64,000 nt of DNA from Prorocentrum cordatum (lineage: Eukaryota): assembly GCA_963575745.1 (NCBI GenBank), contig CAUYUJ010000170.1:62001-126000 (forward strand). Reading direction: 5' to 3'. A program made the translations under genes and the position numbers. The notes beneath the pieces were generated by a model. That model was not told the DNA's origin. It was given only the letters and a program-made list of their open reading frames with translations, and did no database searches. Below, in pieces: positions 1 through 64,000 of this stretch (positions are counted from its first letter, which is position 1; the number at the start of each line of letters is the position of its first letter).

Positions 1-50
1 TAAGAAGCCTTCCCCCCTCCCCCTACCCCCCTCTGCGCGTTGCCGAGTAC

Positions 51-277
51 CTCTTCATGCAGGTCACCGGCTCGCCCTGGAAGTCGGCCAGCGCCGTCTC
101 GCCGCCGGCCGCCGCCAACAGCACCGCGGCCGCGCCCATGGCCGCCTCGCGGCGCCCCGGCGGCGGGGCCGCCGCGAGGAAGGCGCCCGGCGCGGGGCCC
201 GCGAGGGCCGCGAGGCACGCGGCCGCGAGGGCGTAGGCGCCCGCGCAGGCGGCGCACAGCGGCAGGAGCCTGGCCAT
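51..277 (-). CDS. First exon of a nuclear-encoded plastid (thylakoid lumen) protein, possibly Psb31-like PSII extrinsic protein
   Basis: GCCATGG start at 277. MARLLPLCAACAGAYALAAACLAALA is a signal peptide, followed by an Ala/Pro-rich transit region and a twin-Arg motif RREAAMGAAAVLLAAAGGETALA|D typical of Tat lumen targeting. Probable AG|GT donor at about 50. The Psb31 resemblance is from memory only and weak; the rest of the gene lies outside the window. Confidence 0.6.
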
Positions 278-716
278 GGCGAGGGTCGGTCGGGGAGGCC
301 TCAGAGGGTCGGCAGGACGTGCGACGGAGGCAGGCGGGTGCCAGGGCCAAAACGCTTCGAGCAAACATGATGACATGACATTCTTCGTGGTGCTATGTGC
401 GTGCTACAATCTGTGTGGTGCAATCGACGTGGTGCAGCATGTGGTGTGCGAACTGCAGTGTGCCATAGGTATGGCGCCATGAATTTTGTTGCCAACTGCG
501 TGGTGCAGCGTATGCGGTGCAGTCTACGGGGCGCAACCAATCTCTGTTCGCAGTGAGTTGTCCACTCCACTGCTCGCGCAAACATCCCACCCACCCACCC
601 GCAACTTGGTCTGCAAAACCTCTTAAGACCGTGACGGTGGGTACCACATGGCACTTGGCAACGACACCGACGCCGACGACGACGACGACAACGACGACAA
701 CGACGCCGCCGACGAC

Positions 717-737
717 CCGTAGCCATTTTGGCTCAAG
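717..737 (+). other. Dinoflagellate spliced leader (DinoSL) at the 5' end of the LINE
   Basis: Exact CCGTAGCCATTTTGGCTCAAG (DinoSL = DCCGTAGCCATTTTGGCTCAAG), followed by GCCATGG rather than the GT-starting intron of an SL RNA gene. Confidence 0.95.
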
Positions 738-868
738 GCCATGGCGATCCCGACGACCGCGAGTCCTTCGGGCGCCGTCGAGCGCGAGGGACGCCGCGCT
801 TTGGGCCTGCTTCTTGCTTCGTTTTTTCGAGGCGGCGTGGGCAGGCGGAGCGCGCGGGGCCAGCAGCC

Positions 869-2206
869 ATGTCGGGCGACGGAACTGGAGCGCCGCCACC
901 CTGGAGGCGCAGGGTGTACTGGGTCTGCCAGTGCAAGGAGTGGAACTGGTGCGACAAGAGGGCGACCTGCAAGTCCTGCGGGAAGGAGGCGCCAGCGTGG
1001 GCGAAGCGCCTGCGCGCGATGCACCAGCCCCAGGCCGACGGGGAGGGATTCGTCCAGCAGCCCAGGGGGCGCTCGCACCAGCGTGCAGCGCGCCGAGCTG
1101 GTGAGGCCTCCAGGGCAGCCTCGGCCGCCAGCACCGTGCCGAGCAGCGCGCCCAACAGCAGGGTGCGGCCGCGGGGCGGAGCCAAGCCGCCGCCGTGGCG
1201 TGAGGAGCGCGAGGAGCAACCAGAGGAGCCCGCTGCGAGTCTGGAGCGCAGGCTCGAGGGAGCCCAGGCTCGCGTCTCCAGCCTCCGCGAGGCGGTCGCC
1301 ACAGATGGGACCAGCGAGGCCTTCCAGCGAGAGGCCAGGGCGGCCCTCCTCGCAGCGGAGGACTCAGCCGAGAGGGCCGAGGCCGAGCTCCGCGAGGCCC
1401 AGCGGCTCGGGAGGCCCCCCCACGCCGTCCTCCACGGAGGCGCCAACGCCATGCAGAAGGTCGAGAAGCAGATCACTGCAACCAGAGCCAAGCGCGAGCA
1501 GGCCGTGCAGCGGGCTGAGGCCCTCAGGGAGGAGATTGCGGCGATGCAAGAAGAGCTGGCCGAGGCCGAGTCCGCGGTCGAGGACTTCGACAGCCAGCTC
1601 GGCAAGCTCGAGGAGTCGAAGGCTCAGACAGTCCAGCAGGCACTCCAGCGGGCCATTGAGGCGTGCGGAGGCCAGCGGCCCCTGGAGACCGCGGTCGGGG
1701 GCCTCGTCACCCAGGTCAACCAGTTGGGCGAGATGCTCGGCCCTAACTCGGATGGCGTCGCGCCCAGGCTCCTGGAGATCATGGACATCATCACCACGCA
1801 GAGCGCCGCCATCTCGGACATGCTCCACCCCGCTGCGCCTGCTGCCGCTGCCTCGCGCTGGGCCGACGGCCTTGGCGGGGGCGGGCTCGCCGTCGACGAC
1901 GAGGAAGGCTTCCCCGCCCCTGCCGCTGGGGCCTCTGCCCCCGCGGAGCCGCGGCCGCCAGCGGAGGCCGCAGTTCAGCAGGTGCGACCAGGCCCGCCCA
2001 CCCAGCGGGCGAGCCCTGCAGTGGGGCCCTACGGGCCAGCCGCCGCCCGCGGGCAGTCAGGCGCGGCGCTCGGCGCTTGGCCCCAGCCTGGCCAGGCCGA
2101 GCACAGGATCCTTGAGGATGCCAAGGACGAGCACGAGGACGGCCAGGCCTTGGCTACCCTGGCTACTGCTGGGGGCTACGCTCCTATGGGCCCTCGTCGC
2201 CCCTAG
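869..2206 (+). CDS. LINE ORF1 (Cys4 zinc finger + coiled coil)
   Basis: GCCATG start at 869. WVCQCKEWNWCDKRATCKSCG resembles a RanBP2-type zinc finger; long heptad-like E/A/Q-rich region; intact frame upstream of ORF2. Confidence 0.8.
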   Translation: MSGDGTGAPPPWRRRVYWVCQCKEWNWCDKRATCKSCGKEAPAWAKRLRAMHQPQADGEGFVQQPRGRSHQRAARRAGEASRAASAASTVPSSAPNSRVRPRGGAKPPPWREEREEQPEEPAASLERRLEGAQARVSSLREAVATDGTSEAFQREARAALLAAEDSAERAEAELREAQRLGRPPHAVLHGGANAMQKVEKQITATRAKREQAVQRAEALREEIAAMQEELAEAESAVEDFDSQLGKLEESKAQTVQQALQRAIEACGGQRPLETAVGGLVTQVNQLGEMLGPNSDGVAPRLLEIMDIITTQSAAISDMLHPAAPAAAASRWADGLGGGGLAVDDEEGFPAPAAGASAPAEPRPPAEAAVQQVRPGPPTQRASPAVGPYGPAAARGQSGAALGAWPQPGQAEHRILEDAKDEHEDGQALATLATAGGYAPMGPRRP

Positions 2207-5200
2207 CCGCTCGGCTGCAGCGACAGCCTGGGGACCCGCGCCGCCGCCGCCGCCGTCAGACTGGCCGACCGTGCACCAGGCGCGAGGAGGGCCACGGCGG
2301 CAAGGCGGCCTCGCTCCTGGGCCGAGGTGCGGTCGGGGCCGCCGAGGCGTCCCCCCGACGGCCCCGTGCGGGCAGACGGCGGGAGGATTCTGCCCTCCGA
2401 CGTCGCAGCCGTCTGCCCCGCCCCATGGGAGTCGAGGGGCCCCCGCGGGGTTCACGCCAGCCGCCCTTGAGGCGAGAGTGGGCGGGGCTGTGCCGGCTTG
2501 TGAGAGGGCCGCCGCGCAGCTCCGTGCAGGCTTCGACGTGCTGGGCCTCAACGGCAACACATGGGACCGTGCCATGGAGGTGCTCGAGGCCTACATCGCG
2601 CGGGAGGGCGCGCGCCCGCACCTGGTCACGGTTCAGGAGGTCCGCCTTGGGCCCCGCCAGCTGGAGAATGCTCGCCGCCGAGCCCGCGGCTTGGGCTACG
2701 CGGCCTTCTTGCATGCTGCTGCGCCCACTGGACAGGCTGCCCTTGCCCATTCAGGAGGCGTCGGAGTGCTTGCCCGTGAGGACCTTCAGGCGCGGGAGGC
2801 TCAGTGGCGAGTGCCAGGGGACTTCAAGCACCGCGTGATCGCCGTCAGGGTGAAGCATGAAGCTGCTGTCTTGCTCCTTGTACCTGCAGGATGGCCTCGG
2901 GCCCAAAGGTGTCAACTTGGACATCATCGGAGCCCTGGGGGACCTGGTGCTGACCGAGGGGCTGCCTTGGCTCGTGCAAGGCGACTTCAACATGGAGCCT
3001 GGGACCCTCCACGAGTTAGGGTGGCCAGCCCTTCAGCGAGGTGCCTACCTTGGGCCAGCCGGGCCCACATGCATGAGCCGCAGCGGGTGTACGAATGGTT
3101 CGCGAGCTCTTTCTGCCTCTCCCACGGGGTCGCCAACGCCGCCGCCCTGGACGGCTACGCGTTGCACCCGCGCAAGCCAGTCCGACTGCGGCTGCAGGAC
3201 CTGCGGCCAGATGCGCTGGTGCAAGTCCTGGTGAGGCCTGGCCGCTTCCCAGACGTGGAGGCCGCCGACTGCAGGGCCCATGAGGACGCCGTCGTGCAGG
3301 TGTTTCGGCGCAGTGGGCGAGCTCAGTGGCAGGCCGAGGCCTGCAGCTGGAGCTGGGAGGCAGGCGCGGTGCCCCACGACCTGCCTGCTGCAGCGTGTGA
3401 GTGGACGGAGGCGGTCGAGGGCACGTTGGTGGGCATCCACGACATCCAGCCCGCCGCTCACAGGCGCTTCCTGGGCCGAGCCGCGGGGCCGAGGCGCGCC
3501 CTGTAGCCGATGAGCGCGGTCGCGAAGCGAGAGTACCGCTTCCGTCACTCCGAGTTGACCCACGCCATTCGGCAGGCCCTTGACCTGGCTCTGCAGAGGC
3601 TGGCCGCCGATAGGAGTGAGAGGTGGCGGCCGTCGCACGAGGGCTGGTACTCGCGCGAGGCGGAGCGCATCACGGGCCTCCTTGGGCTCGCCACGGCTGC
3701 GGCCCGCGAGGAGGAGGAGGCGGAGCAGCTCGCCTTCGACACCAGCGGGTGGAGCGACCTCGTCGGCCAGGCAGGAGTCCACGGCCACGTCGGCGCCATC
3801 GCGGAGCTCCAGCGACGGCTTTACAGCTCGCAGCGGCGCGACGGTCGTAACAGCTCCGCGCGGTGGCGCGCTTGGGCCAAGGAGGCCGTCCAGCGAGGAG
3901 GCAGGCTGGCGCACCGCTTTGCCAGAGCGGTGCCGCCTCCCCAGGTCGTCGATCCTGACACGGGCATGCCGCTGGCAGGTATGATAGCTATTGGGCAGCT
4001 GGAGGCCAACTGGCAAGCCCTCTGGCAGCAGGAAGGCTTCAAGGGAGGAGCCGACGTCGGCACCTGGGACGTCCAGGACTGGACCCTGCCTCCCATCACG
4101 CTCGACATGTTCCAGGCGACGTGCCGCCGCTACGCGCCTTCTGCAGGGCTCGGAGCAGACCAGCTACACCCTAGACAGCTGCTGCCCCTGCCGCGTGCCC
4201 TCCAGCTCCGCTGCCTGGACCTCCTCGCGGCGCGCGAGGAGCGGCCGCAGGCGCTGGGGGCCTTCGCGACGATGATCGTGTTCATCCCGAAGCTGGATGG
4301 GGGCATCCGCCCCATTGCCCTCATTCCGCCTCTTCTTCGGGTGTGGAGCCGTGTTCGGCAACCTACTTGTGCGCAGTGGGAGTCCACCCACAACTTCCAG
4401 TTCTTCTGGGGCAGGGAAGGCAAGGGCTGTGAGAAGGCGGGTTGGATGCACAACCTTCTTGCCTCGGCTGCCCGCCATGCCGGCTTTGAGGTTGGCAGCC
4501 TCTTCCTGGACATTGTGAAGTTCTACGAGAATATTCGGCATGACGTGTTCTGGAACTGCGCCACCGAGCACAATTTCAATCTTCGGTTATTGAGGGGGCT
4601 TTTGGCCTTGTATTAAGCCCCATCGCTTCATCTGTTTCGCGGGCCTGGTCTCCGACGACTTCAGCTCGCAGGGCGCCGTCCTCGCGGGCTGTGCGCGTGC
4701 TACTACGCTGGCCAATCTGCCGCTCCTCGGACCCCTTCGCGCCGTGTCTTCAGGAGGCCGCCTGCTCGTCATTGGCAGGAACGTCGTCGACGATGTGGCC
4801 CTTCAAGCACTGGGAACTCGTCGCCTTGTCGTGGAGCAACTTGGCGGCGCGGGAGCGGAGATGGCGCGGCAGCTCGGGGGCTTGCACCTCCCGCTCAGCG
4901 CCAAGAAGTCCGTGTACCTTGCGTCCTGCTCTGGCCTGGCCCAGGAGCTGGGCGAGTACTGGAAGGCGCGCGGCATGAAGTTCGAGAGAGCTCACCAAGC
5001 CCGCAACTTGGGCACGGATGCGAGCATCACGATGAGAGGAGTCCGCGAAGGGCGAGGGCGGGCGCGGGACGCGCTCCAGCGTGCGCGGCGCCTGCGATGC
5101 CTTCGAGCGGCAGGAGTCGAGGTGGACCTGATCCACAAGGCTGGGCCTACTTCCAGTATGGCATGGGGGCGGACGGTTACTGGCGTGGCCGACGGAGAGT

Positions 5201-7421
5201 TGCACAGTTGGCGAGTCACCGCGTGCCGCAGCGCTGGGCGGCCCCCCCGCGGCGCGGCCCTCGGCCTCAGGCTGCGGCGTGCGGAGCTCCGCAGGGGCCG
5301 CGACCTGGATCCGCTCGTGCTGATCACGGATCGCTCGCTCCAGATGCTGGCAGGGCTTTTGCACTCGGGCGAGCTCTCCCTGCCGATGCTCAGGGGCGAG
5401 CTCGAGGCTGCAGCTTCGCGGCAGGCGGCAGCAACGGCGCCCTGGGTGCACTGCAACTCCCCCGTGGATGCAGCTGTCCTCACCCTGGGCAGGATCGGCT
5501 GGCACTTCAGGTCCGAGCGGTGCCTCATCACGGACGTCGGGGGCGTGCTGGACTTGACGCTGTTGGGGCCGCGCGAGCTCGGCATTGAAGCCGGCCTTGG
5601 GGCGAGGCGCGCCTCGAATCGACGCGAGATGCAGAAGCTGGCCAGCGCCTCTTCTTTGCAGGGTTCTTTCTTCTGGGACGCCTTCAAGGAGCTCATCGGG
5701 CCAGGAGGCAAGTTCAGCGAGCGCGAGAGGAACGGGCTGGTCGCCTACCTCACGAACGCGCACTGGCCGCCGGCGAGGCTCCACGGCGCCCGCGAAAGCG
5801 GCCACGCCCGCTGCAGATGCTGCGGAGCCGCGCGGGGCACCCTCTGGCACAGATTGTTCGAGTGCCCCATGCTTGCGGCCCAGCGGAGGGACTCGGTCTC
5901 GCCAGCGCTGATGAGGAGCGCTGTGCGGGTCCGCGCCCAGGGAGAGGCAGCAGGGGGGGACTTCGCTCGGCGCTGGCTGCCAGCGCCGCCGCCTCCTCAA
6001 GGGCCTCGCACGGACGCCATGAGCGTCTGGTGGATACGCAGGCCTCCCGACGACAAGCTCAATGGCAAGTTGTACTTGGACGGCTCGGCGGTCGACCCGC
6101 AGTTCGGCTCCTTGAGGCGCGCGGGCTGGGCGATTGCTGCAATGCGACGACGACGGCAACCTCATCGCGGGCGTCTACGGGACCGTCAGGAGGGACCTCT
6201 GTCCACAACAAACCGCTCGTGACGCTGAGGACTTCGCGGTCTGGATGATGGTGAACTACGCGGGCCCTGCAGTCGAGGAGGTTAACATCGACTGCCACGG
6301 CACGGTCGAGTGCTTGCGTAAGGGGCTGGCCTATGCGACGGGCCCGACCAAGGCCAACGCCCACCTCTGGAGCAGGAGCCTCGCCGCCTTCGAGCCTGGC
6401 AGCTTCAGGGTGAACAAGGTGCCCGCCCACTGCAGCAGGCAGGCGGTGCTCGACGGGCGCCTCACGGAGGCGCAGTGGCGCGGCAACCTGCACGCCGACC
6501 GCCTCGCCAAGCTGGGAGCACGGCTGCGCGCCGTGGACGCCCAGACCGTGGGCGAGCACCGCGCCTTGGCGGGATTCGTCCAGGAGCTGGCCCGCTGGGT
6601 GGGCCAGGCGGCGGTCCTCTGGCAGAACATCGCGGAGAAGGACAGTGACAGCTTCCTCGAGTCCGACGAGAGGCAGCGGGTGAGGTTCGCCGACCAGGAG
6701 GAGCGGGCCGAGCTGCCCACTGCAGGCAGGCCGACGGCGCAGCAGCCGCAAGTGGAGAGCGTCCGCTCGGTGGCCAGCGCGGTTGGCCTCTCCATCACCA
6801 CGGCTGGCATCTGCTACCTCGGCCACTCCCTGTCGTACGCGTGCTGCGACGTGGGCGAAGAGTCCCAGGAGCTGGTGGCGTGCGGCAAGTGCGGCGCCTA
6901 CATGGTCCTTGGTGGCCGCTCTGGAGGCCGCCCAAAGCTCAAGGAGCCGTGCATCGGCGAGAGGGCCACTGGGCAGCGCAGCCAGCGCCGCCTCTGGGCT
7001 CGAGGGCTACACCCGGCCGGGTGGACGACCACGCGGAGGAGACCAGCAGCGCAGGGAGAAAGGGGTTGAAATCCCCGCGCTGAGGCTGCAGGGGCCACTG
7101 CCCCCAGCGGCCCAAGAGGCCTTCCTGGCCTGGCTGGGCCTCGAGGGCGAGGAGGCTCCCTCGGCAGCAGGTGGCAGCTCAGCAGCAGCGACGGGAGGAG
7201 CAGGCGGCTGCGAGCAGGTGCCAACGACGCGGCCGACGGCGGCAGTGCAGCAGGTGGCGGCGGGCAGCGCCCCGTGGGCCGCCATGCTGGCCGCGTACGG
7301 CCTGGACGAGCAGGACCTCGCCGAGCGGGTGCTGTCCGCCAACGCCGCCGTGGAGGACCGCCGCGTCCGCCCGCGGCGCGGCCGCGGCCCGCGCCCTGGC
7401 GGCGAGAGCTCGGGCGAGTAG
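2207..7421 (+). pseudogene. LINE ORF2: AP endonuclease, reverse transcriptase, RNase H, C-terminal Cys/His cluster; frameshifted
   Basis: APE motifs LNGN, VQEVRL, GGVGVL, GDFNM. RT motifs GADQLHP, FIPKLDGGIRPIAL, LDIVKFYE, GAVLAGC, NVVDD. Zn motif CRCCGAARGTLWHRLFEC. RNase H motifs LYLDGSA, RAGWAI, TARDAE, NIDC, KVPAH, GNLHADRLAK. Frame changes near 2865, 3085, 4615, 6140 and 7050, plus an in-frame TAG at 3504. Start position uncertain. Confidence 0.9.
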
Positions 7422-7479
7422 GCTGCTCGCCTGGAGTCGCCTTCATGGCCCCGCGAATCGAATCGACGCCGCCGACGAC

Positions 7480-7528
7480 GACTATGACGACACCGACGAC
7501 GTCTCCAACGACTTCGACGACGCCGACA

Positions 7529-7565
<37 letters not shown>

Positions 7566-7760
7566 CGACGAAATAGGAGGGACGACGACGAAACGCCGAC
7601 GAAGACGACGAGGGAGGAAGGACGACCATGGCGACAACGACGACGGAAATGACGACGACGCCAAGACGACGACGACGACGAGAAAGACAAAGGACGACGA
7701 CGGCGACGACGACGACGACGAGGAGGGAGGAGTGAGGACGGCGACGACGACGACGACGAC
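7480..7760. repeat. (GAC)n degenerate microsatellite, continuous with 660-716 before the LINE insertion
   Basis: GACGAC runs on both sides of the LINE. Confidence 0.9.
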
Positions 7761-9139
7761 GCAAGAGCGCGCGCGCACGCTTTTGTTGAAAGTCCGTGTT
7801 GCGGAACCTTTTGTGTTTGTATGTTGTTTGGGACACTCGATTTTGAAATCCTTCCGAAACCGAAGGTTTTTTTCAAGGATTCCGGCATGCGCACGCGACG
7901 ACACGCGCGTGCGCACTTCGTCCCGTTGTTTGCAAGGGATTCTCGCGACGGCACGCGCGCAAAGGCGTTCGAAAGATTTCGACATGCGCGCGCGAAGCCC
8001 GTTTGGTAGCATGTCTAGAAAATCTGGAATGACCAACGATTTTCTTCAGATTCCGCAAGAGCGCGCGCATATTTTTTTGCATAATCAATATTGCGAAACC
8101 ATGGTTTTTATATGATGTTTGGAAAGTCGGTTTTGAAGTCCTTCCGACATCGTTGGTTTTTGAAAGATTCCGGCATGCGCGCGCGACGACGCGAGCGTGC
8201 GCACTTCGTCCCCATTTGTTGCCAGGGATTCTTGAAAACTTATGATTCTTGATAAGCGAGAGTGCGCGCATAGCATTTGTTGCAAAGGATGGCGGGTGGG
8301 AGGTGATACCGGTTTGGCTGGGATCGTACGAGCTCCTATTTAGGATGGACGATGGGGCATAAACGTATGCAAATTGCAATTCGAAAAGGTGTATCGTTAA
8401 TTCCGGGGGGGGTCCATTCTTCTTTTAGAGAGGAGAATATGTGTTATGCTATCTACGTTGCGCAGACCATGTAGTGTATCGACGTGATGCAATCTATGTG
8501 GTGCACACTATGTTATGCTGTTCACCCTGTCGAATTTGAAGTTGTTGCTTCCGATGCTTGCGCAATCATCCCACCCACCCACCCACCCACAAATTGGTTT
8601 GCAAAACCCATGCAGCGGTGATTGCGATGACTGCTTGGCGCTGCTGGCACATTGTTGCGATCGCGCTAGCGCGCACAGGCTGGCGCACAGAGCGGCCATC
8701 TAATCTAGCGCGACCGACGCGGCCAAGGTGGCGCCGACCGCTTGGCACTTCCAAACGCGTGTCGCGCGCTGGCCCGCGGGCACTTCAGTGCGAGTCGGTG
8801 ATTCGGGCGGGCGCGGTATCATGGCGACGTCGACAAGGGCACACACGGTGATGATAGTAGCGACGCTGGTGACGACGATGACGATGACGACGGCAAGGCC
8901 AATGAAAGCGAGGATGATGATCACGTCGGTGGCGATGATGGTGTCCACGTGTCGGTAGTGAAGGTTCCGGCAGGATTTCGGCATGCGCACGCGGCCGACG
9001 GGCGCGAGTGGCCCGCATGGCATGATGATGTGCCAGGGATCGCACCCCCCCAACACGCTGGAAAGGGCGTTAGAATGAATTCGATCTGCGCGCGCGAAAA
9101 GTCCGTTTGGTCGCCTTGCATGGCCATGTTGAAATTAAC

Positions 9140-10385
9140 CTGGCGAAGGACCCAACCATATGCAGTTGTGCGTACCGCACTTGGGAATATGTTTTTCGGT
9201 GGCGCTCCCTATGGGGCCACGAACCCTGTGACGGGTGTGCCGACATGGGTGCGGCGGACGAATGTGGACGGTGGCATTGGGGCCTTCGGTGGAGCTCCCT
9301 ATGGGGCCACGAAGCGTGTGAGGGGGGGTGCCGAAATGGGTGTGGGGGACGCATGCGGGCGGTGGCATTGGAGCCGTCGGTGGAGCTCCCTATGGGGTCA
9401 CGCAGCGTGTGAGGGGTGTGCCGAAATGGGTGTGTAGGGACGCATGCGGGCGGTGGCATTGGAGCCTACGGTGGAGCTTCCTATGGGGCCACGAAACGTG
9501 TGAAGGGTGTACCGAAACGGGTGCGGGGGGCGCATGTGGACGGTGGCACTTGGGCCTTCGGTGGAACACCCTAAGGGGCCACGCAGCGTGGGAGGGGTGT
9601 GCCGAAATGTGTGGGGGACGCATGTGCATGGTGGCAGTGGGGCCTTCGGTGAAGCTCCCTGTGGGGCCACAAAGCGTGGGAGGGGTGGGCCGAAATGGGT
9701 GCGGGGGGCGCATGAGCACGGTGGCACTGGGGCCTTCGGTGGAGATCCCTATGGTTCCACGACGTGTCTGAGGGGTGTGCCGAAATGGGTGCGGGGGACG
9801 CATGTGGAGCTCCCTGTGGGGCTCCCTGTGGGGCTCTCAGCGTGGGAGGGGTGTGCCGAAATGTGTGGGGGGCGCATGAGGACGGTGGCACTGTCTGTGC
9901 CGAAATGGGTGTGGTGGACGCATGTGGACGGTGGCACTTGGGCCTTCGGTGGAGCTCCCTATGGGGGCAAGAAACGATTGAGGGATGTGCCGAAATCGGC
10001 GTGGGGGACGCATGTGGGCGGTGGCACTGGGGCCTTCGGTGGAGCTCCCTATGGGGCCACGAAAAATGTGAGGGGTGTACAGAAATGGGAATGTAGGGAA
10101 CGCATGTGGACGGTGGCACTGGGGCCTTCGGTGGAGCTCCCTATGCGGCCACGAACCCTGTTACGGGTGTGCCGACATGGGTGCGGCGGACGCATGTGGA
10201 CGGTGGTATTGTGGCCTTCGGTGGGGGCCACGAAACGTGTAAGGGCGTTCCGAAACAGAGACATGCGGAAGGTATAGGCAAGGAGGGGGAGGAGGGAGGA
10301 GGGAGAGGAGGAGGAGGAGAGGAAGGAGGGACGCCCAGCGCTGTCTCTTCAAAACGAAGACCCAACACCACAGGATGGTTGGGAA
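9140..10385. repeat. Element carrying a ~85-90 bp tandem minisatellite
   Basis: About 11 copies of GGTGGCA.TGGGGCCTTCGGTGGAGCTCCCTATGGGGCCACGAA.CGTGTGAGGGGTGTGCCGAAATGGG; both ends carry CGAAG(G)ACCCAAC...TTGGGAA. Confidence 0.85.
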
Positions 10386-11020
10386 GGAAACAACCGTTTT
10401 TTAGATTTAAAAGGCAAACGTGATCAAACAAGAGCACAATAATTCGCAAGAGCGCGCGCGCTGACCTTTCTCTGTTTGAAAACCATGATGCGACACCATG
10501 CGTGTTGTTCGGGACGCTTTATCTAATCCTCACAAAGCGCGGGTGGACTTTGTTTCACCTGTTGTAAAGGATTTTGAAAATGGATGAATTTGGATACGAG
10601 GGTGTGGGCGCATACTGATTTTTGTTGCAAGGATGAAAGGGGAGGGAAGTCGATACTGCCCTGGCTGGGATGGTATGGACTCATATCTCGAATGAACGAC
10701 GGGGCAGGGCCACATGAAAACAAGCTGCACGCACCTGGGGGGGCGGCCAAATCCTGGCCTCGGGGGGTCGTAGGCCCAAGCTCCATTTTGTAGAAAGGAC
10801 CATCGAGGTGTTGCGATGATGCCATCTGTGTGGTGCGATCTGCGTGGTCCAACCCATGTCGTGCCATCTGGGCGGCGACGGGGCGGCGTCGGAGACCACA
10901 TGGCCGCCGGACCGCCCGCCAGGCTCAGACGACGGGCGGCGACGAGGCGGCGACGGGGCGGCGACGGCGACGGCGACCACGGAGCCGCAAGACCGCCAGC
11001 AATGGGGAAACCAAAAGGTA

Positions 11021-11198
11021 CTCCAGATTTCGTAATAAAGGGAGGGGGGTCTCATTTCGGGGGGGGTCTCTTCCAGGCTATCTTGGAGGGCCTGGGGGGT
11101 CTGGGGACGATGTTTTGGAGGGTTCTCCCACGGGGGAGGTCTGAAATGGCTTGTCTTGGAGGGTCCAGACCCCCTCCCTTTTATTACGAAATCTGGAG
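11021..11198. mobile_element. Tc1/mariner (Stowaway-like) MITE, copy 1
   Basis: ~30-bp TIR CTCCAGATTTCGTAATAAAGGGAGGGGG with TA on both sides; second copy at 34466-34643; empty-site paralogue at about 42950-43010. Confidence 0.9.
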
Positions 11199-11587
11199 TA
11201 CCGATACCGCTACTCCCCAGACCTCTCCCGGGGTGCGTTCTGACCAGAGTGTCGAAACGAATCAAACGGTGGCGACGATGGCCTCCCAGGAGGCCCGAAG
11301 AGGGGAAAACGGGCGAAGGGTAGCGGCATGGGTACCTTCTCCCCCTCTGAAGCAAGGCCCAGTTCCTCAGAGCGGACAGTAGAAACCCTAAATGCAAGCA
11401 CCGCTTGGGGACAAACTGCATAAACACGTAACTGTTGGAGGTCCGGGCGAATTCCTTGGATCCGCACGGATCTCGCGGATCGCCGCCCCGGACCGCGCTC
11501 TGCGCGCCAGGGACGGGGCCCAGCGCCGGTCCGAGAAATCCGCGCTGAACCGCGAAATTCTTAGCAGCCCTTTGGGCGTGGGTGGTC

Positions 11588-11770
11588 TCGGCGGTGGACA
11601 AATCTCCCTTTGGTAGACCTCCCCTTAGTGAAAACGGCATGGGACCGAAACCGACGGACCTGGACCCGCAAAAATGACGGCCGCGACGCCCTCTCGCGAA
11701 ACGAAAACGGCCAATTCCTCAATCGACGTGTCAGGGTAGGAGGTATGTCCACCCCCGATGGTCTAACGAT
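11588..11770. repeat. Interspersed repeat (TCGGCGGTGGACAAA...GAAACCGACGGACCTGG family)
   Basis: Related copies at 41488-41955 (two in tandem) and about 57095-57270. Confidence 0.75.
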
Positions 11771-12704
11771 GAGGTCGAGGAAACGAGGAAGACGCCAACG
11801 GCTACGAGGAGAAAGGTCCGTCAGCTTCGGCAACAACCACGTGGGCTCGCGGGAGCCGTCTCCCCTCGTGGCCAGGAACCTCGTGGCGCGGGGCCCCTCC
11901 CCCTTCGTCCTCCTCCTCATTCCTCCTCCTCCCCTCCCTCCTCCCCTTCCTCCTCCTCCTCCTCCTCCTCCTCCTCCTCCTCCTCCTCCTCCTCCTCCTC
12001 CTCCTCCTCCTCTCCTCCTCCTCTCCTCCTCCTCCTCCTCCTCCTCCTCCTCCTCCTCTCCTCCTCCTCCTCCTCCCTCCTCCCACTCTACTCCTCCCCC
12101 TCCTCCTCCTCCTCCTCCTCCTCCTCCTCCTCCTCCTCGTCCACCTCCCTTTCTCCTCCTTCCTCCGCCTCCTCCCACTCTCCTCCTCATCCTTTTAATC
12201 ACAACCGTCACATCGCTATCTACTTCGTCGTCGTCATCATCGCCATCATCATCAATCCTGCTCGAGGCGCGCGGGGCAGGGAACTGGAGGTGGGAGGCGA
12301 GAGCGGAGGCGGCGGAGGGGCAGGCAGGCATGCAGGCGAGCGGGCCAGAAGGCGCAGGGCACCTCCTCCTGCTGCTTTGCACACTCCGCCTCTTTCTCCT
12401 GCTTCTCCTGCTCCTCGTTCTCCTTCTCCTGCCGCCTGAGGACTTGCGCACTTCCTCCACTTTCTCTTCGTCTGCACAGCCTATATCACGACGGCGTCAG
12501 GGGATCGAGTTAGACTTCTGCGGGGGCAGCGGGACAGCCTTTTCGACGGAACCTGCCACGATATGGCCTTGTCCATCACATTCTAGATCGGATAAATGGG
12601 GAGCGTGGACGAGAACGAACGTGGGGGGAGGACCGGGAAGCATGATCCAGGAATCACCTCGTGTTCCTGCTACCACTATTGCTCGCCTCCCCCCCGCCAT
12701 CAGA

Positions 12705-12963
12705 CCACCACCATCACCATCATAAATACAGTCGTCACCATCACCACCACCATCATCACCAACAGCATCATCAACAACATCACCATGACCGCCACCGCCA
12801 CCTTCACCATCATCAGCAGCGACAGCATCATCATCACCATCATCATCAGCAGCATCATCATCTGCATTATCAGATTCATCGTCATCAGCATCACCATCCT
12901 CATCAAAATGACCATCATCATCCGCATCATCATCCTCATCATCAGCATCACCATCACCATCAC

Positions 12964-13007
<44 letters not shown>

Positions 13008-13180
13008 GCATCAGCATCATCATAATCACCATCAGCATCATCAGCAGCAGCATCAGTACCCGCATCATCACCATCACCATTAGCATCAGCACATACATCA
13101 GCATCATCATCATCAGCAGCAGCAGCACCTTCGTCACCAAACTCATCCTCATCGTCGCCCTCATCATCATCGTCGTCATC
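12705..13180. repeat. (CAT)n microsatellite
   Basis: Degenerate CAT/CAC/CAG triplets. Confidence 0.95.
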
Positions 13181-13349
13181 GCCCCCCCGACCTCTCGGTT
13201 GCTGGTAGCTGCACGCTGTGGTGCTGAAATGAAGAGGTCAGGAACCTCCCGATAACGAATCCTGGGTTCGACGCGGTGGACCTCCCGTCGGGAGTGGCCC
13301 AGGCCACAACCCCTATAGGACAAGAAGGAACTACTTACACAGAGAAACT

Positions 13350-13480
13350 TTCGAGAGCCCGCGTGGATTTCGTGGATCCGCACTGAGCCCCCCTCCCTGG
13401 CGCGGGGAGCGCGCCAGGTGCGATGGAGGCGACGCCAAAGGGGTCCAGCGCAGATCCCAGAAATCCGCGCGGAGCTCCAG
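13350..13480. repeat. Palindromic ~130-bp interspersed element (CGCGGATT..CGGATCCGCGC...GCGCGGATCC..AATCCGCG)
   Basis: Related copies near 11450, 19700, 19970, 20930, 21750, 23900, 35740 and 37630. Confidence 0.75.
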
Positions 13481-13741
13481 CAGTTTATGTTCGTGCCGCC
13501 GCTTCTATTTCGGAGGAACTACCTCGACCTCGGGGACCTCGAGGAGGATCGGCTTCGGCCTCGAGGACCTCGAGGACCTCCGAGAGCGTATGCTCGTGTA
13601 CTCTCTTCCTCTTCGGGCCCCGCGCTCGGGTCACAGCAGAGGCCCTGCCATGCTGGCGCAGGCTGCGGCTTCTGTCGCCGCGCCAGCGTCGGGGGAGTCC
13701 CAGAGGGGGAGGGGGACGTCAGAAAGAAGGGGCCAGCATCA

Positions 13742-14568
13742 GGTCGGGCATGTCCCCATACAGGCGGATTTTGGACGAACGAAAATAACATTACCCCAGT
13801 GCGACCCTACCTAGAAGTTGGAGCCCTTAGGAAAGCAGCATTAGTTGCTATGCTATGCTATGCTATGATATGCCATGCTATGCTATGCTATGCCATGCTA
13901 TACTGCGCTATGTTATGCTATTATGTGATATTATATGCTATGCTATGCTATGCTATGCTGCGCTATGCTATGCTATGTTATGGTATGAATTGTTATGATA
14001 TGCTATGATATGTCATGTTGCGATGTGCTATGCTAAGCTACATATGATATGATATGCTATGATATGACAATCTGCGCTGTGCTATGCTATGATATGCTGT
14101 GTTATGTTATGATATGCTGCGTTGTGCTATGCTATGCTGGGCTATGCTATGATATGCTGTGCTGCGCTAAATTATGTTACGCTATGCTATGCTATGCGGT
14201 GCTCTGCCATGCTAGAGCTCAGCGAAACTAAGATGAAGGTAAGCTAAGCTACGATAAACATGAGCTAATATGAAGCTAAGCTAAGCTAAGACAAGATGAA
14301 TTAAGTCAAGCTAAGATGAGATAAGCAACGCTAAGGTAAGGGGACGTAACTGGGGGAACCGCGGGGCGGATGCCGGGGGAACCGCCCGGGGCGTTTTACA
14401 CTGCCCGGCCCCTTTAAGCAAAGAGGGTAAGAACCCTTCTAGGCAGAGCCTAGGTAGGGAATTACTCAAACCATATTCGAACATTGTCGAACAAATAATC
14501 GAAAAATCGTCCCCTGACTATTTTTGATTATTTTTGAACATTCCTCCTGTAGAGGGACAGGCCCGACT
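13742..14568. mobile_element. GGTCGGGC-family MITE interrupted by a microsatellite-carrying element
   Basis: Left TIR GGTCGGGCATGTCCCCATACAGG, right TIR CCTGTAGAGGGACAGGCCCGACT; flanked by TCA/TAA; uninterrupted copies elsewhere are about 155-190 bp. Confidence 0.8.
13795..14459. mobile_element. Non-autonomous microsatellite-carrying element, copy 1, with (TATGC)n/(GCTAA)n payload
   Basis: 5' CCCAGTGCGACCCTACCTAG...GGAAAGCAGCATTAG and 3' GAACCCTTCTAGGCAGAGCCTAGGTAGGG shared with 16021-16689. Confidence 0.8.
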
Positions 14569-16020
14569 TAAGGCCAGTGATTAGGCCATGGCCCGAAGCA
14601 CGTGCGCGGCCGAGAGGGGGGGCCTGGGGGGACGCGCTCAAAGGAGAGCTGAGGGCACTGGGCTCTGTGAGACGGTATGGAGGAGGCGGAGGCTGAGGAG
14701 GAGGAGGAGGAGGAGAAGGAGGAGGCGGAGGAGGAGACGCAGGAGGAGGAGGAGGAGGAGGAGGAGACGAAGGAGGAGGAGGAGGAGACGAAAGAGGAAG
14801 AGGGGGAGGAGGAGGAGGAAGAGGAGGAGGGAGAAAGGAGGAGGGAGGAGGGAGGAGGGACCCGACCATGATGTGAATCCCCTCGGGTCGTCCAGAGGCC
14901 TCCTCGATGGGGTCCGCGTCGACGGGGTCGCAGGATCGCGCCGCATCGCCAATGCACCGCAGATGCACCGGGGATGCATCGGAGATGCATCGGAGACGCC
15001 TGCGGTGCATCAGCGACGTCCGCATCGGGAAGCACGGGGTTCCACATCGAGCTGCATTGTCGATGCATCGGCGACGCGGCGCGGTCCTCCGACCCCATCT
15101 GCTCCTCCAGATGGGCATTTTTCCCTCCCGACCTCCTCGACGGTGCGGCCAGGACGACGGAGAGAGGGGAGAGGAGGGAAGGAGGACCCCTGCCTCCATC
15201 CGCCCTCCCTCTCTCCGTCGCTCCTACCAGAGGGAAGGGAGGAGAGGAGACCCGCACCCCCGACGTCGTGACTTCCTTTTCTTACGGCGTAGATGCCCAG
15301 AGGTCTGGACCCTTTCCCCAGGACCGCTTCTTCGTCCCGGGTTGCTTTCTGGACGGCCCCGAGGCCCTGGAAGGGCCCACCAGGAGGCCGAGCATGGCGA
15401 AAAGAGGGAGCTGTCGCTGCTGGCGATGCTGAATAAATTCGACTTGATGTTGTGTCCATGGAAAAAAAAGCAAATCGTTTGCAGATCGGCTTACCCATCG
15501 GTCGAAAGAAGTACGTAGAAACATGAGGTAGGAAGGCGTTGAAAGTAGATTGGGTGTCCGCTCGCCCCCTAAAGAGGACGGAAGAGGTGAAGCCACTCGA
15601 TCATTGAAGTAGGAAGGCGCTGAAAGTAGATTCGAATCTGGGAATCCAAAAATACCTACTTTCAACGACCGATGGGTAACATGTCGGCGAAAAGCCTCCC
15701 GTCGCGGTTGCTGCACACCGCGAGGAGGCCTGGGCATATGCACCGTGCACCGCTCCTGGCCAGGCGCACCCCAAGGCCCACAAGGGTCGTTTTCTGGACG
15801 GCCCCGAAGCCCGGGAAGGGCCCCCCAGGAGGCCGAGCATGGCGAGAAAAGCCTCCCGCCGCGACTGCTGCACGGCGCGAGGAGGCCTGGGCATGTGCAC
15901 CGTGCACCGCTCCTGGCGCCAGGCGCACCCCACAAGGCCCAAGAGAGGTCGGCGCGCGCGCCCTTCTGGGGGCCCTTCGGGGCGTGGGGGATTTGGACGA
16001 AAATGTAATTTTATGATTAT

Positions 16021-16689
16021 CCCAGTGCGACCCTACCTAGGAGTTGGAACCCCTAGGAAAGCAGCATTAGTAGTAACAGTAACGCTAAGCTAAAGCTAAG
16101 CTAAAGCTAAGCTAAAGCTAAGCTACAGCTAAGCCACAGCTAAGCTAAAGTTAAGCTAAAGCTAAGCTAAAGCTAAGCTAAAGCTAAGCTAAAGCTAAGC
16201 TAAAGCTAAGCTAAAGCTAAGCTAAAGCTAAGCTAAAGCTAAGCTACAGTTAAGCTAAAGCTAAGCTAAAGCTGAGCAACAGCTAAGCTAAAGCTAAGCT
16301 ACATCTACGCTAAAGCTAAGCTAAAGCTAAGCTAAATCTAAGCTAAAGCTAAGCTAAAGCTAAGCTAAAGGTAAGCTAAAGCTAAGCTAAAGCTAAGCTA
16401 CAGCTAAGCTACAGCTAAGCTCAAGCTAAGCTAAAGCTAAGCTATAGCTAAGCTAAAGCTAAGCTAAACGCTAAGCGACAAGCTAAGCGAAACGCTAAGC
16501 TAAAGTTAAGCTACAGCTAAGCTAAAGCTAAGCTAAAGCTAAGCTAAAGCTAAAGCTAAAGCTAAAGCTCCCAGGGGACTGGGGGGAACCGTTCCCAGGG
16601 GACTGGGGGAACCGCCCAGGGCGTGTTGCACTGCCCGGCCCCTGCAAGCTAAGAGAGTCAGAACCCTTCTAGGCAGAGCCTAGGTAGGG
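16021..16689. mobile_element. Same element family, copy 2, with (GCTAAAGCTAA)n payload
   Basis: Same termini as 13795-14459 but a different internal satellite. Confidence 0.8.
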
Positions 16690-16825
16690 AAAAATATCAA
16701 AACATGCGAAAAAAAACAAAGCCCCCAAAACAAAAGACAGCTGCGAACTCACAGACCCCACGCGAAGCCACGCACGAGCCCGAGGTGGGCACACAGCCTT
16801 GCTGACCTGGGTCCGGCCAGCATCA

Positions 16826-16988
16826 GGTCGGGCGTGTCCCCCATACAGGGGGACTTGGACAAAAATCAAAAAAAAAAAATCAGACCATGCGCAAAAAAAC
16901 AAAACAGATACCCCCAAAAAAATCGTCCCCTGATTATTTTTTTGATTGATACTATTTTTGATGAGTGCTCCTCCTGTATGGGGACGCG
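16826..16988. mobile_element. GGTCGGGC-family MITE (degenerate right end)
   Basis: Left TIR intact; A-rich core with AATCGTCCCC; CTCCTGTATGGGGAC end. Confidence 0.7.
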
Positions 16989-17077
16989 TGGCGTGAACAC
17001 CCCTCCGGGGCCCTGGGGTGGCGTGAGCGCCCCTCCGGGGCCCCAGGGGCCGGCCTGGCCAGGCTCGTCGGCGCATG

Positions 17078-17253
17078 CAGCGGAGGACAGGCCACAAGAA
17101 ACCTTCCACAGGAGACCCAACCCCGAGACCCAAGGACGTCCATGGATTCTTGGCGTGGGAGCGTCACGCTGTCCATGGCAAAACCTCCGAAACACAAAAA
17201 GCCCAGGGCACCCTGGAGGCAAGCAAGTGGCTTCTTGGCATGGGCCTCCACTG
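17078..17253. mobile_element. CAG...CTG MITE (Tc1/pogo-like), copy 1
   Basis: Imperfect TIR CAG(T)GGAGG.C..GCCA(C)AAGAA / TTCTTGGCATGGGCCTCCACTG followed by TA; second copy at 21507-21686. Confidence 0.7.
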
Positions 17254-17724
17254 TATCCTGGCAGGAGTAGTAGAGGTGCTGAGCACGGCATGGGCAAGCG
17301 TTGGAAGCGCACTTGGCGTCGGAGCAGAACCATCGTCTGGAAAGTACGTCTTGGGGAGTGGTCGTTCTGCGCCACGGCGCGTCAGGTGGACTTGACGGCT
17401 AATGAGGGACGGATCACCTGGTCCTTGAGACTCCATGGCCAGAGAATCGGGCTGACGTTGTCAATGCCGATAAGTACTTCGCGGTTAGTGTAGGGGTGTT
17501 TTTCGCTGGCCAAGCGTATCTTGCCGTTGATGTTAAAGGGAACCCGCCCCTGCAACTGGGAATTATGTTGAACCTTGTACCCCTGGGAGTGACTCCCCAT
17601 GGTAGGTAAGAGCCGTCGTGTGCTTGGTGCTCATCTGTAGTGTCGTAGAGCGGCCGTTCCCATGCGCACGCCGTGCCTGGTCTGTTTCTGCCTTCCAGAG
17701 AGAGATGGAGAGATAGACATACAC

Positions 17725-18030
<306 letters not shown>

Positions 18031-18802
18031 AAAAATAAAGATAAATAAAGAGAGAGATATATGGAGGGAAGGTGGGATAGAGAGAGAGGAAGGGAGAGGG
18101 AGGGAAAGAGAGAGAGAGAGCGATACAGAGGAAAGAAACAGATAACGAGAACGCAGAAGAGAAAGAGACATAACAGAGAGAGTGAACGAGAGAACGACAC
18201 CTATAGGTGTGTATGCTTGCCTATATAGCGAAAGTGATATGAAGCAAGATAAGGACAAATCCAGAGGAACAGCAACTAGTATAGTATAGAGTACGTCATA
18301 CGGAGTAAGGAAGAAACATATTATAGAGCATGCAGAAGAAAGCGCAGACTCCATATTGCAGATGGCAGAGAGCCGAGAGTAGGAGTTAGAGATCAAGTGT
18401 ATAGGGGGGAGTCGGGAGTATACAACATGGCAGACACAAGCGGGTAGAATGCATCGTGTAGAGAACATTAGTGAAATCCACAATCGTCATCCTTTGCCCT
18501 CGCCTAGCAGGGATCATCGCAACGCGCGCTGTCTTTACACTTATCATGCTGACATCTGGTCGAGGTTTCTTATGGTGTAGCGCTGTTGTTCGCAAAGTGG
18601 GCCTTGGGCATGGCGATCCGATGTGAAGCATCGGTACCTCGCCGCGGGCCATCTTGTACAGGTCTCAGGGATCGGAAGCGGCACCATAACGCCGAAACTG
18701 CAGCACGTCGGGCGAAGCTGCGAACTCACAGACCCCACGCGAAGCCACGCACGAGCCCGAGGTGGGCACACGGCCTTGCTGACCTGGGCCCGGCCAGCAT
18801 CA

Positions 18803-18970
18803 GGTCGGGCGTGTCCCCCATACAGGGGGATTTGGACGAAAAGTTAAAAAGAATGAGAACATGTGGAAAACGAAACAAAACATATACCCAACAAAAAAGT
18901 CGTCCCCAGATTACGTGTTGATTAATACGACTTTTGACGACTGCTCCTCCTGTAGAGGGTCGCGCCCGAC
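18803..18970. mobile_element. GGTCGGGC-family MITE
   Basis: Both TIRs present; its ~90-bp upstream flank is duplicated with 16737-16825. Confidence 0.75.
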
Positions 18971-19124
18971 GCAAGGCTGGCAGCCCCCCCCCCTGCGCGA
19001 GGCCCGCAGCGGGGAGCGCCCGAGGCTCCGGTGAGGCCCGGCGGATTCCGGCGAGGCCGGCTCGTGGGCGGAGGCTCCCCCCCCGCCGTGCGTCCGCCTC
19101 GCTGGCCCCTCGGGCATCAGCGGG

Positions 19125-19287
19125 CGAAGAACGGTATAAGATAAACTGTTTCGCTGTCGGGGGCTCCTGTCCCAGGGCGGCTGGAAAGTTTCTGCCCTTC
19201 CGGTGGCACCGTAGGGGTACAAACTGTCCAGCCGCCCTGGGACAGGCGCCCCCGACAGCGAAAAAGTTTATTTTATACCGTTCTTCG
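19125..19287. repeat. Foldback palindrome (~160 bp)
   Basis: CGAAGAACGGTATAAGATAAACTGTTTCGCTGTCGGGG...CCCCGACAGCGAAAAAGTTTATTTTATACCGTTCTTCG. Confidence 0.85.
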
Positions 19288-19334
19288 ACCGATAAGGGCA
19301 AGCCTCGGGAAGAGCGCGTCGACTACGAGAGATT

Positions 19335-20398
19335 CCATTTTCGCCCAAAGTCCGCCTGTGGGAGAGCATGCCCGACCTGATGGTAGCACGGTGGCTGTAC
19401 CTATAGTCTACCTCTCTCCTCCCTCCTTCCAGCGGGCCGCCCCCCCCCCCCCCCGGCACCATTCCGACCAGTTTTTGCCGAGCCGCGTCGACTACGAGAC
19501 GGCGCCTCGAGGGCCCTGAGTACGCAGGAGGGCGCTCTCCCCCTATTCTCCTCCTCTCGGACGGAGAGGAGGACAGGAGGGAGGGGTCGGCATCCTCTCT
19601 TTCCTCCTCGTCTCCCCTGCTCGTGGAAAGGAAGGAGGTACCCCTGCCTCTTCTCCTCACGGGGGCGAAAACTTCAGACACAGAAGAAGCTTTGAGGTCC
19701 GCGCATCTATCCCGGATACGTGCGGGACCCCCCTGGCGGCGCCTCCAGCGCAGCCTCTGGCGCGCTCCGCGCGCCAGGGAGGGGGGTCCGGCGCGGATCC
19801 AAGAAGTCCGCGCGGAGCGCCAAAAGTCTATGTTTATCTGTTTTCTCTTCCTCTAGACACGGCGGGCGGTTTTTGGCTGTTGTCGCCTCCCGGGGGCCCC
19901 TGCTGAGCCCTGGGGCCGTTACAGAGCGATTCGAGAGGAAGAGCAGGGTCCCGTGTAAGGGGTCGGGGCTCCCTGGCGCGCGGAGCGCGCCAGGGGCGGC
20001 GCCGGAGGCCCCGCCAGGGGGGGGTCCAGCGCGGATCCGAGAAACCCGCGCGGACCTCAAAGTTTTCTGTTTATGCCATTTTCGCCCCCCTAAGAAGAGG
20101 AGGGAGGGGTACCCTCTTGCTTTCCGCGCGAAGGGAGACGAGGACGGAGGAGGATGCCGACTCCTCCCTCCTGTCCCCCTCTCCGTCCGAGAGGAGGGGA
20201 ATGGAGGAGCGCCCTCCTGCGTACTCAGGGCGCTCGAGGCGCCCTCTCGCAGTCGACGCGGCTCGGCAAACTGGTCGGGATGGTGCCGGGCGGGCGGTCC
20301 GCTGGAAGGAGGGAGGAGAGAGGTAGACTAGGTACAGCCACCGTGCTACCATTAGGTCGGGCATGCTCTCCTACAGGCAGATGTTGGGCGAAAATGCA
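19335..20398. repeat. Large inverted repeat (~450-bp arms, ~150-bp spacer)
   Basis: About 19335-19820 is the reverse complement of about 19960-20398, e.g. GGTAGCACGGTGGCTGTACCTA vs TAGGTACAGCCACCGTGCTACC. Confidence 0.85.
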
Positions 20399-20510
20399 AA
20401 GATAGCCAAAACGTATACAACAATAGGCGAACACAGTCGAACAATCGTCCCCCCCAGACAATTTTTCAACCAATTTTGAATATTCGTACTTGAGAGGGGC
20501 ATGCCCGACT
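20355..20510. mobile_element. GGTCGGGC-family MITE
   Basis: TTA-GGTCGGGCATGC...GCATGCCCGACT-TAA. Confidence 0.8.
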
Positions 20511-21091
20511 TAACGTAACGCTACCCAGAGGAATGCTGAAAAAGGAACGGGAGGAACACCTCTAGCGTCGTCGAGCCTCGGCCACGAAGAGGTTCCCCGA
20601 CCTACGGCCCAGAAACATGACCAAGAACAAAGCAGAAAAAAAAACCCAGGCCAGCTTCCCAGAAGCTGACTGCCTACCAGACCACCCCCACCCCAACCCG
20701 AGGACCCACATTTGGGGCTGGGGGGGTACGGGTTCCATATGTGCTTTCGCAATGCTCACCCACCCACCCACCCACTGGAAACGGAGGGCAAAGTGAGGTG
20801 GTTTGGTGGGTGGTGAGAAGCTCGAGACAAACCTGGTCAACTTCCCGGGGTTAACGCGGGAGGGGCGACCGTGCTCAAGAAACAGGGCCAGCTGTCTTAG
20901 GGGAACAAGAAGTGACATAAGCATAAAAACTCGGAGGTTCGCGCGGATTTCTCGGATCGGCGCTGGACCCCCCTCCCTGGCGCGCGGAGCGCGCCGGGGG
21001 CGGCGCCGGAGGCGCCGCCAGGGGGGTCCCAGCGCGGATCCGAGAACTCCGCGCGGAGCTCCGAGTTTTTTTTATGTTTATGTTGATGGGC

Positions 21092-21217
21092 GTGTTTTCC
21101 ACCACCACCACCATAAGTTGGAGGGGGGAGGAGGAGGAGGACGCGGAGAAGGAGGACGAAGAAGAGGAGGAGAAGAACCCCTTCCCCTCCAACTTATGGT
21201 GGTGGTGGTGGAAAACA
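21092..21217. repeat. Short foldback element
   Basis: TGTTTTCCACCACCACCACCATAAGTTGGAGGGG / CCCCTCCAACTTATGGTGGTGGTGGTGGAAAACA. Confidence 0.85.
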
Positions 21218-21506
21218 GGCCAATCATATGTCACTTCTTGTCCCCCTAACGTTTCTCGGAAGAGGTCTCGCAGTCAGATGCTCGGCCGTGGTTCCGGGGA
21301 GCGGACCAAGACACCCGAGCCCTTCCTCGGCCCAAAGTGGCCCCTACAGGGCAGTGCTTAACAATATGATTAAAACATATGTATGGGATGTTTAGTAATG
21401 GTTAATCTATGAATTATGCATGAACTCATCGTTGTTTTTAATACTAAATCCCTGCATGTTCAATACATGATCCTCACGCGGAGCATGTATTAAAACCGGC
21501 GCTGTA

Positions 21507-21686
21507 CAGTAGGGGCCCGACCACAAGAAATCTTCCACAGGAGACCCAACCCTGAGACCCGAGGACGTCCATGGATCTCTGGCGTGGGAGCGTCACGCTC
21601 TCCATCGCAAACAACCCTCGAAGCCGAAGAAACCCGGTGCACCTCTCGGAGGCAAGCAGAGTGCTTCTTGGCATGGGCCTCCACTG
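21507..21686. mobile_element. CAG...CTG MITE, copy 2
   Basis: TA-CAGTAGGGGCCC...GGGCCTCCACTG; homologous to 17078-17253. Confidence 0.7.
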
Positions 21687-22301
21687 TGTGTCAGCGTCTT
21701 CATTTGCGTTCACCTCACCTGCGGGGAGGCGCAGCTGCAGGGGCCTCGGGAGTCCGCGCGGACTTCGTGGATCCGCGCTGGGGCCCCCTCCCTGGCGCGC
21801 GGAGCAAGCCATGGGGTGGTGCCGGAGGCGCCGCCAGGGGGTCCCAGACCCGAGACAAGAAACCAGCGCGGACCGTCACCAAAATTCATGCGCATGCAGC
21901 TTGTATCCCTTCGTCCGCCGACCCTTGCCCAGCTCGCCCGGAGCCAAGGACAGGTGCACTGGTCCTGGCTTGGCCAGACGGAGGCATGTGTGCATGGGTC
22001 CTGGGCCCCACGGTGGGTCTGACCAGGGTCGGCGGCATGGATAACTGACATCTCCCGAGGGGAGGAGGGAGTCATCTCGTCGTCGTCGTCGTCATCTCGT
22101 CGTCGTCGTCATCACCATCATCACCATCATGATCATCGGGATCATCATCATCACCACCACCATCATCATAATCACCACCATCACCATCAATCCTGCTTGA
22201 CGCGCGCGGGCATGAGGCTGGAGGTGCGAGGTGGAAAGCGAGAAGAGGAGGCGCCCCTCACTGCACCAGGGCGAGAACATCGGTGCCCTCAGCACTAAGC
22301 A

Positions 22302-25300
22302 TCAGCGCGCTGCCTTACACCAGGCATCCGTGCCCTCCTCGACGCGACCTCCCGCCGTGGAACAGGTGACGTTGAGGGTCCAAGGCTCGGGCGGGTGGCA
22401 GTCCTCGCAGGAGGAGGGACACGGAGCATGAGGAAGAGGGAGGAAGACTAGATGGAGTAGGAGGGAGGGGGAGGGAGGATGGAGAGGGAGCAGGAGGAAG
22501 GGGGAGGGAGCAGGAGGGACGGGGAGGGGAGAGGGAGGGGGAGGAAGGGGAATGGAGGAGGAGACCAGTTCACCCAAGAAGAGACGAGGCGGGCGGCCAC
22601 GAGCATGAGACGAGAAGAGGGCAACGTCAGTCCGAGTCCTCTCCTCAGATGACGGCACTGGGCACGACAGAGGCAAGCTGGCGGATGTGAAAACTTCGCA
22701 AACTCACGGCCCGCACCCTTCCGTGGAAGGGGGGTGGAGGAGGAGGAGGAGGAGGAGGAGGAGGAGGAGGAGGAGGAGGAGGAGGATAGAGGCCTCCTAG
22801 ATGGGGTCGGAGTCGGAGTAGATGGGGTCGGAAGATCGCGCCGCATCGGCGATGCATCGGCGATGCATCGGACATGCACTGGCGACGTCGGCGGTACATC
22901 CGCGACGTCGGCGCGAAGAAAATTGGGCCCCACATCGAGCCGCATCGCCGATGCATCGGCAATGCGGCGCGATCCTCCGACCCCATCTGCTCCGACACCA
23001 TCTAGGCCTGGAGAGGAGGAGGAGGAGGAGGAGGAGGAGGAGAAGGAGGAGGAGTGGGAGGAGGAGTACGCATTGCCATGAGAAAGGGAGGGTCCTGCGT
23101 GAAACGGGTGCTGGACCCACGGGCTTCCCCCTGGAAAGGCATCTCCTCCCGCGCCGCTTTGCTGACGGCCCGTGGGGGCGCTAAACCCCTAGATAAGACC
23201 GCTGGGGTTCATTGAGTATCGGAAGCGGCAAACTGGCACATGCAGAGGGTGGGGAGGAGGAGCAGGAGAAGGGGAGGGACAGGAGGAAGAAAAATGAGAC
23301 CAAATCGAGCAGGTCGAAACCCCATTTGCAGGACCCGGGCGTCGTGGTTTGCCCCGGGGCTGGACCTAAACGTTGTTTCTAGTGTTGCTTGTTGTCGTCA
23401 TGTTTTTCATTTCGCTCTACCTGTTTTCCTGTACCTCCTTCCCAAAACGCAGAACCAGAACAAAACACAGCCGAAGTCCAGCAGAACAGCGTCTAGGTTC
23501 AGCCCTGGTTTGTCCAACCCGTGGGCCCCAGGAAGCCTCGACCCCTTGCGTGGGACCCTGCGCTTCCCCACGAGTCGCTGTACAACAGCCCCAGGGTTCA
23601 ACAGGGGCCCCCGTAGGAGAGGCGACAACGGCCCAAAACCTCCCGCCGTGCCGATGCGTATACACCGGCAGCGAGCGAAGGGGGGAAATGAGAAGGAGAA
23701 GGCCTTCTCAGAAGGCTCGGAGGTCCCCTGTCCTTATGAAAAGTGTTCCAAGCCTTCCCCGAAGACAGAAAACACTTTTCAGAAGACGCGAGGGCTTCCG
23801 AGAAGCCTCGCCGCCTTCTGAGAAGGCCTGCCCCTTCCCCTTCTCATTTCCTTCCCTCGCTCGCCGCCGAATAGAGGAACGAGGAACTGAATAGACACAG
23901 ACTTTCGGAGCTCCGCACGGATGTCCTGGATCGGCGCTGGACTCCCCTCACCGGCGCGCGGAGCGCGCGAGGGGCGGCGCCAGAGGCGCCGCCAGGGGGG
24001 CCCCAGCGCCGAACCAAGAAACCCGCGCGGAATCCCATATGAGTTTGTGCTTATCTTGTTGTTTCTTCGCTCTCTCCATGTGGCGAGAGGACAGCGCGAG
24101 AAGGAGGTGGCGGTCCTTGCAGTGCGCCACGACACACCACCGGTCCTCTCTCCCAGACTCGCTGCCGGACTGGCACCTGCCGTCCGTGAAGGGCAGGTAG
24201 AGCCCAACATCTGTCCTTTTGGTGGTGTCCTCGCGGGAAGACATGATCCGGTAGGGGGGAGCAATTTGTGGACACTCCCACGCTCCCCCAGACCCAAAGT
24301 TGGCACGGGCGGGGAAGACTGCGGTCGAAGTGCAGCTCATCAGACCCGCGGCCAACTTGGAACTTCGGGGGGAGGGGAAGGCGTTGACCGGTAAGTGTGG
24401 CATGTGTGTTGACTCTTTTTTCCCCGAGGCCTGTCCCTACCCAACCTTGCATTGCATCTTCGGGGGACCTCGTCTGTCCCGTCGCGACCCTATCCGCGTC
24501 GAATCCGTGTCGAATCCATGTCGGCCTCGTCGGATCCGTGTCGAATCCGTGTCGAATCCGCGTCGAGTGCCCGCCAGAGCCGCATCGAGGCCGCATCGAG
24601 CCCGCGCCAGGCACAACAAAAAGACACCAATTTTGGGGGACAGGCGGGGCCCCCCGAAGATGCAACGTAACCAACCATGCTCGCGTCGTGAGAAAACCCG
24701 ACGGGAGGCCTCGAGTCGCCTTCGCGTCTTCGGCCTCCGGGGGGGCCGTCGCTGGGCCCCGGGACCGTCGGAGAACTGCCCGGGACGAGAAGCCCGTCCC
24801 AGGGGATGGGTCGGGACCTCCAGGGGCCCGCGCATTGAAAAGAGCAAGACGTGGCAAATCTGGGACATGATCGCCGATTCCAGGTCGATGCATCCCCCCC
24901 TATGCCAGTCCCCCCCTATCGTTGCCCCTCACCCCAGCGTCCCTACTTCTTCCCCACATCTCGGGCTATTCATCCTGAGACGTTGCTTGAGGGCACTTGG
25001 GCCAGGAAGGGTGCCGGGAAAGGGGCCGAAACCGTGGCAAAGGTGGCCGTCGCCACCGTATTGCAGCGCCCAGAAACAATACGATGGCGACGGCCACCTT
25101 TGCTACGGTTTCGGCCCCTTTCCCGGTACCTTTCCTGGCCCAAGTGCCCTCAAGCAACGACTCAGGATGAATAGCCCGCGATGCGGGGAAGAAGTAGGGA
25201 CGCTGGGGAGAGGGGCAACGATAGGGGGGGGACTGGCTTAGGTGGGGATGCATCGACCTGGAAACGGCGATACATCGCCGATAGATAGATCGGCGATGGG

Positions 25301-27763
25301 CCTCCGATGGTGAATCCGCACCTTCCTGGGCAGGCTGGGGCCATCGGGCCCCTGTCGGCGATCAGTGGGCGATTGGGGGTCGATGCATCCCCCCGTCAGG
25401 AGAGCCCAGAATCGAATCGATAAGTCGGATCGGCGATCGACATGCATCGGATCGGCGGAAATCGACAGCCGAGTCGGCAAAAATCGGATCGGCGGAAATC
25501 GGCAGGCTTGCATGCGTCCAGTGGGAAGCTGGAACCCAAATCGAAACCTCGAGTCGAATCGAATCGGATTCGGCATCCATCGAAATCGAATCGAACCGAA
25601 TCGGGGGAATCGGAAGGAGCCCTGCCCCGTGTGCCTACCCCTCCGCAGCGCTGCCCCTGATGGGGGGGGAGCCTGCCGCGGGACCCCAACAAAAACAGGT
25701 CGGGGGGGGGGGGATCGGCGCAGAGCGAGGCTTCCCCGGAGGCGAGGCCTCCGGGACCCAGGGATCGAGGCGGATCCAGGAGATCGAGGCTTCCCAGGAT
25801 CGAGGCTTCCCAGGATCGAGGCTTCCCAGGATCGGGGGTCCAGGGATCCAGGATCCAGGATCGAGGCTTCTCGGGCCTCGCGGGGCCTCCAGAGAGGAGG
25901 GGGGAGGGGACGTCTTCCCAGTGGTGTCCTCATGGAGAACAGGAGCTCCACTGGCGCGCAGCGTCCAGAGCACGATCATCTCTGTGTTAGCGGACGTCTG
26001 GGACAAAGAGCGCATCCGCGAATCCAGAACGGGATCGTTCATGACCTTCTGCATGAAGTCATAGGTGCTGCCCAGGATGCCCTCTAGATGCTTCCGCGGC
26101 AGCGCCATGACCTTGTCGTTGACACCTCCCCAGGATGCACACCTCTTGACGACGACCTTGTCGATGGAGACGAGCAGTTCTGGCACGACCGGGCGCAGGG
26201 CGAGGGTGTTGTCGCGCACCTTCAGCACGGCGGCGTATCGGGCCCCCGTGGAATTCTCGCGGCTCTGGATCATCTCCGCACAGTCCTTTTGGTGTCTCAT
26301 CTGCCCCAGGACGTTGCTGATGTGCTCGGACTGGGAGTTCTGCCCGCGCCTTGTCTTGTAGAACTTGCCCGCGTACAACTTCGGCCACCTCGTCAGATTC
26401 ACCACCTCGTTCTTGTGAGGACCGAATCTGCCATCTCTGAAATACGACAGGGCCCAGGAGCCGATTGGCGAGACCATGCCTCCCCTCTCGTCCTCCGACC
26501 AACCGCCATTGTCGGGGGGCGCGCAAACATGAACTAGCGATCCATGGATGTGGCGCGCTGTCGCCAAATCCGTGGATCGGGGGAGGTGCCCTCCTCAAAA
26601 TGCGGCCAGCGCCGCCTCGCTCGGCGGCGGAAATCCGCGATTCCCCATGGAAACGGGACCCGTCGCTAAACCACGCCCCATTGATCCATGTCTGCGATCG
26701 CCTGACACTGGTAGAGCTGCGGCCCCTCGACAGTGGAGAAAAAACCGTCGCATCGACGACTTCTCTGAGGTCGGGCATGTCCCCCTACAGGCGGATTTTG
26801 GACGACTGATAAACAAGATCCAAAACATGTTCAAACAGATATGCAACAAAAAGAGAAATCGTCCCCATACTATTCTTTGCCTATTTTGGAATGTTCCTCC
26901 TGTAGAGGGGCAGGCCTGACTTACGACTTCTCGAGGGGGGTGCCCAGGCCGAAGTGCCCCACACGGGGGACAGCTCCCCCGGCCGCGGCTGCCATGTCTC
27001 GCTCCGCTCTCCTCCTCCTCGTCCTCCTCCCCCTCCCCCTCCCCCTCCCCCTCCTCCTCCTCCTCCTTCTCCTCCTCCTTCTCCTTCTCCTCCACAATTA
27101 CTCAATATGAATATACTCTCCCTCTTCCCCTGATGGCGTCCGGGTGATAGCCGCGCACCCTCCGCGTACTGTTATTTAACACACAGGATGCCCGGGAAAT
27201 CCCGGGAAACGACTCTCGCCGAGGCGCCGGCGTCATTTGTTCCCAAAATGCTGCTCTCGCGCCGGCGTCATTTTTTCCCAAAATGCTGCTCTCGTTGAGG
27301 CGCCGGCCTCATTTCTGCTCCCGAATCATTCCCCTGATGGCGTCGGGGTGATAGCCGCGCACCCTCCGCGTACTGTTTTTTTACACACAGGATGCCTGGG
27401 AAATCCCGGGAAACGACTTTCGCTGAGGCGCCGGCGTCATTTTTTCCCAAAATGCTGCTCTCGTTGAGGCGCCGGCCTCATTTCTGCTCCCGAATCGTTC
27501 CGAATCGTGCTCCCGCTGCAGCGTGGGCCTCATTTTCGGATCGGTGCTTGGCCTCCGTCGTTCAGGATGGCGTTCTCGCCCCAGCGCGGGCCTTTTTCTC
27601 GCGCGCCCATCCGCCCGCCACCACCGCGCCGCACCGCCACCACCACCACCACCACCACCACCACCACCACCACCACCACCACCACCACCACCACCACCAC
27701 CAGCACCAGCACCAGCCACCACCCACCAGCACCACCACCACCACCACCAGCACCACCACCACC

Positions 27764-27794
<31 letters not shown>

Positions 27795-30343
27795 CACCAC
27801 CACCACCACCACCACCACAACCACGCACACTCGCACGCACGCACGCACGCGCACCACCACCCACTACGCACGCGCGCGCGGAGCCACAGGTCCGCTACGA
27901 CACGCGTCCGCGGATAGAGAAAATCAGCGCCATGGTAAGGGATGGGAGGGAGGGGTAGGACGTCAGATATGACGCGAGCGCACCTAGCTTGTCCCCCTCC
28001 CCCTCCTCCCTCCTCCTCCTCCTCCTCCTCCCCTCCTCCTCCTCCTCCTTCTCCCCTCCTCCTCCTCTCTCCTCCCCTCCTCCTCCTACTCTCCTCGTCC
28101 TCCTCCTCCTCCTCCCCTCCTCCTCCTCCTCCTCCTCCTCCCCCTCCCCCCTCACATCCTCCTCCTCCTCCACCTCCTCCTCCTCTCATCATCATCCTCC
28201 CCCCCTCCTCCTCCTCCTCCTCCTCCTCCTCCTCCTCCTCCTCCTCCTCCTCCTCCTCACTCTCTGGGGAAGGACGAGCACAGACATGCGATACCTTGAA
28301 CTTTTCCATGCGGGGCCCCTGGAAGCCCTCACCCTTTTCCCGAGGCCGCTTTCTCATCCCGAATCGTTTGATGTTGTTGCCGGTCCCGAGACCCGGCGAG
28401 AGCCCCCCCGGAGGCAGGAAACGGTGAAAACCCTCCCGCCGCGTTATTTGTCATTACGCGAGCACGTCTGAAAGGGGGCCACATGCGAACCCTACCCCAT
28501 ACCCCGCACGATTTCTGAGGGGGAAGGTGGGGTTCACTTCGTTCGGGAGCTCCCGAGCGAAGTGAACCCCACCCTCCCCTCAGAAATCGGGGGGGATAGG
28601 GGGTGGGGTTCGCATGTGGGCCCCCTATGTGAGAGAGGAAAGAGGGGGATGGGGGAGCGAGGAGCACGATATACTCTTAGGTTGGGCATGTCCCCCTAGA
28701 GGCGGCTTTGGGCGAGAGAACAAGAATAGCCAACAAAAATGCCAGACAAACAGCCAAACATGATCGAAAGATCGTCCCCCCTATCGTGTTTGAGCTATTC
28801 TTGAACTCTCTTCCTGTAGAGGGACAGGCCCGATTCTTAGACGTGCTCCCCCACCCCCGACGCCACGAGCCTCCGCGGCACAGGGCCCCCGGGGAGCCCG
28901 CGCTCCCGTTCCCGCGGGCAGGCCTCTCGTAGCGGGCCCCCTTTCGTGGTCGCAGCACCAAGCCGTAACAGATCTACCTGGTGCAGATGCTAGGGGGCCA
29001 CGTGCGAACCCTACCCCCACCCCCCCACGATTTTTGAGGGGAGGGTTCGCATGTGGCCCCCTAGATGCACCGATCTCGGCGCCCTCGAGGGTACAGACGT
29101 GCTCTCACGATGCGTATCTTCAATCCTCGCTGCGTGGGGGCCCTGCAGCTGCTCCTACATCTCTAAACCACATGGAGAGACCATCCGCGGGTGTCCTGGG
29201 GGCTGGACGCGGGCACCCTGGGCCGACATTGCAGAAGCAGCGCCCGCCGCAGAAACCCTTCGCGACGCCTGGAGGGATGAAGCACCCCGGTCTCAGCACG
29301 CATATCTTAAGACGCAAGTCTGGCGCGACACACACACACACACAGTCACACACACACACATATCCAGCAAGACGTAGGCCAGCACGCGTTAGACCAACAC
29401 GCAGCGTTGATACGTGTTGCGTTTCAGCATGAGCGTGTCCGGGGGCAACTAAGAAGATGACGTTTCCTGGGCCCCATATGGTGCGAACGCACCCGCCACA
29501 TCTCGCACGCCCCAGCGACTACTGTAGCACTCGCTGTGGGAAGGCTCTGCTGATCGGCTTCCACGCAGCATCAGGTCGCTGTCCTGCCCGGGCAGATGGC
29601 ACACCTGTACAAATCCACGCTGGGCCCGGGGTCGGTGAATGCCTCCGCCTGGTCTGGCCATGAGGGCATGTACACCGATCCGGAGTCCAGTGCTGACAGG
29701 GCCAGGGATCGGTACAGTTGCATCCCTGGCACCTCCCGAAAACAGATCCTGCCCCCTGCTCTACCCTCCTCTTGCTGTCCCTCTCTCGGTCTCTCTGTTT
29801 CCCTCTCCCTCTCCCTCTCCCTCTTCCTGGGAAGGGCACGCAAGGGGAAGGGAAACGCTGATTGGGGCATCGAATATCCGCGTTGTTGTAGATCGGCTGC
29901 CCCGTCTCAAGAGACAGGAAGACGTCCACGTTGACTGACCTCGCAATAGGCTCTACGATATTTTTGAGCTTGCTTCCGATCTCTAATCGCGACATCTCTC
30001 CCACGATACACAATGCCACACCAAGGTCCCGAGTTTCCCTGACAGCATGCTCAGGCCGCGCGTCCGCCTCCCTCCTGAGCCCAAGCAAGTCTTCCTGGCC
30101 GCCAAGCTGGCCGTCATTGATCTCCATTCCGCCCGCCCAGCGCGCCGATGAAGGACGGGTACTGCTGATACCTTCCTCCGGCCTCCACGCCAAGGTCTCG
30201 GCGCGGCCACCGCGGATGAGGACACAGGGTGCCAAGATGAAGACGAAAAACGCCTTTCTGAGGGGCTTACGGTCGGGAGCGTTTGCTGAACGTTTCGCGG
30301 CGGCGGCCCCGGCGACACGCTGTGCCTTGCGAGCGGATAGCAT
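22302..30343 (-). CDS. Multi-exon gene, predicted type II membrane protein (possibly glycosyltransferase-like). Exons about 29879-30343, 25918-26500 (5' end uncertain), 24116-24215 and 22302-22403
   Basis: N-terminal hydrophobic segment (AFFVFILAPCVLI), then LGVALCIVGEMSRLEIGSK...VDVFLSL, RYAAVLKVRDN, SWGGVNDKV, NTEMIV, YLPFTDGRC..WCVVAHCK|DCHPPEPW. The last two junctions join in frame using G|GA donors and AG|G acceptors. Additional small exons between 26500 and 29879 are possible. Confidence 0.75.
24871..25270. repeat. Near-perfect ~400-bp hairpin (foldback) in an intron
   Basis: ~190-bp arms around a 13-nt loop at 25064-25076. Confidence 0.92.
26769..26921. mobile_element. GGTCGGGC-family MITE
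   Basis: TGA-GGTCGGGCATGTCCCCCTACAGG...CCTGTAGAGGGGCAGGCCTGAC-TTA. Confidence 0.8.
27125..27500. repeat. Tandem duplication (~200 bp)
   Basis: TTCCCCTGATGGCGTC.GGGTGATAGCCGCGCACCCTCCGCGTACTG occurs at about 27126 and 27329. Confidence 0.8.
28474..28626. repeat. Foldback element centred on GAGCTC; shorter relative at about 28980-29070
   Basis: GGGGGCCACATGCGAACCC...GGGTTCGCATGTGGGCCCCC. Confidence 0.85.
28680..28836. mobile_element. GGTCGGGC-family MITE
   Basis: TTA-GGTTGGGCATGTCCCCCTAGAGG...CCTGTAGAGGGACAGGCCCGA. Confidence 0.75.
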
Positions 30344-30809
30344 GTCGCTCCGCTCCGCAGGGCGGGAGGCTGGGGAAAACTCGAAATGGTGACGATTGGT
30401 GACCTGAGCGTGGATAGCGTCTCGCGCTCAAGCGCGGTGGGCCAGAACAGGCAAGGGGACACGCTAAGTCAAAGTTCCCGACCGTATGTGCAAAATGAAA
30501 AGTGGGCACTTGTGAGTATTGCTTACCTGAAGCAGACGCCTTGTGGAGTGCTGGCCTGGCGCGCTGGTCAGCGATGCACTTGTCGTTACCAAGTAATTCT
30601 GGCATGTAGAACAATGGTGCCAGTTCAGAGGGGTCGTCAGAACAGGCTGGAGCCAAGGGGCTTTGATTACACATGGCGACGAAACTCCTTACTTCTCCGT
30701 CCCACTCCCCCTTCTCCTCCTCCATCCTCCTTCTGTTCCTCATCATCGTCGTTCCATCTTTCTCCTCCCTGCTCCTCCTTCTCCTCCTACTCATACTCCT
30801 ACTGAGTTG

Positions 30810-31870
<1,061 letters not shown>

Positions 31871-32054
31871 CTGAAAATGGGGATAATAAAAACAATAATA
31901 CAATGTTAGTATGCTCAATCCTCCTGCTTCTCCTCCACCCTCCATCTCCTCCATCGCCTCATCCTCCTACTCCTCCTCCTCGTCATGATCCTCCCAATCC
32001 GCATCCGTCCGTTTCCTCTTCCTCCTCCTCCTATTCCCCCTCCTCCTCCTCTTC

Positions 32055-32055
32055 G

Positions 32056-32100
<45 letters not shown>

Positions 32101-32305
32101 ACATCACCATCATCATCCCAATCACCATCACCATTATCATCTGGATCATCATCAGCATCAGCATCAGCATCAGCATCAGCATTATCAGTATCATCATCAT
32201 TATCATGATCCGCATCCGTACCAGCATCATCATCACCATCATCACAATCACCATCACCATCGCCATCATCATCACCACCACCATCATCATCATCAGCATC
32301 ATCGT
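32055..32305. repeat. (CAT)n microsatellite
   Basis: Direct inspection. Confidence 0.95.
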
Positions 32306-34465
32306 CCTCCTCCTCCTCCTCTTCCTCCTCGTCCTCCTCCGTTATTGTCCTCCTCCTCCTCCTCCTTTTTCTCCTGCGTCCTCCATCCCTTCCCCTTGCA
32401 AATCACTCCTCACTGTCGCACCCCCAGACGTGTCGGTAGGGTGGGCCGGGTTGTTCGCCTGAGACCTCCTCGGCGCTCGTGACCCTGAAGCTCGAAATTT
32501 ACAACAATGTCACGGATTGGGGGCGGATGGTTTTCAAAATGTAGCTCTCGTCTCAGCGCCGCACACATTTGCCTGATAAGTTCGCAGCAGGTTCACGAAT
32601 GGAGGACGAACATGTGACTCTCGTCTTAGCGCCGCGCACCTTGGCCTGAAAAGTTTGCAACAGCTTCACGGACGGAGGGCGGAATTCCTTTTAAGCTGGT
32701 CCTCCACCTTCCTCACCGTCCATCATCATATCCTCTCCTTCTCCCTTGCCGTCCTCATCCATATACTCGAAGTCTAACAGAAGACATAGGAATAATGGTT
32801 TCGGTGGCCGCCCCTTCCGAAGTACGAGTCCCGCCTCTGCAGAGGGGGCGCCGCAGCGGTCGCGCCAACGTCCTGCGCCTCCTCCCTGGGCCCTTCGCAG
32901 AACCCCTCGCGAAGGGGCGGCGCCCCCGCAGACACGGACCCAGACTCTCGCTCGCTTCTGAAAAACGAAGACAAGAAGATCATGGCCTTCCTCCTCCTCC
33001 TCCTCCTCCTCCTCCTCCTCCTCCTTCGCCGCCTCCTCCTCCTCCTCCTTCTCCTCGTTTTCGGCCTCTGGGGTCCTCGCGGGGCCCCAAGGCCTTCAAA
33101 ACAACGGCTCGGGATGACAAGCCGGCTCCGGGCAAAATGGCCGGGGCTTCCGTGGACCCCGCATCGCCAAACCAGACGTCGCAGACCCGGGGAGCCCAAG
33201 ACAAGCCGACAAAGGCCCCAAGCGGGCCCCAGAAGGGCTCCTCTCGGGAAGCGGAAGCGCGAGGAGCCAGGCGCGGCGGCCTTCTGGGCGGTGCTCGAAG
33301 GGTCGCCACGCCACCTGGATATCCCACGTCGTGCTCTGTTTGATGACGCGGAGGCCCCGAGCTCTCGCCCCCGTTCCCAGAGAATGGTGCTCCGTCGCGG
33401 CAGGCGTCCGATGGCCCAATTGGGCCTCGGAAAGCCCAAGGAGGCCCCGAGGCTCAGGCGACAAACGGCGCCAGGGCCTCCGCTCGCGGCGACTGGAGGG
33501 CGGGGGGGCCTCCGCGACCGCGCGATCTCTGCAAGGGTCCCGTCGAACCCCCCCTCTGGACCTCGAGCGCGGGGTGACCCGGCTCAGCGCAAACCTGGCT
33601 CAGCCACCGGGGGCTTACCAAGCCAGGCACAGCTGCGAACCGAACCGACAACCGAGGACCGGGTCTGGAACCGAATCGGCCGAACCGAACCTGCCGGCCA
33701 AACTGGACCGGCCGCGTCGAATCGGCCCGCCGCGCGAACCGAAACCGCCGCACCGAAAAGGCCGAACCGCACCGGCCAACCAGGGGAACCGAACCGGCCG
33801 AACCGAACCGGGCGGCCGTCCACTTCGGGCCTGGCCCCCAGGACCCCTAGGACCCTCAGGACCCTCAGGACCCCCAGACACCCGTGCCCCCAAGATCCCC
33901 AAATCGGTACGGCAGGTTCGTGTCGTGTCGACCCAGACGTTGGTTCCTGACACCGCGGGGATCGTTCAACCTTGAACGATCGGCCGTTCCCGCAACGTCC
34001 AATGGTTCAACATCGACCGTCTCTGGGCCGCCGCCAGCGTGCAACGTTGAACGCCGGCGGCCGAGTCGCCGCCGGTCGACACGACACGAACCTACCGTAG
34101 GATCAGGGGGGCGTAAGACCCGGGTACAGGGGACTCGGAAATCCCCGACGAGGTCGTCAAAAAAATGACGAGGCCGAGCCAACATTTTGACGAGGCCTCC
34201 CGCTGCAAACATCCCACGAAACTCCTACTCGTCAAAATCCGAATCGCGGTCGTCAAAAAACGATGGCGAACCCGAGTCCTGGCAAACCCTGGTCTTACGC
34301 TCCCCCGATAGGATCCCCCAAGACCCTGGTTCCCCCCCCCACCCCTCTCTTGCGAGTGGCCGGCATGTTGCGAGGCGCGGCAAGTCGTCTCTGCCGCCTG
34401 CCTCCCGGGCCTCCTGGCCTTCTCGGGCCGGCCGCTGCCTCTCCTGCCTCTGGAAGCCGAAGGTA

Positions 34466-34643
34466 CTCCAGATTTCGTAATAAAGGGAGGGGGTCTCATT
34501 TCGGGGGGTGTCTCTTCCAGGCTATCTTGGAGGGCCTGGGGGGGTCTGGGGACTATGTTTTGGAGGGTTCTCCCACGGGGGAGGTCTGAAATGGCTTGTC
34601 TTGGAGGGTCCAGACCCCCTCCCTTTTATTACGAAACCTGGAG
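34466..34643. mobile_element. Stowaway-like MITE, copy 2
   Basis: TA-CTCCAGATTTCGTAATAAAGGGAGGGG...CCCCTCCCTTTTATTACGAAACCTGGAG-TA. Confidence 0.9.
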
Positions 34644-34701
34644 TATGCACTCCTCGAGGCCTGAAAAACGGTCGAAGGTGCCTCCCAAGCTTCCAGGTTC
34701 A

Positions 34702-34866
34702 GGTCGGGCATGCCCCCCTGCAGGCGGTTCTTCCACGACAAATCCCCCCCAAAAAACTCCCACAGAAAGTGCACCCCAAGGGTCCAAAAGATTGTAGAAA
34801 AAATCGTCCCCAGACTATGTTTTGACTGCTCTTGAGCGTGCCTCCCGTGGAGGGACAGGCCCGACT
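34702..34866. mobile_element. GGTCGGGC-family MITE
   Basis: TCA-GGTCGGGCATGCCCCCCTGCAGG...GGAGGGACAGGCCCGAC-TGA. Confidence 0.75.
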
Positions 34867-35012
34867 GAATTCCAGGGGCCGACTGCTGCCCCCCAGACCT
34901 CCTGAAGTCGAGACCCGATTTCCTCGAGACCCGAACCGCTGCTGTTCTGCAGCCCCCGGGGGCTCCGGGGGGCCGACGGCTGCCTCGCACGCCTCGGAAG
35001 CCGACGATCAAC

Positions 35013-35178
35013 TTTGAAGAGGCCCACAAACACACAAATAAATACACACAAATAAAATGATTCCCCATATTTTCACATATTTTCTGAGTTTTTGTCTTCC
35101 CCCCCACTTCCCATATTTTCCCATATTTTCCTGGGAGTGGACGATTAATTGTGTCTGTGTGTTTTCTCCCCTCCTGAA
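35013..35178. repeat. Interspersed ~165-bp element; inverted copy at 37456-37618 in intron 2 of the methyltransferase gene
   Basis: CACACAAATAAA...TTCCCATATTTTC...TGTGTCTGTGTGTTTT matches the reverse complement of 37456-37618. Confidence 0.75.
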
Positions 35179-36104
35179 ACTTCTCGAGGCCCGAAGGCAT
35201 TGCTGCAGCTGCCCTCCCGGGCCTCCGGGGTCCGCCGGCTGCCTCCCATAGGCAGGCCTCCGGAAGCCGAAAACCTGCCCGATCGACCGGCTGCTTCTGC
35301 TGTCCAGGAGGCTTCCGAGGGGGCGACTGCTGCCGCCTGGGCCTCCAGAGGCCGAGCATCGTCGAAGGCCAGAAGAGTGTGTCTGCTGCCTCCCAAGACT
35401 CTGGGGGCCGATCGTCGCCTCCCCTCCCAGTCCCCCCCAGCCGCCAAGGATGGCTTCTGCACGTCGAGAAACAGCCCGTCTTGCGATGCGCCTTCTGCAG
35501 ATTCAGGCCTCGAATGTCCACGGAAGGCATTTCGGATTTCACCATTTGCCCTCCACCCGAAGAAAATGCTGGGTAAATTCCGGACGACGGTGCCGGGCGG
35601 CTGCGGCAGGCTCGCAAAATGACGGCGACGGGCGTTGGCCTCTGACACCGCGCGAATCATCACGGGATCCAGCAACCGCGCCCTTCCGAGTGGGATGGAA
35701 GAAAGAAACAAAGGCATAAACAAAAGCTTTTTGGCGTCCCATGCGGATGTCTTGGATCTGCGCTGGAACCCATCTCCCTGGCGCGCGGAGCGCGCCAGGG
35801 GCGGCGCCGGAGGCGCCGCCGGGAGGGCCCAGCGCGGATCCAAGAAATCCGCGCGGAGCGCCAAAAGTTTATGTTTACACTCAAAGAAATCTTCCAGTAA
35901 GAAATGGAGATCCAGCTTCGCTGAATTTCTTAGCCCTCTTGCGAGAGCCAGTTTTGAAGCGAAGCGTGCAGTTTCTTACGCAGCGCGGCGCCAGTGTTGG
36001 TGGTTTTGATAAAGATTGCGCCGGTGATGATGCCGATTGCGGGGCCTGGGGCTCTGCAGCAACGTCTGAAGCACAACATGCAGGAGCATGTGGAGAAAAA
36101 TGTG

Positions 36105-36835
36105 GTGGGGGATCTGGACGAAGACCGGCGGGAAATTCGAAGGAAGATCTGGAGAAAGATCTGGGGAAGATCTACGGTAGAGAAGAGATCTCGAGGAAGA
36201 CCCCGGTGAAGATCTGGGTGAAGATCTGGACGACGATTTGGAGGAAACCTCGGGGAAGATCTGGAGGAAGATCTGGAGAAACATCTGGTGGAAGATCTGG
36301 GGGAGATCTAGAGGGGAGATCAGAGGAAGACCCAGGTGAAGGGTGAAGATATGGGTGAAGATCTCGGGGAAGATCTGGGTGAAGATCTATGGTAATATCC
36401 GGAGGAAGATCTGGAGAAATATCTGGAGGAGGATCTAAAGGAGAGATCTCGGGGAAGATCTGGGTGGATATCTGGGGGGGGATCTGAAAAAGACTTTGAA
36501 TACCTTATGGTGAAATATTGGAAAAAACCATCAGAGGGAAGATCTGGAGGAGAGATCTCGGGGAAGATCTGGGTGAAGGTCTGGGGGAAGATCGGAGGAA
36601 GATCTGGAGGAAGATCTGGAGGAGAGATCTCGACGAAGATATGGGTAAAGATCTGGGGCAAAATCTGCAATAATGTATGAAGGAAGAACCGTGGGACATC
36701 TGGAGGAAGATATCGGAAAATAGATTGAAGGAATCTCTGGAGCAGGATTGGGCGGGACATCTGGAAGCAGCTCTGCGGAGAGATGTGGACAATGATCTGG
36801 AAGAATATCTGGAAACCCAGAGGATGATCTGGGGG
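36105..36835. repeat. Degenerate ~12-bp satellite (GAAGATCTGGAG)n
   Basis: Repeated AGATCT cores. Confidence 0.85.
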
Positions 36836-37257
36836 AGGAGGAGGAGGAGGAGGAGGAGGGAGGAGGGGGGAGGAGAGGAGGAGGAGGAGGAGGAGGAGGA
36901 GGAGGAGGAGGAGGAGGAGGGAGCAGGAGGACGCCGCGCAGCCGCTCCTCGCATCCTGGAGGAGCGATCGCTCCTCCGGGCCTGGGCCGCGAGGCGCCGG
37001 CAGCGCGACTCTCCTCCTCGCGCCCACAGGAAGGAGACCACGTCGCCGGCAGTGCCCTCCTCCTCCTCCTCCTCCTCCTCCTCCTCCTCTCCTCCTCCTC
37101 CTCCTCCTCCCTCTCCCCCTCCTCCTCCTCCTCCTCCTCCTCCTCCTCTCCTCCTCCTCCTCCTCCTCCTCCTCCCCCTCCTCCTCCTCTTTCTCCTCCT
37201 CCTCCTCCTCCTCCTCCTCCTCCTCCTCCTCCTGCTCGCACGCGCAGCCTCGCCGGC

Positions 37258-38428
37258 TCAGAGCCGCGCCGGCGGCGCCCTGCCCCACCAGGCGAAGAGC
37301 TCCGAGCCGCGACGCGGGCCGACGGAGAGCGCCGAGGCCTCCGCCGGCGCGAGCAGCTGCAGGCCGGGCTCCAGGGCCCTGCGGTACTCCGCGACGCTGA
37401 CGGGGAAGGGCGGGCCCCTCTTGTCAGGGAGCGAGCAAGTGGCACGAGCATGCACTCAGGAGGGAAAAAAACACACAGACACAATTATTCGTCGACTCCC
37501 AGAAAATATTGGAAAATATGGGAATTGGGCGGGAAGACAAAAACCCAGAAAACATAAGAAAATATGGGAAATCTGTTTATTTGTGTGCATTTATTTGTGT
37601 GTCCCAGGGCCCCTTCAATACAGACTCGGAGGTCCGCGCGGAGTTCTCGGGTCGGCGCGGGAGGCGCCGCCAGGGGGGGTCCAGCGCCGATCCGAGGAAG
37701 CCGCGCGGGCTGCCGAGCTCTTAGACTCATGCCATTGCGTCGGCTCCCCTGTCTTCGGCTCCACGGCGTCGGCGTCGGCGGCGAGGGGGAAGATGAAGGT
37801 CAGGAGCTTGCCGTCGGGCCTCAGCAGCTCCGAGGTGCGCGCCCCCCAGCTGCCGCGCAGGGAGGGGGGCAGGGCACAGAAGAACTGAGCATTTTCTTAG
37901 GGTGGAGGGCTCAGGGTGAAATCAATCCGTCGCGTGATTCACTTATTGCAGATTCAAGCCTCGAAAATTCATCGACACGGCATTTCAGATTTCACCCTTT
38001 GCCCTCCACCCAAAGGAAACGCTCGGGAAGAAGGTGTAGTCGAAGATGAAGTCGAAGGTGCCGACGTCCGCCGTGAAGAAGTCGCCGCAGACCACCTCCG
38101 CGTCGGGGCAGAGCGGGGCGGCCTGCAGGCAGGCGGTGCTGCTGATGTCCAGGGCGACCACCTCGCGGCCGCCCTCGGCCAGGTGCTGCGCGTCGTAGGC
38201 CGAGCCGCACCCGGGCACCAGGCAGCGAGCGCCGGCCGGCACCTGCGGCGACAGGTGCACGAGCAGGGGCGTCGGGCCCCGCAGGTCCCAGGGCGTGAGG
38301 CCTTCCCTCCACGCGGCCTCCCAGAAGCCGCCGGAGCCAGGCCCGCCCGCCTCCTGGGCCCTCGAGCCGAGCTTCTCGCGCGCAGCCTCGATGGCCGAGG
38401 ACGCGGCGCGGGGCACCACTCGTCGCAT
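37258..38428 (-). CDS. Thiol/halide S-methyltransferase (HOL/TPMT family). Exons 38021-38428, 37733-37884 and 37258-37417
   Basis: Motifs FWEAAW..GLTPWDL.GPTP, LVPGCGSAYD, VVALDIS, GDFF, FDFIFDYT, FFCALPP.LR..W, LLRPDGKLLT.IFPL, GPPFPVSV..Y. Intron 2 has G|GC..AG|G and joins in frame; the protein ends in ARL. The exon 1 end depends on splicing of the MITE. Confidence 0.88.
37885..38026. mobile_element. 142-bp MITE inside the methyltransferase coding region (introner-like)
   Basis: ~39-bp imperfect TIR CTGAGCATTTTCTTAGGGTGGAGGGC..AGGGTGAAATC; 6-bp TSD GAAGAA (37879-37884, 38027-38032); a related end occurs at about 35490-35575. Confidence 0.88.
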
Positions 38429-39469
38429 GTGGCGCCAGTCCCCGAGACCCGACGCCGCGAAACAAGCGCAACACCGCGAAGGATCACGACCCGAGCCCTG
38501 GGCCCCATTTTTCTGCGGCAGTCTTCGAACCGGATCGAGCTGTGATGGTCCTGCGGCAGGGAGCAAGGCAACACCGCCGCTGCGACAAAAACCGCAGCGC
38601 CAGGATCTAAGTGTGTGTGTGACGGAAACCCAGACCCCACATTTCTGCAACGTTTGTGGAGGCCAGATCGAGCTGTGACGGCCTCGGGGCCCGAGACAAG
38701 GCGAAGCTGCTAAAGAAAATGCGACGCGAGGATCTCCTGGCACGACGGAGCCCTAGACCCCATCTTCCTGCCGCGTTTGTCGAGGCCGGACATCGAGCTA
38801 TGAGGGCGCCCCTGGAGGCCCGAAGCCGGGCGAGAACGCTCGGGGAAAAAATGCAGCGCCCAGATCTCAAGGTCCCCCTCCTCCCTCGCTCCCTCCACTC
38901 CCCACCTCCTCCCTCCCTCCCTCCCTCCCTCCCTCCCTCCCTCCCTCGACTCCCCAACTCCTCCCTCCCTCTCTCCCTCCACGGCATCAGGACCGCCTCG
39001 GTGCCCGATCCGGCCGACCGACCGACCCTCCCTCCCTCCCCCCCCAGACATCTGGCGCCGCGATGCTTTCGAGACACGGGCCCCCGACCCTTCGAACACT
39101 TCCCCAGGACCGGTTTTTCATCCCGAGTCGCCTCTTGACAGTCCCGAGGAGGAGGAGGAGGAGGAGGAGGAGGAGGAGGAGGAGGAGCAGGAGGAGGAGG
39201 AGGAGCAGTGGAAACCATCCATCCAACGGTTCCACTGAGGGAGCTGCCTCGTTGGAAGACATCCGTTTGAAGACCCTGAAGCACGCCAAAACAATGTTCT
39301 CGGAATTCCAACGCCACGAATCAACCTGACTGTTGCGTCTTGACGGTCTTGAATTGTGCCAGATCACCATTCCTGAGGATTCAACACAGCGAATCAGCGT
39401 AACTGTTGCACCCTCATTGTCCTGAGCCCTTCCCAACACATCGTTTTTGGTACGCTGACCATGGGAATA

Positions 39470-39905
39470 TGTGAAACGCTTGCAAATGTTGAAAACGAAT
39501 GTGCGCGGCGCTGAGGCGAGAGCCACATTACGAAAACGAACCACCCTCAACCCGTGAAGCTCTTGCAATTTGTTAAAAGGAATGCGCGCGCCGCTGAAGC
39601 GAGAGCCACATTCTGAAAACGACCCGCCCTCGATCCGTGAAACGCTTGCAAATGTTTAGAGCAAATGTGCGCGGCGCCCAGGCGAGAGCCGAATTTTGAC
39701 AACGACCCGCCCTCAATCGGTGAAGCTCCTGCAAACTGTTGGAACGAATGTGCGCGGCGCTAAGACGAGAGCCACATTTTGCAAACGACCCGCTCTCAAT
39801 CCGTGAAGCTTTTGCAAAAGTTTAAAATGAATGTGCGCGGTGCAAGAAAACAAGAGCCGCATTTTGAAAACGACCCGCCCTCACTCCGTGAAGCTCTTGT
39901 CATGT
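39470..39905. repeat. ~83-bp tandem repeat (about 5 copies); inverted relative at about 32500-32680
   Basis: GTGAA(A)GC at about 39471, 39554, 39637, 39720, 39803 and 39888. Confidence 0.88.
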
Positions 39906-42900
39906 TCAGAGCTTCAGGGTCATGAATGGTGAGGACGTCTCAGGCAAAACGCCCAGCCCGCACTAAAAACTGGCCTCGCGGTGCGACAGGGAGAAGTTGC
40001 TGATAAGGAAAAGGAATGGAGGAGGAGGAGGAGGAGGCGGAGGAGGAGGAGGAGGCGGAGGACGAGAAGGAGAAGGAGGCCCGGCAAGGGCCCCAGAGGG
40101 GCGGAACCCTGCGAGAAGCCCTGCGCATCCCGACCCTGCTGCGACGCCAGATCGGCCTGGGCCCCTCCCTCTCCCTGCGATGGCCCCCCGGGGCCAGGCC
40201 TGGAGCCCCGGCGCCGCGATAGCTTCGCAACGTCGACGCGTCGACCTCCAGAGGTCGGGACCCCCATCCCCAAAAACCTCCAAGAGGTCGGGACCCCCGA
40301 CGTCGTGATTGCTTCACAGCTCGGGGGCGGCCACGAGGGGGGCGTCCAAGAGGGGGGGGCGCACATCGCGGCCGGCGGCACGTGCGCGGCCCAGGGGGGG
40401 CCTCGGGACGCATTGAAACAAGACGAGGCGCCATGAGGTCTGGGGAGATGTCGTGGCCCCCGCCATGAGATCCCCCCCTTGCTCATCCCTCCTCTCTGCC
40501 GCCCCCGACCAGAGGTCGGGACCCCCGTCCCCGAGGACCGGCCTTGCATCCTGAGTAGTCTTTGGACGGCCGCGAGGCCCGGGGGAGGCTGCCGGAAGCC
40601 GAGTGGAGACCTCCAACCGCAAAAAAATAAGAATGCTCAAAACATATTCACAACATGGTCAAACGTATGTTCAACAAAAAACGTCCCCAAGTGAGCGCGT
40701 TTCTTTATTTCGGCGGTAATGGGTATTATACAGCGGGGAGGGGCCAGGGGGTGGTATCATGTAACGCCTCCCCCCCGGCCGTGCGCACGGCGGCAGTGCC
40801 CAGGGGGCGCCGGGGGCTATAATGCCCATGATGCCCCAAGCGATAAAGAAACACTCTCGATTATTATTTGGCTGTTTTTGAATACTCCTCCTGTATAGGG
40901 ACACGCCCGACTTGAGACAAGGCAGGCTCGGCCGCTGGAGGAGGGGGAGGATCAGGAGCAGGAGCAGGCGCAGTAGGAGGAGGAGGAGGAGGAGGAGGAG
41001 GAGGAGAGAGGAGGAGGGAGGAGAGAGAGGAGAAGGAGTAGAAGGAGGGGAGGAGGAGGAGGTGGGATGAACAGATCAGGAGCGCAAGAGGCGGCGCCAG
41101 CATCTCGGGGGGTGGCCCTGCGGCCCCCGGGCGGGCGGGCGGCGCCCGCCCTGCCCGCCGCGGCCCTCTCGAGCCAGGGCTGCGAGCTGGGGCGGAGGGG
41201 CGGGCGACGTGCCGCAGTTCGGCGGTGGACAGGACTCCCTTCCGTAAGCCACCCTCCTCCTCCTCCCCCTCCTCCTCCTCCTCCTCCTCCTCCTCCTCCT
41301 CCTCCTCCTCCTCCTCCTCCCTTCCCCTCCTCCCTCCTCCTCCTCCTCCTCCTCCTCCCTCCTCCTCCTCTCTCCTCCCTTCCCTCCTCCTCCTTCCCCC
41401 TCCTCCTCCTCCTCCTCCTTCCTCCTCCTCCTCCTCCTCCTCCTCCTCCTCCTTCTGCTTGCTCCTCGAACCTGGGGGGCGTGCCCCTCGGCGGTGGACA
41501 AATCTCCATTCAGTGAACCACCCTGCCTAGGACCAAACCGACGGACCTGGAGCCGCAAAAGGGACGGCCGCGAGGCACTCCCGCGAACCGAAAGCGGCCA
41601 ATGCGCTCATCGACGTGTCAGGGCTGGAGGTCTATCAACCTCCGAGCAGTTGTCACTGCACCGACCTTGCAGACGTGCTCCAGCGGTTTTTGTTGGATGG
41701 ATTCCTGTTAATGCAGAACCCCGAATCTCGGCGGTGGACAAACCTCCATTTAGAAAACCACCTTTTAGTGAAAACGGCCTAAGACCGAAACCGACGGACT
41801 TGGGCCCGCTCTCGCGGACCGAGAACGGCCAATGCGCTAATCGACGTGTCAGGGTTGGAGGTCTATCAACTTCCGAGCAGTTGTCACTGCACCGACCTTG
41901 CAGACGTGCTCCAGCGGTTTTTGTTGAATGGATTCCTGTCAATGCAGAACCCCGCGACGGCGAGCGAAAAGCGAAATGAATTTCTTGTGGATGTTTGTTC
42001 AGTCTTCATTCCCGGCAAAAAATATGCACGAAAGCCACTTCGCAATCCGGAGCGACACTCTCCAGGACAATCCGGGCCCATCCCATTGTTTTCCGAGCGA
42101 AATCCGCTCCACGATGTTGGCGCCGTGAGTCGTGAGAAAGTCACGACGGGAGGTTCTTCAATATTTTCGGCCTCCGGGGGCCCTCGGGCCCCCGGACCTC
42201 CTCGCGTTGCGAATGGATCACGACGGGAGGTTTTTCGTTGCTCCCGGCCTCCGTCAGAACGACTCCTGGCGAAAAACTGGTCCTGGGGAAGCGGTCCGGA
42301 TCTCTGGGGGTCGACGTTGTGAAACAATCACGACGTCGGGGGTCTGGGGACGGGGCCTTCTGGCGCGCGGACGTCCTTTCGGTTCGCACGTTTTTCCCAC
42401 AAGATGATCCAAGATGCTTCTCGATTGTCATCGCCGGAAAACAAAAACAACAAAAAAACAACAACAACAAAAAACGCACACGTCCGAGCGACGCCAAGGG
42501 GCCTAACAAGCTGAGGGCGTTGTTAGCCCCGTTTTCAACATCGACAATTCTTTCCGTTTTGGGCGCGGCTTTTGTGACGTTCTCAAGTGCGGCATCAACC
42601 CGTGGCCCACCTGCTCGTTTTCTTTCCGCTTTCAATGCTTCCATTATACGTTTTTAGTCTCACAATGCCGCCTAACTGACGTCCACATTCCAGGATGTCG
42701 GCTATAGAACGGCTTGGACAAATCAAAAGCGGAAAGTGGAAAACGAAGGAAAACGAACACAAAACAATAACAAGACAAACAAGAAACCGCCACCAGCGTG
42801 AAGAACAGCGAAGGACGGAGCCGCCCCCGGGCCTCACCTCTCAATGCTGTCTTCGTGGCCGCTGTAAGATACAAGAGGGCAAACATTGGCATAAAAAACA

Positions 42901-43304
42901 CCCAACTCAACATCGCAGACCCACCCGCTTTCAACACTGGAATCTGGAGAAACCCAAAAGTACCCATACCGCTACTCCCCGGACCTCTCCCGGGGGGCGT
43001 TCTGACGGGAATTTCGAAGCGAATCCAGCGGTGGTGACGAGAGCCTCCCAGGAGGCCCACAAAGGGGGAACACTGGCGAAGGGTAGCGGTATGGGCACCT
43101 ACGAAACCCTGGGGGGAGGCCCAGATTGCGGAAGGACGCCTGTAGTGGATTCTGTTGCGGCGCATAATAGTGGCTTGGGTGGCGGGGACCCCCAGCTGAT
43201 AAAGCGCGCGAACTGTCCTGGCCACGCCTGCCTCCTCCCCATCCTGCTCCTCCTGCTCCTCCTCCTCCTCCTCCTCCTCCTCCTCGTCCTCCTCCTCCTC
43301 CTCC

Positions 43305-43342
43305 TCATTGCCATCATCATCTTCTTCATCATCATCAGCATC

Positions 43343-43422
<80 letters not shown>

Positions 43423-43432
43423 CATCCTCATT

Positions 43433-43481
<49 letters not shown>

Positions 43482-43938
43482 ACATCATCATCATCGTCAC
43501 CATAATCATCATCATCATCAGCATCCTCATCATCATCAACATCATCAGCATCATCAGCACCACAATAAACATAATCATTATCATGAGTTTCATTATCAGC
43601 ATCATCATCAACATCATCACCATCATCATCCTCATCATCATCCTTGGTCTCATCCTCATCATCAGTTTCAGCATCACCATCATGAGTTTCCTCCTCCTCC
43701 TCATCATCATCCTCATCCGAATCCTCAGCTTCTCTATCAGCATCGTTATTATCATCATCCGCATGATCAACAACAACACCATCACCATCAGCATCACCAT
43801 CAGTACGGTAATCAACATCATCGTCATCATCACCATCAGCATCACCATCATAATCAGCATGATCGTCATCATAATCAGCATCAGCAGCATGCTCATCCTC
43901 ATCATCATGATCATCATGATCATCATGATCATCACCAT

Positions 43939-43972
<34 letters not shown>

Positions 43973-43995
43973 AGCAGCATCAGCATCAGCATCGT
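43305..43995. repeat. (CAT)n microsatellite
   Basis: Direct inspection. Confidence 0.95.
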
Positions 43996-44255
43996 CAATA
44001 GGGCACAACCTGAACAGTGTCTTCTGTTCTCTCTTCGCTTTCGCTTAAAACGAAGATTGAGCGAAAACGCCGGCCAGCATCGCGCGGGCCGTCCGGCCCA
44101 CGAGCACCAGAAAACAAACGCATAACAGAACGGTGGCACGGCCGCGGGCCACCAACAAAACGAGGAACTAAACCAGCGAGCACCAGGCGACATCAAGCAG
44201 CAAGAGCGCGAGTAACAATTTAAGTGACCCGTGAGCACACACACACACACACTGA

Positions 44256-45207
44256 CAGCACAACCCCCCAGCACAACCCCCCTCCGCACAACCCCCCTCC
44301 GCACAATCATCCAGCACAACCCCCCAGCACAACCCCCCAGCACAACGCCTCAGCACAACCCCCAGCACAGCCCCCTGGCACAACCCCCTGGCACAACCCC
44401 GCAACACAGTCCCCCAGCACATACCTCGAGTACACCCCCCCAGCACAACCCCCCCAGCACAACCCCCCCAGGGTTGTGCTGGGGGGTTGTGCTAGGGGTT
44501 TGTGGTGGGGGGTTGTGCTAGGGAGTTGTGCCATGGAGTTGTGCTGGGAAGATGTGCCAGGGGTTTGTGCCAGAGGGTTGTGCTGGGGGTTGTGCGGGGG
44601 GTTGTGCTGGAGGGTTGTGCATGGGGGTTGTGCTGGGGAGTTGTACTAGGCGGTTGTGCTGGGGGAGACTGCTGGGGGGTTGTGCTAGTGGGTTGTGCTG
44701 GGGGGGTTGTGCTGAGGGATTGTGCTGAGGGGATTGTGCTGAGGGGATTGCGCCAGGGGGTTTATGCTTGGAGGTTGTGCTGGGGGTTGTGCCAAGGGAT
44801 TATGCTGGGGGTTGTGCTGGGAGGTTGTGCTGGGTGGTTATGCTGGGGTGTTGTGCTGGGAGGTTGTGCTGGGGGAGTGTGCTGAGGGGGTTGTGCTGGG
44901 GCGTTGTGTTGGGGGTTGTGCCAGGGAGTTCTGCTGGGGGTTGTGCTGGGGGATTGTGCTGGGGGATTGTGCTGGGGGATTATGCTGGGGAGTTGTGCTG
45001 GGAGTTGTGCTGGGGGTTTTGTGCTGGGGGATTGTGCTGGGAGGTTGTGCACATGGGTTGTGCTGAGGGGTTGTGCTAGGGAGGTGTGCCAAGGAGTTCT
45101 GCTGGGGGGTTGTGCTGAAGTTTGCGCCAAAGGGGTTGTGCTGGAAGTTGTGCTGGGGGATTATGAGGGAGAGGGGTGTGTGCAGGAGGGTTGTGCTGGG
45201 GGGGGGG
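44256..45207. repeat. ~13-bp satellite (CAGCACAACCCCC)n that flips orientation at about 44470
   Basis: CAGCACAACCCCCCCA|GGGTTGTGCTGGGG junction. Confidence 0.9.
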
Positions 45208-45307
45208 NNNNNNNNNNNNNNNNNNNNNNNNNNNNNNNNNNNNNNNNNNNNNNNNNNNNNNNNNNNNNNNNNNNNNNNNNNNNNNNNNNNNNNNNNNNNN
45301 NNNNNNN
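45208..45307. other. Assembly gap (100 N)
   Basis: Run of N. Confidence 1.
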
Positions 45308-46620
45308 TCGCTGGTCGACACTCTGCATCCGACTCCATGCCGTAGGAGGTGGGGACAAAGCCACGAAGTCTGGGTCCACTGCGACCAGGTACGCCCGTGC
45401 CTCGTTCCTGCCCTGGACCGTCAGGAGGTCGAACTCTGGCGCTGCGATGGGCTGGTGGGCGTCCCATCCCATGCTCGCCGCCAGGATCGTGAGTTGGCAA
45501 GCCCATGCGAAGACCTCTACGATCCTCCAGGGCCCCGGCCGCCGCCGGGTCTCCTTCTGAAAAGGCAGTGCACGTTCCTCCTGGTAGTATCTGAGGGCGT
45601 CCTGCTCCTGCTGATCAGCCCGAAGCTTCCTGTTCGCCATTTCCTCGGTCATCAGAACCTCCAGCTCCTTCAGGTTGCTCCGGACGTGCCTGCGAGCACC
45701 TTTCGTCATGAAAACCTCGTTGTCCGCGTTCTCCATGAAAACCTCCTCGTCACTCGATGCCGTCTCCGCGGACTCTGGGTCGCTGGTGTGATAGTGGGAT
45801 GTGCTCAGCTCTGAGTCGCCTGCGCCCTGGCCGTCGTTGCTGTCAGAATCGTGCGAGTCCTCCTCCTCGACGGTCTCAGCGACGCTGCGCTCATCCTTCT
45901 CCTCGTGACTCGCAATTCCGCTGAACATCTCGTCTGCGAGCTCGTCCTGCTCCTCGGACTGTCCGACGGGGAAGGCACTCGTGACCGGTGCCGGGAAATC
46001 CAGCAATGACACGCACGGATGCCCGGACGCAGCCGGGACCAACGGCTTGGTCACACCATTCGCCGTGAAAGTACCGTTCCTGAAGCTGATTGCTGCGCCC
46101 CACTCTGCCATCTCATCAGGGCCGATGAGACCTGGCACCTCGGCATCGACCTCGGAGATCACAACTTCGCCCTGCGTACCGTTGATGCCGACTGTGTAGC
46201 ACCACGCACGCTCTGACAAGAGCGGCACGCCTGGGCCGAACTTGAAGTACTCGCGCTGATTGATGCTGTGGCACGGCACGCCCATGGCATCCAAAGTCTT
46301 CTGCAGCTCGACATGCCACAGACGTCCACCGACAGCCCGCTTGCAGCCCGTGTCAATCATAGCCAGCCCCGCGGGCAAGACAACAAGCATGACGGACTGC
46401 TCATCTACCACCTTGCGGGGGCACTCCTCTCGGGTGGTGACCATGTGGGCCGCAGATCCCCCTTTTGCTGCCCAAGGGTCTGCGCCCTTTGCTGCCCAGG
46501 GGTCCGCGCCCCCTTTGACGGCAACATCCTCCCCAGTCGGGGCGGCAGAGGTTAGTCCTGGCACAGCTCCGTCTGGGGTGTTCTTGGAAGGTTCCCCTTC
46601 ATCCTTCTTGGGCTTCTCCA
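45308..46620 (-). CDS. Pol N-terminus: retroviral-type aspartic protease, acidic linker, start of a DNMT-like domain
   Basis: GLAMIDTGCKRAVGG..W, FKFGPG and VPGLIG are protease motifs; WRIVEVFAW...GW...FDLL...PDFVALSPPPTAWS resembles C5-MTase motifs I-IV. Confidence 0.75.
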
Positions 46621-49600
46621 CGTGTAATGAATCACCGACTTCAGCGAACACTTCTTGCACTTCGCGAAGATCACGGTGCCGTTTGACTGCCACTTCAACT
46701 CGCCCACAGGATGAACACATTCAGCCTGCTGCTGCATGAGCTCGGGGTCGAACTTCGCCTTCGGGCCTGGAACCAGCCTCTCGCCGTCGAACTGCGAGTC
46801 GTACTTGGCTCGATGCATCTGCTGCTTCTCCAGGTCACTCTGCGTGGCACCGACACTCATGACGTAGCTCCGTCCAGAGGCGGTGACTACACGCGGGACT
46901 CCAGATGCAGCTGAAGATTCCGTCGCAGCGGCAGGGGCACCTGAGCTCGCGGCTCCTGGAGGCGCTGGAAGGTGGACACGCCGTCGTATTGCCTCCATGT
47001 TCTTCCACACGCTTCCGACTCCCTGCTGCTCAGGAGATGTGGGCAGGGCGCGCTCTGGCAGAGGTGCCTGCTCACGTCGCTTCTGTAGGCCGTCGTAGAC
47101 CTCGCATGGGTTCAATCGGGTGTGCATCTCCATCTCCTGTTTCTCTATCAGCGCGAGGCGATCCAGCAACTCAGCTTTATCACGCTGCAAAACCTCTAGT
47201 CGCTTCTTTTCCTCGCTCTTTCTCACTTCCTCGGAGGCTCCTGCCATGACCCAGTCCTCTTCCTTAGGGACAGCGGCGGCCTCCCCAGTCAGAGCGGCAG
47301 ACGTTAGTCCAGGCACAGCTCCGTCTGGGGATTCTTTGGTCTTCGATGCTCCCTTTGCCGACGCCTCCACCACGTATACGGGATGGGCCCTCGCAGGGCC
47401 GCTGGATAAGGAGAAATCTGGCTTCTCGCAGCGGCGCGTGTAGAGATTGAGGCGCACGATGCGATCGTTCTTAGTGATGAAGTGGATGGTTGCCGGCGGC
47501 GTCAGGTAATCCCTGAAGACATCCTGACGCGGATGCCAGCTGCAGAAGATCTCGTCCATCTCTTCTGGCGTGAACGGCACCTCCTTATCCTCACGCCGCT
47601 GGTCGTTGTCGTCCTCGGTGGCCTCAGGATCCTCGCTGGCCTCGTCCTCGTTCTTCACCTCCTTGCTGCTTCTTGCCTTCTTTCTCTCTTTCTTCTCTTC
47701 TTTGCTGCTCCTCGCCTTCTTCTTCTTCTTCTCTTTCTTTTCTTCCTTTTCTTCCTTCTCACCGCGGTCTTCTAGTGGACTCCGCTTCTCTTTCTTCACA
47801 CCGCGGCCTCCTGGTGCACTCCGCGACCTTGAACGCGAGGAAGCCTCCGCCTCGGGCGGAGGAGGGGCACGAGGCTCGCGAAGAACAGCTCCCCGATCAC
47901 GCTGGCGGTCGTCCCGACGATCTCGATGATGATCTTCACGCTGCTTGGTGTCACGACTCCCGCCTTCACCGCGCCGATCGTCACGGGGCTTGGTATCACG
48001 ATTGCCGCCCATCACGATCTTGAATATAGTTGCCGTGATCTCGTCGAGATCCACCTCAGCCGCCGCACAAGGCCTCGATGTGGCCAGCTGCAGGCGCACG
48101 AGCCGACCCTGGACGAAGTCGAGGCTCTCGAAGCGGCCTTGCTTGAAGAAGATAGGCTTCTTGTTCGCCACGCGCTCCACGATGTGATGGACCGTGGCAA
48201 GGTCAGGAAACTCCAACTCCACGCTGTGCCCCTTTGCGTGGGTGTTGGCCAGAATGCGATGGCAACGCTCGACAGCATCCTCGTCCTCCTGATCCTCCCC
48301 GCGCCTGGCACGGGCGCGCGCGCGTTCATCACTGCTCTGTGCGGCCCCTGGGCCGTCGTCGGCGTCCTGGCGTAGGCTCGGCGCAGGCATGCTTATGGGC
48401 CTGGGGTGCATAATGATCCGCTCTGGCGCGTCCGCTCGACCCTCCACTGGATGCCTCTGGGCAGGCACCGACTGGGGGGCACGGCGCCATGGAGCGCGGC
48501 CACGACGCTCCTCGGCACTGCCTGCCATGCCAACCCAGTGGACGATCGGTCCATGCACCTGCCTAGGCGCCGGCGGCTTCACAGAGGTCCGCTGGTTGGG
48601 CGACGCTGGCTGGCCATTCTTAGGCCCGATCTTGTTGTAAGGCTCGCGCTCGCCACTCTTCACCTTGGGGCACTCCGGGTCGCCACGCCAGTGGCCAGGC
48701 TGATCGCAGTCAGCACACCGGCTGTTAGCCTTGCGCTGGTCTGTCGGCTTCCGACCAGCCTGGAAGGAGCCGCTAGCGTTGATCTTCTTGGGGTCCCGCT
48801 GCCGAGGAGCAACGAACCCGCGCTTCTGACGCTGTACCGCCGTCTTCTGCTTGGCCCTCCAGCCGGCCAAGAACGCTTCCTGAAGATCCTCCGGTGCCTC
48901 GTACTCCTCGTCGCCAGGCCCGTCGTTGTCCGACACCAGCTCCTCGTCGACCTCAGCGCCGTCCTCGAAGAGGGTACCCTCGGCCCCTCCATGGTCTCCA
49001 TCGTCCTGGTCGTCTGCTTCATCTTCGTCATGATGCGCCTCCTCGAGGTCGCCGTGGTGTTCATCGTAGTCTTCGCCGTTCTCTACCTCGTGTACGTGCT
49101 GGCCAGGGCGTCCTCGCAGCACGCATGGCCTACGAGCCATGGGAGGGTGCGGATAGCGACCGCCCGAACTCCCAGAGGAGCGCCCGTGCTCACGCTGCGC
49201 CGCAAACGGCGAGCGGCGAGGGAGCACTGAGCGATTCTCGGTGTCGTGCACCTTCGAATAGGCTGCCTTCAGCATAACCTCCATCCGCTTCGAGTCGTAG
49301 ATGCCGCCACAGTTGAAGAGCACCTGCGCTCGCTCCTTCTGCGACAGTCCAGCGCCACGAAGCATCTTGCTTGCCAATGCGCGATCGCTGATCGCTGATG
49401 TGGGATCCTCGAGCTGCAACTCCATGAGCTTCTTGCGCAGGTACGTGGTCCAATCCATGATCGGCTGCCCAGCTCGACGGTGTGCTCGCTCCCAATCCTG
49501 ATGCACCTGATCGAGGCGCTCGTGATCCATCTTCTCGAAGGCGTCGTCGTAGATAGCAAAGATGGTCTCGAGCGTCTCCTCGCGTCGGAGGTCCGACGCG

Positions 49601-49947
49601 TCAAGCACCTCGATGAGCTCTTTGGCTCGACCTGTCACTTGACTGTAGATGATCAGGCCCAGCTCCGCGTCTGAGAGCTGATTGAGGTTGCGGATGACTT
49701 CAACCTCCTTGCGCCACTCTCGGTACTTCTTAGTACTCGTACCGACTCCACCATCGAACTCTGGGAGCCTCACCTGCAACAGCAGTAGACGTGTACGTCT
49801 GGGACCGCCGTCGCCACGATCCCGATGCAAGGCCAAGAGCTCCCGCTGGGTCTCGGCCATCACGCGCAGGACTGCATGCAGGTCCGGGGGACCTGTGCCT
49901 GCGGAGGACGCAGCCTCCACATCTGAGCCGTCTTGGCTGGCGGCCAT
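46552..49947 (-). CDS. Gag-like polyprotein (1131 aa)
   Basis: LPEFDG...YREWRKEV, KMLRGAGLSQKERAQVL, zinc knuckle CADCDQPGHWRGDPEC; GCCATGG start. Confidence 0.85.
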   Translation of the reverse strand: MAASQDGSDVEAASSAGTGPPDLHAVLRVMAETQRELLALHRDRGDGGPRRTRLLLLQVRLPEFDGGVGTSTKKYREWRKEVEVIRNLNQLSDAELGLIIYSQVTGRAKELIEVLDASDLRREETLETIFAIYDDAFEKMDHERLDQVHQDWERAHRRAGQPIMDWTTYLRKKLMELQLEDPTSAISDRALASKMLRGAGLSQKERAQVLFNCGGIYDSKRMEVMLKAAYSKVHDTENRSVLPRRSPFAAQREHGRSSGSSGGRYPHPPMARRPCVLRGRPGQHVHEVENGEDYDEHHGDLEEAHHDEDEADDQDDGDHGGAEGTLFEDGAEVDEELVSDNDGPGDEEYEAPEDLQEAFLAGWRAKQKTAVQRQKRGFVAPRQRDPKKINASGSFQAGRKPTDQRKANSRCADCDQPGHWRGDPECPKVKSGEREPYNKIGPKNGQPASPNQRTSVKPPAPRQVHGPIVHWVGMAGSAEERRGRAPWRRAPQSVPAQRHPVEGRADAPERIIMHPRPISMPAPSLRQDADDGPGAAQSSDERARARARRGEDQEDEDAVERCHRILANTHAKGHSVELEFPDLATVHHIVERVANKKPIFFKQGRFESLDFVQGRLVRLQLATSRPCAAAEVDLDEITATIFKIVMGGNRDTKPRDDRRGEGGSRDTKQREDHHRDRRDDRQRDRGAVLREPRAPPPPEAEASSRSRSRSAPGGRGVKKEKRSPLEDRGEKEEKEEKKEKKKKKARSSKEEKKERKKARSSKEVKNEDEASEDPEATEDDNDQRREDKEVPFTPEEMDEIFCSWHPRQDVFRDYLTPPATIHFITKNDRIVRLNLYTRRCEKPDFSLSSGPARAHPVYVVEASAKGASKTKESPDGAVPGLTSAALTGEAAAVPKEEDWVMAGASEEVRKSEEKKRLEVLQRDKAELLDRLALIEKQEMEMHTRLNPCEVYDGLQKRREQAPLPERALPTSPEQQGVGSVWKNMEAIRRRVHLPAPPGAASSGAPAAATESSAASGVPRVVTASGRSYVMSVGATQSDLEKQQMHRAKYDSQFDGERLVPGPKAKFDPELMQQQAECVHPVGELKWQSNGTVIFAKCKKCSLKSVIHYTWRSPRRMKGNLPRTPQTELCQD

Positions 49948-50013
49948 GGCGGCCCACGCGGGTGGTCACAACCACCGAAGCAGAGCACGCAGTGCGTCCG
50001 CTGGAGCTTACTA

Positions 50014-50025
50014 GCTCCGCTACCA
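50014..50025 (-). promoter_or_regulatory. Primer binding site
   Basis: TGGTAGCGGAGC 1 nt after the LTR end, resembling the Copia PBS TGGTA(T/G)CAGAGC. Confidence 0.8.
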
Positions 50026-50026
50026 C

Positions 50027-50209
50027 TGTCAGTGCAGTTGTTTTCAGCAAAGACCGCGCGGCAGTCCAACTGCGGGTGCGTCCCAGGGCCCTAGGACTAG
50101 GGCCAAAACAGCGGCGGGCAGCGTGCATGCCACAAAACAAGACAAGCGTGTACAACATACACACATGGTGGCACGGGCGGCAGAGGGGCAGGGGAGTGCA
50201 CTCTTCACA
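50027..50209 (-). repeat. 5' LTR (183 bp)
   Basis: TGTGAAG...CTGACA termini, abutting a (GGA)n tract upstream and the PBS downstream; the second LTR is not in the window. Confidence 0.75.
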
Positions 50210-50284
50210 CTCTCCTCTCCTCCTCCTCTTCCTCCTCCTCCTCCTCCTCCTCCTCCTCGACCTCCTCCTCCTCCTCCTCCTCCT

Positions 50285-52373
50285 CCTTGGGAGCTTCTCG
50301 GGGCCATCTTGAGGCTCTCTTGGGATCGCCCCTCTTGGGCCGTATTGGGGCCCTCTGGGGCCGTGGGGGCCCTCTTGGACCGTTATCGGCTCCTTTGCGG
50401 GGCCTCTGGGGCCGTCTTGGGACGATATGTGGGGCCTCTTGGGCCATTTCGGGCCCATCTGGGGGCCCTCTTGGACCGTTTTGGGGCCCTCTTGGGCCGT
50501 CTTGGGGCCCTCTGGCCGGCTCACCGGAAAAAATATAAAGAAATGGGCCATGGGAACCGCCCGGGAGCCGCTTAACTCGAAAACATACAAGGGAAACGGG
50601 CCATTGCCACCTGGGCCGGCACGGAAACGGAAAGAGCGCTGCAGCAACCTGCCCGAGATGGCTCATGGCGCTTTTCGCTCTTGGGAGCCTTGGTGGTAAG
50701 AGCTGGTTGAGTCACCGCTCGTTCTTGGGAGCCTTGGTGTTGAGAGTTGTGTACGTCACCGCTCGCTCTTGGGAGCCTTGGTGTGCACGAGTTGGTCACG
50801 TCACCGTTCGCTCTTGGGAACCTTGGTGGGAAGAGCTGTTTACGTCACCACTCTCTGTTGGGAGCCCTGGTGTTGAGAGATGTTTAAGGTGCCGCTCGCT
50901 CTTGGGAGCCTTGGTGTGACGAGCTTGTTTACGTCACCTTCGCGCTTGGGAGCCTGGGTGTTAGCTTCTTACGTCTCCTCCTCCTCCTCCTCCTCCTCCT
51001 GCTCCGCTCCTTCCTCCCCTCCTCCCTCTCTCCTCATTCCTCCTTCCTCCTCCCCCCCTCCACCCTCCCTCCCTCCCACCACTCCCCCCCGTTCCCTCCC
51101 TCCTCTCCCTCCTCCTCCTCCCTCCACCCTCCTCCTCCTCCCTCCTCCCTCCTTCCTCCTCTTCCTCTTACTCGTTATCCTCGTCCTCCTCATCCTCCTC
51201 TTCCTACTCTCCTCCTCCTCCTCCTCCTCCTCCCTCCTCCTCCTCCTCCTCCTCCTACTCCCTCCTCCTCCCCTCCTCCTCCTCCTCCTCCTCCTCCTCC
51301 CCCTCCTCCTCTCTTCGGGCCCGCTTGGAGCCCATTGGGGCCCTCTAGAAAAAAAACAAAAACAAAAACCCACAAAAGTTTGAACCAATAAAAAAAAGAA
51401 CAGGAAACAGAATCCCAACCCCAGCTCTATCAATAATAAGTGGCCCTGGGGGCCCTCTTGGCCGTATTGGGGCCCTCTTGGGCCGTCTGGGGGCCATCTT
51501 GGGCCGTTTGGGGGCCCTTTGGGGCGCCTCTGGGGCCGTCTTGGGACGATCTTTGGGGCCTCTTGGGCCCGTCTGGGGACCCTCTCGGACCGTTTTGGGC
51601 TCGTTTGGGGCGCCTCTGGGGCCGTCTTGGGTCGATTTTTGGACCCTCTTGGGCCGTCTGATGCCCTTCTGGGACAGAAAAACAGGAGAACCCCAAAAAC
51701 ATGCAAACAAAACCCAGGGAAATCAAAGTTCTTGGCCTCTGGAGCCTCCAGGGCCGTCTACAGACTCTCTTGGACCGTCTGGCGGCCATCTGAAGCTCTC
51801 TTGGGGCCGTCTTGGGGTCCGCTTGGGCCGTCTTGGGGCCCTTGGGCCGCCTCACCTGAAAAATACAAAGAAATGGGCCATGGGAGCCGCCCGGGAGCCG
51901 CTTCACTCGAAAACATACGAGGGAAACGGGCCATTACCACCGCTACGCCCGCGCCTCCACCCCCCTGCACCCCCCCTAAGGAGGGCTTCGCCCCTGCTCA
52001 ACGTCACTCGCTTTCCGATCAACCCAACACTCCCGCCTCAACCCCCCTCTGCACTCCCCCTAAGGAGGGCTCCGCCCCTGCTCAACGTCACTCGCTCGTA
52101 CCTCGCTCTTTCCGTCACCTGCTTGACACGGAGACGGGAAGCGCATTTACTTTCAGAGCACGAGATGTCGCTGGCTTGCCCGTTCTTTCTCTCTGTCTCC
52201 CCGTCTGGAGGCTCTTTTGGGGCATCTTGGTGGCAGATTGGGCGCTCTCTAGGGCTACCAAGAAGCCGCAGGAGGCTTCTTCAGGGGGAACTATGGCGTG
52301 TTGGTATCTTGGGAAGGCACTAGAGCGCGATCAAACACGAATGAATATTATGATACTACTGTCGTTGTTTTGG

Positions 52374-52415
<42 letters not shown>

Positions 52416-52487
52416 GGATGAGGATGAGGATGAGGATGAGGATGAGGACGAGGATGAGGATGAGGATGAGGATGCTGATGATGATGC

Positions 52488-52541
<54 letters not shown>

Positions 52542-54085
52542 CGACGGCATGCTGTCTCTTGGGAGCATCTTGAGCCTCTCCCAGGCCCTCCTTGGGCCGT
52601 CTCGTGGCTCTCTTAGGCTGTCTCGGGGCCCTTTTGGGTCGTCCTCGGGCCGTCATGGCACAATCTCGGGGGGCCCTGGAGCTGTATCGGGCCGCTCTTG
52701 ACCGAAAAACGAGAGGCTGGAAACCTTCACAAACCTAAAGACAACAACGGTTTTTGCGTCGTCTGGCGCTTTGGGGGGTCCTCTCGGGGGCCGCTTGGGG
52801 TGTCTTGGAAGCAACTTGGGCTGTACTGAGGCCATTTTGGGCTATCTTGGATCGCTCTTGGGCCGTCCTCGGGCCCGTCTGGGCCTCTCTTACGCCGTCT
52901 GGTGCCTTAAGCTGGCGAGGAGCTGGCGCGCTTACGCGGAGCTTACGCGAGCTTACGCAGAGATCACGCACCCGTAAACAGGGAATCCCATGTTAACAAG
53001 CACCTGACCCCGCTCAGGCACCCGTTAACAGGGAATTTACACTTTCATGTTAACAAGGCCCCTCGCTCAGGCACCCGTTAACAAAGAATACTATGCAATT
53101 TCCCTGTTAACGGGTGCTTGAGCCCGCTCAAGCACCCGCCTTTCCATGTGAAAGGCCCCGTTAGAACCGTGCCCAACGAAAGCGGGCTCGAGCACGAAAG
53201 CGGCAGCGCGCAACAGTGGCTGGCCAGGTTAACGCCACCCCATCGGAGGGGGCTGGACGGGCAGGCGAAAAGGGAGGAAAGGAGGGGAGGAGGGGGGACG
53301 AGGAGGGAGATGACCGCTGCGCACAACGCGCGGCGAAAACTCACTGGGCGAGGGCGCGGCCGCGGGGTGTGAGCCACCCGGCCCCGCGCGCCCGCGCCTT
53401 AAAACGAGGACAGGGGGAGGACGGGGAGGAGGAGGAGGCGGAGGAGGAGGAGGAGGAGGAGGAGAAAAAGGGAGAGAACTCGGGGTCCTCGTGGTCCGCG
53501 GCCCACGTTGGTCTTGCCGCTGACGCACGAGCACCGCGCGCGTTCGCCCGCCGGCGGGCTATGCGCGCAGTGCAACCATTAGATCCTGGGACGTGGGATG
53601 CCCCCCCATCAAACTCCCCATAGTTTCATTCCTTCTGGCTAACGGATAGCACGCTACGCGCGCATTCCGGAGTCCGGTTTGCGCCCCCCTCGCCCCTCTC
53701 CTGGACCCCTCCCTAGAGGGCTCCGCCCCACCAAAACGTCATCACTTCGTACCTCGCTATTTCCGTTATCGGGCCCGCTTGGGAACCTCTTGGGGCCCTT
53801 TTGGGGCTCTCTTGGGGCCGTCTGTGGGCCCTCTTGGGCCGTCTTGGGGCCCTCTTAGGCCGTCTGGAGGCCCTCTTGGACTGTTTTGGCCCCCCTTGGG
53901 GCACTTCTGGGGCCGTCTTGTGATGATCTTTGGGTCATCGGGGGCCCTCTTGAGGGCCTCTGGAGCCGTCTCGAGGCTCTCTTGGACTGTCTGGAGGCCA
54001 TATGAAGCTCTCTTGGGGCCGTCTTGGGGCCCTCTGAAGCCGTTTTGGGGCCCTCTTGGGCCGTCTTGGGGCCCTCTGGCCAGCT
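50285..54085. repeat. Patches of degenerate ~11-bp satellite (TCTTGGGGCCC/TCTTGGGCCG)n
   Basis: Blocks at about 50290-50520, 51440-51850, 52560-52900 and 53780-54080; reverse complement of the CCAAGA satellite. Confidence 0.8.
50670..50965. repeat. ~44-bp tandem repeat
   Basis: CTCTTGGGAGCCTTGGTG...GTCACC repeated about 7 times. Confidence 0.85.
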
Positions 54086-54398
54086 CACCCACAAAAAAAC
54101 AAAGAAACAGGCCATGGGAGCCGCTCAAGAAGAATAGAAAAAAAAAGAAGAAAGAAAGAATAAAAAGAACGAGAAAAAAAAAGAAAAACAAAATGAAAGA
54201 AAAAAAAACAAGAAAAAGAAAAAAAACAAAGAAAAAAGATAAAGAATCAAAAGCCCCCCACACACCCAAGCCACTCGCGAGCCCCCACGCCCCCCCCCCC
54301 GCCCCTCACCCGCTCCCCTCGCGCCGCCCCCCCCCCCCCACTCTCCTCGCCCCCACCCCCCGCCCCGCCACCCTCCCGCCCCCCGCCCACCCCCCCCC

Positions 54399-54435
<37 letters not shown>

Positions 54436-55029
54436 ACCCCACCCAACCATCCCTCCACCCCTCCCCTGCCCCGCCCCTCCCTACTCCCCCCCACTCCCCC
54501 CCCCCCCCCCCACCCTCACCGCCCCACACCCCCTCCACCGAGTCCACCTCCTCCCCCCCCCCCTCCGTCCCCCCCCCCCCCCCCTCCCTCCCCCTCCCCC
54601 CCCTCCCTTCCTCCTCCTCTCCTCCCCCCCCCTCCCCCCCTCCCCCCTCCTCACGTCTCCCAACTCTCGCACCCCCCCCCCGGGCCCGGCCGATGCTCAG
54701 AGCCCCGGGCATGCCCCCCCCACGCCCACCCCCACCAATCATTTATTCCGGCTAACGGATCGCACGCTACGCGCCCTGTCCGTCACCTTCGCCCGTCCTG
54801 CCTACCCCCCACCCCCCTCCTTGCCACTTCTCCCGGCTGACGGATCGCGACGCTACACGCGCTTTCCGTCACCCGCCGCCCCCTGTGGAGTTATCACAGA
54901 AGTGCCTGGCGTGCAGAAGTGCCTGGCGTGCTCGATCCTCCAGCTTGGTGTTGGTTCTTTTCCAAGGGAGCTCCCCGTGGGGATTCGGTCCATGCCACTG
55001 GCCACCCGAAGGTCCCGTCGCTGCGCAAC

Positions 55030-56390
55030 CAACGTCTCCAAGACGGCATCGATGGCCTCCAAGACGGCCAAGATGGCCCGAGATGGCCTCCAAGCTCGCC
55101 CAAGATGGTCCAAGATGGCCATCAAGACGGCCCAAGAGAATCCAAGATGCCTCCAAGTTCGCCCAAGACGCCTCCAAGGCGGCTCCAGACGGCCCAGGAG
55201 GCCCCCAAGAGGCCTCCCAGGCGGCCCAAGAGGCCTCCAAGAGGTTCTCCAGGAGGGACCGAAGAGGCAAAATCACTGGTGCTGCTCAGGTGTTTGAAGG
55301 ATTTGGGCATTTGCTTCTTTTCGGCTCCCCAACAACCCAAGACAGCCCAAGAGGCCCCCAAGATCGCCCCAAGATGGCCCCAAAGGCCTCCAAGATGACC
55401 ATGTGTGCTCGAGATGGTACAAGATGGTCTCCAAGATGGCCCAAGAGGGCCCAAGATGCCACCAAGTCCGCCCAAGACGCGCCCAAGACGGCCCAAGAAG
55501 CCCCTAACAAGTCTCCAAGACGGCCCAAGAAGCTTCCAAGAGGTTCCCAGGAGGGCCCGAAGAGGCCAAATGTGGCATGTGCTTCTTTTCGGCCGTCCGA
55601 CGGCCCAAGACGGCCCAAGAGGCACCCGAGATCGCCGCAAGATGGCCCCAAAGGCCTCCAAGATGACCTCACGACGGCCCAAGAAGCCTCCAAAGCAGCT
55701 TCAAGAGGCCCTCCAAGTTCGCCCAATATGGTCCAAGATGGCCTCCAAGACGGCCCAAGAGGGCCCAAGAGGGCCCAAGAATCCTCCAAGACGGCCCAAG
55801 AGAATCCAAGATGCCTCCAAGTTCGCCCAAGACGCCTCCAAGGCAGCTCCAGCCGGCCCAGGAGGCCCCCAAGAGGCCTCCCAGGCGGCCCAAGAGGCCT
55901 CCAAGAGGTCCTCCAGGAGGGACCGAAGAGGCCAAAATCCTTGGTGTCCCTTAGGTTGTTGAAGGATTTAGGCATTTGCTTCTGTCCGGCCTTCCAACAA
56001 CCCAAGACGGCCCAAGAGGCCCCCAAGATCGCGCCAAAGTGGCCCCCAAAGCCTCCAAGATGGCCCCCGGACGGCCCAAGAGGCCTCCAAGACGGCCCCA
56101 AGAGGGCCCCAAGAGGGCCGAAGACGGCACAAGAGACCTCCAAGACGCCCAAGATGGCCCTCAAGACTGCTCTGAAGCGCCACAAGAAGGCCCCAAGTCG
56201 ATTCAGAAAGGCATCCAAGACGGCTTCCGACGGCGTCAGACGGGCCAGGAAAGCCCGAAGATAGCCAAAGCGGCCCTGAACAAGCCCCCAACTGCTCCCA
56301 AGAGGCCCAATGAGGCCCCCAAGAGGCCTCCAGGAGGCCCCCAGAAGCTCCCAGGACACCCCAAGAGTGCCCCAACAGGCTTCCAAGGGG
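55030..56390. repeat. Degenerate ~11-bp satellite (CCAAGAGGCC/CCAAGACGGC)n with an internal ~660-bp duplication
   Basis: 55125-55400 is similar to 55787-56060; a similar block lies at 58600-59110. Confidence 0.85.
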
Positions 56391-56617
56391 CGTCCTCCTC
56401 CTCCCTCTCCTCCTCCTCCTCCTCCCTCTCCTCCTCCTCCTCTTCCTCCTCCTGTTCCCTTTCCCTTCTTCTTCTCACTCGCCTCTTCCTCGCGTGCTCC
56501 CCGAAAGGCTTCAGCGACAGCTGGGGGAACGCATGCCCCGGTAGCTCTGGCCCAGCTCTCGGCCACAGAGGCGCTTCCACGAAGGCAGGAGGCGGCGGTG
56601 ACTCGCCGTAGGCTTCT

Positions 56618-56805
56618 GTCGGGCGTGCCCCCCTACAGGGGGATTTTCGACGAAAAATAAGACATACCCCAAAAATACCCCCCAAAGGTCAAAAAAATAC
56701 TCAAAAATAGTCACCAGACGATTGTTGCACTATTTTTGAATTTTTGTGTGGGGTATGTTGCATTTTTCGTCGAAAAATCCCCCTGCAAGGGGACAGGCCC
56801 GACTT
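56618..56805. mobile_element. GGTCGGGC-family MITE
   Basis: GTCGGGCGTGCCCCCCTACAGGGGGATTTTCGACGAAAA...TTTTCGTCGAAAAATCCCCCTGCAAGGGGACAGGCCCGAC. Confidence 0.8.
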
Positions 56806-59617
56806 GACCGTAGGCGCCTCCGATCTCAGGCAGAGCGCTGCACGGCACGCACGGCGCCCACTGCACGGGCACGGGCACGGGCACGGCACGCGGGCGGCAG
56901 GCGCTGCTCGCACAGGTCCTGCAGGCGAGGCACGGCACCGTGCGCGAGCACGGCAGGGCACGGCACCCCGCACTGGGCCCGGTAGCGGCGGCGGCGGCCT
57001 CCTCAGGAGCACGGGTCACGACTCGGCGAAACCGAAGGGGGATACAAAGTTGCCCTAGCTCCTCGAGCGCGCGCACGGCAGCTCTGCCTCGCATCGGCGG
57101 TAGGCAAGCCTCCCTTTGGCAGACCACCCTGCAGTGAAAGCGGCCCTGGACCGAAGCCGACGGATCTGGACCCGCAAGCATGACGGCCGCGACGCCCTAC
57201 TCGCGAACCGAGAACGGCCAAGTCCCTAATCGACGCGTCAGGGCAGGAGGTCTGTCCACCCCCGATCGCACTCCAGAAACCAGACACGGCACTGACCACG
57301 AAAAAACACATCCCCAATCCCAAAATCGCGGATTCACCGAGGATTCGAAGATCGGCCAAAGATTTCGGGGTGTGTTTTGCGTTCGTCGTCGTCGCCCTGG
57401 TAAAACCCTACCCCAAAATCTCCCTCCCCGAAGTCTCGAGGAGCCTGCATTTTGTCTTGGCCCTCGCGTTTTTGGGATTGGGCATCTGTTTTGACTTAGT
57501 GAGGCACGGCACGGCACGCGCGGCAGGCGGGTACTGCACGGCACGGCTCGGTGGTCCGAGGCGCGGCACGGCACTGCACGCAGACACGGCACGGCACGGC
57601 TCGGCACAGCCCGGCACGGCACAGCACGGCACGGCAGACGCGGGCGACACACCCTGCTCGCACTCCTCCTCCTCCTCCTCCTCCTCCTCCTCCTCCTCCT
57701 CCTCCTCTTCCTCCTCCTCCTCCTCCTCCTCCTCCTCCTCCTCCTCCTCCTCCTCCTCCTCCTCCTCCTCCTCCTCCTGGTGCCGCGGTCACACACAGCA
57801 GGTGCGACCCTCGTGATGTCCCATACGGCACCCTGCACCAAGCTAGCCAGGACCCCCACGTGCGGCATTCGCCCGGCGACGGCCCACAAGCCTGAGAACC
57901 AGCAGCACAAAAGCCGCCCTTCAGACGCACAGAGTAGAAAAGATCAAGGTGTTTGAGCTTGAAGCCGCATGCCGGGTGGCCCTACAGTGCCCATCCCTGG
58001 CCCACCTGGCACCAGTATACGCAACGCTCGGGGCGCTTAGATGCGCCTTGACATGAGAAGGAACGGGTTCACGTCCACGACAATGATGAGCGAAGCTGGG
58101 CGAGGACCGTCGGGTGGGGCGGCCGAGTCTCTCTGGATAGGCAAGCACCGAAAAGTGATGCAGCCCAAAAAATGCACCCCAAACTGGGGCGTCCATCCCT
58201 GATCGAACTCGCCCTCTTGGTGACTAGTCGTCACTCGGGCGGGTGAAACGGAGGACGAGGATGAGGGCAGAAGGGAGGAGCGAAGAAACAAAGCTGGGCG
58301 GGAAACTTCGAGTGGGGAGGCGGAGCCCCCCGAGAAAGAAGTCCCACCAGGCCTTCAGGGCGTCAGTGGTTTATTAGAGACTTTCCTTGTCCAACCCCTC
58401 CTTTTCTCCCCTTCGGGGAGGGGTATATGCCTCGCCCTACCCCCTCCCCCCGGACCTGGACGGGGTGGGCGGCGGGCCGGCAGAGCGTCCAAGATGGCCT
58501 CGGCGAGAAGGCCAAAACCACTGATGTTACCAAGGTGTTGGCCACGTGTTGACCTCCTGGGAGGGGGCGGGGGGCCAACTAAGGAGTCCCCATCATTTGA
58601 TCGGTCTCCTCCAAGACGGCCCCCGAGGCTCCCAAAGGGTGCCCCAAGGCAGCCCCAAGCGGCGCCCAAGAGGACCTAAGAGGCCCCCAAGATGCCCCCA
58701 AGACGTGCTCAAGAGACTCCCACAAGAGGCCCCAAGAGTCCCACAGTGGCACCCAAGACGCCCCAAGAGGCCTCGGCGAGAAGGCCAAAATCATTAATTT
58801 TACTTAGGTGTTGGCCACACTTTGGCCTCCTGGGGGAAGGCCTAATTTGGTAAGGCCCGTCGTTTGATCGATCTCCTCCAAGAAGGCCCCAAGATTGTCC
58901 CCGAGGCTCCCAATGGTACCTCAAGACGGCCCAAAGAGGTGACCGTAAGGCCCGAGAGGCCACCAAGACGCCCACAAGATGCCTCCAAGAGGCCCCCAAG
59001 AGACCCCAAGAGACACCTAAGAGTCTCCCCAGAAGCACCAAAGACGCGCCAAGAAACCCCAGGGACAGCCAAGAAACCTCCCAAGACGCCCAAGAGGACT
59101 CCCAAGGTCTCTGAAAAACATCCGAAGAAACTCCGAGAGGCATCTTGAAGCTTCTGGCTTTTCAGCTCGCCCTCCTCCTTCTCCTCCTCCCCCTCCTCCT
59201 CCTATGACGACGACGACCAGGCTTACCACTCCATCATCCCCCTCTTAGGACATGACCTCTGACCCAGCCCTTTAAACTACTGCATGCTCATCCACATCCC
59301 TGATCAGGGCAATTCGTCTGGGCATCGTTTCTGGATGGGCTGGTGGGGTTACGCGAATTGTCTAGAACTACAAGTGCTGACGACCATAAAGCATGGTGCT
59401 GGGAAACGCTGGTGCTGCAGCCTGTTCGGCCTGCCGCCAGCTGACTCGACAGTGGCCCTGTCGACCGGCCTTGAAAGTAAGTGCTACCCGTGCGCGGTTG
59501 GCACAGCACATATTCGTTCCAACGAAGACATTACCTCCGATCTGGGAACTGCCGAGAGGCATGTTCGCCCCTCGCCAGTTGCCACACACTCAGCGGGTGC
59601 GGACCCCGAAGTGCCGC

Positions 59618-60184
59618 TCACGGCGAGAAGCCCGACGCCTCAGGCAGGGATGCTCCCGCGACGCGCCCGCGGCTGCACGTGCCGCAGCACGGCGAACCTG
59701 GCGCGCGCGCCTCACGCAGAGGCCCGCAGCCGAGGGCGAAAGCGCTCCAGCGCTTCACCGCCAGCAGCACCCCTCCGAGCGGCGAGTCGGGCCCGCGGCG
59801 GTCCACCGCGCCGAGGTCCCCAGCCCCGGTCGCCCCTTGCCCGAGGGCGAGGCCGTCGGTCGCCTCCCGCAGGGCGGCGGAGCCGCGCCGTGTCCTCCAC
59901 AGCACGCCGTCGAGCGGCGAGACATCGCAGCGGTCCGCCGCGTCGGGCTCGCGAGGCTCGCCATCATCCGACCCATCGAGCTCGAGGGCCTCGTCGTCAT
60001 CCGACCAAGTGGGCTCGAGGTCCTCGTCGTCATCCAACCCACTGAGTTCACCCATCATGGATGTGGCCGTCGTCGAGTCGGTGACCAGCCTGACCCAGCC
60101 TTTCGATGAGTTCTGGTTGCTCAGCGCCCTCAGGCGGTCGAGGCTCTTGGCCGTCGACAGGTGACACCCAGGAATCAACGCCAT
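59618..60184 (-). CDS. Hypothetical protein (acidic, disordered)
   Basis: ACATGG start, MALIPGCHL...STTATSMMGELSGLDDDEDLEPTWSDDDE, GC3-rich codons, SL-like relics 70-110 nt upstream. The 3' end may be spliced. Confidence 0.45.
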   Translation of the reverse strand: MALIPGCHLSTAKSLDRLRALSNQNSSKGWVRLVTDSTTATSMMGELSGLDDDEDLEPTWSDDDEALELDGSDDGEPREPDAADRCDVSPLDGVLWRTRRGSAALREATDGLALGQGATGAGDLGAVDRRGPDSPLGGVLLAVKRWSAFALGCGPLREARAPGSPCCGTCSRGRVAGASLPEASGFSP

Positions 60185-60680
60185 GTTCAAAGAAGCCGGG
60201 CGGAGGCCACGGAACATGATACAATGAAGAATGCAGCGCGTTGTTTCGAAATCCGGCCAAACCTGGCTTGATCCAACGCACACGTTGAACGAAATCCACT
60301 GACCCCTTGTGTGTCTCTAGGCGAGTGAGATGTTCCCCCCTATATCTCCCCCCGGAGACCCTGAACTGAAAACTTGCGGTCGCTCGAGCGATGTCGCATC
60401 GTCTGACGGGGGGTGGCCCATTGTCACAGGGGCAATCGACGAAACCACCCCCGATTGCCAGTTTGACACATGGAGGGGCAAGGGATCTCTCACTGCCAAG
60501 TGAACCAGGTTTCCCGACGTCCCCCCTGACAGCGGCGCCCCCCGCTGTCCATCGGGCGCCGGAGGCTCAGTTCCCGCCGCTCTGGCCTGGGCCCGCAACT
60601 ACCAGCTCGGCAGGGGGCGACCCACTGCGAGAGGGCTCACCGAGGATCCTCCTCCTGGCCCGCTCGTCCCCCCGAATGCC

Positions 60681-63600
60681 CATTGGACAGCGGGGCCCCA
60701 GCATCAGGTCGCCATTCGGGCCCCCCCGCCCGGGCCCCCGAAGGCGCTCTTGGACAATCGGGCCCCACTGGCAGATGGCCGCTCGGGCCCCTCCCTCCGC
60801 TGGATTCCTCCAGCTTCCTTTGAACCCATTCGAGCGCTTTGAACTTGCTACAGCTTCCGCGGGGTTCCTTTACATCCTTCGAGGTTCTTCTGGGTTCCTT
60901 TGGCTCCCTGAGGGTTCCTGCACAGTGCACCGGATTCATTTTCATGCTTTGGGGTTCCTCGAGATTCCAGGTTCATCCGGCGTCCTTTCAATTCTCCGAT
61001 GATTCCTCAGGACTCCTTCCGATTCATGCAAAGTCTCTAGGATTCCTCAAATGTCCAAAACATCCGAGGGTTTTGGGGGGACACCTCGGGGGTTCCAGAT
61101 TCCACAGGAATCATTATGATTCCCGCGCATCCCTTAGGACTTCCCCAGATCCCCCCAAACTTTTACAAACTCCTCAATCGACTCGAACACGTCGTACGGC
61201 CTCCTCATTTTAAGTTGGGGTACCACTGCCAAATAGCAATTCGCCCCCCCCCACCCCCCCACCCTCTGGCTTCTCCCAACTTCCTCTGGGCTCCTCTGGG
61301 TGCCTTCAAATTTCTCGCCCCCCCAATGAGCATTGGACAGCGGGGCCCCAGCATCAGGTCGCCATTCGGGCCCCCCCGCCCGGGCCCCCGAAGGCGCTCT
61401 TGGACAATCGGGCCCCACTGGCAGATGGCCGCTCGGGCCCCTCCCTCCGCTGGATTCCTCCAGCTTCCTTTGAACCCATTCGAGCGCTTTGAACTTGATA
61501 CAGCTTCCGCGGGGTTCCTTTACATCCTTCGAGGTTCTTCTGGGTTCCTTTGGCTCCCTGAGGGTTCCTGCACAGTGCACCGGATTCATTTTCATGCTTT
61601 GGGGTTCCTCGAGATTCCAGGTTCATCCGGCGTCCTTTCAATTCTCCGATGATTCCTCAGGACTCCTTCCGATTCATGCAAAGTCTCTAGGATTCCTCAA
61701 ATGTCCAAAACATGCGAGGGTTTGGGGGGGACACCTCGGGGGTTCCAGATTCCACAGGAATCATTATGATTCCCGCGCATCCCTTAGGACTTCCCCAGAT
61801 TCCCCCAAACTTTTACAAACTCCTCAATCGACTCGAACACGTCGTACGGCCTCCTCATTTTAAGTTGGGGTACCACTGCCAAATAGCAATTCGCCCCCCC
61901 CACCCCCCCACCCTCTGGCTTCTCCCAACTTCCTCTGGGCTCCTCTGGGTGCCTTCAAATTTCTCGCCCCCCCAATGAGCATTGGACAGCGGGGCCCCAG
62001 CATCAGGTCGCCATTCGGGCCCCCCCGCCCGGGCCCCCGAAGGCGCTCTTGGACAATCGGGCCCCACTGGCAGATGGCCGCTCGGGCCCCTCCCTCCGCT
62101 GGATTCCTCCAGCTTCCTTTGAACCCATTCGAGCGCTTTGAACTTGCTACAGCTTCCGCGGGGTTCCTTTACATCCTTCGAGGTTCTTCTGGGTTCCTTT
62201 GGCTCCCTGAGGGTTCCTGCACAGTGCACCGGATTCATTTTCATGCTTTGGGGTTCCTCGAGATTCCAGGTTCATCCGGGCACCGGATTCATTTTCATGC
62301 TTTGGGGTTCCTCGAGATTCCAGGTTCATCCGGCGTCCTTTCAATTCTCCGATGATTCCTCAGGACTCCTTCCGATTCATGCAAAGTCTCTAGGATTCCT
62401 CAAATGTCCAAAACATCCGAGGGTTTTGGGGGGACACCTCGGGGGTTCCAGATTCCACAGGAATCATTATGATTCCCGCGCATCCCTTAGGACTTCCCCA
62501 GATTCCCCCAAACTTTCACAAACTCCTCAATCGACTCGAACACGTCGTACGGCCTCCTCATTTTAAGTTGGGGTACCACTGCCAAATAGCAATTCGCCCC
62601 CCCCCACCCCCCCACCCTCTGGCTTCTCCCAACTTCCTCTGGGCTCCTCTGGGTGCCTTCAAATTTCTCGCCCCCCCAATGAGCATTGGACAGCGGGGCC
62701 CCAGCATCAGGTCGCCATTCGGGCCCCCCCGCCCGGGCCCCCGAAGGCGCTCTTGGACAATCGGGCCCCACTGGCAGATGGCCGCTCGGGCCCCTCCCTC
62801 CGCTGGATTCCTCCAGCTTCCTTTGAACCCATTCGAGCGCTTTGAACTTGCTACAGCTTCCGCGGGGTTCCTTTACATCCTTCGAGGTTCTTCTGGGTTC
62901 CTTTGGCTCCCTGAGGGTTCCTGCACAGTGCACCGGATTCATTTTCATGCTTTGGGGTTCCTCGAGATTCCAGGTTCATCCGGCGTCCTTTCAATTCTCC
63001 GATGATTCCTCAGGACTCCTTCCGATTCATGCAAAGTCTCTAGGATTCCTCAAATGTCCAAAACATCCGAGGGTTTTGGGGGGACACCTCGGGGGTTCCA
63101 GATTCCACAGGAATCATTATGATTCCCGCGCATCCCTTAGGACTTCCCCAGATTCCCCCAAACTTTTACAAACTCCTCAATCGACTCGAACACGTCGTAC
63201 GGCCTCCTCATTTTAAGTTGGGGTACCACTGCCAAATAGCAATTCGCCCCCCCCCACCCCCCCACCCTCTGGCTTCTCCCAACTTCCTCTGGGCTCCTCT
63301 GGGTGCCTTCAAATTTCTCGCCCCCCCAATGAGCATTGGACAGCGGGGCCCCAGCATCAGGTCGCCATTCGGGCCCCCCCGCCCGGGCCCCCGAAGGCGC
63401 TCTTGGACAATCGGGCCCCACTGGCAGATGGCCGCTCGGGCCCCTCCCTCCGCTGGATTCCTCCAGCTTCCTTTGAACCCATTCGAGCGCTTTGAACTTG
63501 CTACAGCTTCCGCGGGGTTCCTTTACATCCTTCGAGGTTCTTCTGGGTTCCTTTGGCTCCCTGAGGGTTCCTGCACAGTGCACCGGATTCATTTTCATGC

Positions 63601-64000
63601 TTTGGGGTTCCTCGAGATTCCAGGTTCATCCGGCGTCCTTTCAATTCTCCGATGATTCCTCAGGACTCCTTCCGATTCATGCAAAGTCTCTAGGATTCCT
63701 CAAATGTCCAAAACATCCGAGGGTTTTGGGGGGACACCTCGGGGGTTCCAGATTCCACAGGAATCATTATGATTCCCGCGCATCCCTTAGGACTTCCCCA
63801 GATTCCCCCAAACTTTTACAAACTCCTCAATCGACTCGAACACGTCGTACGGCCTCCTCATTTTAAGTTGGGGTACCACTGCCAAATAGCAATTCGCCCC
63901 CCCCCACCCCCCCACCCTCTGGCTTCTCCCAACTTCCTCTGGGCTCCTCTGGGTGCCTTCAAATTTCTCGCCCCCCCAATGAGCATTGGACAGCGGGGCC
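60681..64000. repeat. ~650-bp tandem array, at least 5 near-identical units, continuing past the window end
   Basis: CATTGGACAGCGGGGCC at 60681, 61331, 61980, 62683, 63333 and 63983; unit 3 carries a ~53-bp internal duplication near 62226-62331. Confidence 0.97.

What the first reader, a model, noticed from the sequence alone, without database searches (positions are those of the whole stretch)
701..7479. Full-length LINE whose 5' end is exactly the dinoflagellate spliced leader
Seen: TSD (701-716), then perfect CCGTAGCCATTTTGGCTCAAG (717-737), the ORF1/ORF2 body, (CGAAT)2, and the same 16-bp TSD (7464-7479). The SL lies inside the TSD pair and is followed by GCCATGG rather than an SL-RNA intron. 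Known: DinoSL is trans-spliced onto nuclear mRNAs, and SL-gene-targeting elements (CRE/SLACS, NeSL) use a restriction-like endonuclease, whereas this element has an APE. Inference: the retrotransposition template was an SL-capped RNA. The element may not need an internal promoter, regenerating a precise 5' end by trans-splicing from read-through transcripts, with the integrated SL's terminal AG as the acceptor in the next round. It is also a candidate for the machinery that produces SL-relic retrogenes.
Basis: partly seen in the sequence, partly recalled or inferred. Interest (0 to 1): 0.92.

Follow-up and report, generated by a model that had tools for sequence, protein, structure and literature searches.

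The report
LINE copy starting with spliced leader
A dead 6.7-kb jumping gene in a dinoflagellate genome begins exactly with the short leader that this group of algae splices onto its messenger RNAs, which shows it was copied back into DNA from a mature, leader-capped RNA.

Summary
Window 717-7463 is an APE+RT non-LTR retrotransposon. It begins with 21 of the 22 nt of DinoSL, ends in (CGAAT)2, and is flanked by an exact 16-bp duplication inside a split (CGA)n microsatellite.

This copy is not intact. It has two in-frame stops and at least three frameshifts.

Its relatives form a diverged multi-copy family; 34 of 36 long relatives are annotated Prorocentrum cordatum. A public-run contig of a roughly 5%-diverged subfamily starts at the same SL base.

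A second, unrelated and intact LINE turned up in a mis-binned MAG contig (G001:C12). It has the same architecture: RanBP2-finger ORF1, then APE-RT-RNase H. It also starts with SL nt 2-22 and sits in a (GA)n microsatellite.

So the core inference is well supported: reverse transcription of an SL-trans-spliced element mRNA by target-primed integration.

Two further ideas remain untested but are not contradicted. One is a promoter-less life cycle that re-uses the encoded SL's AG as the splice acceptor. The other is that these LINEs produce the SL-relic retrogenes.

In my literature searches I found no description of SL-headed LINE copies. Related facts are known, namely SL-relic retrogenes and SL-spliced TE transcripts in Hydra. 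I rate it a new variant of a known kind, of moderately high interest.

The parts
668..716 (+). left part of the interrupted (CGA)n/(GAC)n microsatellite (target)
   Evidence: TRF period 3, 16.3 copies
701..716 (+). 5' copy of the 16-bp target-site duplication CGACGCCGCCGACGAC
717..737 (+). DinoSL nt 2-22, the exact 5' end of the element
   Evidence: unique in the window, 0 of 100 shuffles
738..868 (+). 5' UTR. An ATG at 741 (GCCATGG) opens a 921-codon frame-0 reading that runs into the APE frame; probably not the real ORF1
   Evidence: A run contig is identical over 717-807
869..2206 (+). ORF1 (445 aa): N-terminal RanBP2-like CxC..CxxC finger (nt 920-979), then a coiled-coil-like region
   Evidence: Colinear with the N-termini of P0151 (96.8% identity), P0006 and P0160. 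Sources name relatives 'RanBP2-type domain-containing'. No Pfam family above cut-off in this copy
2547..3008 (+). apurinic/apyrimidinic-type endonuclease domain of ORF2 (frame 0)
   Evidence: Pfam Exo_endo_phos E 1.4e-6, 28.7 bits, cut-off 24.5
3504..3506 (+). in-frame TAG. Other copies read A at 3504 (AAG, Lys)
   Evidence: 3 contigs of X1, all of the depth. P0001 has K here
4284..5100 (+). reverse transcriptase, split by TAA 4614-4616 and a +1 frameshift near 4623 (frame 0 to frame 1). The end coordinate is approximate
   Evidence: RVT_1 E 1e-5, 25.8 bits, below the 29.6 cut-off, on 4284-4580. Motifs continue in frame 1. Relatives P0017, P0019, P0012 and P0047 pass the RVT_1 cut-off
6080..6560 (+). 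RNase H-like region (DGS ... ADRLAK motifs, my reading), split by a +1 frameshift near 6139. Coordinates approximate
   Evidence: One relative is named 'RNase H type-1 domain-containing' by a source. Only a weak alignment to the Pfam-confirmed RNase H of L140 (E 0.048)
7017..7020 (+). 4-nt insertion relative to other copies (frame 2 to frame 0)
   Evidence: left out in all covering depth of X1 and X2
7419..7421 (+). stop codon of the last ORF2 frame piece
7454..7463 (+). 3' tail (CGAAT)2; other copies carry one more unit
   Evidence: CGAAT put in behind 7453 in X1 and X2
7464..7479 (+). 3' copy of the 16-bp target-site duplication
7464..7761 (+). right part of the interrupted (CGA)n tract
   Evidence: TRF period 3, 97.7 copies

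Best explanation
Window 717-7463 is one genomic copy of an APE-type non-LTR retrotransposon. ORF1 has a RanBP2-like zinc finger and a coiled coil. ORF2 has APE, RT, an RNase H-like region and a C-terminal Cys motif. Its closest relatives are annotated Prorocentrum cordatum.

The copy was made by target-primed reverse transcription of a mature element mRNA that had received the host spliced leader by trans-splicing. The inferred steps are:
1. The endonuclease nicked a (CGA)n microsatellite.
2. The nicked strand primed on the (CGAAU)n RNA tail through CGA microhomology.
3. cDNA synthesis ran to nt 2 of the SL.
4. A second nick 16 bp away produced the duplication.

Shown: the anatomy, the exact position of the SL, the domains, the multi-copy family, and a second independent SL-headed LINE.
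Inferred: the order of the TPRT steps, and that the SL was added by trans-splicing rather than transcribed from a DNA-encoded SL.

The copy has since decayed, or was copied from an already defective RNA. It cannot move by itself.
For: 1. The SL sits at the exact 5' end, inside an exact 16-bp duplication, with a LINE-type short-repeat tail at the other end. There are no LTRs or inverted terminal repeats.

2. APE and RT domains are present. All 13 relatives examined (5, 8) align colinearly across 869-7358.

3. The family is multi-copy and old. There are 851 library proteins at E<=1e-3 and 34 at E<=1e-30. Of 36 long relatives, 34 are named P. cordatum, each seen on 1 contig, at 44-96% identity.

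4. In run X1, a 289-nt contig (depth 20.4) starts exactly at 717 and runs to 1014. It is identical over 717-807, then differs at 14 positions and by a 9-nt deletion. So a diverged subfamily carries the same SL-UTR junction, and the shared sequence stops at the SL's first base. Other copies carry (CGAAT)3.

5. Independent case, G001:C12 (9096 bp, 70% GC): (GA)n, then SL nt 2-22 at 117-137, then ORF1 with Zn_ribbon_RanBP (E 1.6e-7), then an intact 2536-codon ORF2 with Exo_endo_phos (5.1e-9), RVT_1 (4.5e-11) and RNase_H (2.8e-7; human RNase H1 in PDB at 7e-6), then A6, then (GA)n. Its ORF2 is only 25-28% identical to distant members of the protein set.

6. The SL-element junction falls exactly at the SL exon end, with no SL-RNA intron. 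SL-RNA genes show SL followed by GTAC....
Against: - No RNA evidence was available: no RNA run was listed, and the run kinds are only guessed as 'DNA?'.
- The window's own genome is not held, so I could not make a census of full-length copies with and without SL. Support from other copies rests on one short contig and one (possibly two) foreign contigs.
- The duplication lies in low-complexity DNA.
- This copy is defective. It may have been mobilised in trans and need not represent the family's normal cycle.
- A DNA-encoded SL that is simply transcribed would give the same DNA picture.
Confidence: 0.85

Rival explanations
1. Promoter-less, self-renewing head. The family has no internal promoter. 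Copies that land in sense orientation in the long host transcription units are read through. A fresh SL is trans-spliced onto the AG that ends the DNA-encoded SL. Each cycle therefore restores one exact SL, a cap and a defined 5' end.
For: - There is no tandem SL relic in the window copy, in G001:C12 or in L135.
- The X1 contig runs unbroken from 717 and shows no branch at the internal AG of the SL.
- No sequence upstream of the SL is shared between copies.
- No Rfam ribozyme or other RNA family was found in the window.
- Exact replacement would be invisible in transcript-based relic surveys, which detect only truncated relics (PMC12014239 passages).
Against: - Nothing here tests transcription or splicing.
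- A few master copies with a native acceptor would give the same picture.
- Published relics point to the internal AG (giving CCATTTTGGCTCAAG) or a TG as the usual re-splicing sites (PMC12014239; L130), not the terminal AG.
Confidence: 0.35
2. The DNA-encoded SL is only an inherited 5' terminal sequence, captured once. It serves as, or sits beside, a promoter: the TTTT motif proposed for DinoSL relicts. Transcripts start at or near it without new trans-splicing.
For: Song et al. 2017 propose that TTTT-type motifs in retained DinoSL relicts act as promoters of retrogenes (PMC5585692 abstract and passages). A diverged subfamily has an identical SL-UTR junction.
Against: Initiation at a TTTT box inside the SL would lose the first SL bases in progeny. 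Yet two unrelated elements both start at SL nt 2, and the X1 contig starts there as well. Independent capture of the same 21 nt by unrelated LINEs is just what ongoing trans-splicing predicts.
Confidence: 0.1
3. A one-off processed retrocopy. An occasional trans-spliced read-through transcript of a defective LINE was retroposed in trans, like any SL-relic retrogene. The family normally propagates without SL.
For: This copy has 2 stops and at least 3 frameshifts. About half of the X1 depth shares its extra base at 6139 (8.92 of 18.2 lack it), so at least one lesion may predate the insertion.
Against: The X1 contig of a different subfamily starts at the SL. The intact G001:C12 element has the same head.
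Confidence: 0.1
4. The SL comes from the target (insertion into or beside an SL-RNA gene or an older relic), or from template switching of the RT onto SL RNA at the end of cDNA synthesis, as in U6/L1-type chimeras.
For: Site-specific LINEs in SL genes are known (SLACS/CRE/NeSL; recalled). LINE-1 chimeras with small RNAs are known (bioRxiv 10.1101/2025.02.02.635956, abstract in the listing).
Against: - The SL lies inside the duplication, and the restored target is a continuous (CGA)n tract.
- The endonuclease is APE-type.
- No SL-RNA intron follows the SL.
- A switch onto the ~50-60-nt SL RNA (length recalled) should bring intron sequence between the SL and the element.
Confidence: 0.03

Closest known systems
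DinoSL-relic retrogenes ('mRNA recycling'). Slamovits & Keeling 2008 is recalled and known to me only as cited; Song et al. 2017 PMC5585692 and PMC12014239 were read as passages
   Same: A DNA-encoded DinoSL at the 5' end of a retro-copied transcript. Song 2017 even found the GO term 'RNA-dependent DNA replication' enriched among DinoSL-bearing genes, so RT genes with an SL were implicitly seen.
   Different: Here the retro-copied transcript is the retrotransposon itself. Its ends are fully defined: a complete SL nt 2-22, a TSD and a LINE tail. The passages I read describe neither TSDs nor a LINE head, and they leave the machinery open. PMC6050394 favours Ty1/copia.
SL-gene-specific non-LTR elements SLACS/CZAR/CRE (trypanosomatids) and NeSL-1 (nematodes); recalled, not tested
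   Same: Non-LTR retrotransposons physically associated with spliced-leader sequence.
   Different: Those elements carry a restriction-like endonuclease and insert into SL-RNA genes, so the SL comes from the target. This element has an APE, sits in a microsatellite, and carries the SL inside its TSD.
LINEs that cut their 5' end out of co-transcripts with an HDV-like ribozyme (L1Tc, R2). Abstracts of PMC3185411, PMC3383444 and PMC4035085 seen in the listing
   Same: A possible functional analogy: a precise element 5' end made by RNA processing of a host read-through transcript instead of exact initiation.
   Different: The processing here would be host SL trans-splicing, which also supplies a cap. 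No ribozyme family was found.
Hydra transposon transcripts with trans-spliced leaders (PMC12220107, passage)
   Same: About 30% of TE Iso-Seq reads carry the host SL, so TE mRNAs using host SL trans-splicing is documented.
   Different: That is RNA-level evidence in a cnidarian. The passage does not report genomic TE copies that begin with the SL.
Microsatellite-targeting APE LINEs (for example Waldo, Mino, Kibi/Koshi, Dong); recalled, not tested
   Same: Both SL-headed LINE copies seen here lie in microsatellites, (CGA)n and (GA)n, and the window tail shares CGA with its target.
   Different: With only two insertions, target specificity is not established. No phylogenetic relation was tested.

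Membership tests
APE-type non-LTR retrotransposon (LINE) | reverse transcriptase domain of the RVT_1 type | tested here: met
   The window piece scores RVT_1 E 1e-5 but 25.8 bits, below the 29.6 cut-off, because the domain is split by a frameshift. Colinear relatives P0017, P0019, P0012 and P0047 pass the cut-off.
APE-type non-LTR retrotransposon (LINE) | apurinic-type endonuclease N-terminal to the RT | tested here: met
   Exo_endo_phos 28.7 bits against a cut-off of 24.5, at nt 2547-3008, upstream of the RT.
APE-type non-LTR retrotransposon (LINE) | no LTRs or terminal inverted repeats; flanking target-site duplication; A-rich or short-repeat 3' tail | tested here: met
   One search found no terminal repeats. 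16-bp TSD. The (CGAAT)2 tail varies in copy number between copies.
APE-type non-LTR retrotransposon (LINE) | assignment to a named clade (L1, I, Tad1, Ingi, R1 and so on) by RT phylogeny | not tested
   No reference RT set was available. PDB sequence searches found nothing significant for A2 and P0002 (no hits) or for P0017 (one hit at E 0.55). The APE-RT-RNase H order is shown only for G001:C12.
SL-gene-specific LINEs (CRE/SLACS/NeSL) | restriction-like endonuclease C-terminal to the RT | tested here: not met
   The endonuclease is APE-type and N-terminal.
SL-gene-specific LINEs (CRE/SLACS/NeSL) | insertion within an SL-RNA gene, with the SL supplied by the target | tested here: not met
   The SL is inside the TSD, the target is (CGA)n, and no SL intron follows.
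DinoSL-tagged retrocopy (mRNA recycling) | DNA-encoded DinoSL directly at the 5' end of a transcript-derived insertion | tested here: met
   The same holds in G001:C12.
DinoSL-tagged retrocopy (mRNA recycling) | truncated relic SL(s) downstream of a newly added SL in transcripts | not testable with these tools
   No RNA run was listed. No relic is present in the DNA of the window copy.

The most novel reading that the evidence does not exclude
A group of dinoflagellate LINEs (RanBP2-finger ORF1; APE-RT-RNase H ORF2) has given up its own promoter. It lives off host read-through transcription plus SL trans-splicing. The DNA-encoded SL at the head of each copy supplies the acceptor AG, so every cycle renews one exact, capped SL. 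The same microsatellite-seeking TPRT machinery acts on other SL-capped mRNAs and is the long-sought source of the SL-relic retrogenes, which make up about a fifth of dinoflagellate genes.
Probability: 0.3. Interest if true: 0.85.

Novelty: new variant of a known kind. Interest (0 to 1): 0.64.

Why it matters
Dinoflagellate genomes are full of retro-copied genes that carry spliced-leader relics. The enzyme system that makes them has stayed open since 2008; reviews read here leave it open or favour Ty1/copia.

A LINE whose own full-length copies carry the SL inside a target-site duplication is direct DNA evidence of two things. An APE/RT target-primed machinery in these cells copies SL-capped RNAs to within one base of the cap. 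And it integrates them with a recognisable signature: a TSD, a microsatellite target and a short-repeat or A tail.

That signature can now be looked for at retrogenes, which makes the question testable.

It also suggests how a transposon can be expressed in a genome with few conventional promoters: by borrowing host read-through transcription and trans-splicing.

Tried and rejected
- Own genome: not held.
- Second copy in the window: none by blastn or tblastn, including with 179 relatives.
- SL relic fragments in the window: none, apart from a chance 10-mer at 52831.
- Earlier findings of this scan: nothing.
- RNA evidence: no RNA holder listed.
- Empty-site-like joints 700->7464, 703->7467 and 696->7467, and possible 5'-truncated joints 697->3708 and 701->3707, appear. 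They lie in (GAC)n low complexity with short sides, so I do not count them.
- JGI metagenome contigs: the 26-nt 5'-UTR pattern gave 0 hits. The family alignment A2 gave 599 pattern matches, none confirmed.
- IMG/VR with A2: 33 pattern matches, none confirmed.
- The first alignment, A1, was too diverse to search with.
- IMG/VR SL scan: 119 stretches, none with a LINE relative.
- Near-length protein search for the RT piece: none.
- Cluster look-up: switched off.
- PDB by sequence: no hits for A2 and P0002; one insignificant hit each for P0017 (E 0.55) and the L135 ORF2 (E 0.44).
- L140 homologue search: 1 unnamed hit.
- Another copy of the G001:C12 element in G001: only itself.
- Rfam on the window: 0 families.
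- 3' ends or TSDs of the SL-headed retrocopies L120, L123 and L134: not inside their contigs.
- L135 as a third SL-headed LINE: only Exo_endo_phos_2 at E 6e-4, below cut-off. I keep it as 'possible'.
- Rejected: that the 921-codon frame-0 ORF from ATG 741 is ORF1. Relatives align to frame 2 there.
Full report
**What is in the sequence**

Window 661-716 is a (CGA)n-type tract that ends in CGACGCCGCCGACGAC (701-716). Bases 717-737 read CCGTAGCCATTTTGGCTCAAG and are followed by GCCATGG. At the other end the sequence reads ...CCCG CGAAT CGAAT (7454-7463), then the same 16-mer (7464-7479), and the (CGA)n tract goes on. TRF reports (CGA)n at 668-716 and 7464-7761.

The 21-mer is nt 2-22 of DinoSL as quoted in PMC7245778. 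It is unique in the window at up to 3 mismatches, with 0 of 100 shuffles matching.

The 16-mer has only these two exact copies in the window. Because the flanks are one microsatellite, seven other 16-nt matches of pure (CGA)n exist between them. The duplication therefore rests on three points. It has a GCCGCC interruption. It abuts both ends exactly. And the triplet phase is restored if the element and one copy are removed.

There are no LTRs or inverted ends and no Rfam family.

**What the body encodes**

ORF1 (869-2206) has an N-terminal CxC..CxxC finger and a coiled-coil-like middle. Pfam finds Exo_endo_phos in 2400-3503 (E 1.4e-6, above cut-off) and the first half of RVT_1 in 3507-4616 (E 1e-5, below cut-off).

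The RT continues in another frame. All 13 relatives I examined (5, 8) align colinearly in the frame order 2, 0, 1, 2, 0.

Compared with P0001, and with contigs of other copies, this copy carries the following lesions:
- TAG at 3504-3506. Others read A at 3504: 3 contigs, all of the depth.
- TAA at 4614-4616.
- One extra base near 4623.
- One extra base near 6139. It is absent from 8.92 of 18.2 depth.
- Four extra bases at 7017. They are absent from all covering depth in X1 and X2.

So the copy is complete in structure but dead in coding.

**The family**

An exhaustive profile-free search found 851 proteins at E<=1e-3 and 34 at E<=1e-30. Of 36 long relatives, 34 are named Prorocentrum cordatum by NCBI, each seen on 1 contig, at 44-96% identity. 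Source names include RanBP2-type, RNase H type-1 and endonuclease/exonuclease/phosphatase domain proteins. RVT_1 passes its cut-off in 4 of the 11 relatives scanned, and Exo_endo_phos in 4 of 11.

**Do other copies start with the SL?**

The window's own genome is not held, and there is no second copy in the window.

I laid four public runs on 601-7600. All four are Logan contigs whose kind is guessed as 'DNA?', and none is on record as RNA. X1 covers all 30 bins and X2 covers 28 of 30, with short contigs mostly 85-99% alike. This marks a repeated family.

One X1 contig (289 nt, depth 20.4) begins exactly at 717 and runs to 1014. It is identical to the window over 717-807, then differs at 14 positions and by a 9-nt deletion. 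A de Bruijn contig that starts at the first SL base is what is expected if several copies share sequence from that base on and differ upstream. If X1 is in fact RNA, the contig would instead mark a transcript 5' end. Either reading supports an SL head in a subfamily about 5% diverged from this copy.

Other copies carry one more CGAAT unit. An internally deleted form (2844 joined to 5124; 3 contigs) also exists.

**An independent case**

A scan of GTDB genome contigs for the 21-mer gave 20 stretches in mis-binned MAG contigs. When I searched all 138 loci with 179 relatives, only L132 matched.

The whole contig, G001:C12 (L140, 9096 bp, 70% GC), reads as follows:
- (GA/GACA)n at 1-116.
- SL nt 2-22 at 117-137, again preceded by C.
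- ORF1 at 231-1343 with Zn_ribbon_RanBP (E 1.6e-7).
- An open 2536-codon frame at 1358-8968 with Exo_endo_phos (5.1e-9), RVT_1 (4.5e-11) and RNase_H (2.8e-7; human RNase H1 in PDB at 7e-6).
- A short 3' UTR.
- A6 at 9001-9006.
- (GA)n again.

Its ORF2 is only 25-28% identical to distant members of the protein set. So a different, intact LINE of the same architecture has the same head and also sits in a microsatellite.

L135 (43% GC) may be a third case: SL, a 96-nt UTR, a 266-aa ORF, and an open-ended ORF with a sub-threshold endonuclease match.

**Interpretation**

The SL is inside the duplication, joins the element exactly at the SL exon end, and is followed by no SL-RNA intron. SL-RNA genes show SL followed by GTAC.... 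The endonuclease is APE-type.

Insertion into an SL gene is therefore excluded. Template switching onto SL RNA is unlikely.

The simplest account is target-primed reverse transcription of an SL-trans-spliced element mRNA that stopped one base short of the cap-proximal nucleotide. Both LINE heads lack SL nt 1.

Whether the encoded SL is then re-used remains open. It could serve as the acceptor (exact replacement, no relics) or as a TTTT-type promoter as proposed for retrogenes (PMC5585692). Or only a few master copies may be productive. The lack of relics in the heads seen, and the unbranched X1 contig, fit the first and the third options.

Among 9 SL-headed retrocopy-like stretches with readable upstream sequence, 4 abut microsatellites (L120, L123, L132, L134), as does the window copy. 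This fits a shared integration machinery. But contigs tend to end in microsatellites, and simple repeats are abundant in dinoflagellates (PMC3229502), so I treat it only as a lead.

**Literature**

I ran five full-text searches. I read passages of PMC12014239, PMC3229502, PMC7245778, PMC8045281, PMC11453091, PMC5890265, PMC10666404, PMC3942190, PMC5585692, PMC6050394, PMC9651163 and PMC12220107. None describes a LINE whose genomic copies begin with DinoSL.

The nearest reports are:
- Enrichment of 'RNA-dependent DNA replication' among DinoSL-bearing genes (PMC5585692).
- LINEs with a DNMT ORF1 in Symbiodinium, with no mention of SL (PMC5890265).
- About 30% of Hydra TE Iso-Seq reads carrying an SL (PMC12220107).

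Subscription papers, including Slamovits & Keeling 2008, and supplements were not read.

**Verdict**

The core inference is well supported and extends to a second element. The life-cycle and retrogene-machinery claims are plausible and now testable, but they are not shown.

Noticed in passing
IMG/VR loci L001-L119 (for example L012, L020, L024, L051, L106): The exact DinoSL occurs in 119 stretches of 'viral' contigs, mostly giant-virus MAG bins with median GC 0.20. Of 124 distinct contexts, 119 are preceded by A (a full 22-nt SL) and by recurrent AT-rich motifs such as TAAATATAAATTTTA or TATTTTACTAAACCA. In 103 of 124, the first ATG (median 49 nt downstream) opens an ORF of at least 100 aa, against 40 of 500 random controls. 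This looks like DNA-encoded SL mimicry at the start of many genes of an AT-rich giant virus, or of an AT-rich SL-using eukaryote. Pfam on 39 ORFs gave DUF4116 repeats, CCCH fingers, ABC_tran and RING, but no virus hallmark. Two literature searches found SL mimicry proposed only for an RNA virus.
   Followed up: partly
L067 (IMG/VR contig, 5319 nt): This contig encodes a picorna-like RdRP_1 (E 4.5e-7) and ends exactly in the DinoSL, on the sense strand of the ORF. It is either an SL-headed RNA-virus-like transcript or an endogenous viral element. Compare the 'molecular mimicry' idea quoted in PMC9651163.
   Followed up: no
L120, L123, L134 (GTDB MAG contaminant contigs): SL-headed retrocopies whose SL directly abuts a microsatellite: (GT)n, (TCA)n and (GACA)n. 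Their ORFs have no Pfam family, and their 3' ends are not in the contigs. L120's first ORF weakly resembles the N-termini of P0014 and P0002 (E 1e-4).
   Followed up: partly
L130 (near the contig end): A classic tandem relic array: SL followed by two CCATTTTGGCTCAAG units. It is a useful contrast to the single SL on the LINE heads.
   Followed up: no
window 2844-5124: Three contigs of run X1 (depth 30.8) join 2844 to 5124 with one A between them. This is an internally deleted, presumably non-autonomous derivative of the family.
   Followed up: no
window 717-775: Summed contig depth in X1 is 301.5 at 770 but 43.9 at 775, and a loose end lies behind 765. The SL plus the first ~50 nt of the 5' UTR may be shared by more elements than the body is.
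   Followed up: no
window 741-3506: The first ATG after the SL (GCCATGG) opens a 921-codon frame-0 reading that overlaps the whole of ORF1 and runs into the APE frame. This is probably an effect of 70% GC, but the upstream ATG is conserved in the X1 contig.
   Followed up: partly
window 46555-49965 (- strand); 45208-45307: A 1137-codon open frame with no Pfam family at E<=0.01, and a run of 100 N.
   Followed up: no
window 717-7463 against the rest of the window: The element is 70% GC, against about 59% for the rest of the window. The unrelated G001:C12 element is also 70% GC.
   Followed up: no
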